A stretch of DNA of 64,000 nt from the NCBI GenBank assembly GCA_038087875.1, contig CM075977.1, forward strand, positions 115,816,001-115,880,000, in the 5' to 3' direction. The stretch is from Malacoraja senta (lineage: Eukaryota). The translations under genes and the position numbers were made by a program. The notes beneath the pieces were generated by a model. The model saw only the letters and a list, made by a program, of their open reading frames with translations. It did no database searches and was not told where the DNA came from. Positions 1 through 64,000 of the stretch are shown here, piece after piece; the stretch's first letter is position 1, and each line of letters opens with the position of its first letter.

Positions 1-1
1 A

Positions 2-154
2 AAAAGAATACTGAAGAATGTACCTGATTTGAGATACGGCTTGCTTTACCCCGCAAGACTAAGAGTCACCTACAAGAACAAGGAGCAATTTTTTACAGAC
101 CATGAAAAAGCACTGGAATATGCCAAAGAAATCGGGAACGTGACCACAGACTGA
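2..154 (+). CDS. L1 ORF1p C-terminal domain (partial)
   Basis: Frame 2 reads KRILKNVPDLRYGLLYPARLRVTYKNKEQFFTDHEKALEYAKEIGNVTTD*; YPARLRV...F is the typical L1 ORF1 C-terminal motif. Confidence 0.85.
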   Translation, partial: KRILKNVPDLRYGLLYPARLRVTYKNKEQFFTDHEKALEYAKEIGNVTTD

Positions 155-683
155 AGAATTTACATTACTCCTCAGGAGTCAAGGATTAAAGGGACCGCCA
201 GATCTAAAAGGACCTTTAAAGTTCTTTTAAGAGCTTTAAGGACATTCGAAAACCGAAATGGACGGTGGACATTGGAGAAAACCGTGGTTTTTTTGTTGTT
301 GTTATTAATCACTATTATTATTTGTATATTCATATCTAACTATATATGTAACTACTAATACTTATTAAATATCTATATTACTACTAAAATTATTAACATT
401 TATATTACTCATAAAAATTTAATACTGGGTATGATTGATAACAATGATTAATAACTAACAGTCTTTGGTTAACGTAGAAATGAGTTACATACTTATATTA
501 TATAGGAAGATATGCAAGAGGTAATTCAGCCTACGTCATAATAAGGTTTGACGGTTTTTCTCTTTATTTTTCAATTTAAAATTAAATTTATAGATTTAGC
601 GAAGATATTAATATGATATGTAGAGAATAATAAAGTTGTGAATTTGTGCTGTTTTCGGACTTTTCTGCAGGGATACATGCTTA

Positions 684-776
684 TGTATGTATGCATATGG
701 GTATATATATATATATATATATATATTTATGTATATATGTATGTGTGTGTGTGTATGTATGGGTATGTATATATGT
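684..776. repeat. (TA)n/(TG)n/(TATG)n microsatellite in the L1 inter-ORF spacer
   Basis: Visible dinucleotide and tetranucleotide runs. Confidence 0.85.
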
Positions 777-1151
777 TTGTTACTCCCAAAGAAGTTATTT
801 GATTGTCAGAAATAATTTTTAAAAAATTCGGGCACGGAGCTGGGATTTTTTTTTTTACAAAGGCTACGGAAGTCTTTAGAATTCTAGCCACGTTAGTGTG
901 GCTATCACTAACTACACTAATTGTAGACATAGTTTTTTTTCTTTCACCCTATACTAACCAATTCTATCACTTTTTTCACTTTAAATATTTTTATAACTTA
1001 ATGTTTGAATGGAAAAACAAGACTAATACAAGGAGATGTGTTCGGAAGAGCGATGTATATGATTTTAAATTCATCTATTTGAGGTTCGGGAGCAGGGTCA
1101 GGTTTTATGTGTTGCACCTTCTGCTCGGTTATAGACCACCTTAGAAACAAT

Positions 1152-4100
1152 ATGCAAGATGTTAATATGACAAGAGGGGGTCAGGGAATAACATTTTGTA
1201 GTTGGAATGTCAAGGGAATCAATGAACCAATTAAGAGAGGTAAAGTTTTGGCACATCTAAATTCAATCAAAACAGATATAATATTCCTTCAAGAAACACA
1301 CCTTAAAAAGGAATCTCAACATAGACTTAAAGCTAAGTGGATCGCTGAATCATATCATTCCTCTTTTTCCCATAAGTCCAGAGGAGTTGCAATATTAATT
1401 CGTAAAGGAATACCTTTTACGAATTCATCAACAATAGCGGATATTGATGGTAGATATATTATATTAGTTGGAGAGTTAAATGGAGAAAAAGTGATTCTTC
1501 TTAATGTATATGGGCCTAATTTTGATAACCCTATGTTTTTTAATAAAACATTTAATAAAATTCCTGAATTTACACAATATAAATTAATAATTGGAGGAGA
1601 CTTCAATTGTACATTAGATTCATACTTAGATAGATCATCAAGGCAAAAAAAAGTAAAATCTCAATCAAGTGTATTTTTAAATTCATTTATTAATACCACT
1701 AATATTAAGGATGTCTGGAGAATTGAAAATCCAACTGGACGGGAATATTCATTTTACTCACCAGTACATAAAACATACTCAAGAATAGATTATTTTTTAG
1801 TTGACTCCACGTTTATCCCATTTACTTATAACTCAAAATACCATAATATTATAATCTCAGATCACGCACCTGTAACATTCATGATTAAATTAAATGGAAT
1901 GTCCGAGAAACAAACATATTGGAGATTTAACCCACAAATTTTGAACGAAAGATCATGCCAGGAATATGATACTAAACAGATTCAAATATTTTTTTAGGTA
2001 AATGACAACCCTGACACACCTACTTCTCTTATGTGGGAAACGTTTAAAGCGTTTGTTCGAGGTGCATTAATTTCTGCTCAAGTATTTTATAATAAAGAGA
2101 ACAGGATTAAACAACAAACATTGGAAAGTGAAATCAAGCAACTAGATATAGAAAATGCGAGAATGCCATCTATTTTAAAACATAATAAAATTGCTGTATT
2201 GAAATATAAATTAAATAAAATGTATTCAGAACAAGTAATAAAACTTTATCAAAAAACCAAACAATTACATTTTGAATTTGGAGACAAACCACAAAAACTA
2301 TTAGCACGTCAGTTACGAAAAATGGAAGGGGAAAAAATAATTCATAAAATTAGAACGGAGACAGGAGAATTATTAAAAATGCCCAAGGATATAAATGAAA
2401 GATTTCTCCAATACTATCATAATCTTTATTCAACTAAAACTATAGTACAATCAGAAGGAATAGCAGATTTTTTACTAAAATGTAATTTTAAAGGTTTAGA
2501 TTCAAACGATAGAGAATTATTAGAAAGGGAGATTACGATAAAGGATATTGAGGAGTCTATTGGCTCTTTAAAAAATGGTAAAGCAGTAGGACCAGATGGT
2601 TTAGGCTCTGAATTTTATTTAAAAATTTATGACTTGCTCTCCCCACGTTTACAAAGGCTGTATGAGCATATCTATACTCAACAGAAACTTCCAGATACTT
2701 TAAATGAATCTATAATAACACTTATTCCTAAAGCTGATAAAGATCCGGAAGATCCGGGATCATATAGAGCAATTGCACTTTTAAATACAGATCAGAAAAT
2801 ATTAACTAAAATACTAGCGCATAGATTAAGTACAGTGATGAATAAATTAATACACCCTGACCAAACAGGCTTTATTCAGAAACGGTACTCATATTATAAT
2901 CTAAGAAGATTATTTAATATTATTTATTCTAAGAGAATTATTAATGAAGATCTAGCAATAATCTCACGACGCTGAAAAAGCATTTGATCAGGTTGAATGG
3001 TCTTATTTATTTTCGGTGATGGAAAATATGCAGCTAGGGGAGAAATTCTGCACATGGATAAAACTGTTATATACAAATCCTACGGCTAGAATATTAACAA
3101 ACCAAAGGTTGTCATCTAAATTCAGCCTATCTAGAGGTTGTAGACAAGGATGCCCGTTATCTCCATTATTATTTGCGCTTGCTATTGAGCCACTCGCAGA
3201 AAGAGTTAGGGGTCATCCGGAAATACATGGGTATATTACAAAGGACACAGTGAATAACATTTCTCTATACGCAGATGATGTACTAATTTACATTACAAAA
3301 CCAGAAATTAGTATTCCAAACTTATTAAAGCTAATAACCCAATTTGGTTCACTCTCAGGATACAGAATAAATTGGAATACAAGTGAAATTATGCCAATAA
3401 GGGAACATAACAAACAGATAATACAACAATTTCCATTTAAAATATTAAATGAAAAATTTAAATACCTAAGATATATACATCATTATTTAAAGCAAATTTT
3501 CCCCCATTACTGAACAAACTACATAAGAATATTCAATACTGGAAAACACTTCCTATCTCAATGGTTGGCAAAATTAATGCCATAAAAATGATTTTTTTTT
3601 ACCGCAAATATTATACCTTTTTCAGACAATTCCGATATATTTGTCAAAAAACTTTTTTTTTAAATTGGACTCCATTGTTAATGATTTTATCTGGGATTAT
3701 AAGAATCATAGGATAAACAAAAGACATTTGTGTAAATCAAAAATAAATGGAGGCTTGGTTTTACCCAACTTTCTGTTTTATCTTTGGGCAGTTAATATTA
3801 AAAATATGAATTTCTGGTTGGAAGAAATAGATCAACAACCAGATTGGTTAAAAATGGAAAAGGAAGATTGTTTACCTTTTGATATCGGCTCGATATTATT
3901 TGCTACATCTAAATTAAACAAAAAAAATTATAGGGAAAACCCTATAATATTTAGTGCTATACGAATTTGGAAACAATTAAAAAAGACATTAAAATTAGAT
4001 AATTTATCACTTTTTCTTCCAATTGTGAATAACCCTTTGTTTAAGCCCTCATGGTTGGACAGGGGTTTTACACAATGGAAGAATTATGGAATTAAAAATA

Positions 4101-4915
4101 TGGGACAACTTTACAAGGAAGGCACTTTTCTGACATTTCAGGAGTTGCAACAGACTTATGGACTCCGAGGAAATAATTATTTCAGATATCTTCAATTCAG
4201 AGATTATGTAAAATCGAATACTCAAAATTTTCGAATTAGAAATTCAGAAATTCTTGAAGAATGTTGGAATAAACATCCTAATACAGAAAAATTAATATCT
4301 TATATATATAATATCTTATTAGACAGTGACATTCCATCGACGGACTTACATAGACAAACATGGGAAAAAGAATTAAATCAAATAATAACGAAAGATACTT
4401 GGGAAGAAAGTTTACAACACATACATCGATGTTCATTAAATGCCAGACATTCTTTAATACAATTTAAAGTAATACATAGGTTACATTATTCAAAAACAAA
4501 ATTACATAAAATCTTTCAACATATCTCACCTATATGTGATAAATGTCAACATTTAGAAGCTACCTTATCTCATATGTTTGCAAACTGTATAAAAATTAAA
4601 AAATTCTGGGTAAATATTTTTAGTATAATATCTAAAGTGACCAGCACACAATTGGACCCGGATCCAAAATTAATAATACTCGGAACATTAGAATTAAATC
4701 AAACATTTACAACAACACAAAGTAACTTTATTGATTATAATATAATAACAGGAATAAAAATTAATTCTAAAATTTTGGAAAGGCCCTACAACCCCCACAA
4801 TCAAAATGTGGATTATAGAAATGACGGAGACCTTAAACGTGGAAAGAATCAGATTTTCCCTGTTGGACAAACAGGAATTATTCGTTGGAACATGGTCTCC
4901 CTTTATTGATTATTT
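1152..4915 (+). pseudogene. L1 ORF2 (endonuclease-reverse transcriptase), disrupted by a stop and several frameshifts
   Basis: SWNVKG, LQETH, GGDFN, SRIDY, SDH (APE); GPDG, YRAIALLN, GCRQGCPLSP, LYADD (RT); CDKC-x8-H-x4-C knuckle. ORF pieces 1107-1997, 2031-2975, 3016-3513, 3641-4909. Confidence 0.93.
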
Positions 4916-5328
4916 AAAGGGTCAGAATGGTTCAGCACAGGAACCTGACTAACACTCGGGCTAAAGAATGGATGAAATGCTATACTCTGAAATGTACAAA
5001 TATATCTCGAATGAAGTTTTTTTATTTTAATAAATTTTTCCATTCTTCTTTAACTATCTTTCACTTTTGTTTTTTTGTTTTTTGTTTTTTTGTTGTTGTT
5101 TTTTTTGTTGTTTTTTTTCTTCTCTCTCTTTTCTTTCTTTACTTCATCTATCTTTTTAGTTCTATCTAGTTTAAAAAAAAAAAAAGGCAAAAGGTATTGG
5201 AGACAATGTAATAATAATTGACAATATTATCAATTTAAAAATGTAAGACTGTAATGATGTTAATAGGTTGTGTACTTATCTCCAATAAAAAATATTTTCA
5301 AAAAAAATAAATAAATAATAAACTCAAG

Positions 5329-5675
5329 CATAGAAACATAGAAAATAGGTGCAGGAATATGCCATCCGGCCCTTCGAGCCAGCACTGCCATTCAATATGA
5401 TCATGGCTGTTCATCTAAAATCAGTACCTCTTTCCTGTTTATTCCCCATATCCCTTGATTTTGCTAGCCCCAAGATCTAAATGTAACTCTCTCTTGAAAT
5501 CATCCAGTGAATTGGCCTCCACTGCCTTCTGTGGCAGAGAATTCCACAGATTCACAACTCTCTGGGTGAAGAAAATTTGTCCTCATCTCAGTCCTAAATG
5601 GCCGACCCTTTATTCTTAAACTGTGTGTGTCCCGTGGTTCTGGACTCCCCCAACATCGGGAACATTTTTCCTGCA
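5329..5675 (-). mobile_element. CR1 LINE 3' fragment
   Basis: (CATAGAAA)n tail plus the CR1 3' end shared with 22224 and 61329. Confidence 0.9.
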
Positions 5676-5780
5676 GTTACATTAAGTGAAAATCTAGCAG
5701 GCAAGCAGGATGCTTTCTCCAACCACCCCCATTTCAAGGCCACTATCTTCCACCGCTTCTACCCAGTGCTTGGTACCTAC

Positions 5781-5900
5781 TTCCAGCAGCCACTGGTTGT
5801 CCTCCAGGATGCACCGAGCCGCAGCCTGGTCCATGCCGGTCACCAGGACGAATTTGGCACAGAGACTTGCGGCGCAACGCTTCCGAGGCCTACGACAGCC
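5781..5900 (-). pseudogene. TDP2-like N-terminal UBA-like exon fragment (orphan)
   Basis: KRCAASLCAKFVLVTGMDQAAARCILEDNQWLLE resembles the vertebrate TDP2 N-terminus as recalled (KKRRLLCVEFASVASCDAAVAQCFLAENDWEME); followed by a GTAGGT donor-like sequence at 5780. Confidence 0.55.
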
Positions 5901-6094
5901 CGGGACTCTTGCACTGAGACTGCTCCATGGCCGGAGCTGCAGTGAGCGACTCGCCAACCTGGCAAACACTCGCCAGCCCTGGCTCCCCTTCTGCTGCTTC
6001 TGCTTCTATCCCTCCCTCCGCCCCGGCTCTCCAACATCCACTACCAGGTTACTCAGAGCACAGCAGCGCCTCGTCCTAAGCCGGAGACATTGAA

Positions 6095-6160
6095 ACATGT
6101 CTAGCCAAAAAAGTGGGGGGCTGTAGCCCCCCCCCCCCCCCCCCGGTTCCGCGGCGCATG
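6095..6160. mobile_element. hAT-like DNA transposon terminus
   Basis: AAAAAAGTGGGGGGCTGTAGCCCCC...GGTTCCGCGGCGCATG; a G/C-run hairpin terminus typical of non-autonomous hAT elements; partner end not found. Confidence 0.45.
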
Positions 6161-6349
6161 TACCTCTCTCCTGCCACTCGCCGGCCTCGTTCATGTCAAC
6201 CGCTTCCCGCAAATCCTCATATTCCGACTGCCACCGGGAGCAGGACATGGCCTTACTTGCTGCGCTGGGTGACACTCATTCACTGCTGTGTCTGTGTCTG
6301 TGTCTTTCAATGTAAATTTGCATGGAGACATGGTTCAGAGGTGTGCGAG

Positions 6350-6636
6350 AATAGACAATAGACTATAGGTGCAGGAGTAGGCCATTCGGCCCTTCGAGCC
6401 AGCACCGCCATTCAATGTGATCATGGCTGATCATCCCCAATCAGTACCCCGTTCCTGCCTTCTCCCCATATCCCCTGACTCCGCTATTTTTAAGAGCTCT
6501 ATCTAGCTCTCTCTTGAAAGCATCCAGAGAACCTGCCTCCACCACCCTCTGAGGCAGAGAATTCCACAGACTCACCACTCTCTGTGAAAAAAAGTGTTTC
6601 CTCGTCTCCGTTCTAAATGGCTTACTCCTTATTCTT
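6350..6636 (-). mobile_element. CR1 LINE 3' fragment
   Basis: (AATAGAC)n tail; encodes FFSQRVVSLWNSLP...GYGEKAGTGY. Confidence 0.92.
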
Positions 6637-6639
6637 GAC

Positions 6640-6820
6640 GGTTTGGTCAAGTGAGAATAACAGAGAATAAGAATGCTGCTGTCTTGTCAACAGACGCGCA
6701 CACAAGCAGTTGATATTTGTTTTGAAATTCTCATTGATTACAGAATTTCTCAAGACAGAGCGTGAGAAATTGGGCGAAATGCGTTAGACTCACCCTCAAT
6801 GCGTGAGAGTTGGCAGCTCT
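6640..6820. mobile_element. hAT-like transposon right end
   Basis: Ends in GTTGGCAGCTCTG (CAGAGCTGCCAAC-type TIR) with GCGTGAGA subterminal repeats; CR1 sequence resumes immediately after. Confidence 0.5.
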
Positions 6821-7515
6821 GCATTAGCTTTCACTGCCTGCTGTACCTGCATGTTTACTCTCAGTGACTGGTGTACAAGGACACCCAGGTCCACTTGCAC
6901 TTCCCTTTTTCCCAATCTGACACCATTGAGATAATAATCTGCCTCCTTGTTCTTGCTGCTATTTTCCTGAACAAACCCTCATATTCTTTGATTCTCCTTA
7001 TACCCCATTTCCAAAAATCAGACGTATATATGTTCAATATATTTGGGTAGAGAATTCCCAAAGGTTCACTTTCCTCCAGTGAGATTTTTTTAAAGCAAAA
7101 TATCTACACTATCAAGTCCCACTAAAAATGGAAATATTTCAATGATAACCCCTACCATTCATCTAAATGTAAGAGAAGGGAGGCTCTCTAATCTCTCCAC
7201 ATATGACAAATCCACCATTTTAGGAATTAATCTAGTGATTTTTTTCATTGAGTACCCCTATCACTGGTAAGGAGACAACACCTGTACCCAATATTCCAGA
7301 TTTGCTCTCAAAATGGTTCTATGTAATTGGACCAAGATATCTCTACTCTTACACTCAAATCCTCTTCATTAAAGGTCAATGTATCCTTTGTCTTCCGAAT
7401 TACTTGCTGCATCTGAACATTATCTAATGATTGGTGCAAAAGGACTCGCGGTGCTCTCTGAACACCAACATTAGTCTGTTTCTCACCATCCAAAAATTGT
7501 TCAGATTTACTGGCT
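6821..7515 (-). mobile_element. Degenerate CR1 RT fragments
   Basis: Similar to the RT C-terminal region of the 22552-23037 CR1 (QMQQVIRK, ...NYIEP). Confidence 0.75.
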
Positions 7516-7681
7516 TTTTTCAACTAGAATCGAAGGCTCTCTTCCCTTTACTCACTAGCATACATGTCTGTAGCTATCATTGGAAATCTCATATTGGTAC
7601 CTTAGCTGCAGTTTGTAAATCTGTAGTGGAAGTATTTTTAATTCAAGTAACATATGCTGGATTATCACTAAGGCTGATATA

Positions 7682-8233
7682 TCTATATTACCAAAAGTCT
7701 GATCTTGACCGCTTTTGGCTCGCTGTGCTGTGATTTCCGAGAGAACGCCGCCACCTATGGCCGTCATTTTTGGCCACCTCGCTCAGAGCCCCCCTCCGCC
7801 TTCCAGGACCAGAGGATTTTTCCCATCGATGTAAAATCAGAGAGATATTAATGTTTTTTTTTTAATTGCCATTCTCTCTGCTGCCCCTGCTGGAGGGAAG
7901 GGAAGGGACTATAAAACCAGGAAGTGGTGTGCCTCACTCAGTCTCTGCAAGATGGAGGAAGCCAGAGGGTCACGTCTCTATGAGCTCTGAATAACACTGA
8001 ACACATGTCTACTCAACTGTGAGTGCCCTTGATGTGGTTTGAAAATGAAAATATGGTTGAAGTAAAAAGGCAGTGCAAATGGTTGTTTGGGGGGTTTTGA
8101 AGTAAAAAGGCAGTGCAAATGGTTGTTTGGGGGGGGTTGGGTTGAAGTAAAAAGGCAGTGCAAATGGTTGTTTTGGGGGGGGGGTTCAGCCCTCCCGTGT
8201 GAACATGGGACCCAACGGGTCCCACTTAGTCTA

Positions 8234-8234
<1 letters not shown>
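7682..8234 (+). mobile_element. Non-autonomous Helitron
   Basis: A|TCTATATT 5' end; TGGGACCC-AAC-GGGTCCCA hairpin (8206-8224); CTAG|T 3' end; internal ~42-bp repeat x3 (8054-8185). Confidence 0.85.

Positions 8235-8266
<32 letters not shown>
8235..8266. repeat. (TA)n microsatellite
   Basis: Visible run. Confidence 0.95.
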
Positions 8267-8270
<4 letters not shown>

Positions 8271-8920
8271 TCGGAAAAACATAGTAAAACCAGGTAGCAT
8301 TGAGCATACTGTTCCCCCTTAGAGCTCAGTCACATACTTACTTGCAGGACATGGATTCTGTTTCTGGCTTTAGCAAATTTCAAAATACTGTATTTGTCAG
8401 CACTGATACAAACTGGTTTTGTAGAGCTAACATCCCTGTGATGGCTGCTTTATATACTATATGAGAAAGTTCTGAAACATATCTAATATGGAGAATATAA
8501 TGTTCAAGAAATCTCTCAGCATGTTTTTCAAAACCACTGGCTTGGAGTGCTACTGCAGTGCATCTCTGTGGACTATGAGTGATGCATATTTTGTTCATAA
8601 AGCAAACATCGGCTAGCCTACATTCGGCATCAATATTAATTGTTGTAATTGTTACCTTTCATTCAAATATCTCTGCCAGTTAAACTCTGCCAATTTTTTG
8701 TAAACCAGCGTCCAAGAAATGCTTGAGATATTTCAACTGTATGTAATAAAATAAATGATTATTTAAAACAAATGATTGCAATATTCATGTAGCTTCATTA
8801 TACAGTAGCTGCCATGGCCAATTCATTTATTGACAGTAGTCTACAGTCAGCACAAGAACTGGAGGTAAAAACATAGTTACAGTTCAAGTAGCACAGTAGA
8901 TTTAAAATATTTCTATGAAG

Positions 8921-9180
8921 TCACAAGGAACTGCAGATGCTGGTTTACAAAAAAATATATAAAGGGCTGGAGTAACTCAGTGGGTCAGGCCTCATCTCTG
9001 GAGAACAGGGATAGGTGATCTTTCAGGTCGGGACCCTTCTTCAGGCTGATTGCAGTAGGGGGGAGAATGCTGGAAGAGAGGTGGAGACAGAACAACATGG
9101 CAAGTGATAGGTAGATACAGGTGAGGAGAGTTTTTCATTGGCAGATGGACAATAGCCAGAGATGAAAAGACAAAAAGTGT
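8921..9180 (-). mobile_element. Penelope-type terminal repeat with minimal hammerhead core
   Basis: GGAACTGCAGATGCTGG...GGAGTAACTCAG motif; minus-strand CTGAAGA-A-GGGT-CCCG-ACCT-GAAA-GATC at 9017-9044. Confidence 0.7.
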
Positions 9181-9544
9181 GAAAATATTTCAATAATTCA
9201 AGCTTACAGTAATCACCAAAATAATTTTGTTTTATTAAGGGTATCCATTCATAAGATTGGATTCATAAGATTCATAAATTTGTGGTAATGTCAGGCAAAT
9301 TAGTTTTTCTTTACAGTGTAGGGGCATTGCTGATGGAGCCATGATTTACTCCCCATCTCCAATTGCCATTGGAAATTTATTGATTAGGCACCTTGAATTA
9401 TTGCTGTCCCTCTGGTGACATCAGGTTGGAGTTCCATGATTTAGATCTGACAATGCTGAACAAAAGGCTGTACCTTTGCAAGTAAGGATGATACAAGACT
9501 TGAAGGGTACTCTACAGGGGTGGTGTTCCCTAATTTTTGCTGCC

Positions 9545-9753
9545 AATAGACAATAGGTGCCGGAGTAGGCCATTCGGCCCTTCGAGCCAGCACCGCCATT
9601 CAATGTGATCATGGCTGATCATCCCCAATCAGTACCCCGTTCCTGCCTTCTCCCCATATCCCCTGACTCCGATATCTTTAAGAGCGCTATTTAGCTCTCT
9701 CTTGAAAGTATCCAGAGAACCGGCCTCCACTGCCCTCTGAGGCAGTGAATTCA
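9545..9753 (-). mobile_element. CR1 LINE 3' fragment
   Basis: Near-identical to 6350-6570. Confidence 0.9.
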
Positions 9754-10319
9754 ACAGCCCTCGTCTTTATGTTTGGTAAAGATAATGTATTCGAAATGCG
9801 CTATTGAAGTAGCCTCATATGAATGGTCAAATGCAATTGTAAGGTATCAGGTTATTACATTGGTTTAAAAAGCCAAGGAAAATAATATATCATGTGGGCA
9901 TTGGTTTGGGTTGAATATGACCAAGAGTTGAATGCTTTGCAGTTTTGATCAAAGTCAAGGTATGTAACTGCATGTGTTTGTTTCTACCTTCATCCCACCT
10001 TTGATGACAATGTTATCATGGCTCTTATTCTTCTCTCCCTAACTGTAAACATGAAATTAGCTATATCCAGTATTTTCATTATTTGTGCTTGTGAGAGAAA
10101 ATGAACAACCTGAAATTAATGAGTCCTTGCTGGGTGATATATAAATGTGATGATTCTCTTAATGCTTTCAAGTAACACACTTCCCATTCTAGTGGGGGAA
10201 TAGGGTCAACTGAACCACCACTAGGAAATGGATTTGATATTTAAATATTGTAATTAGGCTACACATATCAGAAATAACCCTCATTTTAACTACCACATTT
10301 CAGAGAGAAATCAAAGAAA

Positions 10320-10658
10320 GTGGCAAAGAATGGCAGGTAGAATTTAACTCGGAGAAGTGCGAGATGTTGCACCTTGGCAAGTTAAAACAGGGCAAGAACT
10401 ATACAATAGAACAGAAAGACCTACGGTTACAACAACAGAGTTCCCTGAAAGTGGTGACACAGGTAGACAAGATCCTTAAGATAGCATATGGCATGATTGA
10501 CTTCATCAGACAGGGTATTGATTACAAGACTTGGAACATCATGTTACAACTGTTCAAGTCATTGGTAAGACCATGTTTGGTGTATTATGTGCATTCTGGT
10601 CGTCCACCGAAAGGAAGAATGCCATTAAGCTAGAAATGAATCAGAAAAGATCCACGAT
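10320..10658 (+). mobile_element. Old CR1 RT fragment, cut by an assembly gap
   Basis: KCEMLHLG...MLQLFKSLVRPCL-Y motif. Confidence 0.75.
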
Positions 10659-10858
10659 NNNNNNNNNNNNNNNNNNNNNNNNNNNNNNNNNNNNNNNNNN
10701 NNNNNNNNNNNNNNNNNNNNNNNNNNNNNNNNNNNNNNNNNNNNNNNNNNNNNNNNNNNNNNNNNNNNNNNNNNNNNNNNNNNNNNNNNNNNNNNNNNNN
10801 NNNNNNNNNNNNNNNNNNNNNNNNNNNNNNNNNNNNNNNNNNNNNNNNNNNNNNNNNN
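10659..10858. other. Assembly gap (200 N)
   Basis: N run. Confidence 1.
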
Positions 10859-11140
10859 AGCATGGAGGGAGGGTTTTAAAATCACAGTACACTGCATTTT
10901 GAATAAGGTGAACTGAGCAGCCCCTGCGCAGTTGGAGGCTATGGGTGAGTGCTGGAATCTTGCGTTGGGGGAACGGGTTGCGTTGGGGAAACGGGTGAGT
11001 GGTGTGCAATATTGCCTTGGGGAACGGGTTGCGTTGGGGGACCAGTCCTCCCTTGGGGGCTAATGGTGAGTGGTCCAATATTACCTTGGGGGACCAGGCC
11101 TCCCGTGTGACAGAGACCCAACAGGTCCCAGTTGGTCTAG
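10859..11140 (+). mobile_element. Helitron 3' end (5' part lost in the gap)
   Basis: GAGACCCAACAGGTCCC hairpin, then GTCTAG|T; shares CCTCCCGTGTGA with 8191 and GGGAACGGGTTGCGTTGGGGGACCAGGCC with 50190-50240. Confidence 0.8.
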
Positions 11141-11594
11141 TACATTTATAAAATCCTTCCAGTTTACTGCAGAGACTGTAGCTTCAGTTTCCATGAGGAG
11201 CACTCATTAAGCAAATTATGGCATTTCTCAGTTATGCCTGTAGGTGCTTCACACAATACAACAGAATCCTCTGTCTTGGTACAGTAGGCAAGTGGAAAAA
11301 TGTCTGCACCCATCTGCCTCCTCAAAAATGACAGGTTATTTTTATATGCATAGTAGTAGCAGATGAAAATCCTGCCAAAAGTAACATAGATTGGTGATTG
11401 GCAGTAAAGGGCCTGTCCCACTTGGGCCGTCATTTACGCGACAGGCCGGTAGTGACTGACGCGCAACGGTCGCGCACGTCATCGTGCGTTTGCACAGCCG
11501 TCATTTGAAGATGGACACAAAATGCAGGAGTAACTCAGCGGGACCGGCAGCATCTCTGGAGAGAAGGAATGGATGATGTTTCGGTTCACTCACT

Positions 11595-11622
11595 CTGAAG
11601 AAGGGTCTCGACCCGAAACGTC
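11595..11622 (+). ncRNA. Minimal type I hammerhead ribozyme core (Penelope-type)
   Basis: CUGAAGA-A-GGGU-CUCG-ACCC-GAAA-CGUC; weak stem I. Confidence 0.6.
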
Positions 11623-11666
11623 ACCCATTGCTTCTCTCCAGAGATGCTGCCGGTCCCGCTGAGATA

Positions 11667-12359
11667 AGGGCCTGTCCCACTTACGCGTCCTTGGCTTGCA
11701 AATTACGCGACCTCGTGGTCGCTTGAAGCGTACGGGCACCGTATGGCCGCACGGGGCCGGTCCCACTTAGAAGCGCGGAGGGGTATGGAGTTGTGCGGGG
11801 CCGGTCCAAACATCGCGCGGGGCTCCGAAATTCTTGCAGTGAACAAAATCTTTGCGTGCCAATGGCCTGACGGCCAAAGTGGGACAGGCCCAAGACCCTG
11901 GCGCGACGCAAAGTCTCACCTCCAACAGCAGCAGAAGCAGGCAAACGATCGCCGAACTCGGCCTGGGGCTCACGGCCGTTGCGGTCCTCATCCGCCCCCA
12001 CTTCTACTCCCAGAGCGGGGCCAAGAAAATTGAAGATACACACAAAATGCAGGAGTAACTCAGCAGGACCGGCAGCATCTCTGGAGAGAAGCAATGGGTG
12101 ACGTTTCGGGTCGAGACCCTTCTTTTCATACTGAAGAAGAGTCTCGACACGAAACGTCACCCATTCCTTCTCTCGAGAGATGCTGCCGGTCCCGCTGAGT
12201 TACTCCAGCTTTGTGTCCATCTTCAAATGACGTCACGCGCTCCGGACGGCTGTGCGTACGCATGGAATCTCGCCCGACCTTCGCTCGACCGTCTCGGCTC
12301 AACGCGACCACGAGGTCGCGTAATTTGCATGCCAAGGACACGTAAGTATTACAGGCCCT
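11667..12359. mobile_element. Related PIF/Harbinger-like element nested inside the outer one
   Basis: ~55-bp imperfect TIRs; ATA/TTA flanks interrupt GCTGAG-TTA-CTCC. Confidence 0.8.
12100..12158. ncRNA. Back-to-back inverted hammerhead-like cores
   Basis: Minus copy 12100-12128 (core interrupted) and plus copy 12131-12158 (CUGAAGA...GAAACGUC). Confidence 0.5.
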
Positions 12360-12829
12360 TTACTCCTGCATTTTGTGTCTATCTCCAATCGTCTTGGCCC
12401 TGCTCTGGGAGTAGGAGTGGGGGCGGAACCGGATCCGCAACGGCCGTGAGCCCCAGGCCGAGCTCAGTGACCGTTTGCCTGCTTCTGCTGCTGTTGGAGG
12501 TGAGACGTTGCGCCGCGCCAGGGTCTTGGGCCTGTCCCACTTTGGCCGTCAGTTATGCGACAGGCCGGTGGTGCACGAAGATTTTGTTCAGGTCGAAGTC
12601 CACACTCCTCCGTGCCACTCCACACTCCTCCACACCACTCCATGCGCCCGTCCCGCGCTACCCACACGCTACCCACACGCTAGCAGGTCGCGTAAATGGT
12701 GCGCGAATGACAGCCAAGTGGGACAGGCCCTTAAAGGAGTAAAACGAGTGATCATTTGGGGTGGAACAGTTTTAACATACACTTGTCAATTTGCTTCTTG
12801 CTTCATTATTAAACAAATCTTGTCCCTTT

Positions 12830-13323
12830 AAGGTATTCTATTATGCTACCGCTGGAGCGCCGCGCATATGCCGTGGGAGCGCCGCTCGGATGCGTCCCAC
12901 GAGCATGCGGTAAGTTAAACCTTACCGGAAGATGTTGCCGCGCGTATGCCGGGTGGTCACCGCACGGCCTGTCCCACGGGTCGACTGGAATGGACGTCGT
13001 GCGGCGTCGGGTGATGACGTCATCGCGCAACGCAACGTGCTACGCGATGACGTCGAGACGGCTCGCAGCGCACTGGCGGTGCTCCCCGCGCACTGGCGGT
13101 GCTCTGGCGGTGCTAGCATCGCACTGGCGGCGGCTGTGCGGTAGGCCAACATTTTTGAACAGTGTAGGTTTTTGTGAGCGCGCGGTGTTGGGACCAACTG
13201 CATACGGTCCCGGCGGTGTGCGTGGGACTGACCCCGCGGGCCATGCTCGGTCTCTGGCGGTCCACAAGCGGTCCCAACTTCCTGCTTAAGCGCCAGTAAC
13301 CGCCTGCCCATGGGACAGGCCTT
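12830..13323. mobile_element. PIF/Harbinger-like MITE (left TIR degraded)
   Basis: Right end TGGGACAGGCCT; CpG-rich; shares GGCTGTGCGGTAGG..ATTTTTGAACAGTGT with 45321-45960. Confidence 0.7.
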
Positions 13324-13997
13324 TCATTTTGGATACATTTCCTGTATATTAAACAGATACATTGACAAATCTAATATCAGCCAGAATATTGTTAATAAGA
13401 TTTGGGATTCCCAGGTGAATGAGGAAATATCATCTTTTTACACTGAGCTTTCCTTTAGAATCCCCATTCCTTCCATGGCAGAGCTGGATCTTGCGGTGGT
13501 TCTCCAGTATTTATGCTTGGGAATCTTCTTGGATCCTATATCTGGATGGCCCAGGATCTGCTACTCCATTGGTTTCAACTAATTGTAGAGCTGTAGGAAG
13601 AATTATAAGGAGGTTAAGTTTTATATGCTTTGGTTAATGTTTTAATAAACTAACTGTATAGTTAAATGATATAGTTGACTTTTAAACTAATAAAAATGAA
13701 ATATGAATATAAAACAAAATGAATAGTTTTCAAATATTTCTGAATGTCATAAATATTTAAAAATCCTGGTAGTTTTAAAGACTATCAAGTGGGAGGCAAC
13801 TGGGAGCAGAGCTTTTCTGGTTGTCAAAGACTTTCAAAGGAGTTTCTTCAATGAGATTTGTTCTGGGTTGTGGTGGCCAAGATACCAAGAACAATTGATA
13901 GGCATATACCAGTAACATCCAGGCCATCATTGTGGACTGAATTATCTGGAAATAACTTCAATCGTCATTAATATGTGTTTAACCTATACTGTAAAAT

Positions 13998-14473
13998 AAC
14001 AGCAAAGGAGAAACACTAATAATCAGGTATATTTGGGACATTGGTGGTTGCAAAATAGCTAATTTTCTGGATTATTGGTTGTTATTTCTATTAGTACTTC
14101 AATGCATCTTTTGTTCATATTTTGATTAAATGTTGCACAGTATAATAACAAATTGTCCTGCGATCCAAAGTGAAAGAGATTGTAGAAACTGGTGCCTGGT
14201 GGGTGGAAAGGGAATGCCAGAACTGGGGTCCCAGTGAGTGGAAAGAGAGCACAGGAACTGGGGCTGCAGTGTGTTTAAATGGAACAAGGAAACTGGGACA
14301 CTGGTAATGTGGAAAGACAGCAAGGGAAGTGAGGCCCTGATGTGTGGAAAAGGACAGCATCAACTGGCAGCCAGGTGAGTGGAATGGGACAGCAAACATT
14401 ACCTTGTGAACCAGTTGCTGAACCATCAAGATTTCAGAATAGTCAAATAGTGGATTATTGGAGCTTTACTGTA
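13998..14473. mobile_element. Old Tigger/pogo-like MITE remnant with internal degenerate repeats
   Basis: TACAGCAAAG...TAATAATC vs GGATTATTGGAGCTTTACTGTA ends; AACTGG..GTGGAAAGG repeats at 14185-14395. Confidence 0.4.
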
Positions 14474-17400
14474 TTGCAAATGATCAGTTAATACTCTGGG
14501 TGCATACAATAGCTGTGTACAAATTAAAGTTAATTTGACAATTATTTTAGACTTCTTTTCTTTCAGCTGCAACCATTGAAACATGTTGAACAGGTATTGG
14601 CAGCTCACTGAGGTGACCATTGATTATCTTGAAGACACACATTTTCTCAGGCTATTTGACATTGAGGAAATCACATGTTTTGCTTAATGTTCATACACAT
14701 TTTTTTCATGATTGAAGAACAATCATTAGTTTAACCTTTGGCTGATTTTCCTTCGTCCCTGATAAAAGTGCAGAGGCCAGATATTGTGCGAGCTGAGATT
14801 AATTAACTTAATGCAGGAAGACTCTTCATCCTGCCGCCTTCATGGTATGTGTTGTTCAGAACCACAGTAATTAGTAATACTTCAAACAATCTGGTTTTTA
14901 TTATAAAATCTGGGTTTATTATAAATCCTTCTTTTTGTTATACAGAGCCTCATGATTATGGAGTAAACAACTTAAACTGTGACCTTAATTTATTTCGGCT
15001 CTAAACCAAAATTATGTACAACATCTGGTCATTATTGGCCCATACCAGGAAATAACTAAGAATGTTGTGTTATTGTAAAAAATAATGTCCTATGGTAATT
15101 TCCCACATATGACTTGTGCACTCAGGATGAACCAATGTTGCCCACATCTTGAGAAAACTGCTTCCAGTGTCTGGCGTTAGTACTCTACAGCTGACTCATG
15201 CAGGAATAGTTTATATTAACTAACTTCATGCATTGCTACTTTCTCTGTAGAAAAGCAACTTCACTTGACAGCTTTGCTAAAATTAAGATCTCACTGTGAC
15301 AGGTATTAACTGTTAGCCCACCACATCAAAGTGCTTAAATTCTTATCTTTAGCTAAGTAAAAGAATTACATTCATTTTTGCAGTGTAAGCAGATTGCATT
15401 GTTAGCTTATTGCAGTATTAAGCGTAATCACCATGAGCGGCTATTAGCACGTGTGCAATATTTGATTTTATTTTGATCAAATGATTAGCATGATTAGTGT
15501 TTCTGCTTTCACTTCTTATTTTATAAGACTTTTCCTAAAATTGCTGTTTAATCTACTGTAGAACTTTAACCAAATTGACTGTTGGAACTCCATATCCATC
15601 TCCAAATCCTTCGCCCTTCTTACTGTTTCTCCCACCTTACGCCTGCGCCCCACACTCAGTGCTGAGTGACTGAAAAACCGATGAACATATACGTCAGTTA
15701 TGAATATGTAGCAACATTGGGCTTCCAATACACGACAGAAATATTCTTAAATGACAAATTGAATGATTTCCAGGAACATACAACACAGTTTTAATAACCA
15801 TTGGTATGAAATACGGTTTGTGTCACAATGACATATGAATTATATAGGCAGATAGGTACTGAGTGAATGAACAAGAATTTGCCGATAAATTATTGTAGAT
15901 ATTTAGAATTGGACTTTCCATTAAAATTATCCTCATGTGTTTCTGTTATGCAGAGATGATAGAAAGTACTAGCTACATTTCAGAACAGAGCATTAAAACT
16001 ACTCGGATTTGCTTGCGAGGTTGGTGAATGCGAGACATGCTGACAAAAGAGCACTTACCCATGGCAGAACACTTTGTATCAAGATAATTTTCTTCTTGGC
16101 CTGTCATGACCTTTCTGACCGTTTTCTTATACAAAAGGCAGTGGACTGAAAGCTGCCATTTCAGACTGTGCAATAGACTGCAACTTAGTCTTTTTACTGT
16201 TTTGGTGGGTGGGGTGGGTATAACGATATAACGACAGGAATTCTGAAAACCATCTTGCAAGATTGTAAAAAGTTGCAAAGGGCCCTGGGGAGAATGTTGG
16301 ATCATGTTGTAAATAATATTGCTAGTCAATCATATCCAAAAAGCAGCCAAATAATCTTTTTTTTCCTGAGATTCAGTTATATGATTAATTCTGTACCTAA
16401 GTGTAATTGTTCGTTAGTTATCTAATTTAATTTATAGAGTAAATCTAGCACTAATTACATCTTAAACCTAGTTTCCAAAAGATTCTTTACCTCCTGATAC
16501 TAGGTAATCTTTTGTAGCTATCACAAAAAAGCACATTTGTTGCTTTATAATATATGGGAAACTTGCCTGAATATGTTAAAGTTGAACTGGGTGAATGTTT
16601 GACGTCACAAAATGTCACTTCACTCTCAGTTTATTTTGACAACATTAAAATATACTGTTATTTTAGATTTAGAACCCTGTGTACAAGCCTGGGTTACAAA
16701 CAAAAATGCTATTACTAAGAATATTTAATTCTTAAAATTATTTTCTCGTGTAACACATTGCATTCTAAACCTCACGAATATACTTCCCTTTCAGATTGAT
16801 TCAGCATTGGAAATGTTTCTCTGATTGGCGTTGCAGTGAGACATTTGCAAGTTGCTTTAATATTGCAAAGCTGTAAATTTTATTTTTGCTTTCAGTGTTT
16901 TTTAGTCATTCAACTGGACTTCAACCTCCAAAAGGGTGCAGAGTATGTAGTTGTGTTTGTTGCCACTGCATTTAGATTTTTTTTTTTACAAACCAACTTA
17001 ATTTGATTATGCATAAACATTTCAGAACACCAACTGTAAGATTAAAAGTGGACCAATTGATCAAGGTAGTCCATATCACTGTCATCACATTTCTTCTAAA
17101 ACTTCCAACATTCTATAATGAAGCCTGTTATTTGATGATTGCACCAATAGAGTTGAAGGTGTTCTGGGAGAGTAAAGAAGGTGAAAACCTAAATCGTATC
17201 TAATTTATTTCCCATCAACTTCAATTCCCGATTTGAAAAAAAATCAAAACTAGATTTTGAATCAAACCATTTGAAAATGCTTTAATTTTGTTTTACATAC
17301 GGGTAACATTAAAAATTCATAATTATGACACGTTTTATCATGCTTAATTAGATGTGCACCATTCTCAACGTTTCTGTCTATTCAGATTGGGTGTAAAATA

Positions 17401-17749
17401 AAATAAATAGGATAGTGATAAATATTGTCAAATAAGAGGTCAAACAACAATCTGGTTGGTTTGCCTGGATATATATATATACCTACATATTTCCCTGGTA
17501 TTTGATGGTTGTTCCAACTAATACCATCAGAATCAGATGATCTACTTACTCATTCACAGAATATGGGTCTTTTTGAATGTCATTTACTCAAAATAATATT
17601 TATTTTCTTGGATGTAACATATTGACAGGAATGTCATCAGTGTCAACTGGAAGAAGTAAAACCCTGTTGGCATATTGTTTTTTACAATAATGTGATATAT
17701 AGGTAAAAATTATACTCTAACAGAAAGAATACTTTGATCAAAGTGTGAT

Positions 17750-19580
17750 AATTTATGAAGGGGAATAAGGAAATGGCAGTGCAATTAAGCAATGAGTCTG
17801 TAGAAGGCAAAAGAAACCTAGAAAAAAACAGAGAACCAAGGGTCTGACGAGAATGAGGAACTGAAGAAAAATAAATATGAATATAGAAATAATTTTAGAG
17901 AAATCACGGAGATTAAAAGATGGTAAATCCAAAGGAGTCAATGATCTATATCAACATTTTGAAAGGGATGGTTATAGAGATAGTAAAAAATCTTTTTATA
18001 ACCTTGTAAATTTCTTTGGGTTCTGGATTTGTATCTGTAGTTTGTAATGTGGCTAAAGTGACAGCTTTATGTAAGATGGGAGACAGTGAGAAAACGGGAA
18101 TCTATCCACCTGTTAGCGCAACGTAATTGGTCGAAAATTTTGTAATCTAAAAAAAGAATATTGGGTAGACACAAGGAACTGCAGATGCTGGTCGACAAAA
18201 AAAAAGACCCAAAGGACTCGAGTAACTGGAGAATAGGTACGAACAAAGTCAGCATGGATTAATATAAAGAAATCCTGTTTTCTTGATGTACTGGAGTTCT
18301 TTGAGGATGTGACCAGTAAAGCAGAAAAGGAGAAACTATGAATGCGGTATTTTTGAACTTTCATAAGACTTTTAATGAGGCCTATCATAGGAGGCCAACA
18401 AATATAGAATCAGGTGTACTATACTGACATGGTTATCAGAAAGAAAGCAGTGTGGGAATAACCGGGTCCTTCTCAGGGTAGTAGTCTGAGACTAATGGAG
18501 TACTCTAGGGACTAGTGCTTGCCCCAGATATTATCAATTAGGATGACATATCTATAGGTCATGGTTTTGTATTTGCTGACACAAAACTAAGTGAATTAGT
18601 GAAGACACAACCAACTGCAGATGCTGGAAACTGGAGCGAAAAACCAACAGCAAGAGGAATTCAGCGGACAAGGCAGCATCTGTGGAGCAAAACGGACAGT
18701 GATATTTCGAGTCCAGATCTTTTGACCTGAAACGTCAACCATCTATTTCCTTCCATAGTTACAGCCTGGTTCTCTGAGCTCCTCCAGCTGTATGTGTTTT
18801 GCAAGTGAATTTGTGATATGAGAGGAGAATAGAAAGGGGCTTCAAAATAAAGTTGACAAGCTTGAGTGAGTGAGCAATATTATGGCAGATAAACTATAAT
18901 GAGATGTTATCCATTTTGCTGCTCAAGATGGAAAAGTGGAGATTAGTTTAATTACAGAGAGATTGATAATTTAGATACTCAAAATAAGCTAAGTATCCTT
19001 GTGCACAGTGACAGCCAACATTCAGCTGCAACAAGTGATTAGGAAGGCACATGTTTAAGAAAGAACTGCAGATACTGGAAAAATCGAAGGTAGACAAAGA
19101 TGCAGGAGAAACTCAGCGGGTGAGGCAGCATCTATGGAGCAAAGGAATAGGTGACGTTTCTTATTACTGAATTGTTGACTAATCTCCTGTGGGGGGGGGG
19201 GGGCTCTTAGAGGTATCTTTTTCCACAGTTTAGAAGAATGGGAGATCTTTTGAAAAATTAAAACATTTTATAGGACTTAATAGCCTAGATGCAGGGCGGA
19301 TATTTTCCCGACTGCAGTGTTTAGAATCGGACGACTCAGAATAAAGCATAGTCCATTTAATGTTAAGTTGGAGAAATTTATTTATGCAGATGTTGGTGAA
19401 GTTTTGAATTCTCAATCCTGGAGGAGCTGAGAGGGCTCATGAATTGAGTTAATTTTAGAGAAAGATTGATAGATTTCTGGATATTAAGGAATATGGGAAT
19501 AGTACAGGACATTGCATTGGTGGAATATCAGCCATGATTTTGATGCATGAATGACCGCTCAAAAGGCAAAATGGCTCACT
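17750..19580 (+). mobile_element. Highly decayed CR1 ORF2 with Penelope-type palindromes inserted (~18167-18230, 18603-18800, 19055-19160)
   Basis: Remnants of QHGF..KSC..LEFFEDVT and YKIL.GL..D motifs; ACTGCAGATGCTGG arms. Confidence 0.7.
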
Positions 19581-19835
19581 CCTCCCCTTGTTTTTTTATT
19601 TTCTTTAAAAAATTCCAAATTTTAACACCACATATACTATATATTTCACCAAAGTTATGACAGCGTAAAAGATTCATAGCCCATCAATATGAAATGAAAA
19701 AATCTGTTAATAGTTTTATTGTTAATATGTTGTATTATTAATAGTTAAAATTCTTAATATTGTTAATAGTTTTATTGTTTGTAAGCAAAATTCTATAAAA
19801 TGTAATTTTTTTTCCTTTGTATCATTTTAAAACAG

Positions 19836-20054
19836 GAAGGATATGGAGTAATAGTTCTAAATACCAATGAAAACTACATAGAAGTGGAGCAGTCACAAAA
19901 GCATATGCAGTCACCTACAAATGACATAGATGAGCCAGCGGAAAAGAAAGAGAAGAAGGATGACAGTCAGAAGGAGTCAAAGAAACAGCGAGATATTTAT
20001 GAAAAATATCGAAATCCTCAAAAGGAAAAAGAGACAAAGCACATCCCTATCAGG
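19836..20054 (+). CDS. FAM172A: Internal coding exon of FAM172A / ARB2A (Arb2-domain cotranscriptional regulator)
   Basis: Polypyrimidine tract + AACAG acceptor and GTTAGT donor; 219 bp, phase 0/0; [19 protein letters not shown]...[11 protein letters not shown]...[19 protein letters not shown] matches the recalled 73-aa human segment [19 protein letters not shown]...[20 protein letters not shown]. Confidence 0.93.
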
Positions 20055-20867
20055 GTTAGTATTTGTTAGTTTTTATTAATAATAGTTTTTAATCAATTTG
20101 TTTATGCTTACTAGTTAATTAATATTTATAATAGAATAAACAAGAACAATACATCACTGACATTTTATCAATCTCCTTTAGTTCTAATTTTGAAATAAAC
20201 TTCTCAAAAAATGTTCAAACATTTTAGAAGAAATTAAGTTTAAATTTAATTAGGTTCGGAAGTGGTGTAACAAAGTGATAATCTGAATTGTACACTGAAT
20301 TTGCTGGATTAGACTTTCATGTCATGCATAAAAATAAACATTAGTTGTATTATAAATTTCTGCAATTGAAAACTAATTTTTAGCTAAGAAATGTCATCAT
20401 GTAATCCACTTTTAATGGCATGGTTTTACTAAGTCCAAGGAAACTAATATGCAGCAATTCTAAAAGATGTATGATAGCGAAGCTGAAGCACAACAAAGAG
20501 AAAATTATTAATATCTTGATAAATATTTATGGTTGAATAGTAGTGGTGAGTTATAATGAGCAAGTGTTTTCCTTGCTCTACCCCATCACTTATTCAGTGC
20601 ACCCTTACATTTTGTAATGCTAGCAGCATGAGATCGTTATAACAGTCCTGTCCATAGTTCCCCGTTTCTGTAGGGGGCAGAGACAATATTATTCAGGCTT
20701 TGACATTAGCGGGTGCCTTGCATCTATACTATGCATTATACATTGCTTCTAGGTTGATGTAATAGCAAAAGGTGGTTAATAGAACAGAGTTCACATTGCA
20801 TTTGGGAAATGTTCTACAAAATCTTAAAATCCTAAAAGTTCATTAAAAATGTCGTATTAAGCCAATG

Positions 20868-21015
20868 GAATCATAGAGCTGTACAGCATTCAAACAGGCT
20901 CTTCGGCCCACCTTGTCCACACGCAAGTTCGCATATTGGGGTAGTACCATTTGCCTGCATTTGGCTCATAGCCCCGTAAACCCTTCCTTTCCATATAAAT
21001 CCAAATGTCTTTTAT
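20868..21015 (-). mobile_element. Old CR1-family 3' end
   Basis: GAATCATAGAG..CAGCA..AAACAGGC.CTTCGGCCCA motif; mirror of 32130-32250. Confidence 0.7.
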
Positions 21016-21890
21016 AGTTGCTACAAAATCAAGTTATTTTAAAGCAAGTTCAAAGCATCAATCAGTGACTTCATATATTTAGATGACCTCAGGAATCAAG
21101 ATTGTCTAGATTTGAAAGCTGACATTCAAAATGGAAGGTTCCGCTAGATTTGTGGAATTCTTAAGAGTTCTGGAAATGAAAGCAAATATATTTTTGCAAG
21201 GCAAAGTCCCCATGGACATGCAAAAGGTAATTGCATTATTGAAGTTTTATGTATGAGACAAGTAGTTTATAAATCAATGTAATGGCAATAATTTTATTCA
21301 CTGCCATACAGTGCCTTTGTGCTGTTACTTGGCCGGATGGATGCACCAGAAAAAATTATGGTTAATTCTAAGTGTACAGTGACTCAAAGGTATCAATCAG
21401 TAACTGCTAAGTGTGCAGCATATAGTGGTCCTATGTGGGGAAGCATTTACCAGGGGCTATCAAAAGATAGGGAGCGGATACATGCCAACCTTCTTTGTTG
21501 AAGAAAGTGATGAGTATGTTCATATCAGATACTACGCTAAACACATAATCTCTCAGGATATTGTACTTCGAGAATTTACATTAGTTACATCTCTTGTTCT
21601 TCTGTGTGGATGTTGAAGGTGGTAAAAGGCTAAACTGCACAATTTTATTCTATATTTAATGTTAACTTTCAAACAGGAAGTATTTCACAAACCTATCCCT
21701 AACGGCATCAAATGTGCCAGGCAGGAAGTTGTTTTCTACCATGTTACATTTTGAGACTGATATTTTATCATACATTATTATCACATGTGACCGGTCACAG
21801 TGAAAGTCATTGTTTTGCATACTATGCACAAAGTATGCAAAGAGTAGGCACGTATAGGGTGCTGAATCAAAGTGTTCAATGTAGTCCCAA

Positions 21891-22000
21891 TGGTCCCTCT
21901 TTGTTTTCTCAGCGGCCCCACTAAACTGGGTCCCTCTTTGTTCTCTTGATGCCCACCCCACCTCCTCACGCCTGGTCCCTCTTTGTTCTCGGCGGCTCCC
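21891..22000. repeat. Short tandem repeat (GGTCCCTCTTTGTTCTC... x3)
   Basis: Three spaced copies are visible. Confidence 0.75.
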
Positions 22001-23170
22001 CCACGCCGGTTCCCAAGCTATGGTACTTTTTCATATAAAGTGTTGGAATTATGGATGTTTTGTTTAGGAAAGTTCACGACTGATTATGTTGCAAAAAGAA
22101 AATTCCTCAAGTTATTTGCCTTGGATGACTGAAACTCATTTCTGTATGTAGTCTTTGAACATCAAATAATGGGAAAGACCAGACTAGAGAAACAGGATAT
22201 TTATTTTTTGTCCATTTATATTAGAATCATAGAAACATAGAAAATAGGTGCAGAAGTAGGCCATTCAGCCCTTTGAGCCAGCACCGCCTTTCAATATGAT
22301 CATGGCTGATCATCCAAAATCAGTACCCCGTTCTTGCTTTTTCCCTAGCCCTAAGAGCTAAATCTAACTCTCTCTTGAAAACATCCAGTGAATTGGCCTC
22401 CACTGCCTTCAGTGGCAGAGAATTCACAACTCTCTGGGTGAAGAGGTTTTTCGTCATCTCAGTCCTAAATGGCCTACCCCTTATTCTTAAACTGTGACCT
22501 GGTTCTGGACTCCCCCAAAATGGGAACCATTTTTCCTGCATCTAGCCTGTCCTATCCTTTAAGAATTTTATATGTTTCTATAAGATTCCCTCTCATCCTT
22601 CTAAATTCCAGTGAACACAAGCCCAGTCGACCTATTCTTTCCTCATATGTCAGTCCCTCCATCCCGGGAATTAACCTGGTGAACCTACGCTGCACTTCCT
22701 CAATAGCAAGAATGTTCTTCCTCAAATTAGGAGACCAAAACTGCACACAATACTCTGGGTGTGGTCTCATCAGGGCCCTGTACAACTGCAGTAGGACCTC
22801 CTTGCTCCTAAACTCAAATCCTCTCGCAATGAAGGCCAACATGCCATTAGCTTTCTTCACTGCCTGCTGTACCTGCATGCTTACTTTCAGTGACTGATGT
22901 ACAAGGACACCCAGGTCTTGTTGAACCTCCCCTTTTCCGAATCTGACACCATTCAGATAATAATCTGCCTTCCTGTTCTTGCCACCAAAGTGGATAACCT
23001 CACATTTATCCACATTATACTGCATCTGCCCACTCACCTAACCTATCCAAGTCACCCTGCAGCCTCATAGCATCCTCCTCGCAGCTCACTCTGCCACCCA
23101 GCTTTGTGTCATCCGCAAATTTGGAGATGTTACATTTCATTCCCTCGTCTAAATTGTTAATATATATATA

Positions 23171-24148
23171 CCGTATTTCCCGGCAATGAAGACGCACCTG
23201 CGTCGAAGACGGACACCCATATTGAGTTGGTAAATTTTGAAAAAAGGCTGGCGGGACCGGATCAAGGGTTTGGTTTAGTCAGTAGAAAGGAAGATGTGAA
23301 ACTCCTTCAAGGAGGCAATCAGGACCGGGGAGCCTCCATCTTCGCCTGTCCCACAATGCGTTCTGCAGTTCAGGTCTGAGGGACGGGGACTTCCTGGCTC
23401 AGGGAGATCACATAACCGAGAGAGAGAGAGAGACGGAGCAGCCAGCCAGTAGATACCCACCAACCACCACCTCCACCAGTTCCGCCTGTGCCGAAGGATA
23501 TCATGGCTGGCTGGTGGGCGGGCCGGCAGAAGGCGCTGAGGTGACGGCCGGTTCTGCTGTCCGGTCCCGGCAGCCGCTCGCAACCACCCAGGTCGGCTGC
23601 ATGCCCTGCAAATGGCTGCAGTTCCCAGGTCGGCTCGATTGCCCCAGGTCTGGCAGTTGCTCCCAGGTCGGCTCGCTTGCCGCAGGTCTGGCTGTGACAC
23701 CCAGGTCGGCTGCGTGCCTCGCGAATGGCTGCACTTCCCAGGTCGGCTCGCTTGCTCCACGTCTGGCTGTTGAGCCCAGGTCGGCTCGCTTGCCCCACAT
23801 CTGGCTGTTGCGCCCAGGTCGGCTCGCTTGCCCCAGGTCTGGCTGCAGTTCCCAGGTCGCCTGCATGCCCCGGGACTGGCTGCAGTTCCCAGATCGCGAA
23901 AACTAATTGAAAAAAAATACGTCTGCGGGCCGGATGAGTTCGGGTTACGGGCCGAATCCGGGCCGTAGGTGGCCGATCCCTGTGTTAGGCCTCATTGTGT
24001 CCCCCCCCTCCCCCCTTGTTTTAAAAGCGATTTGGCCCAAGTCTATCTTTCTTGGCTAACAAGCTAACCTTCGGCCTCCAAGACGCAGGTAAATTTTAGG
24101 GACTTATTTTAGGGTAAAAAATAGCGTCTTCATTTCTGGGAAATATGG
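23171..24148. mobile_element. Tc1/mariner-pogo-type non-autonomous element
   Basis: TIR CCGTATTTCCCGGCAATGAAGACGC / GCGTCTTCATTTCTGGGAAATATGG; TA flanks; inserted in CR1. Confidence 0.85.
23588..23895. repeat. 38-bp minisatellite (two ~19-bp subunits), ~8 copies
   Basis: Unit CCAGGTCGGCTCGCTTGCCCCAGGTCTGGCTGCAGTTC. Confidence 0.9.
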
Positions 24149-24521
24149 TATTGTAAATAACTGGAAGTCCCAGCACTGAGCCTTGCGGCACCCCATTAGT
24201 CACTGCCTGGCATTCTGAAATGGACCCGTTAATTCCTACTCTTGCTTCCTGTCTGCCAATCAGTTATCTATCCATGTCAATTCCCTACCCCCAATACTAT
24301 GTGCTCTAATTTTGCACTCTAATTTCTTGTGTGGGACCTTGACTAAGGCTTTTTGAAAGTCCAGATACACCACATCCACTGGTTCTCCCTTATCCATTCT
24401 ACTTGTTACATCCTAAAAAAATTCCAGAAGATTAGTCAAGCATGATTTACCCTTCATAAATCCATGCTGACTTTGACCGATCCTGTCACTGCTAATCAAA
24501 TGTGCTGCTAATACATATTTA

Positions 24522-25389
24522 TGCACACCAGTAGGCGGCGCAACCGACGTTACAGCGGCCTCTGCAGTCCGCCTGTCTTTTTTTTTCTTTTTGTCCCGTT
24601 GAATGTATAGTTTGTTGTGGTTTTATATTGTTTTTAGCTGTGTATATGTGGGGGGGTGGGGGAAACTTTTAATCTCTTCCCTGTCGGGTTCTTTTCCTTG
24701 TCGGGTCTCCGTTGTCGTTGGGGCCTAGCACCATGGAGCAGCCTCCAACCGGAACGACCTGGGGGCTCCAGTCGCAGAGCCTGCGGACTTACCATCTGGC
24801 CGGCATCGGAGTGTGGAGAGCTGTGGTGACGCGCGGCTGCGACCCGACTCCGGAGCTCAGAGGCTCCAGCCGCAGGTCCGGGGGACGGTGACATCGGGAG
24901 CTCGCGGGTCCATGGTGGGAAACCGCTTTTCAGAGCTCCCACAATGGCAACTTCTTCCGCCCGAGTTGCGGGGTTGAAAATGACCCGGAGCGGGGCCTTA
25001 CATCACCCGGCACGGCTTTAACGGCCGCGGAAATTGCCATCGCCCGCCAGGGGCTCCAATATTAAGACCCGGAGCGGGGCCTTACATCGCCCAGCGCGGG
25101 ACTTGCCATCGCCCGCCGGGGGCTCCAACATTAAGTCCCGGAGTGGGGCCTTACATCGCCCAGCGCGGCCTTAACGGCCGCGGGACTTGCCATCGCCTGC
25201 CGGGGGCTCTAACATCGGGAGAAGAATGGAACACAAGTGAGAGATAGGACTTTGCCTTCCATCACAGTGAGGAGGAGATTCACTGTGATGGATGTTTGTG
25301 TAAATTGTGTTGGTTGTGTGTCTTGGTTCTTTTCTTGTTGTATGACTGCAGAAACCAATTCAAATGACAATAAATAATTGTATTGTATT
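24522..25389 (+). mobile_element. Non-coding GC-rich retroposon (SINE-like / non-autonomous LINE derivative) inserted in CR1
   Basis: CR1 sequence is interrupted on both sides; ends with AATAAA and an (ATTGT)n tail; three internal GACCCGGAGCGGGGCCTTACATC repeats (24982-25215). Confidence 0.7.
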
Positions 25390-27354
25390 AATAATCGACT
25401 CGAGCATCTTCCCCAATCCCCACTACCGATGTAAGGCTAACTGGTCTATAATTCCCCGTTTTCTCTCTCCCTCCTTTCTTAAAAAGTGGGGTTACATTGG
25501 CTACCCTCCAGTCCACAGGAACTGATCCCGAATCGAGAGTACAATGGAAAATGATCACCAATGCATCCACAATTTCTAGGGCCACCTCCTTGAGTGTTCT
25601 GGGATGCAGACCTGTGGATTTATCTGCCCTCAGTCCCAACAGTTTACCTAACACCATTTCCTGACTAATGTGGATTCCCTTCATTTCCTCCCTCCCACGA
25701 GATCCTCGGCCCCCTAGTATCTCTGAGAGATTGTTCGTGTCTTCCTTGATGAAGACACGAACAAAATCAAAATATTTATTTAACTGGTCTGCAATTTCCA
25801 TGTTTCCCATTATAAATTCACCTGTTTCTGACTGTAAGGGACCTACATTTGTCTTCATTAATATTTTCCTCTTCACATATCTAAAGAAGCTTTTAAAGTC
25901 CGTTTTTATATTCCCCGCAAGCTTTCTTTCATGCTCGATTTTACCCCTCTAAATTAATCACGATTGAGCCGCCTTCCCCGTTTTATTTTTTAGCCAGACA
26001 GGGATGAACAATTTTTGTAGTTCATCCATGCGATCCTTAAATCTTTGCCATTGCATCTCCACTATCAACCCTTTAAGTACCATTTGCCAGTCTATCCCAA
26101 CCAATCCCCATCTCATACCATCAAAGTCTCCTTTCTTTATGTTCAGGACCCAAATCTCTGAATTAACTGTGTTACTCTCCATCTTAATGCAGAATTCCAC
26201 CATATTATGGTCACTGTTGCCCAAGGGGCTTTGCACAACAAGATTGCTAACTAATCCTTCCTCATTACACAATACCCAGTCTAGGATGGCCTGCCCTCTA
26301 CTTAGAAAACCATCCCGTATACATTCCAGGAAATCCTCCTCCTTAGCTTTGTTACCAATTATTTGGTCCAATCTATATGTAGATTAAAGTCACCCATGAT
26401 AACTGCTGTACCTTTCCTACATGCATCCCTAATTTCCTGTTTGATGCTATCCCTAACCTCCCTACTGCTGTTTGGTGGTCTGTATACAACTCCAACAAGC
26501 GTTTTTTGCCCTTGGCTATTTCGCAGTTCTACCCATACAGATTCTACACCATCCAAGCTAATGTCTCTCCTTGCTATTGCATTCATCTCCTCTATAACCA
26601 GCAATGCCACCCCACCTCCTCTTCCTTTCTGTCTATCCTTCCTGTATATTGAGTACCCCTGCATATTGAACTCCCAGCCTTGGTCACCCTGGAGCCATGT
26701 CTCCGTAATCCCAACTGTATCATATTCGTTAACTACTAGCTGCGAATTCAATTCATCCACCGTATTACGAATGCTCCTCGCATTAAGGCACAAAGCTCTC
26801 AGGTTTGTTTTTCTTTTCTCCCTTCTACATTTTGCTTCTGTCCTCCTTTTATGGCCCTCTGTCTCCTTGCATTGGTTCCCATCCCCCTGCCCTATTAGTT
26901 TAAACATGACCTTTCCTACACTCTCTTTCCTGTTACTTACACGCATACGCTTCCACGTTGTTGACCCCACCCCCCCACTGTTTAGTTTTATATTATTCAC
27001 TTCCTTGGGATACAGGCTTTGGCTTCCAAACTTTCAATGAAGCAATGATGATCCATACATGACTTATTTTCCTCATCAACAATTTTTGCATGGAAATATT
27101 ATTTTCTGTTACCAATACATAAATTTTAATCTTCAAAAATCTTTGGCCTACAATAAGCAATAGTTGCAACAACACAGTGCAAAATGATCCAGAAGAACTT
27201 CAAAACATTTTTTTGAATGATTAGCTGTTTTAGTGTACAGTTGAAATTAAGCATATAAAAGGAAATTGCTTTACAAAAAATCCTATATTTTGGGAGAAAT
27301 GGTGATTTACCCGTCAAGTAATCATTTAAACTCTACTTATTTCTTTTACTACTC

Positions 27355-27490
27355 AGTTCTTGAGTCTGAAAAATGGTCCTGACCAGAAACATCACCTATC
27401 CATTTTCTCCGGAAATGCTGCCTGACCTACAAGGTTACTCCAGCATTTTATGTCTATCTTTGGTATAAACCCGCATCTGCTGTTCCTTTT
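27355..27490 (+). mobile_element. Penelope-type terminal fragment with degenerate hammerhead core (27366-27393)
   Basis: CTGAAAA-A-TGGT-CCTG-ACCA-GAAA-CATC followed by the GCTGCCTGACC..TTACTCCAGC arm. Confidence 0.6.
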
Positions 27491-28064
27491 CATTATATTT
27501 CAGTTATTTTCTATTGCTTCCAGTGATGAGCATCCTGATATATTTTTGTTTCATTAAACTTGTCTTCTCTGTAACTCAGATGCTAAGTCTCAGAAGATAA
27601 TTATTTTTTCATTTATTTGGCTCAAAGTCATCCCTTTCCCAGTGTTTTAGTTTAAAAAGCACATGAAATTGCTGCAAAACCTTCTAATTTGTAGAGCAAT
27701 ATGCCTTAAACATTCTGGTCTTTAGGGGTTAATTAGAGCACGAGGAAGCATGGACTGCCTGCAAACTAAGTATTCAGCTACACTATACAAGTTAAAAATT
27801 AAGTTCAATTGATTAATGCAGTTCTTTACATGCATTAATAAACTTCTAACTACTTTACCCAACTTTACTTATTTTCAGAACTGCTGCTTTGATGGCTTTA
27901 TGTAGATGCCTAACTTTTTAACCTTGTCTATCTCTATAAATGTAATTATTTTACAGATCACAGACCATTGGTTGGTGTAGCGGTAGAAAATCACTTGTCA
28001 CAGAAATCTCGGAACTCATTTAAACCTAAAATTTCAACACTAATCAATTTACCTATTTTCTATT

Positions 28065-28256
28065 AGAGGGCGGTGGAGGCCGGTTCTCTGGATACTTTCA
28101 AGAGAGAGCTAGATAGGGCTCTTAAAGATAGCGCAGTCAGGGGATATGGGGAGAAGGCAGGAACGGGGTACTGATTGGGGATGATCAGCCATGATCACAT
28201 TGCTGGCTCGAAGGGCCGAATGGCCTACTCCTGCACCTATTGTCTATTGTCTATTA
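28065..28256 (+). mobile_element. CR1 LINE 3' fragment
   Basis: GYGEKAGTGY end and (CTATTGT)n tail. Confidence 0.9.
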
Positions 28257-29554
28257 GCCAAATGAAGAAACTCAAAAGCGATTTGAACCAATAGAATGAT
28301 CATAGCCTTAGAAAGTCCAAGAACATTTTTTTAAAAGATTTATAATCCAGTTCTAAATGTGTGCACAAAACTATACTTCAGATGTATTACATATTTTACC
28401 AAGTTCAAGACTGATTGCCAAGCAAAATAATATCAGCAATTGTAACCACTTTGCTTTTTCATTTCATTTCATTTAGCTTGTTTTTGCAAGAAATGGCAAC
28501 TAACAAATTAATTATGCTTTTTAGCTTAACATTGGTGAAATATGAAATACTATTTTAAGCTCATCCTATGTGATTATCTATCATGCAATATCTAATGCTC
28601 AGAATGTCTTCTGAGACAAGACCTCTGAAGTTCAAGGCAGAGGTTTCCTCTTAATCTTCTGCTCAGGTCAACCAAAAAAAAATTAAGATATGATGCAAGG
28701 TCAGAAGAAGAAATTTATATCACAATTGACTACAATGTAATTGTGACATCCTTCTGTAACAATCTTGTTCTGTTTTAACGTATGTCAATTATTACTATAA
28801 AGTAATTTAATCTGACAGTGGCAGGATGTTGAAAGGCTTGCGGGAGATGTCAAGAAGACGACCTTTCTGCTCCTGTTCAGCCAAAAGCCATTTTTAACAA
28901 GGAATCTAAGAACCATTGGAAGTTCTATTGTACTTTGTTAATTAGTTATTGATTCGAAATAATGCACTACCAAATTTTCTGAGATTAGCTTGACGCCAGA
29001 AGGTTGTGCACTGACAGGCTGTTTCAGATAATCTTTATAACATGTATGCCTCTTTAATGAGATGTTCCATTTAAACTTTTTGTTCTGATAACTAAGCACA
29101 AGATGGAATGATGTATCTTTTTTTTTAAATGGTGCTGCTTCTCCTTCCAGTTTAAAATACTTAAAAGATGGAGTTTATTTTGACTGTTTTTGCCCAAAAC
29201 ATACTACCAATAAAAACAATGTTTTGAGGTACCTCAACATTACGTGGTCTTTAAGATGCTCCCATTAACCCATCACCAACCTAAATCCCAGTAATGATTC
29301 TGGTCTAGTTAATCCTCCAAGCCACCTTTGGATACACAATTGATGTCATCATCTTGCTGGATATATTCATTCAACCCAACACCAAATTTCATGTGCGTTT
29401 TGGGTTGCTAGAACTACTTTGTTATTCCAAAGCAAAACTAAAAATGGGCATAAACTAATTTTTAGACACCTGCATAACAATTGCATTTTAACATACTGTA
29501 TTGATGAAGCCGATTCGATATGTAGAGGTAGTATGCCATTGAGATAATTCCATA

Positions 29555-29676
29555 TAGACACAAAAAGCTGGAGTAACTCAGCGAATCAGACAGCATCTCT
29601 GGAGAAAAGGAATAGGTGATGTTTTGTGTCGAGACCCTTCTTCGGTTTAAACCAGCATCTGCAGTTCCTACACACA
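29555..29676. mobile_element. Penelope-type palindrome remnant
   Basis: GCTGGAGTAACTCAGCG...GTCGAGACCCTTCTTC joined to CCAGCATCTGCAGTTCC. Confidence 0.7.
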
Positions 29677-30039
29677 AGATAATTCCGTGATTCTATTTGC
29701 GATCATATGAGGCCAGAAGGACAGCAACATTTATCTTTAGTTGTACAGGTAATGATTGGCCTGTAAGTATGGACTTGTCTGCAGCAAATTAGAGTGGCAA
29801 GTGTTAGTTCAGAGATCTTCATGGCTGAAAGTTCTGGAACAAAAGCAACACTTGTGTCTCTGTGAAAATGAAAGCAGTGGGATATCAATATATCATATAC
29901 ATTGTTGGCATTGGCCTATCAGTTGAAACAATGATAATCTAACTGCAGGGCCAATCCCTACTCCTTCATGAATACACAGTGAATAGATCCCCATAAGTAC
30001 TGTAATGTCTAATGCGGATAGGGGTTGAGAGTTTACCCA

Positions 30040-30316
30040 TCTGCAGCCCCTTGTCTTTTCCACTTACCACCTCCAGCCTTTGCGACTATCTCCACCCTTC
30101 TCTCTCCAACCTGACATCTGCCAATCAACTCCTCTGTATCTGGATCCACCTATCACTTGTCAAATCATGCTCCAACTCTTCCACTCACCTCAGCTGTCAG
30201 CTATCTCCCCTGAACTCCAGTCTTAAAGATGGGTCCGTAATTGAAACTTTGTTTGTTCATTTGTCTCCACAGATGTTGCCTGACTCGCTGAGTTCCACAT
30301 GCTCTTTTATTTTTTG
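30040..30316 (+). mobile_element. Old Penelope-type 3' fragment
   Basis: Pyrimidine-rich body, ATCCACCTATCACTTG, decayed core, and CAGATG.TGCCTGAC.CGCTGAGTT arm. Confidence 0.55.
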
Positions 30317-30904
30317 AACAAGTAATTAAGTCAAGTCGAGTTTATTGTCATATGCATGGTGTATGGTGAGGTACAGGTACAATTAAAAATCTTGCATGCA
30401 GAAGCATCACAGGCACATAGACAAACACAAAACATGTAATAAAGTAGCTCTGCTTCCTTCTTTTAAATGTGTGGGATGTGAGTATTTTCAGCATAAAGGG
30501 GATGAAAATGTTGGAAATGGCCAGATTTAATATTTACATTTTCTACCCCATACAAATTTGACATAGGAGAAAATTGAATAATTGAAAGACTGGAAAGTTA
30601 AGCCAACCCAAAGCACGATATACTAATTAGATGACAAGATGTACATGTCAAGCTGCTACGGAATTAATGCTTCTTCACACAATCTTTATATCTCTGTTGT
30701 CGCATCTCAAACAAGCCCATGGTTTAATCATGTGCTGCCAAAGTGCAATTTACAATTGAAAATCAGACCATATTTCCACATTCCTAAGGTTTGCTGTAAG
30801 GTAGCAATAAGGTACTTAAGCAGTAAATAAATACATTAAATGTATGTTTCAGGGTATTTATTGGAAACATAATTGAAATTGCTGAACATGCTGACCAACT
30901 TTTC

Positions 30905-31570
30905 TAATGCAGAGGTGACCTGCTCAATAATGAGGGATTGCACCTAAACTGGAGCAGAACCAATATCCCAGTGGGCAGGTTTGCTGATGCTGCTCAGGAA
31001 GGTTTAAATGAGATTGTCAGGGATGTGGGGTCCAGTGCAGTAGTGAGGTAGGTAGGAGGCTGGAAGTCAGTACAGAAGTTAATGGCAGCAACTACAATAG
31101 GCAAGATTGGCAAGAGCACGGCAGGGAGCAAGGAAGGATAATTGGTTAAAATTGCATTTTTTATGCAAGATGTCTGACACAGAATGCAGTTGAGCTCCAT
31201 GCATGGATAGGTATGTGCGAATGGGATGTTATAGCCATTACGGAAACCAAGCTAGTGAGGGACAGAACAGGTAGCTTAATGGTCCAGGATGCAGGAGGCT
31301 AGAGGCGAGATGGACGTAGAGGTAAAGGAGGAGGGGGCAGTGCATCACTGAATAAGGAGGTCATGCTAGTAGTTCCGAGATTACATTGTTGACAGATTAT
31401 CCATTGACGTTATTTGAGTAGAACTGAGAAATAAAAAGGGGATGATCACCTTGTTGGGATTGTGCTGCAAGCCCCCAAATAGTCCATGGGAATTAGAGGA
31501 ACAAATTTGCTGGGAGATTGCAGGCAGTTACAAGAGTAAAAGGGTTGGCATAATACAAACCCTGACTGGA
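30905..31570 (+). mobile_element. Old CR1 fragment spanning the ORF1 esterase end and the ORF2 endonuclease
   Basis: GLHLNWSRTNIP.GRFA...EGLN; AITET; VELRNKKG; PPNS. Confidence 0.7.
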
Positions 31571-31649
31571 AAAAAAAATTAGGGTTCTGGTCAGGGAAAA
31601 GAAGATGGGTCAGGTATAGGCAGCTGGAATCACGTGTATCCCTGGAAGA

Positions 31650-32035
31650 TTTATGTATTAGTTTATTGTGACGTGTACAGATGTACAATGAAAAGTTTTT
31701 ATTTGCGTGCTAACTAATTAAATCAGATCATACTATATATGTGTACAATCAAGCCGTTCACAATTACAACAGGTTGTGCAAAGAGGAAAAATACCAGAAT
31801 GCAGAATATAGTTTACAATATTTTAGCATTGCAGTCACAGTGAAAAAGTCCGAAGTCTGCAATGAGGTGGGTTGGAAAATCGGGACTACATCTTAGTTTA
31901 TGGAAAGACCGTTCAGTAGTCTGATAACAAGAGAGAAAGAAGCTATTCCTGAGTCTGTTGGAACATGCTTTCATACTTTTGTATCTTCTGCCTGATGGGA
32001 GCAGGAGAAGAGGGAATGACCGGGGTGAAATTCAA
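31650..32035 (-). mobile_element. Rex1/L2-type LINE 3' fragment
   Basis: TTTATTGT tail region and GAAGCTATTCCTGAGTCTG...CTTCTGCCTGATGG (..PSGRR..) motif. Confidence 0.55.
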
Positions 32036-32250
32036 TGATCGGATTGATGGATATATGGAATGAGCTTTCAAATGAAGTCGTTGAAGCAGGTACAACTATA
32101 TTTAAAATACATTTGAGCACATACATGGCGAGAAAAGTTTTAGAGGGATGTGGATCAAATATGGGCAAATGTGGCAAACTTAGATGGGGCATCTTGGTCA
32201 GCATGGAAACTTGGGCCGAAGGGCCTGTTTCCATGCTCTATGATTCTGTA
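32036..32250 (+). mobile_element. Old CR1-family 3' end
   Basis: WNELSNEVVEAGTT.FK.HL and TTGGGCCGAAGGGCCTGTTTCC..CTATGATTCT. Confidence 0.75.
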
Positions 32251-32544
32251 CTTCTTTGGCTTGCTTTTTGTTGCTTGCCTTGGTAATATGATGTGGTAAC
32301 TTGACATTGTAGCACTAACATAACTGGTTATGCACTGAGAACACCAAAATTGTTTGGATAAGCGCTTGTCGTCTGTGTATGACATATTATTTCATATTTC
32401 TTCAAGCATGGAAGGTATTTGGAGAAAGAAATCTTTTAAGTTTATATTTTTTACATTTCCATTCCAAAGGTGCAATGAATATCACGGCTCTTCTACAGTG
32501 TTGTCAAAATCCTGAGTTTGTCTCAGAATCCCATCAGGGCCTTC

Positions 32545-33555
32545 AATAAAAATACGAAATACTGGAATCATACACCAAGTCAGGCAGCATCTGTGGAAGG
32601 AGAAAAAAAAATTAAGATTTCAGATAGGAAATCCTTCATCTTATAAAAGGTTTTTGATATGAAACATTAATTATATTTCTCCTTCCACAATACTGTCTGA
32701 CCTGCTGAGTGTTTCTAACAAGAAGGGTCTGAAGAAGGGTCTCAACACGAAACGTCACTCATTCCTTCTCTCCAGAGATGCCTGTCCCGCTGTTACTACA
32801 GCTTTTTCTGTTTATCTTCGGTTTAAACCAGCATCTGCAGTTCCTTCCTTCATATGTTTTTCACAATTACTGTTTTTATTTCAGGTTATGAGCACCTGCA
32901 GTTTTTTTTCATTTAGTCGTGCTTGGGCCGTGCTTGTGTTGAAGGCTGCATGTTCCCAATGATCTGTGAATGACTTTATTAAAGCAATATCACAAAACCC
33001 ATACCTCTGTCAGCCTATTCAAATAATTTCATCAAAGCCCTATAGAACAGACCACAAAGTGCTTGAGTAGCTCTACGGAATAAGTCTGAAGAAGAGTCCC
33101 AACTTGAAACGTCATCATCCCCTCTCTCCATCCCCTCCCCCTTCCCAGTTCCCCGACCAGTCTTACGGTCTGACCACATTTTATCTGTTTGCTTTGTTGT
33201 TACGTTCTCCCAAATAACAATGATCTATTCTACATTTTCCTTGAACTTCATTCCCTCTGTCCTGTTTTCACACCTTACACTTCCTTATCTATACACTTCC
33301 TTATCTATGTAACTCCCACTCCCCTGACATCAGTCTGAAGAAGGGTCTCGACCGAAACATCACCCATTCCTTCTCTCCAGAGATGCTGCCTGTCCCGCTG
33401 AGTTACTCCAGCATTTTGTGTTTATCTTTGATTTAAACCAGCATCTGCCATTCCTTCCTACCCACAGAAACGTCACCAATCTATTCCCTCCATAGATGCT
33501 GTCTGACCCTCTACACTTCATGTTTTGCTCAATTTTCCAGCATCTGTAGCTCTTT
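32545..33555 (+). mobile_element. Cluster of nested Penelope-type repeats with three hammerhead cores (32729-32756, 33086-33113, 33335-33361)
   Basis: Repeated CTGAAGAAGRGTCYCRACNNGAAACRTC followed by a CCAGAGATGCTGCC arm. Confidence 0.75.
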
Positions 33556-34007
33556 GTCCGTCCTGTGGCAATGTTAAGAGAGGCTTTTTGAGCCATGGTT
33601 CTTTTTATATTTCTTTTTATACATTGGCATTGTGACCTGGAAGTTTTCATGGGTGTTCAGTTAAATGTACTAGGACTGCTGAGTCCAGTTTTGAGTTCTT
33701 CTTGAATGTTTGACATGCATCCTCTTGCAGATCTTTTTGGACTTTGCTTGTATATTTCAATTATTTGTGGTGGAAGTTGCAATCAAAGCCAGTACTTAGT
33801 GTCCATTCCTCAGTGTTGTCGAAAAGATGGCAATGAATTATATGAACACTGCATTCCTGCTGGTGAAGGTAGTCATACAGTTAAAGGGAAGCAAAAATTA
33901 AGAACTACAGATACATTTCCAATTTAGAATGGCACTTGCAGAGGAATTTGCATGTATTAATTGTCCCATATGGTTACAGTTCTTCGTGGTAAGAATTTTA
34001 CCAGTTT

Positions 34008-34410
34008 TCATAAGATCATGTGATAGAAGTAGAATTCGGCCCATCAAGTCTACTCTGCCATTCAATCATGGCTGATCTATCTCTTCCTCCTAACCCCATT
34101 CTCCTGCTTTCTCCTGCCTTCTCCCCAAAACCTCTGACACCTGTACTAATCAAGAATCTATTTATCTCTGCCTTAAATATATCCACTGACTTGGCCTCCA
34201 CAGCCTTCTGTGACAAAGAATTCCACAGATTCACCAAGCTCTGACTAAAGAAATTCTAGTAGAAACTAGTAGAAGCATCCTCTCCACATCAACTCTATCC
34301 AAGCCTTTCACTATTCGGTACATTTCAATGAGGTCCCCCCTCATTCTTCTAAACTCCAGCAAATATAGGCACAGTGCCTTCAAACGCTCATCATATGTAA
34401 ACCTACTCAT
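34008..34410 (-). mobile_element. CR1 LINE 3' fragment (second subfamily)
   Basis: VNLWNSLSQKAVEAKSVDIFKAEI. Confidence 0.88.
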
Positions 34411-34555
34411 CCTTTTGAGGGATAATGTTGATGAAGCCTTTGGAAATTGTTGCAGTAGGTATATTGTGCAATCATGGTGTTTTGAAGGTGAAGGGAGTGA
34501 ATGATCAGAATGGTGGATTGTTTGACAGTTTCATCTTAAATGGTGTAAAGCTTAT

Positions 34556-35029
34556 TGTAGTGGCCATTTGGCCTGTTTTGCATGTCATTGAGGATGGCAT
34601 GTGCCTTTAAATTTTGGACTGCCTGTTATATTGTGGGTGGGATTTATGACTGTTTTTGGGTGTGTTTGGAGCTTAGATGCTTGGTCAGAAGTTTAGTTTT
34701 TAGATTAGTTTGGAGAGACGATGGGGAAGGTTAACCCTTCTACCATGCGGGCCAAATGCCAGATCTTGCCAGTGTTACGGAGACACGAGGAATAAGCTGG
34801 AGTTCGAAGAAGATTGTAGTAAAATTGTCGGAAGCAGTTTGGATGCATTTTACCGTTTTCTATCAACAATAAAGCATTTATTCATCAAAAGACTGTTTTG
34901 AAGCCATGTCTGAGAAGAAGTTCTGGAGGTCTCTGTGAGCTCGCATGCGTTTAGAAGACTTCAATCATTCTATTCCATTTAGCGTCTGGGGTGCTAATTA
35001 CCTGAAAGATATGAAAATCTGCCGCTACA
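34556..35029 (+). repeat. 5' LTR
   Basis: TGTAGTGGC...GCCGCTACA with AATAAA at ~34868. Confidence 0.95.
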
Positions 35030-35086
35030 TTAAGTAGAAGGTAACCTCCGGCAGGGGGGTTAAATACCAGTCCCAGAGAGTGGGAC

Positions 35087-35194
35087 AGAAGATTAAGTCG
35101 AAGCAGGACGACCAGGCTAAGATCTCGGTGAGGTTTAGCCAGAAGATTAAATCAAAGCAGGACGACCAGGCTAAGATCTCGGTGAGGTTTAGCC
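35087..35194 (+). repeat. 54-bp tandem duplication in the LTR-element leader
   Basis: AGAAGATTAARTCRAAGCAGGACGACCAGGCTAAGATCTCGGTGAGGTTTAGCC x2, plus a partial third copy. Confidence 0.9.
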
Positions 35195-35627
35195 AGAGGA
35201 GAAAGTGGTTCCAGGAGGAACTGAAGATAAAGATCTCGGTCAGATGAGGCCTTGAGGTCTCTCAACAGCATCGAGACTTATCTGAAGACGTATCACAGGA
35301 TTTGTGAATACATATCGATTATTACTCTTTGAATTGAAATCACAGCTTTAATTAAAAGACTTCTGTAACAGAGCCACCAGAAGGTGTTTTCTCCAGCTTG
35401 TCTGGGGAAAGCAGTCCGACCTTGGATTGTTTTGAATCGCTTGTGATAAGCGCATTCCATTTGAATTAGTATCATCTTTTTGCACCTGGAGTTAGAGAGA
35501 TGTTCTCTACATTATCAGTATGTTATGATTTTGAAAGAAATGTTGACAAAACAGAGCCACAGCTACTAGCAGACTTTTGTTCAATTACTTTAAAGACTTG
35601 GTAATCTGCCACAACCTCTTTAAAATC

Positions 35628-38230
35628 ATGGAATTAGAAGAGGAAGAAAGAGCTATGCCAGATGAACCATGTGGTGGTAAAGAAAGACCCAGACAACTTA
35701 AAGAAACAGATAATGCACATACTGCCTGCTTGAGAGAAACCAAGAGAGAGATAAATGAATTATGGTTACAGGTTAACAGATTCATTGATACACAGAAAAA
35801 ACTAATGGAATCAGAACAGAATGTGATCAAGGTGAAATCTAATATGAGCCAACTATGGAACCTCTGCGAAGAGGTTGCAAAGAAACAGAATGTACTGCTG
35901 TGTTCACAGCCGTCTCGGGAAGAAGCCAGAAGACACGCCCAGTGGTGGGAAGACAAATGGAAGATATTTAATGGTTTCATGGATAAGGCAGAGATGTGGT
36001 TATCTAAAATTATATCACAACTTACGAGCTTAGTAGCTGGCAGTGCGAAGCAACAAGGTGCCAGAATGGAAGGTGAAAATTCAAGCAGTGAAGCATCTGA
36101 CAGTTCAGATGATGAGTCTCCTGCGAAAGTCAAAGGACAACAAGGTTCGTACAGTGCTGTACCACCTCCCAAAATTCAGAATGGAAAAGCAGGCGTGACC
36201 AAGAAGAAACTAGCTGTAGGAGTGAGTAAAATGGAAATCAGTGACTTGTCAGATGAGAACTCAGACAGTAGTGATGAAGATGCAACCCTAAAACCTGCCA
36301 CAATAATTGCACAGAGGAAAGCTGACTCCACGCTGGCCAAGGTGGCTGCTGCCGTTCAGAAGCCTGCGGTCAAGAAGGCCAGTACCAGCTCGGACAGCGA
36401 GTCCGATTCTGAAAGTACCGAAGAATCTTCAAGCGATGGAGAGCCTCAGTTGAAGACCCCCGTAGCCCAAGTACGAATGGCAAAGGCCACGCATTCATTA
36501 CTGCCTGCAAAGTCTGTGGCCATAAAGCCGACAGCAGCAGCAGAGACTGCAGTAGCAGCTCAGATAGTTCAGGATATAAATCTGGTTATTCAGCCAGTTC
36601 GGTTTCAAGGGCTTCTGCTCGATTGGGAGTTAAAGCTGAGCTAGCTGCTCTCTCAATAGAAGCGGATGCCATGAAGAAGAAACATGAGATCGAGCGGGAT
36701 CAAGAAGCCATGAGGCGACATCAAGAAGAGATGACGTGACGGCAACAAGAGATGACACGACGGCAACAAGAGATGACGCGACAAGAAGATGAGATGAGGC
36801 GACATAAGGAACAACTGGAATTAGACACAAAGATGGCGGTGGCCAAAGCAAAGAAGGAGATACTGGAAAGTGAGGGGTCAAGATGCAGCTCTAGATCGTC
36901 AAGGACGATGGGCTCTGGATCAAGAAGAAAAACTGCTCGAAATGAATCAGCAGTTGGATCAATTCCACAATCGAGGTCCACCGGATTTCTAGGCTTTGAA
37001 AACCTATGGGAACAGAGGAAGATGGGTGAAACTTCATCTCAGCAAATGAGTGCTAGATCAAAACCAATTACTATTGGAGCGTCTGTGGATGCTCGAGACA
37101 AACCAATTGCGGACCACGCTTTTTCGAGGCCTGGTGCACAGGCTCGAGCAAGCCAATTTGAATCACAAAAGCCTGTTTATGAATAGGTGGAGCCAAGACG
37201 GATGGATTATTGGCACTGTTGAATAGGCAATCTGAATTCAATGAGATCATAGCTCAACAAAATACCTCTCTCATTCTACCACCAGTAGAAATTCCTACGT
37301 ATGGTGGAGATCTGTTGGAGTATGAAACTTTCGTAAGGGCATTAGAAGAAATATTAGAAACGGAAGTTATGAATGAGAAGGAGCGCTTACGATTTCTGTT
37401 GAAGTATACAAGTGGAAGTGTGAAAGCACTTGTAGAAAGTTGTCAGAAAGAGCAAGGCAACCAGGGCTCTAAAAGGCGAGAAGATTACTTGAAGAACGTT
37501 TTGGTGAGGAACAGAGGATTGCTAACGCTTACATGGAGAAGGCCCATGCTTGGAAAGGAATTAAACCAGAAGATGGGGAAGCATTGAGTGATTATGCAAT
37601 ATTTCTGAGAGATTGTTGCAGCTTGATGAGAAATCTCGGCCACATGGAAGAAATGAATCTTGTGAGTAATACTAGAATCATCTTGAGAAAGTTGCCCAGA
37701 AGACTGAGAGAAAAGTGGAGAGACGAAGCAGGCAAAATTAGAGATGAGAGGAACCAAGTAGCCAGGCTACCAGACCTGGTGGAATTCTTGGACAGGGAAG
37801 TATGGAACATGTTAGAGCCAAAGATTACAAACCAATGGCAACTAACAAAGGTTCTACCTTTACCAAAACTGAAGAAAGATCTGAATCTAAGAGGCGTAGT
37901 TTGCTATCACGACCGTACCTCTGGAAAAGACAGATGGAAGAAAAATAAATGTGTCTACTAGCAAGCAAATAGTATTTTGTTTGTTATGTGATGAAGTTGG
38001 TCACACCATAAGATGGTGTCGTAGATTCAAGATGAAAGAATATGAAGACAAGATGGATTTCTTGAAAGAGAAGGGAATCTGTTTTGGATGTTTGTAAAAA
38101 GGACATATGGTGAGAGACTGTAAGAGTCCTATAATTTGTTATGAGTGCAAACAATATCATCCTGAAGCACTTCACATTGAAGAAGAGCTGCCAGAGCACT
38201 GGGAAGAAGAAGAAGAAGAACCGGTACAAA
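35628..38230 (+). pseudogene. BEL/Pao gag (frameshifted) with coiled-coil N-terminus, low-complexity insert, DUF1759-like core and Cys/His knuckles
   Basis: LPPVEIPTYGGDLLEYETFVRA, RLRFLLKYTSG, RKLP..LREKW, DLVEFL; C..C...H, CFGC...GHMVRDC, CYEC...HPEALH. Confidence 0.85.
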
Positions 38231-38329
38231 TGGATGATGAATTACCAGAGCAAATAGAAGAAGAAGAACTGGAACAAACAGAACAGGGCGAGAAGCCAAC
38301 TACTAGAAATGCTATCACCTCGCCTCAAG

Positions 38330-39845
38330 TAACTGCTCATATTGGGGCCGGGGTAGAAGCTTGTAATTTTTCTATCTTACCAGTACAGGTAAGGAACAGT
38401 AAGACGAATACAGTGTTGCAAACATGCTTTTCTGGATCACGGAAGTTCGAATACCTTTTGCACAGAAAGCCTGACGACGAGACTGAATATCAGAGGAGAA
38501 GAGACTAAGATTTGATTACGTACCATGACTAAAGATAAAGAGAGCTGGAGTCATTGCATTACGAATATGGAGATATCCAGTTTGGACGAAGATAATTTCA
38601 TACCGATATCTGAAGTGTTTACGCATGGAACTATGCCTGTTGATCGTCAAAATATACCAAGACATGAAGACTTGAAGCAATGGCCTTACCTAAAGGATGT
38701 CAAGATATCTGAAATAAATTCTAGTGTTGATCTACTGATCGGAACGAATGTTTTGAAGGCTTTGGAACCTATACAGATTGTTAGGAGCCAAGGCGATGGA
38801 CTGTATGCCATGAAAACCCGACTTGGATGGATTATCTATGGGTCCTTGAAAAGAAACCACAAAATCGGAAATCAGATGAACTGTCCTGCCATTGCTATTA
38901 ATCAAATGTCTACTGATGAATTAGAAAAGTCGGTGATGAAGCCATATAATCATGACTTTAATGAAAGTACCAGCAAGGAATCCGAAGAGATGTCGAAAGA
39001 AGAGTTGAAGTTCATGGATGTTATGAACTACTCAGTGAAAACTGACAGACACTATTGTGTGGACTTACCTTTCAAACAAGAAAGTGTTAATCTGCCGAAT
39101 AATCGTCGTGTGGCAGAGCAACGTACCCAGACTTTGAAACGCAAGTTTGGCGAGAATAGTACATTTCATGAATTAAGAATCTCTTTGAAGAATAATTTCT
39201 ACAAGGATGATTACTTAAAATCCAGGTCTACTGAGCAGGAAACAATTCTACCAGTAGAACATCTGACTTCTCTTTGAAATAAGGGAGGATTTATACTTTC
39301 GAAGTGGAACAGCGACAATTGTGAAAGCATTCCACTAGCTAACAGCCAAAGAAACCAGAGAGTTGGATTTGGACAAAGACGATCTGCCAATGGAAAGATG
39401 TTGACACAGAAGAAAATTCTACAAATTAAGTTTCCAGAGAACTGACAGTGAACCGCTTCTTAAGCGAGAAGAAATGCATCAATGAACTAAAATCTCTCTG
39501 CAAGCCAGACAGAGAATGGCCAAAGCTTGAGCTGGGATTTGAAATCTCTTCTAATGACTCGGACATTAAATCAAACTTAACGGTGAACTTTATTGTTAAA
39601 GATCCTGTTATTCTTTTGAAGGATTTTCATACTTCAACTTTACTGTTACATCACATCCATGAGTTGATCGGACATGGAGGAAGACGTTTCATGCTGTTAA
39701 AGCTTTGGACTATTATGTTTTGGACTATATACTGGGTATCATGCCTGATTTAAAGGGTTTGGTATGCACGGTACGACTTGAATTAAAACCACTGTTGTAA
39801 TAAGATTAATAACTTAGTTGTGCTTGTTTCTAGAAGGCAAAAGTG
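38330..39845 (+). pseudogene. BEL/Pao pol remnant: protease region present; RT, RNase H and integrase largely deleted
   Basis: ILPVQV, AFLDHGSSNTFCTE, DLLIG, KTRLGW, LPFK..LPNN; then NNFYKDD, GGF.LSKW, HIHELIGHGG and C-terminal GLV..V...LCLFLE. Confidence 0.85.
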
Positions 39846-39902
39846 AAGATGGAAGAATCGATGAAGAATTCTGATTGCGTATATATAGTGCATGCTAATT
39901 TT

Positions 39903-39978
39903 TCCTCATTAGTATAGTGGTTTAGTATCCTCGCCTGTCACGCGGTAGACCGGGGTTCAATTTCCCGACGAGGAGCCA
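39903..39978 (+). tRNA. tRNA-Asp(GTC) gene/pseudogene with encoded CCA, inside the LTR element
   Basis: TCCTCATTAGTATAGTGGTTTAGTATCCTCGCCTGTCACGCGGTAGACCGGGGTTCAATTTCCCGACGAGGAG-CCA; cloverleaf with two stem mismatches; anticodon GTC at 39937-39939; TTTT at 39984-39987. Confidence 0.92.
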
Positions 39979-40093
39979 CAGGGTTTTATTCCCTGACCTT
40001 TTGCTTTTAATATATGTTAAGCCTTTATGACCACTTTTTTAATGTCTATTAGTAATTGCCTCATTATATACACGGAACAATTAGGGGCCGGTA

Positions 40094-40591
40094 TGTAGTG
40101 GCCATTTGGCCTGTTTTGCATGTCATTAAGGATGGCATGTGCCTTTAAATTTTAGACTGCCCGTTATATTGTGGGTGGGATTTATGACGTGTTTTTGGGC
40201 GTGTTTGGAGCTTAGATGCTTGCGCAGAAGTTTAGTTTTTAGATTAGTTTGGAGAGGCGATGGGGAAGGTTAACCCTTCTATCATGCGGGCCACATGCCA
40301 GATCTTGCCAGTGTTACGGAGACACGAGGAGTTTGCTAATGTCTAAAGTAATAAGCTGGAGTTCGAAGTAGTAGTAACGAGTCGGAAGAAGTTTGGATGT
40401 ATTTTACCGTTTTCTATCAACAATAAAGCATTTATTCATCATAAGACTGTTTTGAAGCCATATCTGTGAAGAAGTTCTGAAGGTCTCTGTGTGAGCTCGC
40501 ATGCTTTTAGAAGACACCCCCTTCAACCATTCTCATCTATTTAGCAGCTAGGGTGCTAATTACCTGAAAGATATGAAAATCTGCCGCTACA
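40094..40591 (+). repeat. 3' LTR
   Basis: Highly similar to the 5' LTR, with substitutions and small indels. Confidence 0.95.
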
Positions 40592-42094
40592 CTTATTGAG
40601 TGTTTTTGGACTTGCGCCTTGCTGATGCTGGATCGGCTTTGGGGATTCTGGAATTGAGAGATTTGTTGTCGGATTCCCTGCCTCTAATCTATTAAAACCA
40701 CTGCATTTGTACCAGATCATCTGCGTAGTTCAGATTCTGGTCACTGGTGAATCCTAACGCAGAATGTGATTGTCAGAGAAATTCAGTGGCGGTATTGCTA
40801 ACAAATGTCAAGGGCGATTGAAGATGATTGGGCCTGGGATGTTGCCAAATGAACCTTTACAGTGATTTTAAAAAATATATAGGTTGTACTGTTCCTACAG
40901 ATGAGATTTACTTTCTGCTGAGGTTTTATTCAAACTTTCGGCACATTCAATTTCATTCAATTTACATGAAAGCAAAAGACAACTTGTTGGAAATACTCAG
41001 CAAATTATTAAGATGTAATAATTCTCACTATCTAGATGCTGCCTGGGCTGCTGAGTGTTTCCTCCATTTTCTATTTCTTACAATTCAAATTAGTTGTCAC
41101 TCCACTGTGTAGCCACCTGCACTGGGCACCAGATGGCTCTATATAGCTACTTTTACTCTCAATTTTGTCTCCAGATAACACTTTTTTCTTCTGACCTACT
41201 CACCATTGCACGCATCTTTGTTTGTGTGTGTGTGTGATCATTCACTAATTGCCACAACGAATTAGATGATCATGTAAATATTGCAGGAATGAAGATGCTA
41301 CACACGGATGGCATCAATGAATGTTAACAATAACTGGGAAGTGGAGAAGTGAACAATGAAATATCTGGACTATAATTGCCATTTATGAAAATAATGGCAT
41401 TTTATACTCGTCTACTTTTAACTTAGTCAGTGGAACCAGCATTAAGGACAAACCCACTAAGGTTGATTTTCACATAGACAAAGCAAGAAATTGTGCATTT
41501 TCTATCAGACCATTGGTAATAAGATGCCCCAAAAGTTAACTCCACAGCAATGCAGAGCACTAATGCTTCTGGCACTCACTGAAGAAAGTTTCGGTCTCTC
41601 CTGCCATTGAATGCCAACCCAATACTCTTTGAGGTTGACAAAGTGAATGACCACATTATGTTATGTTTTTTTCTGCTGACTTCTGTGCTAGAATATATTA
41701 GAAATCAGCTGGAGGGTTGAGATGAAGAATCTTTCTGGAGATTCAAATTCACAGCAGCCTTCATTGCCCCAGAGTTAAACTCATTTTGTTCTTCTGCACT
41801 TTTTTATTTTTGTTTGTACAGCTGGTGAATGCAAATATTATACATTAAAATGTTATTTGAGAATAAAACACTCAAAATTCATTTTTGAGAATGCTACAAA
41901 CTTCTTTGCTATCATTCAAGCACATGCTCTGGTGATGTAGAACTCATACAATAAAGATACATCAGAGTAATGGCAGAAATGGAACGTTATTTATGAAGAG
42001 TGGCAGTATACTTATTTCTACTGGAAAAAAACTATGGAAAGTAGAGTTAAATAAAGTTTTTGAAGATATAGGTTTTGATAAAGAAAAACTATTT

Positions 42095-42315
42095 TCACTC
42101 AAGCAAAAACCCAAATATTGGAGGAATTCAGCAGGTCAGGCAAAATCTGGAGGGAAATGGACAGACAACATTTGAGGTCGGGACACTTCATCCCAACCCA
42201 AAAAACGTTGCCTGTTCATTTCCCTCCACAGAGGCGGCCTGACCCACTGAGTTGCTCCAGCACTTTGTTTTTTTGCCCACGATTCCAGTGTCTACAGTTC
42301 TTGTGTTTCCGTACA
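42095..42315. mobile_element. Old Penelope-type palindrome
   Basis: GGAGGAATTCAGCAGGTCAGGCA...GCCTGACCCACTGAGTTGCTCCAGC inverted arms. Confidence 0.6.
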
Positions 42316-42759
42316 ATTTTCACTGGTTGAGGGTAAAATAAACAGAAAAAAAATTGTTGAGGATGTGGAAATCTGAAATGCAAAAAAAGATTGTGGGATA
42401 GATCAGGCGAGGCAGCACTTGTGGGGGTTGAAATAGAGCTCATGTTTCATTTCAAGTCGCCTCTCATCAGTATGCAAATGCATTCTCGTGAGATAAAATA
42501 AATTTACATTGCAGAGAAAGGCTCAAGTGGAAAAAAAACAAAAGAGAAAGTCTAATAAAATGGAAGATAGGAAAGACTAAATGACTAAAAACATGAAGGT
42601 GCTAAGCAAAGGAATACTTGGCAGTGATAACAATGAGCAGGTTGATCATTTAGTAAACCAATTTAAATCTGATGGCTAAATACTAACTTTGACCTTTCAT
42701 CAAAATTGGGAAAGTTAGAGATGCACAATTTTAAGATGCAAAAGAAAGGAAAATGGTTG

Positions 42760-44100
42760 GGACCTTGGGAGTGTTGTAGAGCAGAAGGATCCAGGAGTAC
42801 AGGTAACAGAGTTCCATGAAAATGGTGTCACAGGGTGGTCAAGATGCCCTTCAGTACACTGGCCTTCATCATACGGTCAAAAGTGATAGAAGTCAAATTA
42901 GCCCATCAAGTCTACTCTGCCATTCAATCATGGCTGATCTATCTCTCCCTCCTAACCCCATTCTCCAGCCTTCTCCCCATAACCTCTGATGCCAGTCAGG
43001 GTATTGCGTGTAGAAGTTGGGATGTCATGTTACAGTTGTACAAAACATTAGTGAGGTCACACTTGGAGTACCATGCTCAGTTTGGTCACCCTGCTATAGG
43101 GAGGATGTGATGTCATTAAGCTTGAAAGAAACCAGAGAAGATTTACGAGAATGTTGCCAGGACCTGAGGGGCTGAGCTATAGGGGCGAGGTTGTGCAGGC
43201 TAGAAGAGCAGGAGGCTGGGGGGTGATCTTATACAGGTGTATAAAATGATGACGGGAATAGATAAACTGAATGTACAGAATATTTCACCCAGGATAAAGG
43301 AATGATAAACAAGAGGACATATGTTTAAGGTGACCGGGCAAGATGCAATACAAACCTGAGGGGCAAGGGTGGTGGACATATGGAATGAGCTGCCAGAGGT
43401 GGTAGTGGAGGCAGGTACTATAACAGCATTTAAAAGACACTTGGACAGGTATATGGATAGGAAAGGTTCAGAGGGATATGGGGCTAACAAGGGCAGGTGG
43501 AACTAGAGTAGATGTGGCATCTTGGTTGCATGGGCAAGTTTGGCGGATGAGCCTGTTTCTGTGATGTATGATTCCATGACTCAATGTTTCAGGTCATTGG
43601 TGAAACCACACCATCAGTACTGAATACAATATGGTGTTATGGTGTCTTTATTTACAGAAAGATATTGGAGATTGTTCAAGCAAAGTTCACAAGATTGATT
43701 CCCAGAATAAAGGGATTGTCTTATAGGAATAGTTAACCAAGTCGGGCCTGAACTGATTGGAATTTGGAAGAATGGGATATGTAAAGCACTATTGAAATAT
43801 ATACAGTATAATGTTCTGAATGCGCTTGGCAGGGTAGACGAAAGAAAGATTCCCCTTGTGGAGGAATCGTGACATTCTCAGTATAAGGAAGCATTTAAGA
43901 TGCACGAGAGATGTAATTTCTTCTCTCTTAGGATTGTGAATTTCTAGAATTCTCTAGTCTACGGTGTGATGAAGCTGTCATTGAATAAATTTAAGGCTAG
44001 CATGGATAGGTTTTTGGACATGGAGGAGTTGAGAATTATGGGGAACAGATAGGAAAATGGATTTAAGGCCAAAATCCATGATCTTATTGAATTATGAAGC
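42760..44100 (+). mobile_element. Old CR1 RT C-terminal fragments (two families), with a minus-strand CR1 tail at ~42868-42990
   Basis: MLQLYKTLVRSHLEY, WNELPEVVVEAGT motifs. Confidence 0.75.
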
Positions 44101-45039
44101 ACGCTTAGTTCCATAATTTCAACAGCTATTATGAGACCTTTCCATTTGTTGCCTAATATAAATCTTCCTTTCTTTTATTTTCTCTTCTCCCTTTTGCTCT
44201 CAATATTTGATTAACTATGGTTTTTCCAGTACTGACAAAGATCATTCTCTTGAAAAAATAATTTAATGCACCAGAATCTGGTGAGAAATACCATGATTTC
44301 CCAGTAACTGTATGTATTTAACCCTAATAAGATTTAGTGATTACTGTACCAACACACCAGTCATGAATTTACTGGCTGGGCTCTGATGGCATTTTCCCAG
44401 CTGCATTTCCATGTTGGACTGCAGAGCATGAACTTTATTAATTCTCCAGCATTCAAACTGGGGAAGTTGTCTCTTCATCCATTGTTGAGGCAAGGAATAT
44501 TTTGCTAATGGGGAGCAATCGAGTTAAGGACTATTAATTTTAGTTCCATGAGCAAATTGAAAAATACTTTTAATAAAATGCAAAGCTTTTGGAGAGAGCA
44601 GGAAAATAAAAATAATTTTGAATTGTTCAAGAAAGTAAAAAAAACATAAATAAAGGCAGGGGCAAGATATATAGTCCCTTGTGCTTGGTGCACCATTTAA
44701 TAAGACCACGGCATACACAGTGCTTCAAATTCCCTTTCCAATAAGTTCTGATACCATTATACCAGATAAAGAAAATGGGAGCTGGAGCAAAAGCACAAAA
44801 AGACATACTACAGGAAGTTCCCAGCATTTGCAGTTCCTTGTGTTTTCATACTAGTGGAGGATTTCAGCTTGTCTTGCAGCATCTGTGGAGGGAGGGATAT
44901 AATTCACATTTTTGTCATGTGATAATGCAAGGTCTTGATCCAAAACACTGACTATCCTTCTGCCTCCACAAATACTACCTGACCCGCTAAGTTCCTCCAG
45001 AATTCAATTTTGCTCCAGATTCTAGCATCAGTAGTATTA

Positions 45040-46260
45040 ATTGTTACTTAGCCTTAATTCCTCTTCTGTGCCAGTTCCCAATTACTTTTAATTCCTCAAT
45101 CTTTCAAATATTTAATTATTTCCTCCTTGAATATATTGAATAATACTGTCTCTACCACCCTTGGAGGCAGAAAATTCCAGGAATTCATTACCCTATGAAA
45201 GAAGAATTTTTTGCAAACCACAGTTTTAACTGACCAGCCAATTACTTTGTACCTATGTCCCTTTGTTTGTGACGATCCATTTGTGAATATATATCAACAT
45301 CCCTCCTAGCAAGATCTCTAAAGGCTCTGTCTTACGGTGTTGCGGTCATCGGCGGTGAAGCGCGGCTTCGCCTGTAGAGTGGACCGCACGGCAACGGCGA
45401 GAGCACCGAGCCTATGCCACGGGAGCGCCGCACGGATGCTGCACGGGGGCCGAGTGATTTAAATAAGGCTGGTCCCACGTGCTTGCAGTAAGTAAAAAAA
45501 AAGGGCGGGCCAACTGCGATGGCGTCATTTTGGATCTGCGGGGCTATGGCGGCGGCCGTCCTGATCGCGGCGCTGTAGCGGTGGCTGTGGCGGCGGCCGT
45601 GCCGCACACGTGACTCACTAGCGGCGGCGGCCGTCCTGATCGCGGCGCTGTGGCTGTGGCGGCGGCCGTGCCGCACACGTGCCTCACTGGCGGAGGCTGT
45701 GGCGGTGCAAGTTCGACGCACAGCGCTCGAGCCACACTGGCGGCGGCCGTGCCGCACTCGTGCCTCACTGGCGGAGGCTGTGCGGTAGGGACATATTTTT
45801 GAACAGTGTTGGTTTTATTTTAGCACCGTGCGGTGTTGGGAACAATGCCGCACGGCCCCGGAATTGTGCGTTTGACCGAGTGCGCGGTCTATGGCGGCCC
45901 AGGAGCGGTAGATTCTTCCCGTTTCGCCGCCAATGACCGCAGACTCGTGAGACAGGCCTTTTAGGATCTTGAATGTTTCAATAAGGTCGCTCCTCATTCT
46001 TCTAAAGTCTAAGGATCACAGACCCTTTTATTAGCCTGGTGAATCTACTGTGAACTAGTTTCAATACTACTACATCCTTTTTTAGGTAAGGCCATCAAAA
46101 ATGTGCACAGTATTACAGCCATAACCTCAACATTACTCTACAATTGTAACAAAACCTCCTTACACAAAAACTTCAACTCCTTTATAATAAAAACAAACAT
46201 GCTATTTGCCTTACTTGGTTGACATGCCTGCTAACTTTTTGTTATTCTTACACGAGAATA
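45040..46260 (-). mobile_element. Old CR1 3' fragment interrupted by a MITE
   Basis: MRSDLIETFKILK on one side and the 3' end sequence on the other. Confidence 0.7.
45321..45960. mobile_element. PIF/Harbinger-like MITE with internal GC-rich repeats
   Basis: ~40-bp imperfect TIRs (AGGCTCTGTCTTACGGTGTTGCGGTCAT / ATGACCGCAGACTCGTGAGACAGGCCT); TWA-like flanks. Confidence 0.8.
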
Positions 46261-46524
46261 TTAAGATACTTCTGAACTTCTGACATCCTTTATTTACTAA
46301 AAATCTACCTTGAGCTCAAACTTGACTATAGTTGAACCATAGTTTTCTGAGGTAGAAAATTGCAAAGATCCAACAGCTTGAAAACCTCATCTATTTTTCC
46401 CCCTTCAGCATCAAAGGAGACTTGAGATTCAGAACCCGATATGCATTTCTTCCTCTTGGAATAAAAAAAATATTTTTTCCCCATTGAGGTAGGGAATTAT
46501 AATTGGGTGTACAATGCTGTACAG

Positions 46525-49500
46525 TGCCACTGCTACACGGGTGGGTTTAAACTAAATAGTGTGGGGGGAGGAGACAAATTGGAAATACAAGGATGGAGTT
46601 AAAGGGAAAGGGAGTATAGGAAAAGTTAAGAAAGACACCAGAATTAACGGGGCAGAAAGCTCACGAAGGGAGAGGAGAGTGTAACGGCAGATTTGTATAT
46701 CGTTCAAGAGATTACTCCCTCTAGCCGCCAAATGGACAGCATGGTTAAGGGGAATATCTTTTATATGCATGCGAGCTCACCGTCAGAGAACATCAGAGCT
46801 TCTTCACAGACAAATCTTCCAAAACAGTCTTTTGATTAATAAATTCTTTATTGTTGAAGAAAAACAATAAGGTACATCCAAACTTCTTCCGATTCGTTAC
46901 TATAATCTTCATCGAACTCCAGCTTATCGCTTTAAACATTAGAAAACTCCTTGTGTCTCCGTTACAGTTTGCATGGTCAAAGGGTAAACCTTCTCCATGC
47001 TGGTTCCACAGTAAACTAACTAAGCTGCGCAAGAAACCTAGCTCAAAACACGCCTTAAAATACGTCATAAATCCCACCCACAATATAACGTGCAGTCTAA
47101 AATTTAAAGACACATGCCATCATCAACGACACACAAAACAAGCCAAATGACCACTACAGAGAGTATGGACAAGTGAAATAGGAATTGAAGTGAAAGGTGA
47201 GGTGAATAATGGATTTAAAGTATTATATATGAATGCACGAAGTATTAGAAATAAAGTGGATGAGCTTGAGGCTCAGTTAGAAATTGGCAAGTATGACGTT
47301 GTGGGAATTACAGAGACATGGCAGCAAGAGGACAAGGGCTGGAAACTGAATATTCAGGGGTATACGTCCCATCAAAAAAGACTGACAGGTGGGCAGAGAG
47401 GATGGGGTAGCTCTGTAGTGGTCCAAAGGGAAATTCAGTCCCTTGCGAGGGGTGACATAGAATCAGGAGATGTTGAATCAGTATGGATAGAACTGAGGAA
47501 TTGTAAGGGTAAAAAGACCCTAATGGGACTTATCTACAGGCCCACAAACAGTAGCCTGGATATAGGGTGCAAGTTGAATTAAGAGTTAAAATTGGCATGT
47601 CGCAAAGGTAATGCTATGGTTAATATGGGAGATTTCAACATGCAGGAGACTGGGAAAATCAGGTTGGTACTGGACCCCAAGAAAGGGAGTTTGTGGAGTG
47701 CCTCCGAGATGGATTCTTAGAGCAGCTTGTACTGGAGCCCCCCAGAGAGAAGGCAATTCTGGATTTAGTGTTGTGTAATGAACCGGATTTGATAAGGGAA
47801 CTCGAGGTAAAGGAGCCATTAGGAGGTAGTGACCATAATATGATAAGTTTTAATCTACAATTTGAGAGGGAGAAGGGAAAATCAGAAGTGTCTGTATTAC
47901 AGAGCAAAGGGGACTATGGAGGGACCATGAGGGAGGAGTTGGCCAAAGTTGACTGGAAAGATACCCTAGCAGGGATGACAGTGGAACAACAATGGCAGGT
48001 ATTTCTGGGAATAATACAGAAGGTGCAGGATCAGTTCATTCCAAAGAGGAAGAAAGATTCTGAGGTGAGTAAGAGGCGATCGTGGCTGACAAGGGAAGTC
48101 AAGGACAGTTTAAAAATAAAAGAGAAGTATAATATAGCAATGATGAGCGGGAAGCCAGAGGATTGGGAAACTTTTAAAGAGGAACAGAAGATAACTAAAA
48201 AGGCAATACGGGGAGAAAAGATGAGGTACAAAGGTAAGCTAGCCAAGAATTTAATTGAGGATAGTAAAAGCTTCTTTAGGTATGTGATGAGGAATAAAAT
48301 AGTTGAGGCCAAAGTTGGACGCTTGAATACAGAAACAGGTGAATTTATTATGGGGAACAAGGAAATGGCAGACGAGTTGAACAGGTACTTTGGATCTGTC
48401 TTCACGAAGGAATACACAAACAATCTCCCAGATATACTAGTGGCCAGAAGACCTAGGGTGAGGGAGGAACTGAAGGAAATTCACATTAGGCAGGAAATGG
48501 TGTTGGGTAGACTGATGGGACCGAAGACTGATAATCCACAGGGCCTGATGGTCTGCATCCCAGGTTCCCCATGAAGGTGGCTCTAGAAATAGTGGATGCA
48601 TTGGTGATAATTTTCCAATATTCAATAGATTCAGGATCAGTTCCTATGGATTGGAGGATAGCTAAATGTTATCCCACTTTTTAAGAAAGGAGGGAGAGAG
48701 AAAACGGAATAATAGACCAGTTAGCCTGACATCGGTGCTGGGGAAGATGCTGGAGTCAATTATAAAAGATGAAATAGCCGAACATTTGGATAGCAGTAAC
48801 AGAATCGGTCCGAGTCAGCATGGATTTACGAAGGGAAATCATACTTGACTAATCTTCTGGAATTTTTTGAGGATGTAACTAGGAAAATGGACAAGGGAGA
48901 GCCAGTGGATGTAGTGGACCTGGACTTTCAGAAAGCCTTTGACAAGGTCCCACATAGGAGATTAGTGGGCAAAATTAGAGCACATGGTATTGGGGGTAGG
49001 GTACAGATATGGATAGAAAATTGGTTGGCCGACAGGAAACAAAGAATCGGGATTAACGGTTCCCTTTCAGGAAGGCAGGCAGTGACTAGTGGGGTACCGC
49101 AAGGCTCGGTGCTGGGACCGCAGCTATTTACAATGTACATTAATGATTTAGATGAAGGGATTAAAAGTAACATTAGCCAATATGCAGATGACACAAAGCT
49201 GGGTGGCTGTGTGAACTGTGAAGAGGATGCAGGGTGACTTGGACAGGTTGGGTGAGTGGGCAGATGCATGGTAGATGCAGTTTAATGTGAATAAATGTGA
49301 GGTTATCCACTTTGGTGGCAAGATCAGGAAGGCAGATAATTATCTGAATGGTGTCAAGTTAGGAAAAGGGGAAGCACAACGGGATCTGGGTGTCCTTGTT
49401 CATAGGTCACTCAAAGTAAGCATGCAGGTACAGTAGGCCGTGAAAAAGCTAATGGTATGCTGGCCTTCATATCAAGAGGAGTTGAGTATTGGAGCAAAGA

Positions 49501-50096
49501 GGTCCTTCTGCAGTTGTACAGGGCCCTAGTGAGACCACACCTGGAGTATTGTGTTCAGTTTTGGTCTCCAAATTAGAGGAAAGACATTCTTGCTATTGAG
49601 GGGAGTGCAGCGTAGGTTTACAAGGTTAATTTCCGGGATAGCGGGACTGTCATATGTTGAAAGAATGGAACAACTGGGCTTGTATACACTGGAATTTAGA
49701 AGGATGAGAGGGATTCTTATTGAAACATAAGATTATTAAGGGATCGGACATGCTAGAGGCAGGAAACATGTTCCCGATGTTGGGGGAATCCAGAATCAGG
49801 GGCCACAGTTTAAGAATAAGGGGTTGGCCATTTAGAACGGAGATGAGGAAAAACTTTTTCACCCAGAGAGTTGTGAATCTGTGGAATTCTCTGCCTCAGA
49901 ATGCAGAGGAGGGCAATTCTCTGGATGCTTTCAAGAGAGAGTTAAGATAGAGCTCTTAAAGATAGCGGTGTCAAGGGATAAAGGGGAAAAGGCAGGAATG
50001 AGGTACTGATTGTCGATGATCAGCCATGATCACAGTGAATGGAGGTGCTGGCTCGAAGGGCCGAATGGCCTATTCCTGCACCTATTGTTTATTGTG
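46525..50096 (+). mobile_element. CR1 LINE: ORF1 tail plus complete frameshifted ORF2 and 3' tail
   Basis: LYMNARSIRNK, ITETW, SDHN, RPVSLTS, DFQKAFDKV, GVPQGSVLGP, YADDTK. Confidence 0.95.
46680..47158 (-). mobile_element. Solo LTR related to the 34556 BEL LTR
   Basis: TG...CA termini; GAGAG TSD; reverse complement shares TGTAGTGG.CATTTGG, TTTAAATTTTAGACTGC and GTGGGTGGGATTTATGACG blocks. Confidence 0.92.
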
Positions 50097-50175
50097 TTAG
50101 GTTTAACAATAACAGTATGATTTTATTTTTTGGATTTTTATGAGATTTTGTTCTTGTCATCTGTTTAAAAAAAGA

Positions 50176-50974
50176 CTAGACTAAGTGGGTCCCAGTGACA
50201 CGGGAGGCCTGGTCCCCCAACGCAACCCATTCCCCAACGCAATAGTCCACCACTCACCTGTTAGGGGGAGGGGGGTTGTGGGGGAGGGGTGGTGTGTGGG
50301 AGGGGGGTGGGGAAGGGGGTGCGTGGGAGAGGTGGGAGGTTCATGGGGTGGGGGGTGCGTGGGGGACGGGGGTGTGCGTGGTGGAGTGTGGGGGAGGGGG
50401 TGGGGTGTGGTGTGGGGGAGGGAGAGGGGTGTGTGGGCGAGGGGGAGAAGGAGGGGTGTGTGGGCAGGTGGAGGTGGTGGCTGTGGGTGGGGGTTGTGGT
50501 CGCCGCAGACGCAGCTCACACTCTGCTCACCCCGCACCTTCAGCTTTCGGCCCCACTCAACGGCTCGCGGTCCGTGACCAGCATCACTCAGCGGTTCCCG
50601 GCTCGTCGTGCTGGTGTCCGCAGAAGCAGCCCACACGCTGCTCACTCCACACAATGCTCACTACGCGCGTTTCTCTCTCCGCTCGCTGCTCACTCCGCAC
50701 TCGCTCAACACTCTAGTCACTCTGCTCCTTCAGCTTTATTCTCCTCGCCGCCGGTGATTGACAGCGGTTGCCGGAAGGGGCGTTTTTTTACGATTTTTAA
50801 ACCTACATAACTTTTGTACTATTCCACCGATCGGAACAAAACATGTCGCACTTGCAGCACAGGAGAATGGCGAATAAGGTGGCCAAAAATCGTAGCGCTA
50901 TCGGGTACAATTTTTGTGCACATGTAAAAACAAAGCAAAGCGGAAGAGGACAAGATGAGAGTTTTCTAAGTATA
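50176..50974 (-). mobile_element. Non-autonomous Helitron with G-rich low-complexity interior
   Basis: CTAG 3' end at 50176; subterminal sequence shared with 11020-11140; 5' region resembles 7682-7780. Confidence 0.8.
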
Positions 50975-52295
50975 CTAGACCAAGTAGGACCCGTTGGGTC
51001 CCGTCCCCTCAACACGCGGTTGCGGGGGGAGGGGGCGGCCTGCGGCGTCACTCACACACTAACCAGCCCCTCACACACACACTAACCGCCCCCATTGATA
51101 TATTAATATTATTAATTCATTCCTATTAACCCTATCCCCCGCCCTATCCACTCATGCATAGCCTACAACTCACAGGTGAGGCTAGAGAGGGAGGCGCACA
51201 GAGAGGGACGTGGAGGCGCACAGAGAGGGACGCGGAGGCGCACAGAGAGGGACGCGGAGGCGCACAGAGAGGGACGCGGAGGCGCACAGAGAGGGACGCG
51301 GAGGCGCACAGAGAGGGACGCGGAGGCGCACAGAGAGGGACGCGGAGGCGCACAGAGAGGGACGCGGAGGCGCACAGAGAGGGACGCGGAGGCGCACAGA
51401 GAGCGACGCGGAGGCGCACAGAGAGGGACGCGGAGGCGCACAGAGAGGGACGCGGAGGCGCACAGAGAGGGACGCGGAGGCGCACAGAGAGGGACGCGGA
51501 GGCGCACAGAGAGGGACGCGGAGGCGCACAGAGAGGGACGCGGAGGCGCACAGAGAGGGACGCGGAGGCGCACAGAGAGGGACGCGGAGGCGCACAGAGA
51601 GGGACGCGGAGGCGCACAGAGAGGGACGCGGAGGCGCACAGAGAGGGACGCGGAGGCGCACAGAGAGGGACGCGGAGGCGCACAGAGAGGGACGCGGAGG
51701 CGCACAGAGAGGGACGCGGAGGCGCACAGAGAGGGACGCGGAGGCGCACAGAGAGGGACGCGGAGGCGCACAGAGAGGGACGCGGAGGCGCACAGAGAGG
51801 GACGCGGAGGCGCACAGAGAGGGACGCGGAGGCGCACAGAGAGGGACGCGGAGGCGCACAGAGAGGGACGCACAGGCGCACAGAGAGGGACGCACAGGCG
51901 CACAGAGAGGGACACAGATGCCTAGAGAGGGGCACAGTGAGGGACACAGATGCATAGAGAGGGGCACAGAGAGGGACACAGAGGCAGGGGAGCTTGCTGC
52001 CTTTTGGAGCTGAGTTTTCTGGGTGTCCGCTGTCTTTTGTAGCTGGGGTTTCCGATTTGCGGCGTCTTTTGAGCGGGCGGCTCTGCCGCGAGCGGGCAGC
52101 CCTGGGCGACGTGACTCGCAGCGCGTGAACACAACGTGCAGCCATTGTGACGTCATCATCCAAGGCCAGCGGTTTTATTTTCTGTTATTTGAGATTTTTG
52201 AACATTTTGATTAATAACTAGAAATAATGCATGAATTTTTCAGATTTTTGACTTCACAGGATGAATCTCTACAGGAATATATAAAAACTATCGTT
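50975..52295 (-). mobile_element. Second non-autonomous Helitron abutting the first (5' end interrupted by Gypsy)
   Basis: CTAGACCAAGTAGGACCCGTTGGGTCCC hairpin and CTAG end at 50975. Confidence 0.7.
51188..51915. repeat. 22-bp minisatellite, ~33 near-identical copies
   Basis: Unit CACAGAGAGGGACGCGGAGGCG. Confidence 0.97.
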
Positions 52296-53388
52296 TGTAA
52301 TGTATTCATGCATATTCATGTATATGTTAATGAGTTGGTGTTGCATATAAGCAGGGATTGTTGGGTAATAAATCTCTCTCGTGATCCAGGCAACCTGCGT
52401 GTAAGTTGTTATTCATTCTGCCAACCGGAATATAGCAAAATTGGCGACGAGGATGGGATAGAGTTTGTGAACTCATCCTTTAAATGCAGTTCAGGATTGT
52501 TTTGCAACAGGCAGTATTGTTTAACAGTTAAAACAGTAAATACGGAGTTGTGTCGCAGTTGTTTGCGAGCTGTACATGATAGGCCGCAGATCCTTCTATG
52601 CAGGGGACTGTAGTTTAAACAGCAGCTGTACAAATCGGCAAGAGTTTGTCAGGCTATCTCTGTGTTGTGTCTACGTGGCAAGATGTCGTCCTTGGGATTG
52701 CATAACATTTTAGACTTCGTTTTTTTTTGTCAAGTTCCTTAAGCTGAATAGCCTTTGTACAGCTAAGTTTTAGGTGAATTGTTACACCAGAACCGACAGG
52801 AAATCGGGGGTTTTTGAACGGACTTAAAAAAAAAAAAAAAGAACGACATGATGGCAGCGTCCATGGGCTACATCGGAAACCTTGGCAGTTTTGACAAGAA
52901 TAGAGAGTCGTTCAGCTCCTATATTGAGAGAGTAAACATGTTTTTCACGGCAAACAACATAATGGAGATTAGTGGTGAAGGAGAGATAGTGACTGAAATA
53001 AATAAAGCCGTTTGCGAATGCATGAAAGCGATTCTGCTCAAGGAGATCGGTCCTGAAGTGTACGGCACACTCATGAATCTCCTTGCGCCCATAAAGGCGA
53101 AAGACGTGTCATTCAATGACATTATGAAGAAGTTGGAGGAGCACTTCAACCCAAAGCCTCTGGAAATTGCAGAAGGCTATAAATTTGGCACTAGAAACCA
53201 GAAGCAGAATGAGACAATCAATGAGTACATGTTGCCTTGCAAAACTTAACTTTCCACTGTAACTTTGGAACCTTTCTCGGACACGCACTACGCGACAGAT
53301 TTGTTTGTGGTCTAGTGGATGAACAAATTCAGTCCAAACTGATGAACACTCCAGATCTCACATTCGAGAAAGCATGCAAGATTGCTAC
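52296..53388 (+). mobile_element. Gypsy (Mag-like) LTR retrotransposon 5' end: short LTR 52296-52437, PBS and gag, cut by the gap
   Basis: TGTAA...TAGCA with AATAAA; gag YIER..FF.AN, LEEHFNP, RNQK.NETI, CNFG..LRDRFVCGL, DLTFEKA. Confidence 0.88.
52442..52459 (+). promoter_or_regulatory. Primer-binding site complementary to the tRNA-Ser(GCT) 3' end
   Basis: TGGCGACGAGGATGGGAT is the reverse complement of ...ATCCCATCCTCGTCG-CCA. Confidence 0.85.
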
Positions 53389-53588
53389 NNNNNNNNNNNN
53401 NNNNNNNNNNNNNNNNNNNNNNNNNNNNNNNNNNNNNNNNNNNNNNNNNNNNNNNNNNNNNNNNNNNNNNNNNNNNNNNNNNNNNNNNNNNNNNNNNNNN
53501 NNNNNNNNNNNNNNNNNNNNNNNNNNNNNNNNNNNNNNNNNNNNNNNNNNNNNNNNNNNNNNNNNNNNNNNNNNNNNNNNNNNNNNNN
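53389..53588. other. Assembly gap (200 N)
   Basis: N run. Confidence 1.
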
Positions 53589-53792
53589 GGTTCATAATGT
53601 TTGGGACAAAGACCCATCATATATTTATTTGCCTCTGTACTCCACAATTTGAGATTTGTAATAGAAAACAAATCACATGTGGTTAAAGTGCACATTGTCA
53701 GATTTTAATAAAGGCCATTTTTATACATTTTGGTTTCACCATGTAGAAATTACAGCTGCGTTAAAACATAGTATTTAAATTTATCAGTAGCA

Positions 53793-54581
53793 TTACCTGC
53801 ATAAATCAACACCTGTTTCAGCCATCTTGAAATAGTCTGTCGACACTTTCTTATGCGTTTTTTTATAGCTGATAAAGAATGCCGATTCTGCACCTCTTAA
53901 GGTTCTGGTTGCCTCAATGTAACACCTTAAATATGCTACTACACATAGACGTGGATCCGTAGGATATGCTGAAAAAAACAACTTACATCCTGTGAACCCA
54001 GGTCTACTCCGTTTAAGCAAATCATAGACATAGAATGTAATGGCATCTGCCCCTACTTTCATCCTGTCTATTCGTAACTTCTGCAATGTTTGCACTCTCT
54101 GTGCTGAAACTAATGCCATGAGCATAACTAACTTCATGGTAATTTTGGCCAATGACAGAGCTTCAATAGGTGTCCATTGACGCAGCAGCATAAGTACATC
54201 TTTTACATTCCAGATTTCTGTATACCTGGGTCTAGGAGCGTTGGAATTGAAAATTCACTTCATAAACCTACAGACCCAAGGATGTGATCCTATAGGATTT
54301 TGCTCTGATTCCCTGCATAAATATGCAGAAAGAGCACTTCTTGCAGTATTGATTGAACTATAGCTTAAATTTAATTCAAAATAAAGAGTTGAAAGAAACT
54401 CTAATATATCTGAAATGTCTGCAGTGTGATATGCAATATTCTTTTGTGAACAAAACACCTCCCATTTCCTTATATAAGAAATGTACTGCTTCTGGGTACT
54501 ATTCCTCCAGGCTGCTGCCATAACATCCACAGTACGCTCTGATAATCCTCTTCCAAGATATGGCCTTCTTAGAATCTGCAA
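53793..54581 (-). pseudogene. DIRS tyrosine recombinase (N-terminal and first catalytic Arg; HxxR and Tyr region missing)
   Basis: AWRNSTQKQY, SYSSINTARSALS, SAQRVQTL, LCVV..L..Y...T. Confidence 0.85.
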
Positions 54582-55043
54582 ATCAATAAACCAATACGAT
54601 CATGTAAAGGATGTGGTTCATCAGTTACAGGGTTTTCAAGCAGGTTTTCCTGCTTTGGAATACTCATAAGGGTTTTTGTGATCAATTTAACACCAGCGGG
54701 TACCATGGCTGTGTAGGCCAATCTGGCACCACCAAAACCCCTGAAGCCGAGTCCTGTTTAATTTTCTGTATACACCGATTAATGAGGCAAAACGGAGGAA
54801 ATGCATACAGAAACATACCACCCGAATGTAGCGAGAAAGCATCCACCGCTACTGCACCAGGATCAGGCTCCCATGACACATACTTACGCAATTGGTGGTT
54901 AAGTCTTGATGCAAACAAGTCAATTTCTGGCATACCAAATTGTGCCACAATTTTATTAAATATTTCATGATGCAACATCCATTCTGTGTTATCATTGAAT
55001 TTACGTGACCTTGTGTCTGCAACTATGTTGAATCTACCTGGTA

Positions 55044-55826
55044 ATAATAATAATAGATTTTATTTATGTAGTGCTTTTCAGGACTCAAAGTCGCTTTACA
55101 ATTGAGAGTCAGGAATAAACAAAACAAAATAGAGCAGTAAGACAGAGGGGAGGGGAACATGGGACTAAGGGTATGCAGAGGTGAAGAGATGGGTTTTGAG
55201 GCAGGACTGGAAGATGGTGAGGGGCTCAGAATTTCGGACCGGTTGTGGGAGGGAATTCCAGAGCCTGGGAGCTGCCCTGGAGAAGGCTCTGCCTCCAAAA
55301 GTGCAGAGGTTTGATTTCGGAGTGGAGAGGAGACCAGCTCATGTGGATCTGAGGGACCGTGAGGGTTGGTAGGGGGAGAGGAGGTCAATGAGATAAGGGG
55401 GGGGGGGCAGGTTGTTGAGGGCTTTGTAGGTGAGGACCAGGATTTTGTAGGTGATCTGGTGGGAAATGGGAAGCCAGTGAAGTTCTTTGAGAACTGGGGT
55501 GATGTGGTGCCAGGATTTGGTGTGGGTGATGAGTCGGGCGGCTGCATTTTGGACCAGTTGGAGTCGGTTGATGCTGCTGGAATTGATTCCGAAAAGAAGA
55601 GAGTTACAGCAGTCCAGTCGGGAGGAGATGAAGGCATGGATGAGTCTTTCAGCAGCGGGGGGTGTGAGAGAGGATCTGATTTTTGCAATGTTGCGGAGGT
55701 GAAAAAATGATGTTTTGACAACATGGCGGATGTGAGGCTCAAGGGAGAGGGTTGAGTCAAGGATCACGCCAAGGTTGCGTGCCTGAGGAGATGGGGAGAC
55801 AGTGGTGCCGTCGATAGTGAGAGTGG
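55044..55826 (-). mobile_element. L2-clade LINE 3' fragment inserted in the DIRS RNase H
   Basis: RNLGVILDSTL, SRLDCCNSLL, LQLVQNAAAR, HITPVLKELHWLP; (TAT)n tail; TGGTA flanks split the DIRS YLP|GRFN motif. Confidence 0.92.
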
Positions 55827-56165
55827 TGGTAGGTAGATTGCTGACAGTCAAATCTTTCTGGTAATACACCAGGTCCAGATTATATTTGCCAATCTATCAC
55901 AAGATTCCTACTTGATACCACCCATATGATTTATATATGCTACAGCTGTAGTATTGTCAATCTGTACCTGAACATGCAATTTTTCCATATTAGAACAATA
56001 AGCTTTAAGCCCATAAAATGTTCCTAAGCTCTAGGTAATTTATACCTTGATTTTCGAGCAAAGGTACTTCCTCCACATTCCATCTACCTCCACAGCTGGA
56101 AACAGTATTAGTAGTGCCCCATCCTAGAGCACTTACATCAGTCTGTAGAATAACAGAAGGTGTCT

Positions 56166-57255
56166 CTACCAGAATTTGTCTGGAAGCATTAGAGACATTG
56201 TTAATCCACCATTTAAATTCCATAATAGGCCCAATTGCATGGGCGTATCAAAATGCCCTGCATTAATCCTTAATGCTTGTACCTTAGCTCTCTGCAAATG
56301 CTGATAATGCAGTGGTCCAAACCTTACAGCTGGAAAAACAGCAATTAATTTGCCCAGCAAGCTTGCCACTTGTCTAATTGAGGGTTGGTACTCTTTAATG
56401 AGCTTAATGCAACCTTCAATTAACTGCAGCCTTTTATCTTTTGGCAAAGTGATTACCATGTGTTCTGAGTTAATGGTAAACCCCAGGTAATCAATTTTTG
56501 TGCTTGGTAATAGTTTCGATTTTTGTGGGTGAATAATTAATCCCACTTTCTGGAAAACGAGCTTAACTCTTGACACTGATGCCTTTGATGTAGCCAAAGT
56601 GTCCCCCACAATCAGAATATCATCCAAATAAGCCATTAATACATGGCCCTCAGCTCTTAGTAGTGCTAAAATTGGTTTGAGCAATATTGTAAATAATCTT
56701 GGCGCTGAAGTTAAACCATTAGGCAATGCTTTAAATTGCCACAATTGACTCATCCATCTAAATTTTAGATATCTCCGATCATTACCATGCACTGCCACAG
56801 AATAATATGCATCCTGCGGATCTATACTTGCCATATAGCATTTTCTTGTGACAAGCTGAATCGCATTTGTAAATGTTTCCATTTTAAAATGTTTATACTG
56901 TACGAAAGGGTTAAGACTTGTCAGATCCAAAATGATTCTACATCCACCATCCTTTTTTGGTCTAGGAAAAATACTTGACACAAACTGATGGTGTTGTTCT
57001 TTTTACACCTTTTTTGCATAATATTTTCAATTCTGCCTGAATGTGCGTATTCTCTTCTTTTGAGAAAATACGTGTCCGGCTTGAAATATGCCGAGTAGGA
57101 GGAATCAAATGTGGAAAGAATTCAATTCTAAATCCCACAATACTGCACAGTATAAACAAATCATTTGTTATTTGTTGCCATTCTTTTAGGAAGAATTGTA
57201 ATCTTCCTCCCACTTGTGGGTGCAAAACATTTGCTATGTTTCTTACCAGACCCAC
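56166..57255 (-). pseudogene. DIRS reverse transcriptase
   Basis: VGGRLQFF..EW, SSIFPRPKKDGG, YLDDILI, YLGFTINS. Confidence 0.9.
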
Positions 57256-58894
57256 CTACCTCAGGGTTTGCCGATGGCAAATGTTGTCCCCTATTCTTAG
57301 TAGGCACATTATAACCTCCACGCATCCCAGGTGCAGTACGCCAACGCGTATATGGGAACGATCGACTTGTTCCTTCTCCAGCACCAGACATCCGTCTGTA
57401 GGGATACTGCCTTCGAATTGATCTGCTCAACATCGGTGGTTTCATCATTCCCACGGGTTTTGCCTCTTCATTCAGGTCTTTTACCCTTTTCGTTAGATTT
57501 TCTCCAAAAAGCAGATTAGGCAGTTGTATATTGGATGGTTTACAGAGCCCTGCAAATTTAGGATGAATATTAGGTCTTATGGCATTCTTACGAATACAGT
57601 TTATTTCAAAGTGCGCACTACACATAAGTGCTAAGGCATTTTGTTGTGAAGCAGATACATGCTCTTCATCCAAACCTCTGGCAAATGCCGTAATGCCTGA
57701 CCGCAGCAATCTCAACACTCGTTGTAACTTTAATTCTTGTGAGCGTAATCCAATGCCCAAATAGCCCCATATTACGTTATTCACCGCTGGGACTGCTAGC
57801 AGTGCACAATTCTGCGGGATTTCATATTTTTTAACATCCATAGTTAATTGCTGGAGTTGATGGGAGAGCAAGTAATTTATAGTCATTGCTAATTCATCTC
57901 CCAAAGGTTCCCCTGTTAATCTGGGAACAGCAAACTTTTGTGTCAGCCCTGGTATTTTAGGCTCTGTTATTGGGCTCTGGTCCTCATATGATTCATCATC
58001 TGAATCTTGATGTTCCTCCTCCTGATGGGAAAGTTCTGGCATCCCTGTTTCAGGTAAATCTAGCCCTGCCTCTTCCATAGGCCTTCGTATAGTAAATTCT
58101 TTACCAGATTCCCCCTGCGCGGGCTCTCCTGTAGGCCCACGGATAGGCAGCCCCGTTTCAGGTGCTGCTGGCGCTGGCTCACATCTAGGCTAACGCTTAT
58201 ATTGTCTTTCTTCTGACATTGTTGGCGCTGGCACTTCTCTAGACCAACGCTTGTACTGCCTTTTTCCTGGCTCTCCTGTAGGCCAACCTATGTATTGTCT
58301 TTTCGCAGACATTTCTGATGGCTCTCCTGTAGGCCAACGCTGTGCCTGTCCCATCCAAGGCACTCCCTGCGCTGTCTCTCTCATAGGCCAACGCGGACTA
58401 AATTCCTCCTGAGGAGGTTCTTGATAAATCATTTTCCCCATAAGGAACTCTAAGCTCGCGACCCTAGCAGCCATAACCTCTGACTGAGGAGGGTTCACCT
58501 CCGGGTCTGACTCATCGGAGTCTGCTTGTCGCACGGACTTTTGCCCGGCCTTGCGCCCCAAAGGCGCTACAACTGTACTTTCGACCGGATCGGGAGTTGA
58601 TGGCCTCGCTGCCACAGACTCCTCTAACGGACGCCCGCTACCCTCAGATACTTGAGGTTTACCTGCGGTACGTCTTCTTCATTTACGCCCTCTCTCCTTA
58701 ATAACTTGCGTGAAGCTCCGCAAACAAGTCTGACGAGAAAGGCCGACCTAGAAGCGAAAGTGAAAGCACCTACCTTCAGACTTTTACTTTGCTCCTCCAC
58801 ACACGGTCGCAACGCTATGCGTCTGACGATATGACGCGTGTGTGGTCTGGCTGGGTTCTTCACGTAGTCACTCACGTGACTCCGAAGTAAAATT

Positions 58895-59682
58895 GACAAT
58901 TTTTTAGCTTTGAAAAACTCCTTTGTTGCTTTAGAAGTATGTTTGGAATCATTGTCTTGCTGCAGAATGAACCACCTGCCAATAAGTTTTGAGGCACGTT
59001 TGAACTTGAGCAGATAGGATGTGTCGATACACTTCAGAATTCATTACGCTACTACCATCAGCAGTTGTATCATCAGTGAAGATAAGTGAGCCAGTACCTT
59101 CAGCAGCCATACATGCCCAGGCCTTAACACCCCACCACCGTGTTTCACTGATGAGGTGGTATGCTTTCAATCTTGGGCAGTTCCTTCTCTCCTCCATACT
59201 TTGCTATTGCCATCACTCTGATATGTTAATCGTCGTCTCATCTGTCCACAAAATCTTTTTCCAGAATTGTAGTTGCTCTTGGCAAACTGTAACCTGGCCG
59301 TCCTATTTTTGCAGCTAACCAGTGGTTTGCATCTTGCAGTGTAGCCTCTGTATTTCTGTTCATGAAGTCTTCTGCAGACAGTGGTCATTGACAAATCCAT
59401 ACCTGACTCCTGAAGAGTGTTTCTGATCTGTCGGAAAGCTGTTTGGAGATTTTTCTTTATTATAGAGAAAATTCTTCTGTCATCAGCTGTGGAGGTCTTC
59501 CTTGGCCTGCCAGTCCTTTTGCGATTAGTGAGCTCATCAGTGCCCTCTTTCTTCTTAATGATGTTCCCAATAATTGAATTTGGTAAGCCTACGGTTTGGC
59601 TGATGTCTCTAACAGTTTTACTCTTGTTTCTCAGTCTCATAATGGCTTCTTTGACTTTCATTGGCAGAACTTTGGTCCTCAT
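58895..59682 (-). pseudogene. Tc1 transposase (frameshifted, C-terminus missing)
   Basis: ORFs 59167-59697 and 58949-59197. Confidence 0.88.
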
Positions 59683-60642
59683 GTTGATAAACAGCAATAA
59701 AAGGTACCAAAGGTGATGGAAAGACTTGGTGCTGAGAGCTCTCTTGTACCTGCATTAAGGAGGCAATTAAACACTTCTGAGCAATTACAAACACCTGTGA
59801 AGCCTTGTGTCCCAACATTATGGTGCCCTGAAATGGAGGGACTATGTATATACACTGCTGTAATTTCTACATGGTGAAACTAAAATGTATAAAAATACCC
59901 TTTAATAAAATCTGACAGTGCACTACATGTGATTTTTCCTATTACAAATCTCAAAAAGTGAAATATTTTTATAGGCAATTGATTCATTGAAGGTGGATTG
60001 GGCTGGGTAACAAACTAAAGTTTGCTTGAACCATTGTTGGCCGGACCTATAAAATAGAAGCAATATCTCATATTAACTTTTTTCTACCTCTTTTACAGTC
60101 TCGTGTATCCCTGGAAGGTCATCACTATTTCAAAGCAAAAACAGAGTTCTCCAGTCTTTCCTCATTGGTCACATCTCTGACATTGTGGATCAGCATCATG
60201 GCTTTTCTATGTTGATTCCATTGCTTAAATGTACATTCACAATCAGCAGTGGAAGCAATCTTATAAATACTGTCCAACTGGAGTGCTATAATGTTTGATC
60301 ACTGTTACCGTTTCTGATTTATATTCTGTTGGTATGGCTGTGTTCTTCAACATCCTGATGCTTTATTGATTGGGGCTGTAAATTGGTCGGAGTTTTATTT
60401 TATTGCTGAGTTTGCTAACACTTTAAGGTTTATTTCCGCTGCTTCCTTTGTTATTTTAATGACATATATAAAATACACCTATCATCAATTCTTCCTTCCT
60501 ACGTATGAATGAGGTACTTTGCTGGGATTTCTAGTTCAGTTAAATTGGAAGAGGTAGTTCAGAAATAACAAATAAAATGAAACCAATTAATTGAGTGGGC
60601 AAGGCAATGGCAACTGATAAGTATTAGACTTTTATATATTTA

Positions 60643-60897
60643 AGGGTCTGTCCCACTTGCCGATTTTTTCGGCGACTGCCAGCATCATTGACTGACGTAT
60701 CAGGTCACCGAAAAGTCGCGGTGTGGTGCGGTGGTGACGCGGCATGATGACGTATTGACGCACGGTGTTTCCTCAAGTGTCGTAACATTTTTTTGTCACC
60801 GCTGGATTTTGAAATGTTCAAAATCTTTCGGAGACCCTGATACATCAGTCAATGACGCCAGCAGTCGGCGAAAAAATCTGCAAGTGGGACAGGCCCT
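60643..60897. mobile_element. PIF/Harbinger-like MITE, largely palindromic
   Basis: AGGGTCTGTCCCACTTGC / GCAAGTGGGACAGGCCCT with ~70-bp arms; TTA TSD. Confidence 0.92.
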
Positions 60898-61328
60898 TTA
60901 CTCTAATGCTTGTTTGTTAATTCATACTGTTTAGTCTTTTTGTTATCAATTCCAATTTTTTTTTCCATTCTTCATTGCTTTTGAATGGTTTTTAATAGCC
61001 TCGTGTAATATTTCATCAAAAGCATCATGAACTTAATATTCAGTCCCCTGAACTTGTTATCTCCTTAAAGAATTAAAGGAGGTAAGTTAGACGAGGTCTT
61101 CTCCTCAAAGTAGAATAATATTGCTTAAAAGATATAAAAGTTTACTTAGTTGTACAATTTGTTTTTTGGACTTTTCTTAATTTTAGCCATCTACCTTTCC
61201 ACTCTTAATCACCTCCAAGATCCACTGAAAACTATAATTATCATTGTCTCATTTCTCTCCCCCATTGACCATTATTGCAGTCTGGCAAATTTATCTCTGT
61301 ATATTGAATTGATGTACTTGGTTCATCT

Positions 61329-63150
61329 TAGAATCATAGAAAATAGGTGGAGGAGGAGGCTATTCGGCCCTTCGAGCCAGCACCGCCATTCATTGTGATC
61401 ATGGCTGATCATCCCCAATCAATAACCCGTGCCTGCCTTCTCCCCATATCCCTTGATTCCACTAGCCCGTAGAGCTCGATCTAACTCTCTCTTAAATCCA
61501 TCCAGTGACTTGGCCTCCACTGCCCTCTGTGGCAGGGAATTCCACAAATTCACAACTCTCTGGGTGAAAAAGTTTTTTCTCACCTCAGTCTTAAATGGCT
61601 TCCCCTTTATACTAAGACTGTGGCCCTTGGTTCTGGACTCGCCCAACATTGGGAACATTTTTCCTGCATCTAGCTTGTTCAGTCCTTTTATAATTTTATA
61701 AGTTTCTATAAGATCCCCCCTCATCCTTCTAAACTCCAGTGAATACAAGCCTAGTCTTTTCAATCTTTCCTCATATGACAGTCCCGCCATTCCAGGGATC
61801 AATCTCGTGAACCTACGCTGCACTGCCTCAATCACAAGGATGTCCTTTCTCAAATTAGGAGACCAAACCGGTACACAATACTCCAGATGTGGTCTCACCA
61901 GAGCCCTATACAACTGCAGAAGAACCCCTTTACTCCTATACTGAAATCCTCTTGTTATGAAGGCCAACATTCCATCAGCTTTCTTCACTGCCTGCTCTAC
62001 CTGCACGCCAACTTTCAGTGACTGGTGTACAAGGACGCCCAGGTCTCGCTGCACCTCCCCCTTACCTAACCTAACCCCATTGAGATGATAATCTGCCCCC
62101 TTGTTTTTGCCGCCAAAGTGGATAACCTCACATTTATCTATATTATACTGCATCTGCCATGCATCTGCCCACTCACTCACCCTGACCAGGTCACCCTGCA
62201 ACCTCCTAACATCCTCTTCACAGTTCACACTGCCACCCAGCTTTGTGTCATCCGCAAACTTGCTAGTGTTGCTCCTAATTCCCTCTTCCAAATCATTAAT
62301 ATATATGGTAAACAGTTGTGGCCCCAACACCGAGCCTTGCGGCACTACACTCGCCACTGCCTGCCATTCTGAAAAGGACCTGTTCACTCCTACTCTTTGC
62401 TTCCTGTCTGCCAACCAATTTTCTATCCATGTCAATACCCTACCCCCAATACCATGTGCTCCAATTTTAGTCACCAGTCTCCCGTGCGGGACCTTATCAA
62501 AGGCTTTCTGAAAGTCTAGATTCACTACATCCACTGGCACCCTTTCATCCATTTTACTTGTCACATCCTCAAAAAATTCCAGAAGATTAATCAAGCATGA
62601 TTTCCCTTTCATAAACCCATGTTGACTTGGACTAATCCTTTTACTGCTATCCAAATGCCCCATTATTACCTCTTAAATAATTGACTCCAGCATCTTTCCC
62701 ACCACCAAAGTCAGGCTAACTGTAATACACGTTTTCTCTCTCGCTCCTTTCTTGAAAAGTGGAATAACATTAGCTATCCTCCAATCCACAGGAACTGATT
62801 CTGAATCTATTGAACATTGGAAAATGATCACCAATGCGTCCACTATTTCTAGAGCCACCTCCCTGAGGACCCTGGGATGCAGACCATTAGGCCCACGGGA
62901 TTTATCATCCTTCAGTCCCATTAGCCTACCCAATACTATTTCTCGCCTAATGAAAATTTCTTTCAGTTCCTCTACCCACTTAGATCCTCTGTCCTCCAGT
63001 ACATCTGGGAGATTGTTTGTGTCTTCCTTAGTGAAGACAGATCCAAAGTACCTGTTCAACTCTTCTGACATTTCCTTGTTACCCATAATAATTTCACCCG
63101 AGTCTGCCTTCAAGGGACTCACATTTGACTTTGCTTCTCTTTTTCCCTTG
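61329..63150 (-). mobile_element. CR1 LINE, 5'-truncated, young (414-aa open RT C-terminal frame at 61419-62663)
   Basis: QHGFMKGKSC, DFQKAFDKV, PQGSVLGP, FADDTK through GYGEKAGTGY. Confidence 0.95.
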
Positions 63151-63585
63151 TTTCCCCTGTTTCTTTGCTACTCTTTTCATCTTGTTTCTGTCCTTGTGAA
63201 TGCTTATCAAAATAGTTATGTTAGAATATTTTATGGAACTTTGTGCTCAAAGAATGTTGGAAATACTAAAATCAAAACCAAAAAATGTTAGAAATACTCA
63301 GCATCTTGGAAAAACTTGTGAATGATCAGTTGAGCGGAGGAGTAGCATGGGAGATTTTAAATGCAGCTGATAGCATCAAAGAGTGACTGCAGCTACTGGT
63401 ATATAAAAAGCGCAGGCACTAACGGAGGCGCCTATTGAGACTGGTCATGTTGGGAGATGTTATGTGTTGAGGTGCAAATGCTTTGTTGAGGGAAAGTGTT
63501 GAGGTTTTGACTCATCAAACTTTGGCGAGGAGGCTGAATGGAGGGTGGTGGAAAGATAAGGTATGGTCATTTATTTTTGTGTTCA

Positions 63586-63874
63586 GGGCCTGTCCCACTG
63601 TACGAGGTAATTCAAGAGCTCTCCCGAGTTTAAAAAAAAATCAAACTTGTGGTAAGCATGTAGAATGTACGTCTCTTAGCGGCTCGTAACGTTAACGGCA
63701 GGTACTCGGGAAACGCGGCAAGCTCGTGAAGACTCGTGAAGATTTTTCAACATGTTGAAAAATGTCCACGAGAACCCCGAGTACCGACAAGCGGCTATTA
63801 CCGTAATTCTCCGAGTTTGAATCAGGGGAAACTCGGGAGAACTCTTGAATTAGCTCGTACAGTGGGACAGGCCC
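63586..63874. mobile_element. PIF/Harbinger-like MITE
   Basis: GGGCCTGTCCCACTGTACGAGGTAATTCAAGAG / CTCTTGAATTAGCTCGTACAGTGGGACAGGCCC. Confidence 0.9.
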
Positions 63875-63904
63875 ATAACTCTTCATTGGTCTTAGTGCAG
63901 TAAT

Positions 63905-64000
63905 TATAATAATAATTCATTTTATTTACTGGCGCCTTTCTAAAACCCAAGGACACCTTACAAGGCATAGAATCACAAAAATACAAAACACATAATCGGA
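63905..64000 (-). mobile_element. Probable L2-type 3' tail
   Basis: (TAA)n then TTTATT..TGGCGCCTTTC..CCCAAGGACAC, similar in layout to 55044-55100. Confidence 0.45.

What the first reader, a model, noticed from the sequence alone, without database searches (positions are those of the whole stretch)
36035..36565. In-frame Nopp140/NOLC1 (or treacle)-like segment inside the BEL gag ORF
Seen: within open frame 35577-36644, after a coiled-coil gag N-terminus, about 175 aa alternate between serine/acidic blocks (SSSEASDSSDDES, SDENSDSSDED, SSDSESDSESTEESSSD) and K/A/P-rich linkers (QNGKAGVTKKK, AKVAAAVQKPAVKKA). Known: this alternating architecture is the hallmark of the nucleolar phosphoproteins NOLC1 and TCOF1 and is not a usual BEL gag feature. 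Inference: a spliced host mRNA fragment was transduced in frame, giving a Gag with a CK2-phosphorylatable, condensate-forming region. Together with the tRNA, the element would carry two host cargoes.
Basis: partly seen in the sequence, partly recalled or inferred. Interest (0 to 1): 0.75.

Follow-up and report, generated by a model that had tools for sequence, protein, structure and literature searches.

The report
Skate jumping gene carrying Nopp140-like host fragment
An old, defective BEL/Pao-type jumping gene of a skate carries about 490 bases of foreign coding sequence inside its coat-protein (gag) gene; the piece looks like part of the nucleolar protein Nopp140/NOLC1, and the hybrid has multiplied in several related species, a rarely documented case in animals of a retrotransposon picking up host coding sequence.

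Summary
Open frame 35577-36644 encodes a helical gag N-terminus followed by alternating acidic-serine blocks (14-21 aa) and K/A/P-rich linkers (29-35 aa). The foreign piece is 36079-36568.

A related gag (L001) and most family copies in four other organisms lack it. They have 48 bases there instead. So it is a replacement, not a standard gag feature and not a tandem expansion.

Contigs bridge the junctions (left in one organism, right in two others), and the segment's depth is about a tenth of the flanks. The hybrid is therefore an amplified, old subfamily, not a private insertion.

Host origin is suggested, not proven:
- One 2204-base contig carries two blocks of the segment (87% identical) separated by 982 unrelated bases and flanked by unrelated sequence, like two exons.
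- The repeat period (about 50 aa) fits Nopp140 (48) better than treacle (67).
- Two short motifs match printed human NOLC1 better than shuffles (p about 0.002 and 0.005).
- HMMER and BLAST found nothing.

This copy is defective. It changes frame near 36520-36530, so its K/A-rich "tail" is an out-of-frame fourth acidic block. It has further stops and no reverse transcriptase. The tRNA-Asp is, per unchecked earlier notes of this scan, a family-wide feature and not a second private cargo. One such note lists a possible second shrunken two-cargo copy elsewhere in this genome.

The parts
34551..34555 (+). Target-site duplication CTTAT, left copy
   Evidence: Same 5 bases at 40592-40596.
34556..35029 (+). 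5' LTR (TG...CA)
   Evidence: Aligns with 40094-40591. Identity is 88% with gaps and 90-95% in ungapped blocks.
35628..36078 (+). gag N-terminal helical region (ATG at 35628)
   Evidence: 86% nucleotide identity to relative L001 and 77% amino-acid identity to P0001. Helices predicted at residues 22-150.
36079..36568 (+). Foreign Nopp140/NOLC1-like segment: four acidic-serine blocks and three K/A/P linkers, replacing 48 bases of ordinary gag
   Evidence: Absent from L001. Joint 36078->36577 and loose ends at 36078 and 36569 in other organisms. Block lengths. GC 0.50 against 0.41 and 0.45 in the flanks. No internal tandem repeat of unit length.
36520..36530 (+). Place where this copy changes reading frame, from the frame of 35628 to the frame of the downstream gag
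   Evidence: Three-frame translation. Copies in four organisms differ in length by one base here (table 4).
36569..38508 (+). Rest of gag, degraded: Ser-rich hinge, 21-base repeat array at 36699-36805, gag core and Cys/His region, in several frames with an in-frame stop near 36737
   Evidence: ORF list, alignment to L001, translation, tandem repeats.
38525..39277 (+). Protease-like / DUF1758-like region of a BEL/Pao pol
   Evidence: Nearest named Atlas clusters carry DUF1758, Peptidase_A17 and RVT_1 (score 0.88). No Pfam hit.
39448..39753 (+). Remnant resembling the integrase zinc-binding domain. No reverse transcriptase or RNase H lies between it and the protease region.
   Evidence: Weak Pfam Integrase_H2C2 hit, E 0.28. 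ORF list.
39903..39978 (+). tRNA-Asp(GTC) copy ending in an encoded CCA
   Evidence: ARAGORN and the sequence itself. Noted in other copies of the family in this genome.
40094..40591 (+). 3' LTR
40592..40596 (+). Target-site duplication CTTAT, right copy

Best explanation
A BEL/Pao-type LTR retrotransposon of skates acquired about 490 bases of a spliced host mRNA encoding alternating acidic-serine and basic repeats. The source is most likely nolc1 (Nopp140).

Inferred mechanism of capture: the fragment replaced 48 bases (16 codons) in the naturally Ser-rich, disordered hinge of gag. This probably happened by two reverse-transcriptase template switches between a co-packaged host mRNA and the element RNA, at short imperfect matches.

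Shown by length arithmetic: in copies that are one base longer than this one, the net change is +450 bases (150 codons). Those copies would make one continuous protein: gag N-terminal helices, about 3.5 Nopp140-like repeats, then the rest of gag.

Shown: the hybrid then multiplied as a minority subfamily, roughly a tenth of the family by contig depth. It is present in at least four differently labelled organisms at about 88-94% identity.

The window's copy (34556-40591, TSD CTTAT) is an old insertion and is defective. Its LTRs are about 6-12% apart. It changes frame near 36520-36530, has further stops, and lacks reverse transcriptase, RNase H and the integrase core. If it moved at all after these losses, it depended on enzymes of autonomous relatives.

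Inferred effect on the element: most likely a tolerated passenger in a disordered linker. Less likely (about 30%), the CK2-type phospho-acidic repeats gave Gag a new binding or localisation property.
For: - Element boundaries, TG...CA LTRs and the 5-base duplication.
- Relative P0001/L001 aligns at 85-91% nucleotide identity on both sides and has 48 unrelated bases in place of 36079-36575 (497 bases).
- In four organisms the gag flanks have summed contig depths of thousands. The segment has about 6-20% of that (44% in one very small run).
- Records with at least 31 letters on both sides bridge the left junction in organism C (X3 record 17, 36007-36275). They bridge the right junction in A and D (X1 record 4, 36329-36615; X5 record 28, 36284-36617).
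- The empty form appears as joint 36078->36577 and as loose ends matching L001's filler.
- No poly(A) or separate duplication at the segment ends.
- No unit-length nucleotide repeats inside it.
- Exon-like evidence: X5 record 26 (2204 bases) matches 36189-36300 and 36306-36405 at 87% identity, with 982 other bases between and about 500 unmatched bases on each side.
- NOLC1 likeness, period: about 49-50 aa, against human Nopp140 with acidic blocks of 15.7 aa plus linkers of 32.3 aa (PMC12951762), and treacle at about 67 aa per repeat (PMC9133508).
- NOLC1 likeness, Atlas: 20 of the 100 nearest clusters are NOLC1/SRP40_C and 7 are treacle.
- NOLC1 likeness, motifs: the segment's single Tyr sits in G-x-Y-S-x-V-P-P-P. 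So does, on my reading of the OCR print, the only Tyr of the human NOLC1 central domain (PMC11427299 supplement).
- Alignment scores: 48 against shuffle mean 27.9 (10 of 5000 shuffles reach it), and 53 against 35.3 (24 of 5000) for the S-L-P-A-K...acidic block stretch. A treacle linker control is not significant (1149 of 5000).
Against: - No sequence search recovered NOLC1 or any other protein. phmmer against 1.84 billion representatives gave 0 hits. Two word-seeded searches with the segment gave 0 hits. BLASTP against a 50-aa human NOLC1 piece gave none. Pfam gave none.
- These blanks are weakened by low-complexity filters and by the length window of the word-seeded search, but they remain blanks.
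- The motif statistics are modest, and the human sequence used is an OCR copy.
- The NOLC1 linker without its acidic block is not significant.
- The exon-like contig is a single record from one run. I could not read its sequence.
- About two thirds of the segment-bearing contig depth has the same length as this copy at the frame-break site (table 4). Many hybrid copies may therefore never have encoded a continuous fusion.
- Function is untested.
Confidence: 0.62

Rival explanations
1. The segment was captured from a host gene, but not from nolc1. The donor could be tcof1 (treacle) or a lineage-specific gene with the same acidic-serine/basic repeat plan.
For: The architecture is shared by treacle and Nopp140, which are about 35% similar in the repeat region (PMC9133508). 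7 of the 100 nearest Atlas clusters are treacle. No sequence search confirmed NOLC1.
Against: The period of about 50 aa fits Nopp140 (48) and not treacle (about 67). The Tyr motif and the S-L-P-A-K...acidic block are in printed human NOLC1 and not in printed TCOF1. A treacle linker control aligns no better than shuffles.
Confidence: 0.15
2. The segment is not host-derived. It is retroelement sequence, either grown in the Ser-rich hinge of gag or acquired by recombination from another element's gag, and it resembles Nopp140 only by convergence of composition.
For: It sits exactly in gag's own Ser-rich disordered hinge. All database searches were blank. Disordered acidic or basic stretches are common in Gag proteins (general knowledge). 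The exon-like contig could be a rearranged element copy.
Against: - There is no unit-length nucleotide repetition.
- It is a sharp replacement of 48 bases, not an expansion.
- GC is higher than in the flanks.
- Motif matches to NOLC1 exceed shuffles.
- Record 26 would need three independent breaks within 220 bases to be an element copy.
Confidence: 0.12
3. The hybrid Gag is functional for the element. Once phosphorylated by CK2, the Nopp140-like repeats bind NLS-rich disordered tails of nucleolar and Cajal-body proteins and redirect or condense Gag-RNA particles. This would explain why the subfamily persisted.
For: - There are 13-20 CK2-type sites.
- Each Nopp140 repeat binds NLS-rich disordered regions in a phosphorylation-dependent way (PMC12951762).
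- The hybrid is multi-copy in four organisms.
- Several length differences among copies in the segment are multiples of three: 3, 3, 12 and 30 (table 8).
Against: Most hybrid depth shares the frame-break length of this copy (table 4). This copy lacks pol enzymes, so amplification in trans needs no functional gag. No copy sequences were available for dN/dS, and there are no expression or protein data.
Confidence: 0.3
4. A processed nolc1 pseudogene fragment landed by chance inside this one element copy after it had integrated.
For: None beyond the presence of intron-less host-like sequence.
Against: The same junctions occur in contigs of other organisms, and the segment is multi-copy there. There is no poly(A) tail and no own target-site duplication.
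Confidence: 0.01

Closest known systems
Host-mRNA capture by endogenous retroviruses of crocodilians (KIT-ligand and nectin3; PMC4299795)
   Same: A vertebrate LTR retroelement carries an intron-less host coding sequence between its LTRs. The capture predates speciation, and several copies exist.
   Different: Those are whole host ORFs carried as an extra gene or in place of env, in retroviruses. Here a roughly 160-codon fragment of a disordered repeat domain is fused inside gag of a BEL/Pao element. The host locus has not been read here.
Gag-onc fusions of acutely transforming retroviruses (general knowledge; capture reviewed in refs 18-19 of PMC4299795)
   Same: Spliced host sequence joined in frame to the 5' part of gag. 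The carrier is replication-defective and relies on helper enzymes.
   Different: Here it is germline, endogenous and amplified over evolutionary time. The cargo is a low-complexity scaffold fragment, not a signalling gene. Gag continues downstream of the insert.
Maize Bs1 and other plant LTR retrotransposons with transduced gene fragments; abnormal template switching (PMC13317346)
   Same: Non-autonomous LTR elements carry host gene fragments that form hybrid ORFs. The proposed mechanism is a template switch between co-packaged RNAs.
   Different: Those are plant Ty1/Ty3-type elements. Here it is an animal BEL/Pao-type element, with the insert in the gag hinge.
Nopp140 / NOLC1 central repeat domain
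   Same: Acidic-serine blocks of about 15 aa alternate with K/A/P linkers of about 32 aa. CK2 consensus sites are present. The Tyr-Ser-x-Val-Pro-Pro-Pro and Ser-Leu-Pro-Ala-Lys motifs occur in the same order.
   Different: Only about 3.5 of about 10 repeats are present. There is no LisH N-terminus and no SRP40_C C-terminus. Spacing between the shared motifs differs from human. No HMMER or BLAST support.
Treacle / TCOF1 repeat domain
   Same: Same general plan of acidic CK2-site clusters separated by basic stretches.
   Different: Repeats are about 67 aa, one exon each. The treacle linker motif is not matched. There is no Pfam Treacle hit.

Membership tests
Host-mRNA transduction by an LTR retroelement | The foreign segment lies between the two LTRs of an element bounded by a target-site duplication | tested here: met
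   LTRs at 34556-35029 and 40094-40591, TG...CA, CTTAT on both sides. The segment is at 36079-36568.
Host-mRNA transduction by an LTR retroelement | Related elements lack the segment at the same site | tested here: met
   L001 has 48 other bases there. The empty joint 36078->36577 and matching loose ends appear in other organisms.
Host-mRNA transduction by an LTR retroelement | The hybrid form was propagated: several copies share the same junctions | tested here: met
   Junction-bridging contigs in organisms A, C and D. Segment depth is hundreds to thousands.
Host-mRNA transduction by an LTR retroelement | Nucleotide-level homology to a host gene that has introns where the segment has none | tested here: inconclusive
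   One contig (X5 record 26) has two 87%-identical blocks separated by 982 bases and flanked by unmatched sequence. Its sequence could not be read, and no host-genome search tool was available.
Nopp140 / NOLC1 | Alternating acidic-serine blocks (15.7 +/- 1.6 aa) and K/A/P-rich linkers (32.3 +/- 7.2 aa) | tested here: met
   Blocks of 15, 19, 21 and 14 aa; linkers of 35, 33 and 29 aa, compared with PMC12951762.
Nopp140 / NOLC1 | Serines of the blocks lie in CK2 consensus | tested here: met
   13 direct sites and 20 with hierarchical ones, out of 37 Ser/Thr. Phosphorylation itself was not tested.
Nopp140 / NOLC1 | Sequence homology beyond composition | tested here: inconclusive
   Motif alignments to printed human NOLC1 beat shuffles (10/5000 and 24/5000). 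The linker alone does not. phmmer, word-seeded HMMER, BLASTP and Pfam were all blank.
Nopp140 / NOLC1 | LisH-containing N-terminus and SRP40_C C-terminal domain | tested here: not met
   No Pfam hit in the ORF. The flanks are gag. At most it is a fragment of the repeat domain, not a NOLC1 gene.
Treacle / TCOF1 | Repeat units of about 67 aa with the treacle linker pattern; Pfam Treacle | tested here: not met
   The period is about 50 aa, against 740 aa over 11 repeats. The control alignment is not significant. No Pfam hit.
BEL/Pao LTR retrotransposon | gag followed by pol with a BEL/Pao-type protease region, reverse transcriptase, RNase H and integrase | tested here: inconclusive
   The protease-like region is nearest to DUF1758, Peptidase_A17 and RVT_1 clusters in the Atlas (0.88). 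Pfam is blank. The integrase zinc-domain hit is weak (E 0.28). Reverse transcriptase and RNase H are absent from this copy. Other notes on this genome call the family BEL/Pao (unchecked).

The most novel reading that the evidence does not exclude
A vertebrate BEL/Pao retrotransposon domesticated part of the host's nucleolar and Cajal-body scaffold. A Gag fused to about 3.5 Nopp140 repeats would, when phosphorylated by CK2, dock on NLS-rich tails of snoRNP and Pol I proteins. This would route or condense the element's particles in the nucleolus or Cajal body, and the trait would have been selected across skates.
Probability: 0.12. Interest if true: 0.8.

Novelty: new member of a known kind. Interest (0 to 1): 0.55.

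Why it matters
Capture of host coding sequence by LTR retroelements is well known in plants and in transforming retroviruses. Germline examples in animals are few; crocodilian endogenous retroviruses are one. My literature searches found none for BEL/Pao elements or for NOLC1.

Here the cargo is a piece of a multivalent, phosphorylation-controlled scaffold protein, placed inside the structural protein of the element, and the hybrid has multiplied in several species. If the host locus is confirmed, this is a natural experiment on two questions. One is whether a transplanted disordered 'sticker' domain can change where a retroelement assembles. The other is how reverse-transcriptase template switching shuffles exons in vertebrates.

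If it is only a tolerated passenger, it is still a clean, datable marker for the history of this family in skates.

Tried and rejected
- phmmer of the segment against 1.84 billion representative proteins: 0 hits.
- Word-seeded HMMER searches. The whole ORF found only the insert-less relative P0001. The 165-aa segment gave 0 hits and a 72-aa piece gave 0 hits. The length window excludes full-length NOLC1, and low-complexity correction is harsh, so these blanks say little.
- PDB sequence search: only chance hits.
- Pfam at E up to 10: nothing for the segment.
- AlphaFold model plus Foldseek against Swiss-Prot: meaningless matches (TM below 0.25), as expected for a disordered protein.
- BLASTP of the segment against a 50-aa stretch of printed human NOLC1: no alignment. 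I therefore used Smith-Waterman with shuffles.
- Search for the Tyr motif in paper texts: none.
- 'NOLC1' in retrotransposon papers turned out to be a genome-editing target locus and is irrelevant.
- Earlier-findings look-ups by NOLC1 words and by sequence: blank.
- Rejected: a private processed-pseudogene insertion.
- Rejected: a recent tandem expansion.
- Rejected: another copy of the segment elsewhere in the window.
- Not done: I did not align the full human NOLC1, because that would have meant typing a long sequence.
Full report
**What is there.**
The window holds an LTR element at 34556-40591.
- Its LTRs (34556-35029 and 40094-40591) begin with TG and end with CA. They are 88% identical with gaps and 90-95% in ungapped blocks.
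- The element is flanked by the 5-base duplication CTTAT.
- Inside, the open frame 35577-36644 is real.
- From the ATG at 35628 it encodes about 150 residues predicted as three long helices, then a stretch predicted as disordered.
- That stretch alternates acidic-serine blocks of 15, 19, 21 and 14 residues with K/A/P-rich linkers of 35, 33 and 29 residues.
- It holds 13 direct CK2-type sites, 20 counting hierarchical ones.

**It is an insert, and a shared one.**
The only database relative of the ORF, P0001 (236 aa, from a Logan contig, L001), matches the gag on both sides of the segment but lacks it. After the shared sequence ending in A-R-M-E it has 16 other residues. It then rejoins at the Ser-rich motif that continues into the gag coiled coil.

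At DNA level, the window and L001 are 85-91% identical on both sides. Window 36079-36575 (497 bases) stands where L001 has 48 bases.

Contigs of four public runs, each from a differently coded organism, were laid on 35600-37100. They show the following.
- The family is highly repeated, with summed depths of thousands on the gag flanks.
- The segment has about 6-20% of that depth in the three large runs.
- The left junction is bridged in organism C (36007-36275). The right junction is bridged in organisms A and D (36329-36615 and 36284-36617).
- Segment contigs are 88-94% identical to the window, much like the gag flanks.
- The empty form is also seen, as a joint 36078->36577 and as loose ends at 36078 and 36569 that read like L001's filler.

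No run holds more than 22% of the segment's 31-mers. These are therefore relatives and not the window's own sample. The hybrid is a minority subfamily that has multiplied and is old. A private, post-integration pseudogene insertion is excluded. The segment also has no poly(A) and no duplication of its own.

**It is not a home-grown expansion.**
- There is no nucleotide repeat of unit length in the segment. The only arrays found are a 15-base mini-array at 36530-36558 and gag's own 21-base array at 36699-36805.
- GC is 0.50, against 0.41 and 0.45 in the flanks.
- The event is a replacement with sharp edges. A few imperfectly matching bases at each edge fit reverse-transcriptase template switching (inference; mechanism reviewed in PMC13317346).

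**Frames.**
The 5' junction joins gag to the frame that gives the Nopp140-like protein. In this copy the frame changes within 36520-36530.

In the frame of the downstream gag, the same bases read as a fourth acidic-serine block that runs straight into the normal gag Ser-rich hinge. I read the break with X.

Copies in the four organisms differ in length by one base at that place. About a third of the depth has the longer form (table 4). With it, the replacement adds exactly 450 bases (150 codons), so some copies keep one frame through both junctions. Most have this copy's length.

Downstream, gag has a further in-frame stop near 36737 and more frame changes. Between the protease-like region (38525-39277) and a weak integrase zinc-domain remnant (39448-39753) there is no reverse transcriptase or RNase H. 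The copy is defective and non-autonomous.

**Is it host sequence?**
I could not search the host genome. The best clue is one 2204-base contig of organism D (record 26).
- Bases 533-644 of the contig match 36189-36300, and bases 1627-1726 match 36306-36405. Both matches are at 87% identity.
- 982 other bases lie between the two blocks.
- About 500 bases on each side do not match any part of 35600-37100.
- Its depth (81) is like that of single element copies in that run.

Two short blocks inside the segment, an interruption, and unrelated flanks are what two exons of a donor gene would look like. An element copy would need three separate disruptions within 220 bases. This is one record whose letters I could not read. 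I count it as suggestive.

**Is it NOLC1?**
For:
- The repeat period (49-50 aa) matches human Nopp140. That protein has 10 repeats with acidic blocks of 15.7 +/- 1.6 aa and linkers of 32.3 +/- 7.2 aa (PMC12951762). Treacle has 11 repeats over residues 214-953, about 67 aa each (PMC9133508).
- In the ESM Atlas feature search, 20 of the 100 nearest clusters are NOLC1/SRP40_C and 7 are treacle. The scores (0.69) are lead-level only.
- The human NOLC1 and TCOF1 sequences are printed, with OCR errors, in a supplement of PMC11427299.
- By my reading of that OCR print, the only tyrosine of the NOLC1 central domain lies in G-P-Y-S-S-V-P-P-P, about ten residues after an acidic block. The segment's only tyrosine lies in G-S-Y-S-A-V-P-P-P, nine residues after an acidic block.
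- Further on, both have R-K-A-D-S, and then S-L-(L)-P-A-K followed by a D-S-S-S...S-S-S-S block, in the same order. I did not see these in the printed TCOF1.
- Smith-Waterman scores against the segment are 48 for the Tyr linker (shuffles 27.9 +/- 4.8; 10 of 5000 reach it). They are 53 for the S-L-P-A-K-plus-block stretch (35.3 +/- 5.2; 24 of 5000).
- A treacle linker control scores no better than shuffles.

Against:
- The NOLC1 linker without its acidic block is not significant.
- The spacing of the motifs differs from human.
- phmmer against 1.84 billion proteins, two word-seeded searches with the segment, BLASTP and Pfam all found nothing.
- Low-complexity filters and the length window of the word-seeded tool weaken these blanks.

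I put nolc1 as donor at about 0.6, another repeat gene at about 0.15, and non-host origin at about 0.12.

**How it works (inferred).**
Capture most likely occurred when a nolc1 mRNA was co-packaged with element RNA and reverse transcriptase switched templates twice. The insert landed in the hinge of Gag that is already Ser-rich and disordered, which may be why it was tolerated.

The subfamily could spread using enzymes of autonomous relatives. Whether the repeats do anything is open. Nopp140 repeats bind NLS-rich disordered tails of snoRNP and Pol I proteins when phosphorylated (PMC12951762). A Gag carrying 3.5 of them could be drawn to nucleoli or Cajal bodies, or could condense more readily. 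Several length differences among copies are multiples of three (table 8). But most copies share this copy's frame-break length. I rate a functional role at about 0.3.

**The 'two cargoes' idea.**
The tRNA-Asp at 39903-39978 is real and ends in an encoded CCA. That points to a copy of a mature tRNA. Other first-stage notes on this genome report the same tRNA-Asp in several BEL/Pao copies, including between integrase and the polypurine tract (unchecked). If so, it is a family feature that predates the gag insert, not a second cargo of this hybrid. The same notes identify the genome as a skate's and list another 'shrunken two-cargo' BEL/Pao copy of 5903 bases elsewhere (s1-175073). I could not read that copy.

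**Comparison and novelty.**
The kind is known. Examples are crocodilian endogenous retroviruses with captured KIT-ligand and nectin3 mRNAs (PMC4299795), retroviral gag-onc fusions, and maize Bs1 (PMC13317346). My searches found no report for BEL/Pao elements or for NOLC1. I class it as a new member of a known kind and of moderate interest. The host locus remains to be shown.

**Limits kept.**
I put X at the frame break, and I do not state which change would restore the frame.

Noticed in passing
39903-39978: The tRNA-Asp(GTC) copy ends in an encoded CCA, which eukaryotic tRNA genes do not encode. It looks like a reverse-transcribed mature tRNA. It lies 115 bases upstream of the 3' LTR, on the element's sense strand.
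   Followed up: partly
36520-36530, and contigs of four organisms (table 4): Hybrid copies in four organisms come in two lengths, one base apart, in a short run of A exactly where this copy changes frame. Both forms are present in the three large runs; the small run shows only the longer form (3 of 3). This could be an indel hot spot. Slippage during expression cannot be excluded.
   Followed up: no
35086-35197: A 54-base unit is duplicated in tandem (97% identical over 58 bases) in the leader between the 5' LTR and gag.
   Followed up: no
35030-35060: The sequence just after the 5' LTR does not begin with TGG and is not complementary to the 3' end of the element's own tRNA-Asp copy.
   Followed up: partly
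46680-47158 (- strand): A solo-LTR-like sequence, 75-78% identical to this element's LTRs.
   Followed up: no
34039-34114 and 42901-42976: A 76-base repeat (96% identical) on either side of the element, probably part of a dispersed repeat.
   Followed up: no
tables 5 and 5c: Other variants of the hybrid exist: a joint 36193->36592 in organism D, whose left edge is close to the putative exon boundary near 36190, and a joint 35707->36131 in organism A. In organism A the right two thirds of the segment has several times the depth of the left third.
   Followed up: no
L001 and P0001-P0007: The insert-less relative occurs as the same 236-aa ORF on contigs of 1.1-1.7 kb, as seven cluster members on nine contigs. 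It may be a transcribed copy. L001 has an in-frame TGA where the protein record shows W.
   Followed up: no
36699-36805: gag's own 21-base (7-codon) tandem array, about 5 copies. It varies widely in length among copies in other organisms, with many joints at 36663-36838.
   Followed up: no

What the first reader, a model, noticed from the sequence alone, without database searches (positions are those of the whole stretch)
39880..39990. A BEL/Pao LTR retrotransposon carries its own tRNA-Asp gene just upstream of the 3' LTR
Seen: a full tRNA-Asp(GTC) (39903-39975) lies between the integrase C-terminal remnant and the PPT/3' LTR, in the element's sense orientation. It is followed by CCA and then a T4 run (39984-39987), and preceded by TATATATA (39880-39887). 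It has no SINE body or tail and no obvious TSD of its own. Known: vertebrate nuclear tRNA genes normally lack encoded CCA, so CCA suggests capture of a mature tRNA by template switching. As I recall, a tRNA gene at this position is reported for a fish retrovirus (SSSV), but I know of no BEL/Pao example. Inference: with A/B boxes and a terminator this may be a Pol III unit maintained by the family, acting as a chromatin barrier, a tRNA/tRF decoy or a translation aid. This copy has two stem mismatches, so it may be decaying.
Basis: partly seen in the sequence, partly recalled or inferred. Interest (0 to 1): 0.85.

Follow-up and report, generated by a model that had tools for sequence, protein, structure and literature searches.

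The report
Fish retrotransposon carrying a captured tRNA
A dead jumping gene in what looks like a skate or ray genome carries a decayed copy of a finished host transfer RNA near its end, most likely picked up by accident while the element copied itself, and whether its relatives carry it too is still open.

Summary
A complete tRNA-Asp(GTC) with CCA (39903-39978, + strand) sits in the 3' UTR of a BEL/Pao element (34556-40591; LTR pair 5% apart; CTTAT target duplication), 28 nt after the pol stop. The element is non-autonomous: pol lacks about 830 residues in four gaps.

The Pol III-gene reading is weak for this copy. A T5 run overlaps the tRNA's first base, B-box position 61 is altered, and T4 runs are common here. 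The cited T4 is the loop of a second T-arm-like hairpin that starts right after the CCA. The tRNA is not the element's primer.

Best reading: the element's reverse transcriptase copied a mature tRNA by template switching before this copy inserted (7 substitutions plus 1 indel versus 2-3 expected; no target duplication), and it has decayed since.

Family-wide presence could not be tested. No tRNA gene was found in 6 distant BEL loci, but 1 of 5 3' UTRs has a T-arm/acceptor-like match at the pol end. CCA-ended tRNAs inside an LTR element are already published (Culex cqgypsy_1); I found no BEL or 3' UTR case.

The parts
34551..34555 (+). left target-site duplication (CTTAT)
   Evidence: same 5-mer at 40592-40596
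34556..35029 (+). 5' LTR, 474 nt, TG...CA
   Evidence: blastn pair with 40094-40591; 24 mismatches in 467 columns, K2P 0.053, 7 gap events
35030..35053 (+). primer-binding-site position, non-canonical: no TGG, not complementary to the carried tRNA
   Evidence: no complement of 6 nt or more to the tRNA 3' end anywhere in the element; 8-nt complement to LTR position 181, p=0.024
35086..35197 (+). 5' UTR tandem repeat, 54 nt x 2.1
35628..38422 (+). gag (broken by stops and frameshifts), with DUF1759 region and Cys-His knuckles at 37978 and 38080
   Evidence: PF03564 E 3.6e-4, below the curated cut-off; 37-73% identity in pieces to Leucoraja erinacea LOC129715113 = P0002; knuckle motifs
36012..36572 (+). 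Ser/Ala/Lys/Asp/Glu-rich stretch in gag, about 150 residues longer than in P0002; GC 49% versus 38-39% in flanking coding DNA; origin not established
   Evidence: four searches for a source were empty
38423..39874 (+). pol remnant: protease motif at 38432, pieces of RT, RNase H/integrase linker, integrase zinc finger and C-terminus; four large gaps near 39175, 39390, 39600 and 39705; stop 39872-74
   Evidence: versus P0012, residues 178-342, 419-636, 712-848 and 883-1188 have no match, 826 in all; C-terminal remnant E 2.5e-5 in a five-sequence database
39880..39887 (+). TATATATA, probably incidental
   Evidence: one of 6 such places in the window; 16-23 nt upstream of the mature 5' end
39899..39903 (+). 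T5 run overlapping the first base of the tRNA
39903..39978 (+). decayed tRNA-Asp(GTC) copy with encoded CCA (anticodon 39937-39; CCA 39976-78); mismatched pairs 39908:39969 and 39930:39946; B-box departure at 39963
   Evidence: the isolated sequence does not fold as a cloverleaf at minimum energy, z=0.15, which is weak evidence since unmodified tRNAs often misfold in such programs
39979..39997 (+). second T-arm-like hairpin directly after the CCA: perfect 5-bp stem, 7-nt loop holding the T4, 14 of 19 nt identical to the tRNA's own T arm, one pair changed on both sides
   Evidence: only other match of 14/19 or better among 127,090 positions of the window; folds
40083..40093 (+). polypurine tract region
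   Evidence: directly before the 3' LTR; same type as in L003, L004 and L006
40094..40591 (+). 3' LTR, 498 nt, TG...CA
40592..40596 (+). right target-site duplication (CTTAT)
46680..47158 (-). solo LTR of a related subfamily with its own 5-bp duplication (CTCTC); carries no internal sequence, so it cannot test for the tRNA
   Evidence: 18% different from both LTRs of the element

Best explanation
The tRNA is a captured passenger. In an earlier replication round of this BEL/Pao lineage, the element's reverse transcriptase, making minus-strand DNA through the 3' UTR, jumped from the genomic RNA (at the T-arm-like hairpin) onto the 3' CCA end of a co-packaged mature tRNA-Asp, copied all 76 nt, and jumped back 28 nt downstream of the pol stop. 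The product was carried by a non-autonomous, pol-deleted derivative and inserted here. It has drifted since and is not a working Pol III gene or a primer in this copy. Shown: position, orientation, full length with CCA, no TSD or tail, decay, no complementarity to the primer site. Inferred: template switching, capture before insertion, lack of function.
For: Exact 5' end and CCA with no duplication or A-tail. [quoted passage not shown] The substitutions include no change on both sides of a pair; 4 weaken stems, 1 strengthens one and 2 are in loops, about as neutral drift would give. The lineage rearranges its RNA readily: four large pol gaps, an extra stretch in gag, and 2 of 6 distant loci (L003, L006) that lack the integrase C-terminus yet have LTR pairs 99.8% and 95% alike. 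Precedent for CCA-ended tRNAs inside an LTR element, not reported in its mosquito relatives: cqgypsy_1. An intact tRNA in a Pol II transcript is cut out by RNase P and Z in cells (PMC6445147); here that would sever the genome from its PPT and 3' end, so an intact cloverleaf should be costly to the element (inference).
Against: The reference is human; the host's own tRNA-Asp was not available. Two of the 7 differences are loop variants that I recall from other vertebrate isodecoders; without them P rises to 0.05-0.20, so capture after insertion is not excluded. The tRNA is kept whole in an element that lost about 2.5 kb of pol. The adjacent T-arm-like hairpin with a two-sided change and the L001 match at the same place suggest that this site may not be functionless. 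No second internal copy was examined.
Confidence: 0.5

Rival explanations
1. Old cis-acting tRNA mimic. This BEL branch keeps a tRNA-derived T-arm/acceptor/CCA element between pol and the PPT as an RNA signal (RNA stability, packaging, synthetase or eEF1A binding, or a processing site). Homology to host tRNA makes the spot a hot spot for repeated capture; the full-length copy here is the latest refresh and the downstream hairpin an older relic.
For: Second T-arm-like hairpin abutting the CCA, 26% diverged from the first (ten times the per-LTR distance) yet perfectly paired. In L001 the best match of the tRNA in 7.2 kb lies at 5431-5453, at the pol C-terminus and on the same strand: 20 of 24 columns, reached by 0 of 2000 shuffles, and the highest score among 914 tiles of the six loci. 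It shares the base at 39971 that differs from the human tRNA.
Against: The L001 region was chosen after the match was seen, and whole-locus shuffles of the six loci reach 27-32 against a score of 29. The other 4 of 5 UTRs are not convincing (whole tRNA p=0.12-0.61; 3' half p=0.044-1.0), and the L004 9-mer is explained by pairing with its LTR start. The L001 match does not form a good T-arm. The tRNA-like peptide tail of P0019 ranks only 83 of 7062 windows. No tRNA gene in 6 of 6 loci.
Confidence: 0.22
2. One-off retroposition after insertion: a LINE enzyme inserted a mature tRNA-Asp into the already integrated element.
For: The window is rich in LINEs. If two loop differences are host variants, the remaining 5 substitutions are compatible with the insertion's age (P 0.05-0.20).
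Against: No flanking duplication, no A-rich target or tail, whereas tailless retropseudogenes were defined by 8-35-nt TSDs and found only in therians and the anole among vertebrates surveyed (PMC5322556; sharks are not mentioned). Landing in the 143-nt UTR, in sense and flush against a T-arm-like hairpin, would be a coincidence.
Confidence: 0.18
3. Family-maintained Pol III gene: the element keeps a transcribed tRNA gene as chromatin barrier, decoy or translation aid.
For: Full length, intact A box, anticodon and discriminator; T4 six bases after the CCA. Pol III promoters in LTR elements are known or proposed (Cassandra, Helenus, Ajax; PMC10886601). Damage in this copy could post-date insertion.
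Against: T5 at -4..+1 would act as a terminator in the leader; B-box position 61 altered; TATA too close (spacing rules recalled); T4 expected by chance. More divergence than the LTR clock allows and no two-sided change within the cloverleaf. An encoded CCA is not needed by a eukaryotic tRNA gene.
Confidence: 0.1

Closest known systems
cqgypsy_1 of Culex quinquefasciatus (PMC3286476; passages and the Osvaldo section read)
   Same: Complete tRNAs with terminal CCA inside an LTR retrotransposon, read by the authors as mature tRNAs incorporated after reverse transcription; not found in the related elements they compared.
   Different: Gypsy (Osvaldo), two head-to-head tRNAs (Lys, Glu) at the 5' LTR/PBS with a 26-nt duplication. 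Here: BEL/Pao, one tRNA-Asp, 3' UTR, no duplication, followed by a T-arm-like hairpin.
Helenus, Ajax and Cassandra TRIMs (PMC10886601; parts 1-4 of 6 read)
   Same: Non-autonomous LTR elements carrying small-RNA-gene sequence; the tRNA-like part is not the primer and is mostly non-functional as tRNA.
   Different: There the tRNA or 5S part lies inside both LTRs and is thought to promote transcription of a 0.3-1.3 kb element moved by Gypsy or Copia. Here it is internal, single, 3', in a 6-kb gag-retaining BEL derivative.
Belpaoviridae / BEL-Pao (ICTV profile PMC8742986, whole text read)
   Same: LTRs, 5-bp TSD, Gag with DUF1759, PR-RT-IN order, PPT, size range.
   Different: No 18-nt PBS for tRNA-Arg or tRNA-Gly; pol largely deleted; the profile mentions no carried tRNA.
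Tailless tRNA retropseudogenes (PMC5322556; passages read)
   Same: Reverse-transcribed tRNA without A-tail.
   Different: Those are 3'-truncated, L1-made and flanked by 8-35-nt TSDs; this copy is full length with CCA and has no TSD.
Salmon swim bladder sarcoma virus tRNA between env and 3' LTR (recalled only)
   Same: As recalled, the same position in a fish retroelement.
   Different: Not verified: searches gave no passage on it and the original paper was not read.

Membership tests
BEL/Pao (Belpaoviridae) | Two LTRs with TG...CA ends and a short target-site duplication | tested here: met
BEL/Pao (Belpaoviridae) | Gag and Pol homologous to BEL/Pao, order PR-RT-(RH)-IN | tested here: met
   22 of 26 homologues carry PF03564 and/or PF05380; colinear tblastn pieces; own DUF1759 hit is below the curated cut-off
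BEL/Pao (Belpaoviridae) | 18-nt PBS complementary to the 3' end of tRNA-Arg or tRNA-Gly (ICTV profile) | tested here: not met
   no TGG in the 24 nt after the 5' LTR; the same holds for L003, L004 and L006, so this marks a branch and does not exclude the family
BEL/Pao, Suzu or Sinbad subgroup | Placement in an RT/integrase tree with named references | not tested
   reference elements were not available to the tools; resemblance to fish BEL elements is from hit names and recall
Autonomous LTR retrotransposon | Complete RT, RNase H and integrase core | tested here: not met
   826 residues of P0012 unmatched in four gaps
Functional Pol III tRNA gene | Intact cloverleaf, A and B boxes | tested here: not met
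   two stem mismatches and altered position 61; A box intact
Functional Pol III tRNA gene | Readable leader and a terminator beyond chance | tested here: not met
   T5 at 39899-39903; 5 T-runs in 219 nt
Functional Pol III tRNA gene | Pol III occupancy or transcript | not testable with these tools
   no expression or ChIP data
Helenus (TRIMp3) | tRNA-like sequence inside both LTRs of a short element | tested here: not met
   no tRNA match in either LTR; element is 6 kb
tRNA-derived SINE | Body and tail after the head, many dispersed copies | tested here: not met
   no other copy in the 64-kb window; only this window could be searched, and no SINE library was available
Tailless retropseudogene | TSD of 8-35 nt and 3' truncation | tested here: not met
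Self-encoded primer | tRNA 3' end or internal stretch complementary to the PBS | tested here: not met
   no 6-nt complement of the 3' end in the element; no 5-nt complement between the tRNA and the 31 nt after the LTR
Family-wide feature | Present in independently inserted copies | not testable with these tools
   only a solo LTR in the window; no eukaryotic genome collection open

The most novel reading that the evidence does not exclude
A branch of aquatic BEL/Pao elements that lacks a normal tRNA primer site keeps a tRNA-Asp-derived T-arm/acceptor/CCA mimic between pol and the PPT as a cis-acting RNA signal, renews it by template switching onto host tRNA, and in this cartilaginous-fish family carries the whole tRNA in all copies, while priming its minus strand from its own LTR sequence.
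Probability: 0.17. Interest if true: 0.78.

Novelty: new variant of a known kind. Interest (0 to 1): 0.42.

Why it matters
As a passenger, it is a clean fossil of a mature tRNA copied end to end inside a BEL/Pao particle, which shows what such particles package. It also warns that tRNA-Asp predictions in cartilaginous-fish genomes may include retrotransposon cargo. If the T-arm/CCA motif proves conserved across the branch, it would be a tRNA mimic in the 3' UTR of an LTR retrotransposon, of a kind I did not find described, and a handle on BEL/Pao replication, which the ICTV profile calls poorly understood. One search of the source genome separates these cases.

Tried and rejected
Primer role: rejected, no complementarity. 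SINE head: no body, tail or second copy in the window. Host tRNA gene or pre-tRNA captured with its flanks: disfavoured by the CCA (1.6% by chance), the T5 in the leader and a hairpin that runs on past the T4.

Other family copies: the window holds only a solo LTR. The GTDB scan gave 31 pattern matches and 6 confirmed loci, all distant BEL elements, apparently animal DNA binned into bacterial genomes (inference). L005 has no 3' end and was left out of the UTR test; L003 and L004 come from one bin and are not independent; the 3' LTR start of L001 is inferred from the PPT alone.

The 7,861 BEL sequences in Additional file 1 of PMC3118150 could not be read (50 characters returned), which is not a negative. 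The FASTA supplements of PMC4746887 are unreadable. For PMC6238403 and PMC8220671 only supplement lists were seen. Cluster members of the protein hits and the ESM Atlas could not be queried, so C-terminal tails were examined only in the 26 stored proteins. Viral and metagenome contigs stayed unchecked.

P0019 tail as a tRNA 3' end: rank 83 of 7062, kept as a weak lead only. Gag insert as a captured NOLC1/Nopp140 piece (resemblance recalled): no hit or Pfam; low complexity weakens these negatives. SSSV precedent: not verified. PMC554778 has no passage on tRNA or PBS. A wrong PMC id returned an unrelated paper.

Full report
Observation. The tRNA is real. ARAGORN calls tRNA-Asp(gtc) at 39903-39978, the only tRNA in the window, and Rfam scores 39903-39975 at 41.1 bits with two non-standard pairs. 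It lies in a complete LTR insertion: LTRs 34556-35029 and 40094-40591, CTTAT on both sides, 24 mismatches in 467 columns. The proteins are BEL/Pao: 22 of 26 homologues carry DUF1759 or the Pao peptidase domain, and the most similar is a Leucoraja erinacea protein at 71%. A skate or ray host is an inference from that hit and from recalled SINE motifs. The integrase C-terminal remnant is at 39714-39838, pol stops at 39872-74, and the tRNA begins 28 nt later, 115 nt before the 3' LTR.

The element is a non-autonomous derivative. Against the fish protein P0012, residues 178-342, 419-636, 712-848 and 883-1188 have no match, removing much of RT, RNase H and the integrase core. Gag and protease are present but broken, and gag holds about 150 extra low-complexity residues at 36012-36572 relative to the Leucoraja protein. 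Two of six distant loci show integrase loss with young LTRs (L003 99.8%, L006 95%), so such deletions plausibly arise during replication (inference).

State of the tRNA. [quoted passage not shown] Two changes break pairs, two leave G.U pairs, one turns a wobble into a standard pair, and two are in loops. None is two-sided. The LTR pair predicts 2.0 (flat) to 3.1 (CpG-aware) substitutions since insertion; P(7 or more) is 0.004-0.04 and P(5 or more) 0.05-0.20. The lower count applies if the two loop differences are host variants, as I recall for other vertebrate isodecoders. The host's own tRNA was not available. The tRNA therefore probably pre-dates the insertion and was drifting, but this is not settled.

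Is it a Pol III gene? In this copy, unlikely. A T5 run covers -4 to +1, position 61 of the B box is altered, and the TATA element lies 16-23 nt from the mature 5' end, closer than the spacing I recall for tRNA genes. The UTR has five runs of T4 or more in 219 nt and TATATATA occurs at six places in the window. The cited T4 is the loop of a hairpin (39979-39995) that begins on the base after the CCA. It has a perfect 5-bp stem and 7-nt loop, matches the tRNA's own T arm at 14 of 19 bases with one pair changed on both sides, and is the only other match that good among 127,090 window positions. Two 14/19 matches without a hairpin occur in the 45 kb of fetched loci, the feature was noticed before it was tested, and its donor could be another tRNA.

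Is it the primer? No. The element has no complement of 6 nt or more to the tRNA's 3' end, and no TGG-type primer site, unlike the ICTV description of the family (whole text). In 4 of 4 elements with both LTRs mapped, 8-9 nt of the primer-site region are complementary to the element's own LTR (p = 0.024, 0.17, 0.10, 0.016; two are related). This is a lead for self-priming only.

Relatives. No second internal copy was within reach; the solo LTR at 46680-47158 is 18% away and has no interior. Six distant BEL loci from GTDB bins hold no tRNA gene. Of the five with a 3' UTR, L001 has a 20/24 match to the tRNA's T loop and acceptor 3' strand exactly at the pol end (0 of 2000 shuffles of that region; best of 914 tiles), sharing the base at 39971. 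The region was picked after the match was seen, whole-locus shuffles reach similar scores, and the other four UTRs are unconvincing. A tRNA-like peptide tail in P0019 ranks 83 of 7062.

Mechanism. Best reading (0.5): during minus-strand synthesis the reverse transcriptase jumped from the UTR, at the hairpin, to the CCA end of a packaged mature tRNA-Asp, copied it whole and returned; the copy rode along in a deleted derivative and decayed. An intact tRNA in a Pol II transcript is excised in cells (PMC6445147, passages and first two parts read); here that would cut the genome off from its PPT, which argues against keeping a perfect cloverleaf (inference). Rivals: an old cis-acting tRNA mimic that is refreshed by capture (0.22); LINE-mediated insertion after integration (0.18; no TSD, and such copies were found only in therians and the anole, PMC5322556, passages); a maintained Pol III gene (0.10).

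Known and new. CCA-ended tRNAs inside an LTR retrotransposon are published for the Culex Gypsy cqgypsy_1, at the primer site (PMC3286476). tRNA-like promoters inside LTRs define Helenus (PMC10886601). Six searches of open-licence PMC and bioRxiv (listings seen, selected papers read) showed no BEL/Pao or 3' UTR case. Repbase, Dfam, subscription papers, bioRxiv supplements and the BEL sequence file of PMC3118150 were not seen and could hold one. The SSSV precedent is recalled, not verified.

Verdict. A real feature and a new variant of a known kind. The strong claim of a family-maintained tRNA gene is unsupported in this copy and untested in the family. Interest 0.42; 0.78 if the mimic reading holds (probability 0.17).

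Noticed in passing
window 36012-36572 (+): Extra Ser/Ala/Lys/acidic stretch in gag, absent from the Leucoraja relative and higher in GC. By recall it resembles the repeats of the nucleolar protein NOLC1/Nopp140, which would be a second host-RNA capture; four searches found no source.
   Followed up: partly
window 35034-35041 with 34736-34743; L003, L004, L006: No TGG-type primer site in 4 of 4 elements; each has an 8-9-nt complement of the primer-site region inside its own LTR. Possible self-priming in a BEL branch.
   Followed up: partly
L003 6953-7028 and L004 7432-7517: The 3' UTR holds a reverse complement of the first bases of the 3' LTR, giving a long hairpin that encloses the PPT.
   Followed up: partly
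L001-L006 (GTDB contigs): Six BEL/Pao retrotransposon contigs sit in bacterial genome bins, apparently animal host DNA binned as contamination.
   Followed up: no
window 46680-47158 (-): Solo LTR of a related subfamily with its own 5-bp duplication, next to a LINE endonuclease-like frame (47624-48571).
   Followed up: partly
window about 51060-52080: GC-rich 22-nt minisatellite of 34 or more overlapping register copies, about 99% identical in its core.
   Followed up: no
window 1083-4909 (+), 56166-58189 (-), 61419-63167 (-): LINE remnants with endonuclease and RT domains; the first has a weak zf-RVT match and looks L1/Tx1-like.
   Followed up: no
window 10659-10858 and 53389-53588: Two 200-N assembly gaps, far from the finding.
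   Followed up: no
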